26,364 nucleotides of DNA from an uncultured delta proteobacterium (GTDB lineage: Bacteria > Desulfobacterota > Syntrophobacteria > BM002): contig CAVQGX010000047.1 of NCBI GenBank assembly GCA_963712115.1, positions 1 through 26,364 on the forward strand, in the 5' to 3' direction. The notes beneath the pieces are model-generated. The model did no database searches, was not told the origin of the DNA, and saw only the letters and a list, made by a program, of their open reading frames with translations. Both the position numbers and the translations under genes were made by a program. This document shows positions 1 to 26,364 of this stretch, piece after piece (the first letter of the stretch is position 1; every line of letters starts with the position of its first letter).

Positions 1-177
1 GGCTTTCGGGTGCACCAAACGTGGTAAAGTGGGTATGAATCGGGTGCATATCGTGGTCGTTTTGTTACCTTTCGAGCTCCAATCCCAAAACCGTAAATTG
101 TTGAAATAATTAAATGCGACTTCCCAAGAGACAAAATCAAGGATTGTTCAGGTGAAGGCAGAGTAAGAGCCGGAGCT

Positions 178-260
178 ACTAGGCACTGGGCAGTAAGCAC
201 TAGGCACCATCCAAAGAATTACGTTTTTCAGTGCTTAGTGCCTCCTGCTTAGTGCTTAGT
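178..260. repeat. Inverted heptamer repeat array (GCACTAR / YTAGTGC) overlapping the 3' end of the histidine kinase gene
   Basis: Left arm actaggcactgggcagtaagcactaggcac (178-207) faces right arm agtgcttagtgcctcctgcttagtgcttagt (230-260). The same unit occurs at 11435-11465, 12620-12636 and 14974-15060. Confidence 0.8.
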
Positions 261-1909
261 TCTTTCCCGATCGGTAGGCGGATGACAAATTTAGTACCTT
301 GGTCCTCGCTCGACTGGACCTCTATATTGCCGCCGTGCTCTTCTATAATCTTTTTGGTGACCGCCAAACCCAGCCCAGTTCCCTGACTTCCCTTAGTGCT
401 AAAGAAAACATCAAAGATCCGCTGGCGGATATGCTCGGGGATACCTGCGCCGTTATCATCAACTGTAATAAGAATTTCGCTCTCCCCTTGCTTCTGCGTA
501 CTGATCTTTACCTCACCTTCTTCTTCATCCAAGGCGTCAATTGCATTGGTGAGCAAGTTGAGTAAACAGCGGTGAATTCCTTGAGGATCCGCTAAGATGC
601 GCGGAAGCTTTGGGTCCAGGTCGAGCTGTAGCTTTCCGTGTTTTGTCATGATCCGATCATGACACAATTCCGCAGCTTCCTTGCAAACTCCGTTTATGTG
701 GCAGGGTTGAATATCTGGCTTCCTGTCCTTGGAATAAGCGAGCATGTCCAGCACCAGGTTGCTTATACGCTGATTGCTGCGCCGAAGAATTTTCCAGACT
801 CTGTTGATTATACTCAAATCCTCGGCTGCAAGTGCCTTCTCCACCATGTCATGGGAGGTGTCCATGGCAGCGACTATATTCTTGATATAGTGGGAGAGTC
901 CTGATATTGCCTGACCCATTGCAGCAAGTCGTTCATTTTGGATTTTGTCTTTGTAGAGCTGGGCATTTTCTACTGCGATGCCGGCAGCATTGCCGATGGC
1001 ATCCAGGAGCATAAGGTCTTCCTGGCTGAATGCACCCGCGCCGGTGGTGTCCACGTGAATGATACCGACAATCCGCTTACGCCCACGGAGCGGAGAACAC
1101 ATGGCCGAGCGTATTTGGTGAAGAACCACACTCTCGGCCATGCCAAACTTTGAGTCTGCCATGGCGTCGGCGATGAGCACTGATTCTTTTTTTTCCAGAA
1201 CGTGTGAGATGATGTTTTGGCTAATGCTAACTTTGTGATCGAGACCTTCCTTGTTTTGCCAGCGTGAGGACTTGACTTCCAACTGATCCGTGTTGGGATC
1301 GATGAGAAGGACGAAGCCGCGTTCGGCCCGGACGGTTGCGAAAGTCTCGTCTAGAACCTTGTTGAGCAGCACATCCAGATCAAAAATAGAGCTGGCTAAG
1401 CGGGTTACCCGATACATGGCACCCAGACTGAGATGGCTGCGGCCCAGCAAGTCCATGAGCATGGAGGAACTTAGCGCCTGGGTGATGTTCATGACGGAGG
1501 CAGGCTCCGATTCAGAGGGCTGGAAAATCTGCTGAGCGTCGGGCTGGTGCAGGAGCGTAGGCTCATCCGCAGGTGGCACAGGTTGCGATAGTCTTTCCAC
1601 TTGATGAGTATAGTCAGTGGCAGGGCGCAGCAGGAGCTCAACTTTACCCAGAGTCAAGCGGTCGTCAACTTTTAACTCGCTGCTTCTTAATGGAACGCCG
1701 TTTACCAGAACACCATTTACACTATCGAGATCCTCAATAATGAGATTGTCACCATTAATAACAATCCTGGCATGTTGCCTCGAAAGCGTCCTATCGTCGA
1801 AATAGATCTGACAGCTCTGGTCGCGACCTATGATTACTTCTTCGTCCTTTAGCAAATAGATCTGACCTTCGTCCGGGCCTTTAATGACCAGCAACTCGTA
1901 GGCTGCCAT
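200..1909 (-). CDS. FHA-GAF sensor histidine kinase (FHA + GAF + HisKA + HATPase_c), cytoplasmic
   Basis: FHA motifs IGR..., LSRQHA and DLDSVNG. GAF segment IRSAMCSPL...VGIIHVD. H-box LSHYIKN, N-box NLLTNAIDA, G1 DDNGAGI, F-box IFDVFFSTK, G2 GTGLGL. No transmembrane helix is apparent. Confidence 0.93.
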   Translation of the reverse strand: MAAYELLVIKGPDEGQIYLLKDEEVIIGRDQSCQIYFDDRTLSRQHARIVINGDNLIIEDLDSVNGVLVNGVPLRSSELKVDDRLTLGKVELLLRPATDYTHQVERLSQPVPPADEPTLLHQPDAQQIFQPSESEPASVMNITQALSSSMLMDLLGRSHLSLGAMYRVTRLASSIFDLDVLLNKVLDETFATVRAERGFVLLIDPNTDQLEVKSSRWQNKEGLDHKVSISQNIISHVLEKKESVLIADAMADSKFGMAESVVLHQIRSAMCSPLRGRKRIVGIIHVDTTGAGAFSQEDLMLLDAIGNAAGIAVENAQLYKDKIQNERLAAMGQAISGLSHYIKNIVAAMDTSHDMVEKALAAEDLSIINRVWKILRRSNQRISNLVLDMLAYSKDRKPDIQPCHINGVCKEAAELCHDRIMTKHGKLQLDLDPKLPRILADPQGIHRCLLNLLTNAIDALDEEEGEVKISTQKQGESEILITVDDNGAGIPEHIRQRIFDVFFSTKGSQGTGLGLAVTKKIIEEHGGNIEVQSSEDQGTKFVIRLPIGKELSTKQEALSTEKRNSLDGA

Positions 1910-1964
1910 TGCTTATCCCTAATACTTTAAAATATCAACAAAAAAGAAAACTTGTTTCCTTGAG

Positions 1965-2060
1965 CGGATGTTTCATGAATCACCTACTGCAACCGCGGAT
2001 ATGGCCGTCCTTCCGGGCGTCCTCGGGTGTCGCACCTTGCGACGTACCGTTAGGTACGCC
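1965..2060. repeat. Truncated MITE/REP-like palindromic element (one end plus apical CGTAC-loop-GTACG hairpin)
   Basis: cggatgtttcatgaatc (1965-1981) is the exact reverse complement of 24166-24182. The segment ends in the hairpin acgtacc-gtta-ggtacgc, which resembles the apex of the 22182-22375 element. Confidence 0.6.
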
Positions 2061-2107
2061 AGAAGCTGAAATTGAGCTAACTAAGAGCAAGAACTGGGCC
2101 AAAGTTA

Positions 2108-2225
2108 GGAGTCAGTAGCCAGTAGTCAGAATCCAGGAGGCATAGGGCATAGGGAAAATAAAGCTGGCAGCTAGCAACTAGCAGCAGGCAGCTTTTTCAA
2201 CTAGGCACTGAGGAGTCAGAGGTCA
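2108..2225 (+). repeat. Mixed heptamer tandem repeats (AGTCAGT/AGCCAGT, GGCATAG, GCTAGCA, TCAGAGG)
   Basis: Read directly: agtcagtagccagtagtcag, ggcatagggcataggg, gctggcagctagcaactagcagcaggcagc and gtcagaggtca, the last abutting the IS. Confidence 0.75.
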
Positions 2226-2239
2226 CATATGAAAAGTGA

Positions 2240-2245
2240 AGTAAA
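2240..2245 (-). promoter_or_regulatory. Outward-facing -35 (TTTACT) of the predicted IS circle-junction promoter
   Basis: The circle junction would read TTTACT-tcacttttcatatgTGg-TTAAAT: a 17-nt spacer with TG-N before a weak -10 supplied by 3732-3737. Junction promoters are established for IS1111/IS110 elements. Confidence 0.5.
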
Positions 2246-2607
2246 GAAAAACTTATCCATTACCGTGAAATCGAGTTTTTGACTTCACAGGACGACCGTG
2301 AGCCTTGTTGGCCATGTGGGAGCAGACCATCACTTAACTTATGAAGTGTGCATACACAGTCGGGTGATCGGATCAACATGACAGTGCGGGCCGTGTTCTT
2401 TCCAGTCAGATATATGAGTCTGTTTTTCCTGAGAGGAAAATGACTAGGGTCACATTGGGTATAAAGGCCGGGGGCCTATCCAGAGGTCGAGCCTGTCGCC
2501 CCGAAGCATCGGGGGTGGCTAGACGTCTATTGATCGAGACTCACCCGGCAACCCGGATCCGCCGGACTGGTCTGCGCACTTCAGTCCAGTTAATGGTGCT
2601 GTCTCCT
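2246..2607 (-). ncRNA. Putative bridge RNA / seekRNA encoded in the IS 3' non-coding end (boundaries approximate)
   Basis: About 380 nt without a credible ORF, downstream of the transposase. Hairpins include CCCCGA-UGCU-UCGGGG, AGGCC-CCC-GGCCU and GUGAAGUC-N8-GAUUUCAC. It contains GACCUCUG (2488-2481), identical to left target plus core. Confidence 0.65.
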
Positions 2608-3660
2608 TTAGACAACGTTCATCTGTGGCGAATCCAGGAACAGTTCAGGCCTATAGGCATCTCCTCTTTTCCACATGCCGTACATGACGGCAATGATCTT
2701 TCGCTGGGTATTGAGTCTGGCATGGACATGGCTTAGAGTCTGCCGCAAGGAGCGTGAGTAAAACTTTCTAACCTCGTTATCGCCTCCCATGGCACCAAGC
2801 CATGCTCGATAGCTCAAGGCTTTGAGTTCTGAGACACCGGATCTGTCCAGCCGTTTAAATCCCAGCGGTTTACCGTCGCTGGAGCGATCGGTGATCCCTA
2901 AGCGGCAATAGCGCCAGAGTTTACGCTTATGAGCAAAGCGGTGGGGAGTTTGAATGAAGGCATCGAAAATATGGGAAAGAATCTCCCCTATGCCAGGCAT
3001 CTTTTCGAATTCTTTGATCTCAGGATATTTACGCCCGAGTTGCTTCATTGCCTTAAGAGCTCTTTTTTGCATGGACTCGGTTTCATCCATTAGACAATAG
3101 AGACGATGAAGTTGATTACGAATATGAAGATGCTTCACCCTTTGCAGATAATCATCACGGCTGGTGCCATAGACGGCTTGGCCTGTTACCTCAATAACAC
3201 CCCAGTGACGGTACATAGCTTTAATCTTGTTCTTCAACACCACCTGCTGATCGCGAAGATCTATATAGTGTTGAACCGCCGACTTAAATATGGCGCGGTC
3301 ATCATTTTCAGCATGATAAACCCGGTTCAACTCCCCCAGTCTAAGAAGACGGCACAACTTGTGGGTATCAACCTTATCTCTCTTGTTGGCACTGCGGTAG
3401 ATCAAGGCGTTCTCCCTGGGATCAGAGGAGATGACTTCGGTTACATAGGGTCTGGCCACCTGGGCAGCCCAATAGGCAAGGTTACTTTCTTCCAGTGCCA
3501 GATACTTCTCCTTTGCTTTAACAGCTTTGAGGGCCTGGATAATGTGTCGCTCGGATGTGGGAAATCTTCTGTTTCCAATAAAAGTTCCATCAAAATCCAT
3601 GTGGCCGAGAACACAGTGACCTGCATGTACATCTATAGCCAGATATGCTACCTTTTTCAT
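2608..3660 (-). CDS. IS110-family transposase / bridge recombinase (DEDD_Tnp_IS110 + Transposase_20)
   Basis: RuvC-like DEDD motifs LAIDVH, ALEES and KRDKVD. C-terminal MPGIG...(YCRLG)...RSSDGK carries the candidate catalytic Ser. Intact 350-aa ORF. Confidence 0.95.
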   Translation of the reverse strand: MKKVAYLAIDVHAGHCVLGHMDFDGTFIGNRRFPTSERHIIQALKAVKAKEKYLALEESNLAYWAAQVARPYVTEVISSDPRENALIYRSANKRDKVDTHKLCRLLRLGELNRVYHAENDDRAIFKSAVQHYIDLRDQQVVLKNKIKAMYRHWGVIEVTGQAVYGTSRDDYLQRVKHLHIRNQLHRLYCLMDETESMQKRALKAMKQLGRKYPEIKEFEKMPGIGEILSHIFDAFIQTPHRFAHKRKLWRYCRLGITDRSSDGKPLGFKRLDRSGVSELKALSYRAWLGAMGGDNEVRKFYSRSLRQTLSHVHARLNTQRKIIAVMYGMWKRGDAYRPELFLDSPQMNVV

Positions 3661-3740
3661 TGGACGACCTACTTTGTGGTGTGTTTTGGTTTTTCGGTAA
3701 TTCCTTTATACACCACGGTCGTCCGTTTTTCATTTAACCA

Positions 3741-3836
3741 GAGGTCAAAATTTCAAATTTCGAAATTATACCATTACGGTTTGAACGAATCCGGCGGAGC
3801 CGGATGATAGAACGATTTGAACGACTTGAACGAACT
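3741..3836. repeat. Host repeat tract flanking the IS: GAGGTCA/AAATTTC heptamers followed by TTGAACGAN nonamers
   Basis: gaggtcaaaatttcaaatttcgaaatt, then tttgaacgaat...atagaacgatttgaacgacttgaacgaac. Confidence 0.6.
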
Positions 3837-3842
3837 GGGACC

Positions 3843-4475
3843 TCATCTCACAAATGGGTTGTATTGCTTCTCCTTGCCTATAGTGGACTGGGGCGAAGTG
3901 CCGTAATTGTGTCCCGGAAAGACCAGAGTGTCATCGGGCAGGGTTAGGAGTTTGGTCTTAATAGACAGAATGAGTTGGGGCATGGAGCCGCCTGGAAGGT
4001 CGGTACGTCCGATTCCGCCAACGAATAGGGTATCACCGGTAAACACATAACCATTGGTATAGAGAGACATCCCTCCAGGAGTGTGGCCTGGTGTATGAAT
4101 AACCTCGAGGAATTGCTTGCCGAATTCGATCCGATCACCTTCCTCGACGGTTATGTCTGGGGGAGGTGATGCTTCGCACTGAAAAATCTGTAGGGCTAGA
4201 GATGAAGGATTAGCCAGTCTTTCAGCGTCATCTTTGTGGATCACAATCTGAGCTTTGGTTCTCTCTTTCATGTCCCTGTTGCCCCCTGCATGATCGGCAT
4301 GGCAGTGGGTGTTGACAATGTATTTGATCTTGTCAATTTTCCTGTTCGCTGCGACATCCAAAAGAAGTCCCACCTGATCTGCTGGATCGATGACGATTCC
4401 CTCACCGGTTTCCGGACAACCAACTACATAAGCAAAAACCGCAAAGTTACCCACTTGTATTTGTTCAATAATCAT
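3843..4475 (-). CDS. MBL-fold metallo-hydrolase (glyoxalase II-like, YcbL/GloC-like)
   Basis: Motifs THCHADH, HTPGHTPGG, FTGDTLF and PGH. Start moved to the ATG at 4475 (MIIEQIQVG), which follows GGAGGAG. Confidence 0.92.
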   Translation of the reverse strand: MIIEQIQVGNFAVFAYVVGCPETGEGIVIDPADQVGLLLDVAANRKIDKIKYIVNTHCHADHAGGNRDMKERTKAQIVIHKDDAERLANPSSLALQIFQCEASPPPDITVEEGDRIEFGKQFLEVIHTPGHTPGGMSLYTNGYVFTGDTLFVGGIGRTDLPGGSMPQLILSIKTKLLTLPDDTLVFPGHNYGTSPQSTIGKEKQYNPFVR

Positions 4476-4614
4476 GTCTCCTCCGCTGTTAGATTTACAT
4501 TCACGTCGAAAATTCAAGTGTACAATATAACATGTAGAGCCAGAGCTTTTAAGTGGCAACAAACCTTTTAAGGGAGTATTGGAGTGCTGGAAAAGACTAG
4601 CACTTAATTAGCTA

Positions 4615-5298
4615 CTATACTTCCTGCCTCGCAGCAATTTGGGCAATGATTTCCTTACCCGAGCTGGTTCCGATACGGTGAGCGCCGGCTTCTACCATTG
4701 CCTTTAAATCCTGGATCGTCCTGATCCCCCCAGCAGCCTTAACTTTGATCCTGCCCTGGCCACATTCGGCCAGAAGTTTTACCTCAGCCACTGAGGCTCC
4801 AGAGGGACCAAAGCCGGTTGCGGTTTTGACAAAATCAAGTCCGGTGCTCACTGCCAGCTCGCAGAGATATTTCTTCTCTGTGTGTGTGAGATAACCGGTT
4901 TCCAGAATGACCTTCACCACGGCGCTCTCAGCTCCCCTCCGCATTGCCTCCATTTCTGCTTCGACGAGCCCATAATTTCTCCCCTTTACCGCACCCAAAT
5001 TTACCACGTAGTCGATCTCGTCGGCGCCGGTATCCAAGGCAGCTTGCATAGTCATCACTTTACTTTCAGTAGTTTCGAAACCTAAAGGAAAACCCGCAAC
5101 AGTGCAAACCCTAACCTCGCTGGTTCTCGCAACTTTGGCAGCAAGTTTTACCCAGATCGGTGCGATGCACACAGCAGCAAAGCCCAGGGCTACAGCCTCT
5201 TCGCAGAATATTTGAACTTGATCTTCCCTGGCCGTGGGTTGCAACAGGGTCTGGTCGATTATACTGGCCACTTCTCGAGGATTCTCGAAACTAATCAT
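4615..5298 (-). CDS. deoC: Deoxyribose-phosphate aldolase
   Basis: Motifs IDQTLL, GFPLG, GADEIDYVVN, KVILETGYL, FVKTATGF (Schiff-base Lys), VKAAGGIR and RIGTSSG. Confidence 0.96.
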   Translation of the reverse strand: MISFENPREVASIIDQTLLQPTAREDQVQIFCEEAVALGFAAVCIAPIWVKLAAKVARTSEVRVCTVAGFPLGFETTESKVMTMQAALDTGADEIDYVVNLGAVKGRNYGLVEAEMEAMRRGAESAVVKVILETGYLTHTEKKYLCELAVSTGLDFVKTATGFGPSGASVAEVKLLAECGQGRIKVKAAGGIRTIQDLKAMVEAGAHRIGTSSGKEIIAQIAARQEV

Positions 5299-5412
5299 GT
5301 CCTTTCAGTCCCTTCTGCTTAAGAGGATCAAATTTACCTCTCGCCCGCTCTCCCGCTCAGCGGGCTCGCTCGAGCCCTCTGAGTTCTCTGCGAGCTCTGT
5401 GAGAGAAAAGAA

Positions 5413-5961
5413 TTAACTTCGATTATAAATGATCCGGTTGTTCTTCACAGTAGCCAGTCGTGAAAGTTCGTGGACAATAGTCCTTCCAATGTCCAGGATG
5501 TGTATGACCTCGAATCCCTGAACGAAGAGGTAGTCAGCGAGAAATGACCGATGACACCTGTGAGGTAAGGTTTCGGCACACATGAAACAGGCAGAACCCA
5601 AAGTAACCAACTGGCTTAGCTTGTTTGCCGCTGTCTGGAATGATTCCGTATTCATGTAATCAGCATAGTTTCGAAATCCAGGACTTTCGAGGGCTACATG
5701 GGGCGATGTGTTCCCCAGTCCCTCTCTGCGAAAACCACCCAGATCAGGAAACCAGGTATAAAAAATAGCAGATTTGTTGAGCATATGCTCGAGGTTTTCT
5801 CTGTCAAAGTGAGGATTACGTCTAGAGCTGGGATAGGATCGGACGTCGGCAAGGTGTTTGATTCGAAACTCTTGGATTAAATCCATAAACGTCTCGATAC
5901 TTCTGTTACCATGACCAATAGAGTAAAGCCTGTTGGTTGTGTTTTTTAACTTATCTGTCAT
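5413..5961 (-). CDS. DUF488 family protein
   Basis: Motifs YSIGHGNRS, LADVRSYPSSRRNPHF, LGGFR and FMCAETLPHRCHRSFLADYL. Confidence 0.9.
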   Translation of the reverse strand: MTDKLKNTTNRLYSIGHGNRSIETFMDLIQEFRIKHLADVRSYPSSRRNPHFDRENLEHMLNKSAIFYTWFPDLGGFRREGLGNTSPHVALESPGFRNYADYMNTESFQTAANKLSQLVTLGSACFMCAETLPHRCHRSFLADYLFVQGFEVIHILDIGRTIVHELSRLATVKNNRIIYNRS

Positions 5962-5982
5962 ATGGGCAATATAGCATAAAAT

Positions 5983-6062
5983 GTCCGTTGTAAGTTGTCC
6001 GTTGCGCAGACTGCACAGGGCATGGAGTCAGGGGCACAAGGCGCAGGGCGCAAGGCATAAGG
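5983..6062 (+). repeat. Heptamer tandem repeats (GTCCGTT; GGCGCAR-like)
   Basis: gtccgttgtaagttgtccgttg and gcacagggcatgg...ggcacaaggcgcagggcgcaaggcataagg. Confidence 0.65.
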
Positions 6063-6274
6063 TGAAAGGAGCGAGAATTCGAGCGAGCCAGGAAGTGAGC
6101 TTATCTTGGCATTTCGAGCCTTAAATCTGCCGTGTGGTCGTAGTGTAAGGTTCTGTTAGTAAAGCGAATGTTGCTTGCTGGATTGCCGTTCATTGAAGGA
6201 CAATGTTATGGAAGGTGAGCAACTGTGGGAGCGGACTTTCAAGCCGACGATTTAGACTCTACAGGAGAGTGGTG

Positions 6275-7288
6275 ATGACCACTGAACTACTGCCTGCGGG
6301 CAAGCTTAGACCTGAGACTTTGGCAAAACTTTTGCGTCACACCTCCCAGGCCCCAGAGGTGGTGGTAGGACCCGCGGTGGGAGAAGATGCGGCTGTAATT
6401 GAACATGGCAACCAGTACTTGGTAGTTGCCACCGATCCCATTACCTTTGCCACTGAGCGCTGCGGTTGGTACTCTGTATTTGTAAACGCCAATGATATAG
6501 CTGCTTGTGGCGGCACTCCTCGTTATTATTCTGCGGCCATTGTCTTGCCTGAAGGGAAGACCAGCCTGGCGGATGTGGAAACCCTTTTTGCCGAGATCGA
6601 AAATGCCTGCCGAGAAATTGGAGTTCTCTGGGTTGGGGGACATACGGAGGTAAGCTCGGCAGTCAATACTGTGCTGGTTGCCGGTCAGATGATTGGTGAT
6701 GTGACACCGGATCACCTCTGTCGCAGCAGTGACGCCCAAGTGGGTGATTTTATCGTCTTGGTTAAGGCCGCCGCTATTGAGGCAACCGCCATCATTGCAA
6801 TTGAGAAGGTAGATGAGGTAGCAGCATTACACGGTGAGGCAATACTGAAGAAAAGCCAGAATTTCCTGCTGGAGCCTGGAATAAGCGTAGTTAAGGAGGC
6901 GGCTTTAGCTCGAAATTTTCCGGTGAACGCCATGCATGATCCTACCGAAGGGGGGGTGACCACCGGGATCAGAGAAATCTGTATGGCCTCCAATTGCGGT
7001 GCCTTGGTCAAGGCCAAAGCTATTCCCATACTCCCGGAAACAGCGGCACTATGCCATCAGTTTGGCCTTGATCCTCTAGGTGCCATCTCTTCGGGGGCAC
7101 TACTGCTTACTTTGCCAGCGGAAGCAGCTCCCGGTCTCATGGCTGAATATTCAAAGAAGGGGATTCAGGCGGCAGTAATAGGAGAGATCGCGCCCCTTGG
7201 CGCAGGGTTGCAAATAGAAAATGCAGACGGGAAAGTGACACCCCTACCCGAATTTGTTGCCGACGAGATTACCAAGTTGTACAAGTAA
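6275..7288 (+). CDS. AIR synthase (PurM/HypE/ThiL-like) family protein
   Basis: Motifs GKL...GPAVGEDAAV, TDPIT, VNANDIA, GGHTEV, AMHDPTEGGV, ISSGALL and DEITKL. Start placed at ATG 6275 after AGGAG. Confidence 0.88.
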   Translation: MTTELLPAGKLRPETLAKLLRHTSQAPEVVVGPAVGEDAAVIEHGNQYLVVATDPITFATERCGWYSVFVNANDIAACGGTPRYYSAAIVLPEGKTSLADVETLFAEIENACREIGVLWVGGHTEVSSAVNTVLVAGQMIGDVTPDHLCRSSDAQVGDFIVLVKAAAIEATAIIAIEKVDEVAALHGEAILKKSQNFLLEPGISVVKEAALARNFPVNAMHDPTEGGVTTGIREICMASNCGALVKAKAIPILPETAALCHQFGLDPLGAISSGALLLTLPAEAAPGLMAEYSKKGIQAAVIGEIAPLGAGLQIENADGKVTPLPEFVADEITKLYK

Positions 7289-7490
7289 TTTCCCACGCCT
7301 CACCTCTCATCCAACTAAATGCTGTAGTGCTCTACTCATAGCTTTGATCACAGGCTGGGGAGTGTTGGAGTAATGGGGTAGTGGAGTTGGGTATATAAAA
7401 AAGTACAAATAGCTGCGCTAGGGTTGAAGAGAGGATACTGTTTTGTCCATCTATACAAATAAACATAAGCGATTTCAGCCATATAGAGCT

Positions 7491-7506
7491 TGGCACAAGC
7501 TTTGCT
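7491..7506 (+). promoter_or_regulatory. Sigma-54 (-24/-12) promoter
   Basis: TGGCAC-AAGCT-TTGCT matches TGGCAC-N5-TTGCW, 45 nt upstream of the ATG at 7551. Confidence 0.8.
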
Positions 7507-7550
7507 GTTTGGCTGGGTATCTTTCAACCATAAGTGCAGGAGCGAGATCA

Positions 7551-7994
7551 ATGGCTAATTCCTCGAGCGTAAAAGAAACAAAGAAAGAGCAAGGGGTGGG
7601 GGCACCAGCAGTTAAGTTGCCGGTATTCTATAACAAAGGTGGAAGAGAGGTGGAAGCTTACGGGACCCGCTTTTCACCCAAAGGCTGTGTCATTTACACT
7701 GGAACTCCTCAAAACTGCGGCACTTCATTTTCTCTAAAGATCTCAAATCCGCACACCAACAAAACCATCCAGGTGGACAGCTCCGTAATAATGCGCAAGC
7801 GTTTCCAGAATGCCAGCAAGTGGGGTATGGTAGTAAGATTCATCAATTTGACCGAAGCGGATAGAGACAAGGTCGAACAAATCGTTGCTCAAGCAGCTAC
7901 AGTTCCCAAGCCAGCGAGCCAATCAAAATATCTGAAGACCCCGATTGGCCAAGCAATCCTACGCTATTTCAACCTTAAGAAGTTGACCGAATAG
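7551..7994 (+). CDS. Degenerate PilZ-like domain protein
   Basis: PilZ-type pattern (V.Y...A...FSPKGC.I...G....L.I...V...GMVVRF..L...DR..VEQ) without RxxxR and without the D of DxSxxG. Start at ATG 7551 after AGGAG. Confidence 0.65.
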   Translation: MANSSSVKETKKEQGVGAPAVKLPVFYNKGGREVEAYGTRFSPKGCVIYTGTPQNCGTSFSLKISNPHTNKTIQVDSSVIMRKRFQNASKWGMVVRFINLTEADRDKVEQIVAQAATVPKPASQSKYLKTPIGQAILRYFNLKKLTE

Positions 7995-8014
7995 TTTAAC
8001 CCCGCTTTAGATCT

Positions 8015-8128
8015 TGAATATCGAATATCGAACAAGGAATTTCGAACAGCAGAAGTTTTTGAAAGCAGAAGGGCAATATTTTTCACTTCGATATTCTGCG
8101 GTTCCTTGTTCTGCGGTTCTGCTGTTCA
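8015..8128. repeat. Inverted modular GAA-anchored 7/8-mer repeat between convergent genes
   Basis: Left arm tgaatatcgaatatcgaacaaggaatttcgaacagcagaagt. Right arm as reverse complement: tgaacagcagaaccgcagaacaaggaaccgcagaatatcgaagt. Confidence 0.75.
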
Positions 8129-8165
8129 TATTCTCCTCCACCCGGCATACACCACTAACTAGGCA

Positions 8166-9305
8166 CTATGCTCCAATGATAGGGAAAATAGTGTCCTTGA
8201 TCCGCTCAACTACAGACCTGGATAATGCCTCGGCCCGAGCGGCAATAACTGGGTGGGTTTTCTGAGTGGGGTCCGAGAGAGTGGGATTTTGACCTAGTTC
8301 GGCTTGATGTTGTTGGACGAAAGGTTCAGGTAAATTGTCCGGAAGTTTAATTCCCTTCATTATAGCCCACGCTTGAGTCCAGGCACGGGCTACATTCATA
8401 ATGTTGTATCCACCTCCACCCAGGGCCACCCATTTGAGATCCCATGACTTCATCTCCTCTATGAGCTTGGCAAAACCATTGACAGTCAAATTCATGGTGG
8501 CCAAGGGGTCTGTAATCAGAAAGTCCACTCCCAACTGGGTGACCAGCACGTCGGGCTTGTAAGCATGCACCAGTGGCGGCACCACTTCCATAAAAACTGA
8601 AAGATACAAATCGTCATCTGTACCTGGCGCTAATGGCACATTTACCGCGTAACCCCTTCCTTTTCCCTTGCCCATATCATCCGGAAATCCGGTGCCGGGA
8701 AACAACGTGTGGCCGTGCTGATGGAGAGATATGGTGAGCACTTGATCAGTATCATAAAATGTTGCTTCAACCCCGTCGCCGTGGTGGACGTCCACATCCA
8801 GATACAATACCCGCAGCCCGTCCTGTACCATTTTGGCAATTCCCACGGCGGGATCATTCAGATAACAGAATCCCGCGGCCCGACTTTCCATGGCATGATG
8901 CAAGCCGCCACCGATATTAAAGGCGATTTTCCTATTTTCCTCCATGACCTGGCGGACGCATTCGAGAGTCGCACCAGTGACCAGCAAGGACCAATCGTAT
9001 AAGCCGGGAAATACTGGATTGTCACCGCTTCCCAAACCATATTTCCAACCTTCTGGAGGGGCTTTCCCTTCATTGGCCTTTTTTAGAACCTGGAGATATT
9101 CTGGAGAATGAACAAGGAGTAGGTCCTTTTCCTTAGCTTCCTGGGCTTCAATCCATGGCGCTTCGGAAGTCTCAAAGAGCCCATAGGCGGAGATCAAATC
9201 CATGGTCAACTGGAGCCGCTCTACTTTCAGAGGGTGATGAGGCCCATAGCTGTGGTGACTGAAATTTTTACTAAAGACGAGAACTTGTTCTTTGTCTTCA
9301 CCCAT
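8166..9305 (-). CDS. acuC: Zn-dependent histone-deacetylase-family lysine deacetylase (AcuC-like)
   Basis: Motifs HHPLKVER, GDNPVF, GGGLHHA, GFCYLND, DVDVHHGDG, FPGTG, QLGVD and GGGGY. Confidence 0.88.
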   Translation of the reverse strand: MGEDKEQVLVFSKNFSHHSYGPHHPLKVERLQLTMDLISAYGLFETSEAPWIEAQEAKEKDLLLVHSPEYLQVLKKANEGKAPPEGWKYGLGSGDNPVFPGLYDWSLLVTGATLECVRQVMEENRKIAFNIGGGLHHAMESRAAGFCYLNDPAVGIAKMVQDGLRVLYLDVDVHHGDGVEATFYDTDQVLTISLHQHGHTLFPGTGFPDDMGKGKGRGYAVNVPLAPGTDDDLYLSVFMEVVPPLVHAYKPDVLVTQLGVDFLITDPLATMNLTVNGFAKLIEEMKSWDLKWVALGGGGYNIMNVARAWTQAWAIMKGIKLPDNLPEPFVQQHQAELGQNPTLSDPTQKTHPVIAARAEALSRSVVERIKDTIFPIIGA

Positions 9306-9317
9306 GACATTCTCCAG

Positions 9318-10607
9318 TCATTGCAGCAATATCTCAACTCGCCGATTGAGAGCTCGGCCCGCCTGCGTCTTGTTGTCTGCTACAGGCCGGGACTCGCCGT
9401 ATGGTTTTGTCTCCAACTGCTTGGCATCAAGACCCTGCTCAATCAGCCATTCCGCTACCGATAGGGCTCGCCGAAGTGAAAGTTCCGCATTATACTCTTG
9501 AGTGTGAGTGGAGTCGGTGTGACCCTTGATGACAATCTTTTGGTATGGATGCGTCTGGATGGCAGCCCAACATCTCTCCAGTCTTTTTTCCGACTCCGGG
9601 GTGATTTCGGCAGAGTCGGTGGCAAAATATATTTCAGGTAGAATCTCAGGGGCTCCCTCTTTTTCCAAGGATTTCTCCTGGCCGATTTCTTCCATGGGCT
9701 CACTCAAGCCGGCCTCATACACAGACTTGACCAAGGCGTCCAGCACCGGCACCTCACATTCCGGCCCCTGTCGGTCAGTAACCCGGCTTCCATACCAGCT
9801 CCCCTTCATACGACCTCTCTCGTACCACAGACCATTTAGATGGTTACCGTCAGTAGATAGTACCATGAAGGCAGTTCCCGCGTTTGGCCCGTCCTCCCAC
9901 CAGCGAAATTTTAGGAGACGACCGTTGGTCCTACCAGACAGCAGACCATTGTCAGCTTCGTAACATCCGACAACATAGGTAGCGCTTTGCTCCAGACGCA
10001 TCAGACCGTAATTGCTTGAGTAGATTCCTTCGATGGACTTCTCTTGGGATACTGTGCCAAGGACCTCTCCATAACCCTCAAGTTCCATGAGCTGAGTATG
10101 GGAGGGATTTCCCCAATTAGAAAGTATCGCCAATTTCAACCAGCGGACTTCGGTGGGGTTTTCTAAGGTAAATACTTTTCGCTTCCCCTTGTCCGCCTCC
10201 CCACTGACTATTAGGTCCACGACCTCATGGTGAGACGTGGTCGAGCCATATAGGGCGAAATGCCGCGCTGAGATCCCGGGGAAATTGGACTCCTCTGCAC
10301 CGGTGTTATCAACAACAAAGGAGGCAAGTACAGACTGACGTGGCAGCTCTATGAGAAACTCATTGGGATAAGGATAGCCCTTGGCGCTACTCCATCCAGT
10401 GAGATTGGAGCCATCCAGAAGGGCCTGGGCGTTCCATCTTCCACCGTACTGAGTTGTTGCTGAAAGAACCAAGCCGCCACTGTCGAGATCGAGCAGATCA
10501 TCATCTTCGCCAGCCTGCAAAGGTACTGATGAGAGAATGACAATCAGTACTAGACACCACACTCGCCAAGCATAAACAAGCGGACGTCCTTTGCTTAATC
10601 GATCCAT
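9318..10607 (-). CDS. Exported discoidin (F5/8 type C)-like domain + OmpA C-terminal peptidoglycan-binding domain protein
   Basis: Signal peptide ending PLQA. Discoidin-like ALLDG...WSS...RWLKL...SNWG...ELE. OmpA_C motifs IYFATDSA, IKGHTD, YNAELSLRRA, GESRP and NRRVEI. Confidence 0.85.
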   Translation of the reverse strand: MDRLSKGRPLVYAWRVWCLVLIVILSSVPLQAGEDDDLLDLDSGGLVLSATTQYGGRWNAQALLDGSNLTGWSSAKGYPYPNEFLIELPRQSVLASFVVDNTGAEESNFPGISARHFALYGSTTSHHEVVDLIVSGEADKGKRKVFTLENPTEVRWLKLAILSNWGNPSHTQLMELEGYGEVLGTVSQEKSIEGIYSSNYGLMRLEQSATYVVGCYEADNGLLSGRTNGRLLKFRWWEDGPNAGTAFMVLSTDGNHLNGLWYERGRMKGSWYGSRVTDRQGPECEVPVLDALVKSVYEAGLSEPMEEIGQEKSLEKEGAPEILPEIYFATDSAEITPESEKRLERCWAAIQTHPYQKIVIKGHTDSTHTQEYNAELSLRRALSVAEWLIEQGLDAKQLETKPYGESRPVADNKTQAGRALNRRVEILLQ

Positions 10608-10691
10608 GGAAGCCTCGCTTACTGAGATTAACTATTTTCCACCAGGAATTTGCTGGATGGAGGTTAACCAGTTTCCCGCTGTTAGCATCAA

Positions 10692-11174
10692 CTACTGGTG
10701 CAGGTTCTTCACCAGTTCCGCCACCCGGGCACCCAGCTTGAACCCGTTCTGCCGGGCACTAGCATCTGGAGCACCCAAGCAGGCCACACCATAGTGACCC
10801 GTTGCACTCATAGGATCGCCAACAATGATCATCCCGTAGATCAGCATGGCTTGAATGATGGACATCATGGTGGTCTCTTTACCTCCAGAGGCATCGCCAC
10901 CGGTAGCAAAAGCAGCACCAACTTTATTTTCCGTTTTCCTCCGCACGATGACAAAGTCGTCGAAAACCTTCTTTAGTTCTGCTGCCATCACGCCAAAGTA
11001 GACAGGTGATCCGGCAATAATCCCATCCGATTCAACAAAATCTTCTGTTTTTACCTCTTCGGTGGAACGTAGCAGGCAGCGAACACCCTCTACAGATTCA
11101 ACTCCCTCGCTCACAGCTTGAGCCAGCTTGTGAGTATTTCCAGTGCGGGAGTGGTAGAGTACGAGAACCTGCAT
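10692..11174 (-). CDS. Flavodoxin-like NAD(P)H-dependent oxidoreductase (WrbA-like)
   Basis: FMN loop YHSRTGNT, GSPVYFG and KVGAAFATGG. Preceded by AGGAGG. Confidence 0.9.
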   Translation of the reverse strand: MQVLVLYHSRTGNTHKLAQAVSEGVESVEGVRCLLRSTEEVKTEDFVESDGIIAGSPVYFGVMAAELKKVFDDFVIVRRKTENKVGAAFATGGDASGGKETTMMSIIQAMLIYGMIIVGDPMSATGHYGVACLGAPDASARQNGFKLGARVAELVKNLHQ

Positions 11175-11189
11175 AGACGGCCTCCTTCA

Positions 11190-11334
11190 TAATTAGTGTC
11201 CATCCGAAAACTCTGATTTCCGGCTGGAGTTGTCAGTGTTCAGCAGTCAGCTTAGCTCTTTGGATTTATTCTTATTCCGCTGATCGCTCATCACGCGAGT
11301 CCGAAAAACGTCGTTTTCGGATGGACACTAATTA
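11190..11334. mobile_element. 145-bp MITE-like element with perfect 22-bp terminal inverted repeats
   Basis: taattagtgtccatccgaaaac (11190-11211) and gttttcggatggacactaatta (11313-11334), with a non-coding interior. Confidence 0.8.
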
Positions 11335-11434
11335 AAAGAGAACAATAAACCATGTCAACTAGTTGATGAGGACCCACAGTCGCAATTTTGGGCAGTATAG
11401 TCCAAAGCGTTTCATTTTTACAATGACCAAACAG

Positions 11435-11465
11435 ACTAGGCACTATGCACTAAGCACTAGGCACC
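11435..11465 (+). repeat. GCACTAD heptamer tandem repeat (about 4 units)
   Basis: actaggcactatgcactaagcactaggcacc. Confidence 0.8.
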
Positions 11466-11565
11466 ACTTACGTCTTGGTAAAAAGTCCGATCTGATGGTA
11501 TGATCCTCGACATTTTAAGCTTGGCACGGGCGGGAACGACTTTTTTAATGGGCGAGATCTAGATA

Positions 11566-12453
11566 GTGGGAAAGATAGAGTCTTTAAGGACCTACAAAGC
11601 TGATTCGCTGTTGATGCTGACTGCAATCATTTGGGGCGGTGCATTCGTAGCCCAGAGGGTCGGTATGGATCATGTGGGTCCGTTCACCTTTAATGGTGTG
11701 CGTTTTGCCTTGGGGGCTTTCACCCTCCTACCGTTGGCCTTGCGAAGCAATAGAACCAGAGGAGAGGATCTGAACCACCGTCTTAACAGCAAACAGGCAA
11801 TTCTTGGAGGTGGACTTGCCGGTTTGGTGCTCTTTGCTGGTGCCAGTCTGCAGCAGGTGGGACTGCTCTACACCACTGCTGGAAAGGCAGGCTTCATTAC
11901 CGGCCTCTATGTAGTGATTGTACCCCTTCTGGGAATGTTGTGGAAACAATGGCCAGGTTGGGGAGGATCCACCGGAGCAGCCATTGCTGCAGTTGGGCTC
12001 TATTTTCTCAGTCTTACCGAGGAGTTTCACCTCGCTCCCGGCGATGCTTGGGAACTCGCGGGCGCCTTCATGTGGGCTACTCACGTCTTAATATTAGGGT
12101 GGCTCTCACCAAGAGTAAATGTATTGAAACTTGCCTGTGCTCAGTATGCGGTCTGTTCCTGCTTGAGCTTATTGGTGGCAGGGTACACTGAGACCATTAC
12201 CGCATACGGTTTGAGGGAGGCAACGATCCCCATTCTCTATGGGGGAGTCATGTCGGTGGGAATAGCCTACACCCTCCAAGTAGTTGCCCAAAAAGTAGCA
12301 CCCCCGACCCACGCAGCGATCATCCTCAGCCTGGAAGCGGTTTTTGCGGCTCTGGCCGGTTGGCTTATCCTCGGTGAGGTCTTGACGACACGAGGGCTTT
12401 TTGGCTGTGGGTTGATGTTGGCAGGAATGATTGTGTCCCAGCTATGGCCTTAG
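11566..12453 (+). CDS. DMT/EamA family transporter
   Basis: Motifs IWGGAF, RFALG, LQQVGL.YTTAGKAGFITGLYVV and LEAVFAAL.GWLILGE, with about 10 hydrophobic helices. GTG start. Confidence 0.92.
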   Translation: MGKIESLRTYKADSLLMLTAIIWGGAFVAQRVGMDHVGPFTFNGVRFALGAFTLLPLALRSNRTRGEDLNHRLNSKQAILGGGLAGLVLFAGASLQQVGLLYTTAGKAGFITGLYVVIVPLLGMLWKQWPGWGGSTGAAIAAVGLYFLSLTEEFHLAPGDAWELAGAFMWATHVLILGWLSPRVNVLKLACAQYAVCSCLSLLVAGYTETITAYGLREATIPILYGGVMSVGIAYTLQVVAQKVAPPTHAAIILSLEAVFAALAGWLILGEVLTTRGLFGCGLMLAGMIVSQLWP

Positions 12454-12457
12454 CCCG

Positions 12458-12544
12458 GATGTGAGATATGAGATCTGAGATGTGGGATACAAAATTACAG
12501 GGAATAATGTTTAATCTCACATCACATATCGCACATCCCACATC
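12458..12544. repeat. Inverted heptamer array (GATGTGA / TCACATC), hairpin-forming
   Basis: gatgtgagatatgagatctgagatgtgggat ... atctcacatcacatatcgcacatcccacatc, directly after the EamA stop. Confidence 0.8.
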
Positions 12545-12665
12545 TGCTGCTCAGCATCTTCTGAATGCTTCGTTCTTAGGATTTAGAATTGGAAGTTAAG
12601 CGTTCCGCCTTCTTTGCTTTGGTGCCTAGTGCCTAGTTGCAACGCTACGGCTTACCGTTTACTGT

Positions 12666-13460
12666 TCACTTGTTTTCTAACTCTTCCATGGCCAGTTCGG
12701 CCAAAAATTCGAAGACCTCTACGCCTTGTAGATCAGCTGCTTTCTCACCTTGGGCGTACTGCATGACCCAGGCAAGATCTAAATCTTTCTGGGGAGAGAA
12801 AGTACCTTTCCTGAGGCCCAGGGAAAAACTCTCCTCATCGAAAAAGAGAGGATGCTCAAATACTGTTACCCTCCCACCGTTGGTTTTTGGCCTGGCAAAA
12901 ATCTGCAGGTCATACTCCAGCACACCCAGAGACACCGGCTGAAAAGCCACCAGTTCAAAAAAGAGGTCGAAAGATTCCTGGATCTTCTCTGAGGATTTTT
13001 GCTCCAGACCCTGACGACCATCTGCCACCAACGTAGCGAGGTCATCACTGTTGTAGGTTAGATCCAGCAGAGCCACAGCGCTATCATATATTCGCTTGAG
13101 TGACTCTTTGCCCTTACTGACAATAACATCTTGGTCATTCATCACTCTTTTTATGTTCTTGATGCTGAACATCTCTTTCCACTCAGGACTTTTGCGCAGG
13201 CCTACATCGTCCACGGTAGTGTGGTAAATTGGCAGTTCGTTGTCGAAGACCAAGACTTCCATGATTTCGCCCTCGAAGGGACGCACGTAGAGATGCAGAT
13301 CCCTGACCTTCTTGTGCTCGAGATCAGTCATATCGATTAATTCCTGGGTAAGCCGCTTGTCCAGGCGCCGCTGCCCGGGAGTTTCCCTAATTGTCGCACT
13401 AATCTTTCGCAAAAGGCCGTCGAGTTTGATTTTTGCTTTAAGGTTTTCCTTGAAAGACAT
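12666..13460 (-). CDS. Hypothetical protein (soluble, 264 aa)
   Basis: Long ORF with ATG and AAGGAG upstream and natural composition. No family recognised. Confidence 0.8.
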   Translation of the reverse strand: MSFKENLKAKIKLDGLLRKISATIRETPGQRRLDKRLTQELIDMTDLEHKKVRDLHLYVRPFEGEIMEVLVFDNELPIYHTTVDDVGLRKSPEWKEMFSIKNIKRVMNDQDVIVSKGKESLKRIYDSAVALLDLTYNSDDLATLVADGRQGLEQKSSEKIQESFDLFFELVAFQPVSLGVLEYDLQIFARPKTNGGRVTVFEHPLFFDEESFSLGLRKGTFSPQKDLDLAWVMQYAQGEKAADLQGVEVFEFLAELAMEELENK

Positions 13461-13482
13461 GGCAGGGGTCTCCTTCGGAGCA

Positions 13483-13604
13483 TTTTAAATTGCAGATTTT
13501 AGATTGTAGAGTGAAGAATGATGATTGTAGCTGAAGATTTACAAAGCTTGAAGTTTTGACGCGAAATCTTCAATCTCAAATCTTCAATCTACGATCTAAA
13601 ATCA
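13483..13604. repeat. Inverted heptamer array (GATTKYA / AATCTHM family)
   Basis: ttttaaattgcagattttagattgtaga ... aaatcttcaatctcaaatcttcaatctacgatctaaaatc. Same family as 17216-17323 and 25127-25281. Confidence 0.75.
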
Positions 13605-13759
13605 AGTATTGGATGTTTACTATACTCTCATGATAGCAGAGATTGAAGTTGATTTAGTCAAATACCTGCAAGAGGATCATTAACGTAACAAGAATATTGG
13701 ACTTTCGCCGTTGAAGTGCTATCCTTCTCCTAAACCGTTTGCGGACCGAGGAAAAGTGA

Positions 13760-14978
13760 ATGAGAAAGATTAGCTTGTTGAAAAACAGCATACAAGAGTA
13801 TGACTGGGGATCAAAAACCGCTATTCCTGAACTTCTTGGCCGGGCAAGGCCAGCGGAAAAGCCTCAGGCAGAACTCTGGATGGGTGCGCACCCTAAGGCG
13901 CCGTCCCGAGTTTACTGTGATGGTGTTTGGAGGTCTTTGCTTGAGGTAATTGCTGAAAATCCAGAAGAGGTTTTGGGGAGAGAGACAGCCCATAAGTTCT
14001 CTAATGAGCTGCCTTTTTTGTTTAAAGTACTTGCTGCGGCGAAGCCACTGTCAATTCAGGCCCATCCGAACCAAAGGCAGGCCGAGGAGGGCTTTATTCG
14101 GGAAAACGAGATGGGCATACCTCTAGAGGCGGTTGACAGAAACTACAGAGACGACAAGCACAAACCCGAGATAATCTGCGCCTTGACGCCATTCTGGGCC
14201 CTGAATGGTTTTCGACAGGTAAAAGAGATACTAAGATTGCTGGGAGATATTCAGGTCCCATCTCTGGTGGCAACGCTATCATTTCTGCGGGAACATTCTA
14301 ACAGGCAGGGGTTGAAGGGATTTTTCTACCACTTGATGACTATGGAAAAGGGCAAACAGGCCAAGATTGTGGAAGAAGCAGTGGCTTTTGCTGAGAAGCG
14401 GACAGAGAAAGAACCAGTATGGACCTGGGTTGTCAAATTAAATGAGGAGTATCCGGGGGATATGGGTGTTCTCTCTCCGGCCTTTTTGAATCTGGTACAG
14501 CTTGAGCCGCAACAAGCCATGTATTTACCCGCAGGTGAACTTCATGCCTATCTCGAAGGTGCTGGCATTGAATTGATGGCCAATTCTGATAACGTTTTGA
14601 GAGGTGGACTGACGGCCAAACACATAGATGTACAGGAGCTCTTGAACATTCTAAATTTTTCAGAGGTAAAACTGAATGTCCTGCAACCTGAGAGAGTTGC
14701 CTCCGGCGAGGCCGTCTACCCAACGGGGACGGCGGAATTTGTCCTTTCCGTCGTTGAGAGTAAGTGGAGGGTCTCCATTTATAGGTGCTCGAAAACGTAG
14801 CGTGGAAATGATGATCTGTACGAAAGGCGAGGCTACGGTCACGGATTTGGAGGATGGGGAGACCACGGGGTTAACCAGGGGAACCTCCATTATTATCCCT
14901 GCGGCAGTGGAGCAATACCGCATAGAGGGAGAGGCCACGATTTACAGGGCCGCGGTTCCGCTGGAAGAGGTCTACTAG
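13760..14978 (+). pseudogene. manA: Mannose-6-phosphate isomerase class I, split by a +1 frameshift near 14753 (pseudogene or sequencing error)
   Basis: Motifs YDWGS, AELWMGAHP, LFKVLAAAKPLSIQAHP, HKPE, LHAYL.G and ELMANSDNVLRGGLT. After AEFVLSV the C-terminal cupin (LRVSGG...MICTKGEATV...RGTSIIIPAA...IYRA) continues in another frame. Removing 1 nt gives 405 aa. Confidence 0.9.
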
Positions 14979-15060
14979 GTACTAAACACTAGGCACTATG
15001 CACTTAGAGAACTATTACAGCTGAGTCACAGTGCTTAGTGCTTAGTCCCTAGTGCCTAGT
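14974..15060. repeat. Inverted GCACTAG heptamer array filling the gap between convergent stop codons
   Basis: actaggtactaaacactaggcactatgcact / agtgcttagtgcttagtccctagtgcctagt. Confidence 0.85.
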
Positions 15061-15989
15061 TAGGGTTTCACCACAGTGTTGGAAAGTTCCTCAAGGGCCA
15101 GCATAAGAGCCTGGGTGCCGAGTTTTCCGTGTCCCTGGGCCTTAAGGGCTAGATAGAGCTGATGGACTAAAGCCAGACCGGGCAGGGCAATGTTCAAGCG
15201 CTGAGCCTCGTCCAAGGCTATAGTCATGTCTTTGATGAAATGTTCGACGAAGAATCCAGGGTCAAAATCGCGCTTAAGAATTCTAGGAGCCGTGTTGTCG
15301 AGAATCCAGCAGGCTGCAGCACCCTTGGTAATGGAACGCAACATGGTTTCTAGATCCAATCCTGCCTTATGGCCATAAAGAAGGCACTCACACACGCCGA
15401 TCATGGTTGAGGCAATGACTATCTGGTTACACATTTTGGCATGCTGTCCGGTGCCGGCTCCGCCCTGGTGAACTATTTGTTTTCCCATAATTTCGAGCAG
15501 CGGTGTAATGGCCTCAACAACCTCCTCGTTGCCACCTACCATTATGGACAGGGTTCCAGCACGAGCGCCCACATCTCCTCCTGAAACCGGTGCGTCAATT
15601 GCTTGAACTGACTTTGATGCTGCCACCTGGTAAATCTCCCGGGCCAAACTTGGTGAGGTTGTCGTCATGTCAACAAGAATGGTGCCCGGTTTTCCACCTG
15701 CCAGGATGCCACTTTCTCCAAAATAAACTTCACGGACGTCTTCCGGAAAGCCGACCATGGTGAAGACCACATTAGACTTTTCAGCCACTGCCCGGGGTGT
15801 TTCGGCCCAGCTAGCTCCCCCAGCCAAAAGCGGTTGCGCTTTGCTCTTGGTACGGTTGTAAACGGTTACCCCATAACCTTTGCTGAGCACATGGTTGCAC
15901 ATGGAGAGTCCCATGACTCCAGTACCTATCCAGCCAATGGGGGTCTTTGAGGAAATTGCAGGTGCTTTGTTCTTGCTGGAGACTGCCAT
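15060..15989 (-). CDS. NAD(P)-dependent beta-hydroxyacid dehydrogenase (3-hydroxyisobutyrate DH / tartronate semialdehyde reductase family)
   Basis: Motifs [29 protein letters not shown] (catalytic Lys) and FIKD. Confidence 0.93.
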
Positions 15990-16053
15990 GTTTCTTATCC
16001 TTACAAGTGTTAGGTTTCGAAGTCAACTCCATTTAGGCGCAAGACATCATTAG

Positions 16054-16151
16054 GTCATTACGCTGCGCTGTCATTTATGGTCAACTGTCATTCTTGAGTG
16101 GCAACAACTTAATGACGGCCGCAAGGCATATTGACAGCGTAGCGTAGTGAC
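16054..16151. repeat. Nested imperfect palindrome (REP-like) in a divergent promoter region
   Basis: Outer arms gtcattacgctgcgctgtca (16054-16073) and tgacagcgtagcgtagtgac (16132-16151) match at 18/20. Inner arms ctgtcatt / aatgacgg. Confidence 0.7.
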
Positions 16152-16226
16152 GACCACATCTAGTGGCCAAATGACCTGGAACTCTATGCTCCATGCCCCA
16201 TGCTCTATGCCCGGAGCACAGATAAA

Positions 16227-16256
16227 TTGACATCAGAGCCCTTGGCTTGCTATTCT
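16227..16256 (+). promoter_or_regulatory. Putative sigma-70 promoter of the crotonase gene
   Basis: TTGACA-N18-TATTCT with TG-N extended -10. Confidence 0.6.
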
Positions 16257-16378
16257 GCTTTCAGCCGTTTTCCAATTAGTTTCCATCCATAGTTTTCGGT
16301 ATCAATGATTATGCCCCGGGAAAGCAGAGTACGTTCTATTGGGGTCAATCTGCCAGATTTCTTATAAGGAGAAAAGCT

Positions 16379-17155
16379 ATGTCATACACCAACGTCATTG
16401 TGGAGAAAAAAGATCATATCGGCCTCATTACCCTCAACCGACCACATGAGATGAATACCTTCAACGTTGCCTTTGCCCGGGAACTGAATGACTCCCTCTG
16501 GGAAATGGACAAGGACCCAGAGGTGCGGGTTGTGGTGATCCAGGCGGCAGGCAAACACTTCTCTACTGGGATATCCCTTGCCGAATTCAAGGATAAAACC
16601 AACAAGGATTACCGGGAATTTATTCGTTTAATGGACGAGCACAACCACACCATTGCCAAAATGAAAAAGCCAGTTATTGCCTCGGTGAAAGGTTATGCTC
16701 TAGCTAATGGTGCAGGTTTGGTCTTTGCTTGTGATTTGGCTGTGGCTGCGGAAGACGCCAAAATAGGAACCACTGCCATCAATGTCGGTCTCATTTGTAC
16801 TGGCCCGGCTGTACCCCTGGCACGCTCTCTCGGCCGCAAAAAACTTCTTGAGATGGTACTCACAGGAGAGATGATTTCAGCCACCGAAGCCGAAAGATTG
16901 GGATTGGTGAACAAGGTGGTACCGCAAGATGAGCTTGAAAAAGCCACCATGGAGCTGGCTGGCAAGCTGGCGGCCAAAAGCCCCCTGGCATTGCAGATAG
17001 GGAAAACCGCATTGTATGCCATGCAAGATGTCCCCTACCATCAATCGATCGATTACCTGAGCGAGCTCTTTGCTGCCCTTTGCAGCACCGAAGACGCACA
17101 AGAAGGAGCACGGGCTTTTTTGGAAAAGAGAAAGCCAGAGTGGAAGGAAAAGTAG
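16379..17155 (+). CDS. Enoyl-CoA hydratase/isomerase (crotonase) family protein, ECHDC3-like, lacking canonical catalytic glutamates
   Basis: Motifs ITLNRP, KHFSTG, KPVIASVKGYALANG, ACDL, A.RLGLVNKVV and EG..AFLEKRKPEW. Preceded by AGGAG. Confidence 0.9.
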   Translation: MSYTNVIVEKKDHIGLITLNRPHEMNTFNVAFARELNDSLWEMDKDPEVRVVVIQAAGKHFSTGISLAEFKDKTNKDYREFIRLMDEHNHTIAKMKKPVIASVKGYALANGAGLVFACDLAVAAEDAKIGTTAINVGLICTGPAVPLARSLGRKKLLEMVLTGEMISATEAERLGLVNKVVPQDELEKATMELAGKLAAKSPLALQIGKTALYAMQDVPYHQSIDYLSELFAALCSTEDAQEGARAFLEKRKPEWKEK

Positions 17156-17215
17156 CGGTATACTTTATTTGACCCTGATAGCTTCAAACATACCGTAGTA
17201 CTCGAGAGGAAATTT

Positions 17216-17323
17216 TTATTTTAGATTTAAGATTGCAGATCTTAGATTTAGCAAAGAAGTTTATAGTTTCCTCAATCTTAGGCAAAAATCTTCAATCTGC
17301 ATTCTGCAATCTACAATCTAAAA
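17216..17323. repeat. Inverted heptamer array (GATTKYA / AATCTHM family)
   Basis: attttagatttaagattgcagatcttagatt ... aaaatcttcaatctgcattctgcaatctacaatctaaaat. Confidence 0.75.
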
Positions 17324-17461
17324 TGATCAGTACTCCTCCTTGCCTACTTCCCCTCCCTCCCCTCCCCCCTTGGTATTCTTTTTGCAGAGAGTTTTTTAAA
17401 CTTTTCGGGATGTCCGGTCGGACTGGAAGATGACAACTCAATAGCGGAGGTTCGTGTAGAA

Positions 17462-18238
17462 ATGGATGATTTATCCAAAGCCATGCATGAGGCAACCGCC
17501 TACCTGGAGCGCCAAAAAGATGAGAAGAAGCGTCCAGAGCCAAATAAACCGGTACCAAAACCTGCTCCTTCCAAAGTAAGTGCTGTCAGGGCCAAAACGA
17601 GGGAGGTACAGAGCAACCCTACTCTTGTTCTGGCCTATGGTGTCGCCATTGCCTTGGCCATTGTGGCTGGCGGAATAACCACCCAGTGGCTGGTGCCAGC
17701 CCTAGGTGCTGGTTTTGGTATTGCTACAACCATAATCGCCAAAGGACTTACAGGAGGTGGCACAGATTATTCTTGGGTGGTACCGGCTGGTGCAGCGGGC
17801 CTTGCCCTGATTGGCGGCGTGGCTGTTGTTCTTCTGGTCATAAGAATAGTGAAGAGAGCAAGCGGCCAGCTCTATCTGGCAGTTCTGCCCCTTCTTGCGG
17901 TTCTGGCAGCATTTTGTGTGGATATGTGTAAAGACTTCTACCCTAACGATCCCCTGGTGCGAATTGGGTTTGCTGCAGTGACATGCGGTCTATTCGCCCT
18001 TGGAGGATTGTGGTGGAGGAGGTATGGTCTTTTGAACAAAATTGCAGGTGCCCTTCTTATGTTGATCTCGCCCCTAGTGATTTTGGCACACGGAGTAAGC
18101 AACAATCTGAACCAGGGACTGTCCATTGCATTGGGTAGTGTAACAACCCAAAGTTGGATAGCTCTTGGCGGGCTTATAACTATTATGCTTTTGACTGCTC
18201 TTCTGGCATTTACTTTAGGAGAAGAGATAGGACCGTAA
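17462..18238 (+). CDS. Hypothetical integral membrane protein (charged, Pro-rich N-terminus followed by about 6-7 TM helices)
   Basis: 258-aa ORF with GGAGG upstream and multiple hydrophobic segments. Confidence 0.75.
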   Translation: MDDLSKAMHEATAYLERQKDEKKRPEPNKPVPKPAPSKVSAVRAKTREVQSNPTLVLAYGVAIALAIVAGGITTQWLVPALGAGFGIATTIIAKGLTGGGTDYSWVVPAGAAGLALIGGVAVVLLVIRIVKRASGQLYLAVLPLLAVLAAFCVDMCKDFYPNDPLVRIGFAAVTCGLFALGGLWWRRYGLLNKIAGALLMLISPLVILAHGVSNNLNQGLSIALGSVTTQSWIALGGLITIMLLTALLAFTLGEEIGP

Positions 18239-18309
18239 AGCTTACCCAAGGCAGAACAAATCAGGTCAGATCCCAATGGTTTTGCCCGTAAAGATAAGCG
18301 AGCTTTTTT

Positions 18310-18487
18310 GGAGTACCGGAGCATCAGAAATTCCAAATCACAAATCACAAATATCAAACAAATCACAATGACCAAAATTCAAAATTCCAAACCTGTTTCG
18401 GTCATTTGGTATTGGAATTTGAGATTTGTTTGTAATTTGGTGCTTGGAGTTTGGGATTTCATTATTCCATCACTCCATCATTCCAGC
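18310..18487. repeat. Nested repeat hairpin: AAATCAC/AAATTCC heptamer arms enclosed by GGAGTA / CACTCCAT octamer-type repeats
   Basis: gaaattccaaatcacaaatcacaaatatcaaacaaatcac...atttgtttgtaatttggtgcttggagtttgggatttc, followed by attccatcactccatcattcca. Confidence 0.75.
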
Positions 18488-18767
18488 AGACTTCCTCATC
18501 AAGGAAAGACCCTAGAAGCCACCCTGGGGGCGGACCAAATCCGGATCCTCAGGGCCCGGACTCTTTACCTCCACGGCCATATTCATGGTCTCGCCCCTTT
18601 GTTTCCATTCGTTCTTAATATCTGATCAACCCACCGAAAAAAATGAGGAAACTCCTGTAACAATACTCTTGCCCTAAGTTGATCAATTGTGTAATCTGAA
18701 TAAATATTGATGGTGGATCTTGAACAGCAAATCCACCCTAGTCAGCTATTTAGAAGGAGGCTAAGCC

Positions 18768-18944
18768 ATGGATCCCGCTGAAAAGACAGCTCTAAAGGAA
18801 AAACTGGCCGAGAAGGGAATTGGTTTCGACAAGGCAGCCGAAGAGCTTAAGGTGACAGCATCGCTTTTGGCCCTTTATTTGAAGGACGACTCGAATCCCG
18901 TCCCCAAAAGAATTATTGATGGGCTCAACAAAATGCTTGAATGA
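18768..18944 (+). CDS. Small (58-aa) putative helix-turn-helix protein, absent from the ORF track
   Basis: AAGGAGG precedes the ATG. Translation: MDPAEKTALKEKLAEKGIGFDKAAEELKVTASLLALYLKDDSNPVPKRIIDGLNKMLE, with XRE/Cro-like spacing. Confidence 0.72.
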   Translation: MDPAEKTALKEKLAEKGIGFDKAAEELKVTASLLALYLKDDSNPVPKRIIDGLNKMLE

Positions 18945-18956
18945 TGACCTGCGGAG

Positions 18957-19280
18957 CTACATCAATTTCCCCGCCAGCCAGAAAAGCAGCATACCGGCAA
19001 CAACTGTTCCTCCTAACGATCTGGTTTTCAGGGCAAAAATAAAGGTGGGCACAGCCACGATAAACTGGGGTCGCAAAAGATCTAAGTAGCGAGGGCTACC
19101 GCCGGTTACAAGCTCTGGAAAGACCAGAGCGCTGAGGATGGCTACCGGTATGAAATCCAACCACTCGGCGAACCATCGGGGCAGCTGTCGCCGCGACAGA
19201 AAAAGAATAGGAACCCACCGCGGGATGTAGGTGACCAACCCCATACCAAGTACCAACAACAGATACTCAGATTTAATCAT
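18957..19280 (-). CDS. azlD: AzlD-domain branched-chain amino acid exporter, small subunit
   Basis: Motifs GMGLVTYIPR..P, WLDFIPVAILSAL and KTRSLGGTVVAGM. The start overlaps the end of azlC. Confidence 0.88.
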   Translation of the reverse strand: MIKSEYLLLVLGMGLVTYIPRWVPILFLSRRQLPRWFAEWLDFIPVAILSALVFPELVTGGSPRYLDLLRPQFIVAVPTFIFALKTRSLGGTVVAGMLLFWLAGKLM

Positions 19281-20016
19281 TGAGAATACCCTTCCGTCGA
19301 CAGACTACCCCGATAAAGGCAGCCAAAACTGAGGCCAGAACAATATAACTGTTTCCTGGAACCAAAAGTGCGAGAAATACTGCCAATACTCCAGCGACGA
19401 TAGCGGTAAGAACATACAGTCGCCCTCTTAGTTGAAATACCAAAAGACAGAGAAACATGGCGATGAGCGCATAATCGATACCGAATGCTCCTGCCGGAAT
19501 GAACTGGCCGCTATAGGCCCCCACAATGCTGCTGGCGATCCACGCCACATTAGCAATCTGGTTTACCACCAAAGCCTGACGCCAATCCCAATTACTATCT
19601 CGAAACCTGGTCAGATTGACGGCAAAGCTCTCATCGGTAACGCCGTAAGCAAAAAGGGCAGTCCAGCTCTTGTTCACAGACCGCAGATAGAAGGCCAGGG
19701 AGGAACTCATCAATAAGTGCCTAAGATTGATAACAAAAGTGGTAACTACTATGGACAGTGCCGAGGCCCCTCCACTGAGCATTGAAACTGCTACGAACTG
19801 AGAACTTCCCGCAAAAACCAGCAAAGACATAAGGCCGATTTCAACAGGGTGGAGCCCAGCCTTCTGGGCCAGTACGCCAAATGCCAATCCTATGGGGAAA
19901 TAGCCCAAGCAGATTGGCCAGCCGGCCTTTATGCCTTCTTTACATATGAACGTGGCAGCAAGATGCTCTCCCGCAGGATCTGAAGTATTGACCATATGCG
20001 CTCCAGCTGATGGCAT
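19273..20016 (-). CDS. azlC: AzlC-family branched-chain amino acid exporter, large subunit
   Basis: Motifs GYFPIGLAFG, MSLLVFAGSSQF, INLRHLLMS, TDESFA and GIDYAL.AMF. The start could be at 19995. Confidence 0.92.
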   Translation of the reverse strand: MPSAGAHMVNTSDPAGEHLAATFICKEGIKAGWPICLGYFPIGLAFGVLAQKAGLHPVEIGLMSLLVFAGSSQFVAVSMLSGGASALSIVVTTFVINLRHLLMSSSLAFYLRSVNKSWTALFAYGVTDESFAVNLTRFRDSNWDWRQALVVNQIANVAWIASSIVGAYSGQFIPAGAFGIDYALIAMFLCLLVFQLRGRLYVLTAIVAGVLAVFLALLVPGNSYIVLASVLAAFIGVVCRRKGILND

Positions 20017-20184
20017 TAATGCGAATTAAATACTTTACTATTTCCCTTCCACATAGGGCAAGTGGCTGGGCTAAACTTTTTTGCACCTCTGATTATCCCC
20101 ACCATTTTTCCCACCTGTCCCCAAAATACTTCTATAGAAAATAAGCCGAAAAATAATTGAAAACAATTACCTACACAGATATTT

Positions 20185-20200
20185 CGGCACGATCATTGCT
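20185..20200 (+). promoter_or_regulatory. Sigma-54 (-24/-12) promoter
   Basis: CGGCAC-GATCA-TTGCT, 60 nt upstream of the ATG at 20261, preceded by an AT-rich tract. Confidence 0.72.
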
Positions 20201-20260
20201 CTTTGAGAGGGAGATGCGGGTTTAGTCTGCAACAGGCCATTGGCAGTTTTTGGAGTTAAT

Positions 20261-21625
20261 ATGTTGATACCAAGGCAATTTACCAGAATATTTCCATATC
20301 TTTTTGTACTTTTTTTTGCACTTATTATCTTTCTACCGAAGGATATATTGGCGCAAGATATTCAAAAAGATACGCAATTAATTCATCGAGTTTCCCCTGG
20401 GGAGTCACTTCACAAGATCGCCCGGCAGTATCTGCCACTGACTGAGGAATTAACCGTCGATGACTTGGTCGAAAAGATCAAAGTGCTGAGTGGCGTAGAG
20501 GGGTCTTTGATCCGGCCCAACCAATGGTTACTCATACCTCTGGTTCGCTCGCGCCCTGTGGCAGCCAAGACTGTTCCTAAACAGACAGATTTTGAGGCCA
20601 AAGGTATATATATTAATCGCTACACCATGGCCAGCCAAAGAATTAAGAGACTTATAGATGAGTTGGTTGCGGTGGGGGGTAATACAGTTATTCTTGACGG
20701 CAAAGACATGTTTGGAAATCTGTCCTATCCTTCCCGAGTCGATCTAGCTCAAGAGATTGGGGCAAATGCTAGACCGGTGACCAGGGATTTGGCGAAAATG
20801 ATTCATTATCTCCACGAGAGAGGAATACATGTTGGGGTGAGACTGGTTCTTTTCTGCGATCAACTTTTGGCAGAGCAGAAACCCGACCTGGCCCTGAGAG
20901 ATGGCCTCACAGGAAATCTCTTATTGGAAAATGGCATATCAGCGTGGGTTGATCCATCTCATCCAGTGGTGCAGGATTATAACTTGGCCATTGCCAGGGA
21001 ATTGGCAGAAATGGGGGTAGATGAAATCCAATTTGACTACATAAGATTTCCTACGAAAGAAAATGTCCAATACGGTGAATCCGGCCTTTATGGGAAAACA
21101 GTTCCTAGATACAGGATAATTACTGACTTTCTTGCCCGGGCTCGGAGAGAGCTGGCTGCGCACCAGGTCCTATTATCCATTGATGTATTTGGGATTATTG
21201 CCTGGGGCAGGTCCAAAGATATCGAGATGACCGGTCAGAAGATAGAAGAATTGGCCGGACACTGTGACGTGATCTCGCCAATGATCTATCCTTCTCATTT
21301 TCATAACCCCTTTCGAGGTATTGCCGATCCCGGCGAACGTCCTTACTTACTCGTCTCGGAGACATGTAAGAGATTCTCACGGCTGCTGAAAAACTCACAA
21401 GCAACCCTCCGGCCCTGGATTCAGGCCTTTCCCCTTGGGACTGACCATTTTGACGAAGAATATGTTTTCGAGCAACTTAAGGCGCTGGATGAGTCCGAAG
21501 TCCGAGGATGGCTGCTCTGGAGTGCGGGGAACAAATACGATGTCGCCTGGAAGGCTTTAGCTGAACTTAATGATGATTCCTTTGGACAAAGGATCCTAGG
21601 GGCAAATTTGTTTTTGGGTGATTAA
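20261..21625 (+). CDS. Exported LysM-domain putative glycoside hydrolase (DUF4015-like TIM barrel)
   Basis: N-terminal signal/TM segment. LysM-like HRVSPGESLHKIARQY...LIRPNQWLLIP. DUF4015-like motifs KGIY, WVDP, GVDEIQFDYIRFP, SPMIYPSHF, RPWIQAF and WLLW...N.Y. Confidence 0.85.
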   Translation: MLIPRQFTRIFPYLFVLFFALIIFLPKDILAQDIQKDTQLIHRVSPGESLHKIARQYLPLTEELTVDDLVEKIKVLSGVEGSLIRPNQWLLIPLVRSRPVAAKTVPKQTDFEAKGIYINRYTMASQRIKRLIDELVAVGGNTVILDGKDMFGNLSYPSRVDLAQEIGANARPVTRDLAKMIHYLHERGIHVGVRLVLFCDQLLAEQKPDLALRDGLTGNLLLENGISAWVDPSHPVVQDYNLAIARELAEMGVDEIQFDYIRFPTKENVQYGESGLYGKTVPRYRIITDFLARARRELAAHQVLLSIDVFGIIAWGRSKDIEMTGQKIEELAGHCDVISPMIYPSHFHNPFRGIADPGERPYLLVSETCKRFSRLLKNSQATLRPWIQAFPLGTDHFDEEYVFEQLKALDESEVRGWLLWSAGNKYDVAWKALAELNDDSFGQRILGANLFLGD

Positions 21626-21648
21626 AAAGAAGGTGAGAGGAATTAGGA

Positions 21649-21933
21649 TTAAGACCAGATGAAGCGGACGCCCATTCCGGCTGGCTCATTTTTTTTGTCC
21701 GAGGATGAGTTGCTGGCCCAAACGACTTGAGCCATAACCTGCATGGAAGCGGCTGGAGCCTTAACAGACAACACGAACCTTTCTGAGAGAGGAAGGGGCT
21801 TATCGCAATAAATAAATGCCCCTTGCATGCTAATATCTCTAGTTTCTCCCTGCATTGAACCTTCAGAGGTCAACATTGTAACAGGCCACCTGACCTCCAC
21901 TCTAGGTTGCAACCTTCTTTCTCTGCCGTCCAT
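21649..21933 (-). CDS. Single-domain PilZ protein (candidate c-di-GMP receptor)
   Basis: ERRLQPR (RxxxR), DISMQGA (DxSxxG) and GMGVRF. Start placed at ATG 21933 (94 aa). Confidence 0.88.
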   Translation of the reverse strand: MDGRERRLQPRVEVRWPVTMLTSEGSMQGETRDISMQGAFIYCDKPLPLSERFVLSVKAPAASMQVMAQVVWASNSSSDKKNEPAGMGVRFIWS

Positions 21934-22181
21934 CCTTATATCCCTTTCTTGTGGGATAGCTTTAGCAAAAAACCGGATATCGGTCCACCGCTCAAATAGC
22001 ACCTGCAAAATTTCTACCAGAATACGGCTAATGGAGGTCGAGCGTAATCAGAATTGAGCAGCGGTACACAAGATTGTCGATGGAGCAAGGAATCAACAAG
22101 GATACTCGACGCCTTACCAGTTTGATCAAGCATGCTGAGGACAGGTTACGGAAAAGGAGGGAAAGTTGCAAGACCTTTCTT

Positions 22182-22375
22182 AACCCTAATGTTGTAGATC
22201 CACATCGAGGCAAAGCGCACCAGAGTGCGTTAGATGTGGCCGCGCACAGGCGCGGACAGGATGAAGCGTACTTGACCGTACGTGAGATTCTGTCCGAGGC
22301 GAGCACGGCCGCAGATGGCGTTCTATGGTGCGAGCGCAGCGGCTTTGGCCGGTTTGGGTTTGCAACATTAGGGTT
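22182..22375. mobile_element. 194-bp MITE/REP-like element forming one long imperfect hairpin
   Basis: Terminal IRs aaccctaatgttg / caacattagggtt, extending to 21 bp with 3 mismatches. Nested arms cgcacca/tggtgcg, ggccg/cggcc and cggacaggat/attctgtccg. Apex gcgtac-ttgacc-gtacgt. Confidence 0.75.
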
Positions 22376-22382
22376 GCCCTAG

Positions 22383-22913
22383 TTAAGCAACAACTCCTGA
22401 AAAAAGACCAATTATAGCACTGGCAAAGGCACCGATAATGAAGGTAATGTAAGCCAGCCTCAGGAAACGATACTTCTTTTTGGCAAGAAACATCCCTAAG
22501 GTATAAAGTTCCTTTATTTGTACTTCATAGGTGAGGCTGGGATCATTCATGACCTCTTCCATACTCGTTTCAAACTCTTCATAGGTTAGTCGGACGAAAT
22601 CGGCAAAAAAGAGCAAGTTGAATCCCGGAGATTTAATTGATTCCCTCGTCTCTCTTTTAAAAAAAAACGGTATTTTTGGCATTACAGCGTATGTTGCCAG
22701 ACCAATGGTCATCAAGCAAAAGGCAATTAATACAACTATAGCCCACTTTAGATGGGGTTGGGTGATGTAGCCGACGGATAGGGTTATAACTACTGAGGTA
22801 ATGGTCAGAAGCATGTTGGCTTTCATGTCTGCCATTGAACTAAGTTGAGTATGATGCATCCGTGTCTGACGCACGAGATGGTCTAGATGTGACCCCGCCT
22901 GTTTGATTTCCAT
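22383..22913 (-). CDS. Pycsar-effector-family (DUF5706) transmembrane protein, orphan
   Basis: SSMADMKANMLL, two TM helices, AVMP, NLLFFADF, KKKYRFLRLAY and a C-terminal TM. Start at ATG 22913 after GGAGGA. Confidence 0.82.
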   Translation of the reverse strand: MEIKQAGSHLDHLVRQTRMHHTQLSSMADMKANMLLTITSVVITLSVGYITQPHLKWAIVVLIAFCLMTIGLATYAVMPKIPFFFKRETRESIKSPGFNLLFFADFVRLTYEEFETSMEEVMNDPSLTYEVQIKELYTLGMFLAKKKYRFLRLAYITFIIGAFASAIIGLFSGVVA

Positions 22914-23063
22914 CAGACTTCCTCCCATAGGTGGTGTTGCATGGTTAATGACAAGGAGAGCTAGCACTAGATACTAATACTGTCAAGGTTAGAATTTCTC
23001 ATGGCGTTTCCTGAGATAACGGTTTAATATAACTCATTCGCCTGTCATAAAGAGGTATTCACC

Positions 23064-23615
23064 ATGACACTCAGAACCAAAATGTTGATGTCAGCGGTGT
23101 CGTTACTTTTTCTGGTTATCGGTGCGGGAACAGTATACCTTATCAGTCATAAGATTCTCTCTATGGAGTTTCGAGCCGCTAATGACGCTCTACATAGACA
23201 AGAAGCTCCAATAACGCTCGACTTTCTAATCCCAGCTGGGACTTATGTTGACGCGACAATGACCATAGGAGAAGTAGTAAAGATTCGCATTCAAAAACCA
23301 AAGAAAAAATTCAATAGTTTTCTTCGGAAATTCTCAGAAAGTATACCGCGCAAATACCTCCTTTTGGGGACCATGATCCTCTATCTATTTTGGACATTCC
23401 TTTTTCTTGTTTTTTTTAGAATATTCACCTGGATAGGCTACAGTGTTGCCCTCAGTATCAGCTTTCTTGCTGGATCTTTAGTCTATTTTTTTATGCCTGA
23501 TTTGATGTTTGGCAGAATAGATGACGTGATATTTTTGGGTTGGGCGGTAGCTTTCACGGTGGCTTGCAGGTTGTATTCTAAGCGGAGGAGGTTGAAACAC
23601 TTATACTCTAGATAA
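23064..23615 (+). CDS. Hypothetical membrane protein (about 4 TM)
   Basis: AGAGGT upstream and hydrophobic helices. The C-terminal MPD..FGRIDD weakly recalls DUF1232. Confidence 0.7.
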   Translation: MTLRTKMLMSAVSLLFLVIGAGTVYLISHKILSMEFRAANDALHRQEAPITLDFLIPAGTYVDATMTIGEVVKIRIQKPKKKFNSFLRKFSESIPRKYLLLGTMILYLFWTFLFLVFFRIFTWIGYSVALSISFLAGSLVYFFMPDLMFGRIDDVIFLGWAVAFTVACRLYSKRRRLKHLYSR

Positions 23616-23659
23616 TTAAAGCATCTCAATTCGTGAGTTGTCTAGGCCAACTCAGTTTA

Positions 23660-24073
23660 TCATTGAACTATTCCTCTGGCTTTTCTGTCATAGTATATAA
23701 ATTTCTTTTTATAAAGTTCGTTTTCAGGATAAAGAGTAACCAGCTCGGAATAAATATCTCTATTCAGCTTTGTTTCCTTGGTAGGAACTTTCTTGACAAT
23801 CTCGTAAAGTATTTCTTCAATCCTCTCGTTGCATCTTACATCCTCATGTGATGCGTGACCAAGGTATCTGTCTGCGTCAAAGTATAGTGATTTTATCTCC
23901 GGATCAAGAGTATCAATCGCTGCGAGTCTAGCTCCTTCAAAGTTAGAATCACTAATAAGAATACGTATTCTCTTTACAGTATCTAGATTTGTTTGATCTT
24001 TACTTTCTTCAAAACAACTAATAACAAGAATCAAAGAAAAACCTACGATAGAGATAATAGCCAGTCTCTTCAT
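23660..24073 (-). CDS. Hypothetical putative lipoprotein, AT-rich
   Basis: Signal peptide MKR-hydrophobic-LVIS|C with a lipobox-like Cys, and upstream AGAGG. Confidence 0.65.
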   Translation of the reverse strand: MKRLAIISIVGFSLILVISCFEESKDQTNLDTVKRIRILISDSNFEGARLAAIDTLDPEIKSLYFDADRYLGHASHEDVRCNERIEEILYEIVKKVPTKETKLNRDIYSELVTLYPENELYKKKFIYYDRKARGIVQ

Positions 24074-24158
24074 TTTCTTTGCCTCTCTGATAAACAGCTT
24101 CCGTTCTCGAGGCCTGTAAAAATTAAGCCAAAAAACTTCTTCATTAACGGATGGTATT

Positions 24159-24187
24159 TAACCCGGATTCATGAAACATCCGGGTTA
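24159..24187. repeat. Short palindrome, probable collapsed remnant of the element at 1965-2060
   Basis: taacccggat-tcatgaaac-atccgggtta with 10-bp arms. It shares 17 nt (inverted) with 1965-1981. Confidence 0.6.
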
Positions 24188-24432
24188 GTCGCCGCGCTCA
24201 GCAAAATCTATTGTCAGGCAGGACCAACAAGCTCTTTATATGCACTTTGCGTACCAAGAGACATGGTTTAGCGGCCATGGGATTTGGAATATATATTTGG
24301 TCCTCCGGATAAAAACCCTCATACTTGCAGAACTGTTGGGAATACAAATTTAGACAATAAATTAATAATTCCATATACTTGCAATGCACAAATTTGAACA
24401 ACAGTAATTATTCCAAATATATCAAATAGTTG

Positions 24433-24461
24433 TTGACAACTAATTTGATTTACCTTATGTT
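24433..24461 (+). promoter_or_regulatory. Putative sigma-70 promoter of the mucR-like gene
   Basis: TTGACA-N17-TATGTT within a very AT-rich region. Confidence 0.65.
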
Positions 24462-24519
24462 GTATGAGTTTGCAACTTTGCCAACAATACGGCCACAATG
24501 ACGAAAGGAGGACAATGAT

Positions 24520-25041
24520 ATGGCGAAGACTTTGACGGAAATGGCAGCCGAAATTGTAGCTGCGCAGGCTTCACATGCGGTGATGGCGTCTGACGATATG
24601 GTGGGAGCACTGAAAAAGACGTTTGAAGCCCTCAAAAATATCAAAACAATCGAAGAGGGCGGGCCGGAAGGAGAGGCTCCTCCAGTAGATCCTAAAAAAT
24701 CTATTCAGAGAAACTACATCATTAATCTTGAAGATGGCAAGAAGTACAAGCAGCTTACTGCAAGGACTCTTGCAAAATTCGGCATTACACCGGCAGAATA
24801 TCGTAAGAAGTGGGGCTTTTCTCCTAGACAGCCGTTAGCGGCCAAGTCTCTTAGCGCCAAACGTAGAAAAACTGCCAAAGCTCTTGGCCTCGGGGAGAAA
24901 TTACAGTTGGCAAGAAAGGCGAAGGCTGCTGCAAAGGCTGCGGCGAAGCCAAAGGCTGCGGCGAAGGCGAAGCCTGCAAAGAAGGCAAAAGCCGCACCCA
25001 AGAAGAAGAAAAAAGCTGCAAGGAAAAAGAAAAAGGCATAA
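24520..25041 (+). CDS. mucR: Ros/MucR-family protein lacking Zn ligands, with a Lys/Ala/Pro-rich histone-H1-like C-terminal tail
   Basis: MucR core motifs AAEIVAA, PPVDPKKSI, IINLEDGKKYKQL, GITPAEYRKKWG, PL.A and S.KR...AKALGLG. Tail AKAAAKAAAKPKAAAKAKPAKKAKAAPKKKKKAARKKKKA. Preceded by GGAGGA. Confidence 0.9.
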   Translation: MAKTLTEMAAEIVAAQASHAVMASDDMVGALKKTFEALKNIKTIEEGGPEGEAPPVDPKKSIQRNYIINLEDGKKYKQLTARTLAKFGITPAEYRKKWGFSPRQPLAAKSLSAKRRKTAKALGLGEKLQLARKAKAAAKAAAKPKAAAKAKPAKKAKAAPKKKKKAARKKKKA

Positions 25042-25065
25042 GGAAGTTGGCTGGTAAAATAAAGG

Positions 25066-25097
25066 AAAAGTCTGCCAATAGGCGGGCTTTTTTATTT
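25066..25097 (+). terminator. Rho-independent terminator after mucR
   Basis: aaaagtctgcc-aata-ggcgggctttt followed by a T-rich tract. Confidence 0.85.
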
Positions 25098-25126
25098 ATA
25101 TAAAGAGTTAGTGATCTACAGTCTGG

Positions 25127-25281
25127 ATATTTTAGATTTGAGATTTCAGATCGCAGATTTGAGATTTAGGATTGTACATTTTGAACCAATATATATCGCT
25201 TTAAATTATCGATCTTCAATCTGCCGTAAGGAATTTGATGTAGTCAATCTTAAATCTACAATCTACAATCTGCAATCTAGA
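25127..25281. repeat. Inverted heptamer array (GATTKYA / AATCTHM family)
   Basis: attttagatttgagatttcagatcgcagatttgagatttaggattgta ... caatcttaaatctacaatctacaatctgcaatctag. Confidence 0.78.
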
Positions 25282-25285
25282 TAAG

Positions 25286-25546
25286 TTACTCCTTCAATGA
25301 CTCAAGGTAAGATCTCAGAGAGTCAAAATCTGGATATTTTTTAAGTTCATCCCCAGACCTGAGGTCGTAGACAACCACGGCAACAGGCTCATCCAGCAAT
25401 TGGGGCAGGCCCTCCCCCTCTTTGTCCATTACGGTTATGTAGGCGCGTCTTCCATTATAACTAATAAATTTTGTGTACCACGCTTGTCCGGCGCAACTTG
25501 CAGAAATACGGAATCCGTGCTCTTTCATAATCTCTTCTACGCTCAT
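25286..25546 (-). CDS. Hypothetical protein (86 aa)
   Basis: GAGGTG upstream, natural composition, co-oriented with the upstream MlaD gene. Confidence 0.72.
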   Translation of the reverse strand: MSVEEIMKEHGFRISASCAGQAWYTKFISYNGRRAYITVMDKEGEGLPQLLDEPVAVVVYDLRSGDELKKYPDFDSLRSYLESLKE

Positions 25547-25585
25547 ACTTGCCCACCTCTACTGCTGGAGTGAAAGCGAGATAAA

Positions 25586-26267
25586 TCAAATGCTTTTGAG
25601 TTTATCCAACTTTACCTCTAAAGTCTCTATTTCTTTCTCCTTGCCCAACTGCCGCAGACGTTTTCTCAACTCTCGAAGCGCCTCTTCCAATCGGGGTAAC
25701 ACCTCTTCCTTGAAATATTCACGTGTCTCGACCCCGGCTTGCCCCAATTTGTTTAGCCAATAATCCATCTCACGTTCCAACTCCTTATACCATTCCCTTT
25801 CAGGAAGTTGACTCAGTCTCCTCTTCCCAGCGTTCAAGCTCTCGCTCAAGCTGCTTCCTCCAGGCCTCGAGTCCTCTTTCGGTTTTTTCCAACTGGAGGG
25901 AAAGATAGGTACTGCCCTCTACGGCAGTTCCGGTTGGGAGAGGATTTCCCTCCTCAGACAGGTTGACCATGTTGACAAGGCTTTGCCCTTGCCTCTGGGG
26001 ATCGGTTTGAATGACGAATCGGCTCTCATTCGTGACTTTATCCGAGAAATCTTTCCTTATTTGCAATTGCACCGAGGCTTGACCTTGAACATTTTGTTTC
26101 ACCGACTGGACCTTACCGATTTTTTGTTCATTCCATAATACCGGGTCATTTTGCTTTAGTCCCTCGGTCCTGTCGTACAAGACAGTAAGTTGCAGGCTAC
26201 CAACACAGGCAGCAGCCAGTACATAGACGAAGATTAACGGCAAGATCCAGAAATTGTTATTTCTCAT
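25586..26267 (-). pseudogene. MlaD/MCE-domain protein with coiled-coil C-terminus, split by a +1 frameshift near 25817 (pseudogene or sequencing error)
   Basis: MCE motif YDRTEGLKQNDPVLWNEQKIGKV...S.F.I. The segment ...LERWEEE continues as LSQLPEREWYKELERE... in the 25586-25849 frame. Removing 1 nt gives 226 aa. Confidence 0.78.
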
Positions 26268-26364
26268 CTTTTTCCCCCGGTTGGAGAACTTGACTGCATA
26301 CTGTATATCTAGGTTAACAATAATGTCATATTGGCTGGGAACAGTAAAGGAGGGAAGACATAAA

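Follow-up and report, generated by a model that had tools for sequence, protein, structure and literature searches.

We found that positions 2226–3738 of the analysed DNA (a stretch of 26,364 nucleotides, here called the window) very probably hold an insertion sequence of the IS110 superfamily that is guided by RNA and organised like IS1111, its recombinase gene being followed by the region that encodes the guide RNA. The evidence supports the view that this element uses the bridge- or seek-RNA mechanism made known in 2024 on an unusual kind of target, the 7-bp tandem repeats of its host. What is new is the divergent subfamily to which it belongs, the use of short tandem repeats as targets and the near complementarity of the two target guides. 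In the literature that we searched, the supplementary target tables of the two 2024 papers aside, no IS110/IS1111 element was described as using short tandem repeats as its target.

Boundaries and ends of the element

The whole element is 1513 bp long (2226–3738, minus strand), as defined by comparing the copies within the genome and by junction positions in 64 relatives, and it ends just inside the two copies of a core dinucleotide. At the right-end junction (2224–2225, minus strand) this core is CA on the plus strand, or TG in the orientation of the element; at the left-end junction (3739–3740, minus strand) it is again CA on the plus strand and was read directly. The same dinucleotide flanked both junctions in 62 of the 64 relatives (TG in 56 and CG in 6). 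Insertion at specific sites, where nothing but a short core is duplicated at the junctions, is characteristic of the IS110 superfamily. Similarity among the copies of the genome stops at 2216 and 3747 of the window, 10 and 9 bp beyond its ends; these extra bases reflect a common target sequence and not a longer element. The earlier note on this DNA had given the extent as 2217–3747; what lies outside 2226–3738 is shared target.

The two ends had previously been put at 78 bp and roughly 380 bp, and we found them to be 78 and 382 bp. The left end (3661–3738, minus strand) carries a subterminal repeat, the –10 half of the predicted junction promoter and a hairpin beside the ribosome-binding site. 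The right end (2226–2607, minus strand), defined from alignments of 73 and 52 right ends, is non-coding and encodes the predicted guide RNA. The ATGAAAA repeats that had been noticed 5 and 3 nt from a duplicated CA are present: the right-end arm (2229–2235) reads ATGAAAA on the plus strand, is conserved in the family and stands 3 nt from the core, and the left-end arm (3726–3732) reads TTTTCAT on the plus strand and stands 5 nt from it. From these spacings the repeats would lie 10 bp apart in a circle, as first proposed. At only 7 bp, the repeat is at the lower limit of the range of 7–17 bp described for subterminal inverted repeats of the IS1111 group (PMC11208160). A second inverted repeat of 11 bp lies further inside, with one arm at 3714–3724 and the other in a conserved right-end hairpin (2263–2300, minus strand).

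A divergent recombinase

The recombinase gene (2608–3660, minus strand) encodes 350 amino acids, which comprise a RuvC-like DEDD domain and, towards the C-terminus, a Ser domain. Both Pfam models scored above their cut-offs, the N-terminal RuvC-like DEDD domain (PF01548) at 38.3 bits (cut-off 29) and the C-terminal domain with its conserved serine (PF02371) at 33.4 bits (cut-off 21.3), in agreement with the intact DEDD/Ser recombinase claimed from the open reading frame. Residues D10, E57/E58, D95, D98 and S261 were invariant across 16 relatives; their roles (DEDD and Ser) are those that we presume from a weak HMMER alignment to IS621 and from what is known of these proteins. The C-terminal half of the recombinase, and significantly only that half, aligned to the IS621 transposase (8wt6; E 8.5e-7), with S261 opposite the S of an SG pair. 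The stretch aligned to GL-P----S(t)G, the C-terminal motif of the IS1111 group, reads LGITDRSSDG, which keeps the Ser; neither the P nor the G that follows Ser stands at the aligned positions.

The protein scored 82 bits against the NCBIfam model for IS110-family RNA-guided transposases (NF033542), below the cut-off of 140. This match spans residues 6–333, that is, the whole length, which argues for a divergent branch and not for a partial protein. A tblastn search of 72,556 plasmids returned only IS110-family genes with at most 22.9% identity to the recombinase; classical IS1111-group elements are common on such plasmids. As judged from its sequence, it is doubtful that the recombinase belongs to the classical IS1111 cluster. 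The label 'IS1111-type' given to the element at first reading suits its organisation, but the recombinase itself is far from annotated IS110-family proteins.

A protein search at the level of the order found 3 relatives, and one of 400 genomes of the phylum (E 1e-40) gave no match outside the window's own genome. Our comparison set consisted of about 90 relatives with 60–94% protein identity, with 80 of more than 466 metagenome copies taken in as loci. The guide analyses used loci with at least 60% protein identity, which left out part of L038–L062 (below 60%), and guide segments were extracted by alignment column.

Insertion into host heptamer arrays

The genome contains three full copies (99–100% identity), one internal fragment (L004) and one recombinase-less 0.6-kb derivative (the miniature L005); L002 and L003 are copies other than that of the window. 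All four copies that have ends are inserted in heptamer arrays of the TCAGAGG type. On the left-end side, the host flank (3739–3747; core plus left target) reads CAGAGGTCA on the plus strand, and this sequence abuts the junction in 4/4 insertions. On the right-end side, the flank in the window (2216–2225; right target plus core) reads TCAGAGGTCA on the plus strand, and the flanks of the four insertions end in GAGGTCA, GAGGTCA, GAAGTCA and GGAGTCA. The proposal that the element is programmed against a class of short tandem repeat is supported by every end-bearing copy, and a copy at a site unrelated to TCAGAGG was not encountered among these four junction-bearing insertions.

One could suppose that the copies are duplications of a larger host segment and that their heptamer flanks were inherited, not chosen. 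The similarity that runs 9–10 bp past the element is what such a history would leave. Past those 9–10 bp, however, the flanks are unrelated and no long shared flanks exist, which indicates that the insertions were independent; the flanks at the right-end junction vary among copies (GAGGTCA, GAAGTCA and GGAGTCA), and relatives from further metagenomes sit between different flanks, which agree with the guides that these relatives carry. We regard inheritance by duplication as extremely improbable.

The genome is rich in potential sites for an element with this choice of target. It has 269 arrays of period 7, as against 1, 4, 74 and 45 at periods 5, 6, 8 and 9, and ACCTCTG (equivalent to TCAGAGG) is the commonest dominant unit (25/269 period-7 arrays). 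Sites that read GACCTCTGAC[CT]TCT number 55. As the arrays are intergenic and numerous, they offer the element dozens of probably harmless landing sites. Heptamer landing pads would explain how the element multiplies without hitting genes, and the idea that a mobile element lands in the heptamer arrays in which these sediment Desulfobacterota abound links two usually separate subjects. One contig (C46) ends in the left flank of the window through CA and then GAG, which fits an empty site but over 3 nt only. The interval between the kinase and MBL-hydrolase genes lacks the element in three related species; the heptamer arrays of these orthologous loci differ, so that they do not define a base-precise empty site. 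Five other, distant IS110-family ORFs of the genome were considered as siblings with the same habit and set aside, there being no period-7 array within 1.5 kb of them.

A predicted two-loop RNA encoded in the right end

The predicted core of the bridge or seek RNA, of about 240 nt (2343–2582, minus strand), consists of outer stems around two adjacent stem-loops, according to an RNAalifold consensus and counts of base pairs. In the consensus fold 92.6% of cells were paired, compared with 27–52% when the partners were slid, and double changes occurred in 27 pairs, compared with 13.8 ± 1.9 in shuffles (0/500 shuffles reached 27). The target-binding stem-loop (2467–2549, minus strand) has a basal stem, an internal loop, the inner stem AGCC/GGCU and a hairpin. 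The donor-binding stem-loop (2402–2458, minus strand) has the basal stem CCA/UGG, an internal loop, the inner stem AGUC/GACU and a hairpin in which compensatory changes are many. The three guide segments described below are predicted to lie in the two internal loops of this fold. Both loops are in the right end, consistent with the IS1111 arrangement, in which the RNA and the longer non-coding region are downstream of the gene; among IS1111 elements, 93.0% are reported to have their bridge RNA in the right end (PMC11208160). Covariation and fold together point to a non-coding end whose loops would pair with target and donor, as in the IS110 superfamily. Rfam had no match in 1900–4100 (E up to 1). 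Metatranscriptome contigs from two libraries cover 2323–2565 and 2215–2693 with at least 90% identity; they come from relatives, and as contigs they are no proof of transcription.

Target guides change with the target

The left target guide, GACCUCUG (2481–2488, minus strand), is identical to 6 nt of the left flank plus the core and would pair with the bottom strand. The right target guide, AGACGUC (2522–2528, minus strand), is complementary to the core G and positions 1–6 of the right flank, with one C–C mismatch to the window's own flank. In the sense of the RNA, GACCUCUG lies at 2488–2481 and AGACGUCU at 2528–2521, with the AGCC/GGCU stem and the inner hairpin between them, just where the earlier note had placed the 8-mer, the 5′-side segment and the stem. 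Its chance figure of about 0.6% is also correct, since a stretch of about 380 nt, read on one strand, holds a given 8-mer with a probability of 380/65536. The guide reading rests on covariation and not on this single match.

For the left target guide, 232/306 non-core positions were identical to the target over 51 unique guide/target pairs, compared with 125.7 ± 8.0 in shuffles. Its core columns matched in 51/51 and 50/51 pairs with the CG-core group included, the six CG-core elements having CG in the guide and at both junctions. The right target guide, scored with two registers allowed, formed 297/366 Watson–Crick pairs over 61 unique pairs, compared with 175.5 ± 8.0 in shuffles; 42 unique pairs were better in one register, 17 in the other and 2 were tied, and poor fits (2–3/6 pairs) were seen at L065, L033, L090 and L097. 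For either guide, 0/10,000 shuffles reached the observed score, although shuffles ignore relatedness among the elements. Comparing 2481–2488 and 2521–2528 with the target in homologues had been suggested as a check, and both change with the target; 2481–2488 varies where it might have stayed invariant among homologues with other targets. In this genome, the target loop specifies GACCTC-TG-AC(C/T)TCT, which corresponds to two adjacent units of the TCAGAGG array.

The donor loop and the alleles of the window copy

The donor-binding loop, which the earlier note had not described, changes with the element's own right end. Its left guide is AUAUCUG in the window (2407–2413, minus strand) and in the family has the sequence of the final 5 nt of the right end followed by the core, with 7/7 positions matching in 56/73 loci. 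Over 13 unique pairs, 83/91 positions were identical, compared with 68.8 ± 2.7 in shuffles that ignore relatedness, and 0/10,000 shuffles reached this value. ACCC (2447–2450, minus strand) is a candidate right donor guide, chosen by its position and by analogy with the target loop, opposite the core G and the first bases of the left end. This segment is nearly invariant and did not covary consistently with either the core or the left end: it reads ACCG in the CG-core element L108, ACCA in five other CG-core elements and ACGG in L126.

These comparisons bear on whether the target could be chosen by the recombinase protein alone, the 8-mer match being a coincidence or a by-product of flank copying. 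Taken by itself, one 8-mer match with a chance of about 0.6% leaves room for this, as does a right end that only imperfectly matches its own right flank in the window. Yet three segments track the left flank, the right flank and the donor end over 39–43 distinct guide sequences, in each of the three tests the observed score lay beyond all 10,000 shuffles, and the segments sit at fixed places in a fold that has the support of compensatory changes. Covariation already contradicts a choice by protein alone, which we consider very improbable.

The right target guide and the left donor guide of the window each differ by one base from those of L002 and L003. AUAUCUG stands where the element's own right end requires AUAUGUG, a non-wobble mismatch and the only such allele in 73 loci, and AGACGUC is a perfect match to none of the four right flanks. 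It is possible that the type is RNA-guided, as we propose, and that the window copy is a crippled guide variant that needs an RNA of the L002/L003 type or is immobile. Both mismatches speak for this possibility, as does the best DNA run, in which all contigs have the alternative letters at 2409 and 2525. Against it, the same two-base allele pair occurs at three distinct loci (those of the window copy, L004 and L005), which indicates that the changes came first and the spread of this lineage later; the reading frame is unbroken and encodes the same protein as the other copies; and single guide mismatches are tolerated by IS621 at some positions. On balance, we think it rather unlikely that the window copy is crippled.

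A predicted circle junction and its promoter

By analogy with IS621 and the IS1111-family seekRNA elements, the RNA-guided element would be excised as a circle. Its junction would join a –35 box from the right end to a –10 box from the left end at a distance of 17 nt, and the resulting promoter would drive the recombinase and the RNA. In the complex of recombinase and RNA, the two loops would pair, one with the junction of the circle and one with a site in a heptamer array, and strands would be exchanged at the TG core. The –35 box is TTGACT in 28/64 loci and TTTACT in the window; the –10 box is TAATAT in 37/64 loci and TTAAAT in the window, with a spacer of 17 nt. A promoter split across the circle junction is also known from IS621. 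A search within the integrated element yielded no sigma-70-like promoter, where 1.8 would be expected by chance. Among assembled contigs of four sequencing runs, none joined across 2226–3738 and none held a circle junction, although contigs drop rare forms.

Near complementarity of the two target guides

With guides of 8 nt and 7 nt, a target of period 7 makes the two guides mutual complements. That a tandem target would make the target guides nearly complementary had been remarked on before, and it holds: in the minimum-energy fold of the window RNA, the target loop is closed by pairing between the guides at 6/7 positions. Such pairing is maintained throughout the family: two positions of the target loop pair in 45/52 and 49/52 sequences, with 8 and 14 double changes. 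Pairing between the guides averages about 4/7 positions, and the full 7/7 occurs in 0/52 sequences. It could be that the self-closing loop acts as a gate that is opened by target DNA, one mismatch being retained against a dead, fully closed helix. The whole recombinase clade (60–94% identity, with hundreds of metagenome copies) may be specialised on short tandem repeats with units of 7 or 8 bp, each lineage reprogrammed to its own unit and using a self-closing gate loop, a reading that we hold to be possible but not probable. In the literature that we searched, we found no prior description of a nearly self-complementary target loop as a design constraint on a bridge RNA.

Comparison with known RNA-guided elements

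As far as they are described by Siddiquee et al. 2024 (PMC11187229), the IS1111-family seekRNA elements ISEc11, ISPa11, ISKpn4 and ISPst6 resemble the present element in their DEDD recombinase of 330–350 aa, subterminal repeats, long non-coding region downstream of the gene and targets that are repeated host sequences. Their seekRNAs carry the stretch that is complementary to the top strand 5′ of the stretch for the bottom strand, with an overlap at the core of the target (PMC11187229). The order here is the same, with the right target guide (2528–2522) 5′ of the left target guide (2488–2481). By contrast with the elements in that account, ours has a very divergent recombinase in which Ser is followed by D rather than G, a subterminal repeat at the 7-bp minimum, target and donor loops that are plain internal loops within one enclosing stem, and a short tandem repeat as target in place of a REP sequence, attC or transposon end.

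Similar to IS621, as described by Durrant et al. 2024 (PMC11208160; see also Hiraizumi et al. 2024, PMC11208158), the element has a predicted two-loop RNA, each loop with a left guide that copies flank and core and a right guide (in our donor loop a candidate) complementary to core and flank, as well as a dinucleotide core and insertion into repeated intergenic elements. IS621 differs in that it encodes its RNA upstream of the gene, in the left end, and with the guide order reversed, and in that its targets are REP elements (PMC11208160); its transposase, moreover, aligns significantly with only the C-terminal half of our recombinase, as given above.

RNA-guided IS110/IS1111 recombinases are being developed as programmable DNA insertion tools. 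In the family presented here, one closely related protein scaffold occurs in nature with about 40 different target-guide pairs, besides several variants of the donor guide, and the insertion site of each is known. Such a series is useful material from which to derive the rules of specificity and mismatch for an IS1111-like system, a kind less studied than IS621.

ISPpu9 of Pseudomonas putida, another IS110-family element, is described as lying in host repeats, in its case a REP sequence where ours is a heptamer array, and as having a small-RNA gene downstream of its transposase, with extra copies of that gene elsewhere in the genome (PMC12288879). By that description, our recombinase-less derivative L005 is comparable to the extra copies of the ISPpu9 RNA gene.

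An RNA-guided insertion sequence of the IS110 superfamily

The insertion sequence at window 2226–3738 (minus strand) is an RNA-guided element of the IS110 superfamily with an IS1111-like organisation, and its programmed target in this genome consists of neighbouring units of a TCAGAGG heptamer array. Read in element orientation, it consists of a 78-bp left end (3738–3661), an open reading frame (ORF) for a 350-amino-acid recombinase (3660–2608) and a non-coding right end of 382 bp (2607–2226), all on the minus strand. The ORF product matched the Pfam families PF01548 (DEDD_Tnp_IS110) and PF02371 (Transposase_20), each over the gathering score, and residues D10, E57/E58, D95, D98 and S261 were unchanged throughout an alignment of 16 relatives. 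The C-terminal half of the recombinase aligned in sequence with the structurally solved IS621 transposase (8wt6; E = 8.5e-7), with S261 opposite the serine of the SG pair of IS621. The recombinase scored 82 bits against the NCBIfam IS110 model, for which the cut-off is 140, and its top matches among 72,556 plasmids were IS110-family genes of at most 22.9% identity. Thus, as judged from sequence comparison, it represents a divergent branch of the superfamily.

The core is a CA adjoining each element end. It is separated from the subterminal repeats ATGAAAA and TTTTCAT by 3 and 5 nt, respectively, the spacing described in an earlier note on this DNA. A perfect 11-bp inverted repeat (GGACGACCGTG; 2290–2300 with 3714–3724), invariant across the element family, lies 65 nt inward of the right end and 14 nt inward of the left end. 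Its left-end arm also pairs with GGACGACC immediately 5' of the start codon (3662–3669 with 3717–3724), giving a potential hairpin around the ribosome-binding site.

A protein search (E ≤ 1e-10) returned 1,423 relatives, most of them 70–93% identical and largely on short metagenome contigs. Scans yielded 32 loci from species genomes, with identities of 88–91% in Desulfobacterota MAGs and below 66% in other phyla. We sampled 80 of at least 466 metagenome loci, and the analysed set comprised 94 loci with protein identity of at least 60%, including the three copies of the window's genome. The left junction is present in 81 of these loci, a complete right end in 73 and both in 64. When junctions were set 5 nt beyond the left repeat and 3 nt beyond the right repeat, the same dinucleotide occurred at both in 62 of the 64 loci (TG in 56, CG in 6).

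Guide segments covary with the target and the element end

Alignment of the right ends revealed two alike modules, each made of a variable segment, UAG(C/U)C, a hairpin, G(G/A)CUC and a second variable segment. In the first module, the 3' segment (left target guide, 2488–2481, GACCUCUG, 8 nt) equals 6 nt of the left flank plus the core. Identities at non-core positions numbered 232 of 306 in 51 unique guide/target pairs (62 loci), compared with 125.7 ± 8.0 (maximum 158) in shuffled pairings. Matches at positions -6 to -1 numbered 19, 32, 39, 45, 48 and 49 of 51, and the two core positions matched in 51/51 and 50/51; in CG-core elements, the guide likewise carries CG. The 5' segment (right target guide, 2528–2522, AGACGUC) is complementary to the core G and right-flank positions 1–6. 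Here 297 of 366 positions paired (61 unique pairs, 72 loci) when two registers one base apart were allowed (better fit in 42 and 17 pairs, with 2 ties), compared with 175.5 ± 8.0 after shuffling. The fit was poor at four loci (L065, L033, L090 and L097), where 2–3 of 6 positions paired. The earlier note had proposed comparing segments 2481–2488 and 2521–2528 with the target among homologues: both covary, and none of 10,000 shuffles reached the observed value for either guide. These shuffles ignore kinship among the elements, although the comparisons draw on 39–43 distinct guide sequences.

In the second module, the 3' segment (left donor guide, 2413–2407) is identical to the final 5 nt of the right end of the element itself, together with the core, and all seven positions matched in 56 of 73 loci. 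This guide tracks the right-end variants ATG, GTG, ACG and GCG as well as the TG or CG core; for the variants GTA and ATA, the difference is compatible with G–T wobble. The 5' side, ACC(A/C), faces the core G and the first left-end bases. This segment hardly varies and is, by analogy, a candidate right donor guide.

RNAalifold was run on 52 right ends, one per distinct guide pair, after removal of the two most divergent (L034 and L055), and predicted two neighbouring stem-loops within outer stems, with a conserved core of about 240 nt (window 2582–2343, minus strand). In this 62-pair structure, 92.6% of cells were paired, compared with 27–52% when partners were slid by 1–3 columns. Double changes occurred in 27 pairs (13.8 ± 1.9 in shuffles; 0 of 500 reached 27), five of them in the second-loop hairpin by itself.

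Copies of the element lie in host heptamer arrays

The window's genome (70 contigs, 4.9 Mb) contains 269 period-7 arrays, compared with 1, 4, 74 and 45 arrays of periods 5, 6, 8 and 9, in a simple lag test (28-nt windows, self-match of at least 80%). Their units belong to numerous classes; the most frequent dominant unit is ACCTCTG (= TCAGAGG; 25 of 269 arrays). Counting both strands, GACCTCTG has 381 occurrences. The 14-mer GACCTCTGAC[CT]TCT is present at 55 places, which leaves far more free sites than the four that are occupied.

Besides the window copy, there are two full copies, L002 (1,513 bp) and L003 (1,516 bp). A third locus, L004 (contig C30:230902–231910), is an internal fragment identical in sequence to window 2308–3316; neither end nor the first 114 codons are present, and heptamer arrays lie near it. 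The fourth, L005 (C30:24570–25181), is a derivative of about 0.6 kb without the recombinase gene, inserted within a heptamer array. It retains the entire right end with the guide RNA, followed by roughly 100 bp that are unrelated and then by a left end that has diverged (78% identity; core-to-repeat spacing one base shorter). Similarity between the copies and the window ends 9–10 bp beyond the element, and the flanks further out are unrelated. On the plus strand, the right-end flank closes with TCAGAGGTCA in the window and L002, CAGAAGTCA in L003 and CAGGAGTCA in L005, and the left-end flank starts with CAGAGGTCA at all four junctions. According to Tandem Repeats Finder, too, the window element lies between period-7 arrays.

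One contig end (C46:1–79) exactly repeats the window's left flank (2150–2225) up to the CA and then reads GAG instead of the element. Such a reading, though only 3 nt long, is expected of an empty site, and the contig end may reflect, in the assembly, a population allele without the insertion. Three related species have no element in the interval between the kinase and MBL-hydrolase genes, which is without insertion there and is made of other heptamer arrays; because the arrays differ, it gives no base-precise empty site.

The two target guides, 8 nt and 7 nt long, face each other across the loop, so their full pairing requires a period-7 target. The earlier note had remarked that a tandem target would make the guides nearly complementary to each other, and this is correct: in the minimum-energy fold of the window RNA, 6 of 7 guide–guide pairs close the target loop. 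Among 52 family members, 6/7 pairs form in five sequences and 7/7 in none, and pairing at two of the loop positions was seen in 45 and 49 members, with 8 and 14 double changes. Restored targets from 60 distinct loci had a self-identity of 0.414 at lag 7 (at least 0.6 in 15 loci) and 0.346 at lag 8 (at least 0.6 in 7 loci), compared with 0.21–0.30 at lags 3–6 and 9–11. This elevation indicates that a good part of the clade, beyond the window copy, lands in short tandem repeats. Insertion sites of other lineages, such as the CG-core group, are without a repeat.

Two guide alleles coexist in one genome

Two linked guide alleles segregate among the five copies. Between the window copy and L002, only 3 of 1,513 positions differ: 3118, silent in the gene; 2525, in the right target guide; and 2409, in the left donor guide. 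It is striking that two of these three differences fall within the roughly 27 guide positions, an observation made post hoc that may reflect selection or chance. AGACGUC with AUAUCUG is common to the window, L004 and L005, and AGAAGUC with AUAUGUG to L002 and L003. The latter is the better-fitting pair: AGAAGUC is free of mismatches to the L003 flank, ACTTCT, and AUAUGUG agrees with the right end. Among 73 loci, the window-type donor guide stands alone, and in a metagenome run covering most of the window, all contigs at 2409 and 2525 show the other letters. Because the window-type allele is present at three places, it has spread, perhaps with RNA supplied by the L002/L003 type.

A proposed mechanism

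By analogy with IS621 and seekRNA elements, the element would excise as a circle, whose junction would set a right-end -35 box 17 nt upstream of a left-end -10 box. Among 64 loci, 28 have TTGACT as the -35 box and 37 have TAATAT as the -10 box; the window has TTTACT and TTAAAT, respectively. No sigma-70-like promoter was found within the integrated element, in which 1.8 would be expected by chance. Through its RNA, the recombinase would then pair the junction with the donor loop and a heptamer-array site with the target loop, with strand exchange at TG.

Durrant et al. predicted, for 93.0% of IS1111 elements, a bridge RNA in the right end, and described IS110-family elements as often targeting repeated elements such as REP (PMC11208160). 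Siddiquee et al. reported that four IS1111-family elements give rise to seekRNAs of 82–96 nt from their downstream non-coding region; in these RNAs, a segment complementary to the top strand lies 5' of one complementary to the bottom strand, the two overlapping at the target (PMC11187229); the guides of the window element are in identical order. The mechanism is therefore already known, and the window element is a new, divergent member. In the literature searched, apart from the supplementary target tables of the 2024 papers, we found no report of IS110 or IS1111 elements targeting short tandem repeats. The earlier note's observation is confirmed, and its interpretation, an IS1111-type element aimed at TCAGAGG repeats, is supported by guide covariation, the conserved fold and the heptamer-array junctions. 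The target class of the element is unusual, and it provides a rich series of naturally reprogrammed guides.

Other repeats and IS110-family genes

The genome has five more, very distant IS110-family ORFs (C41:2575–3240, C48:13128–13793, C54:12429–12764, C42:17285–17809 and C36:18596–19129), which match the family profile with E = 2e-11 to 1e-4; no period-7 array lies within 1.5 kb of any of them. Between the FHA/GAF histidine-kinase and MBL-fold hydrolase genes, window 1910–2225 and 3741–3842 consist almost wholly of short arrays with periods of 7 and 14, plus a 9-bp unit at 3810–3833. In related species (L150, L151 and L152), the intergenic composition is completely different, with flanking genes still 84–93% identical. 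A repeat of about 96 bp at 1965–2060 has 124 blastn matches across the genome (84–92% identity) and is missing from the orthologous locus in one related genome (G007) and inverted in another (G005). Metagenome contigs stack very deep on it (3,188 and 6,132 in bin 1961–2047, compared with tens elsewhere), and its appearance is that of a MITE- or REP-like element.
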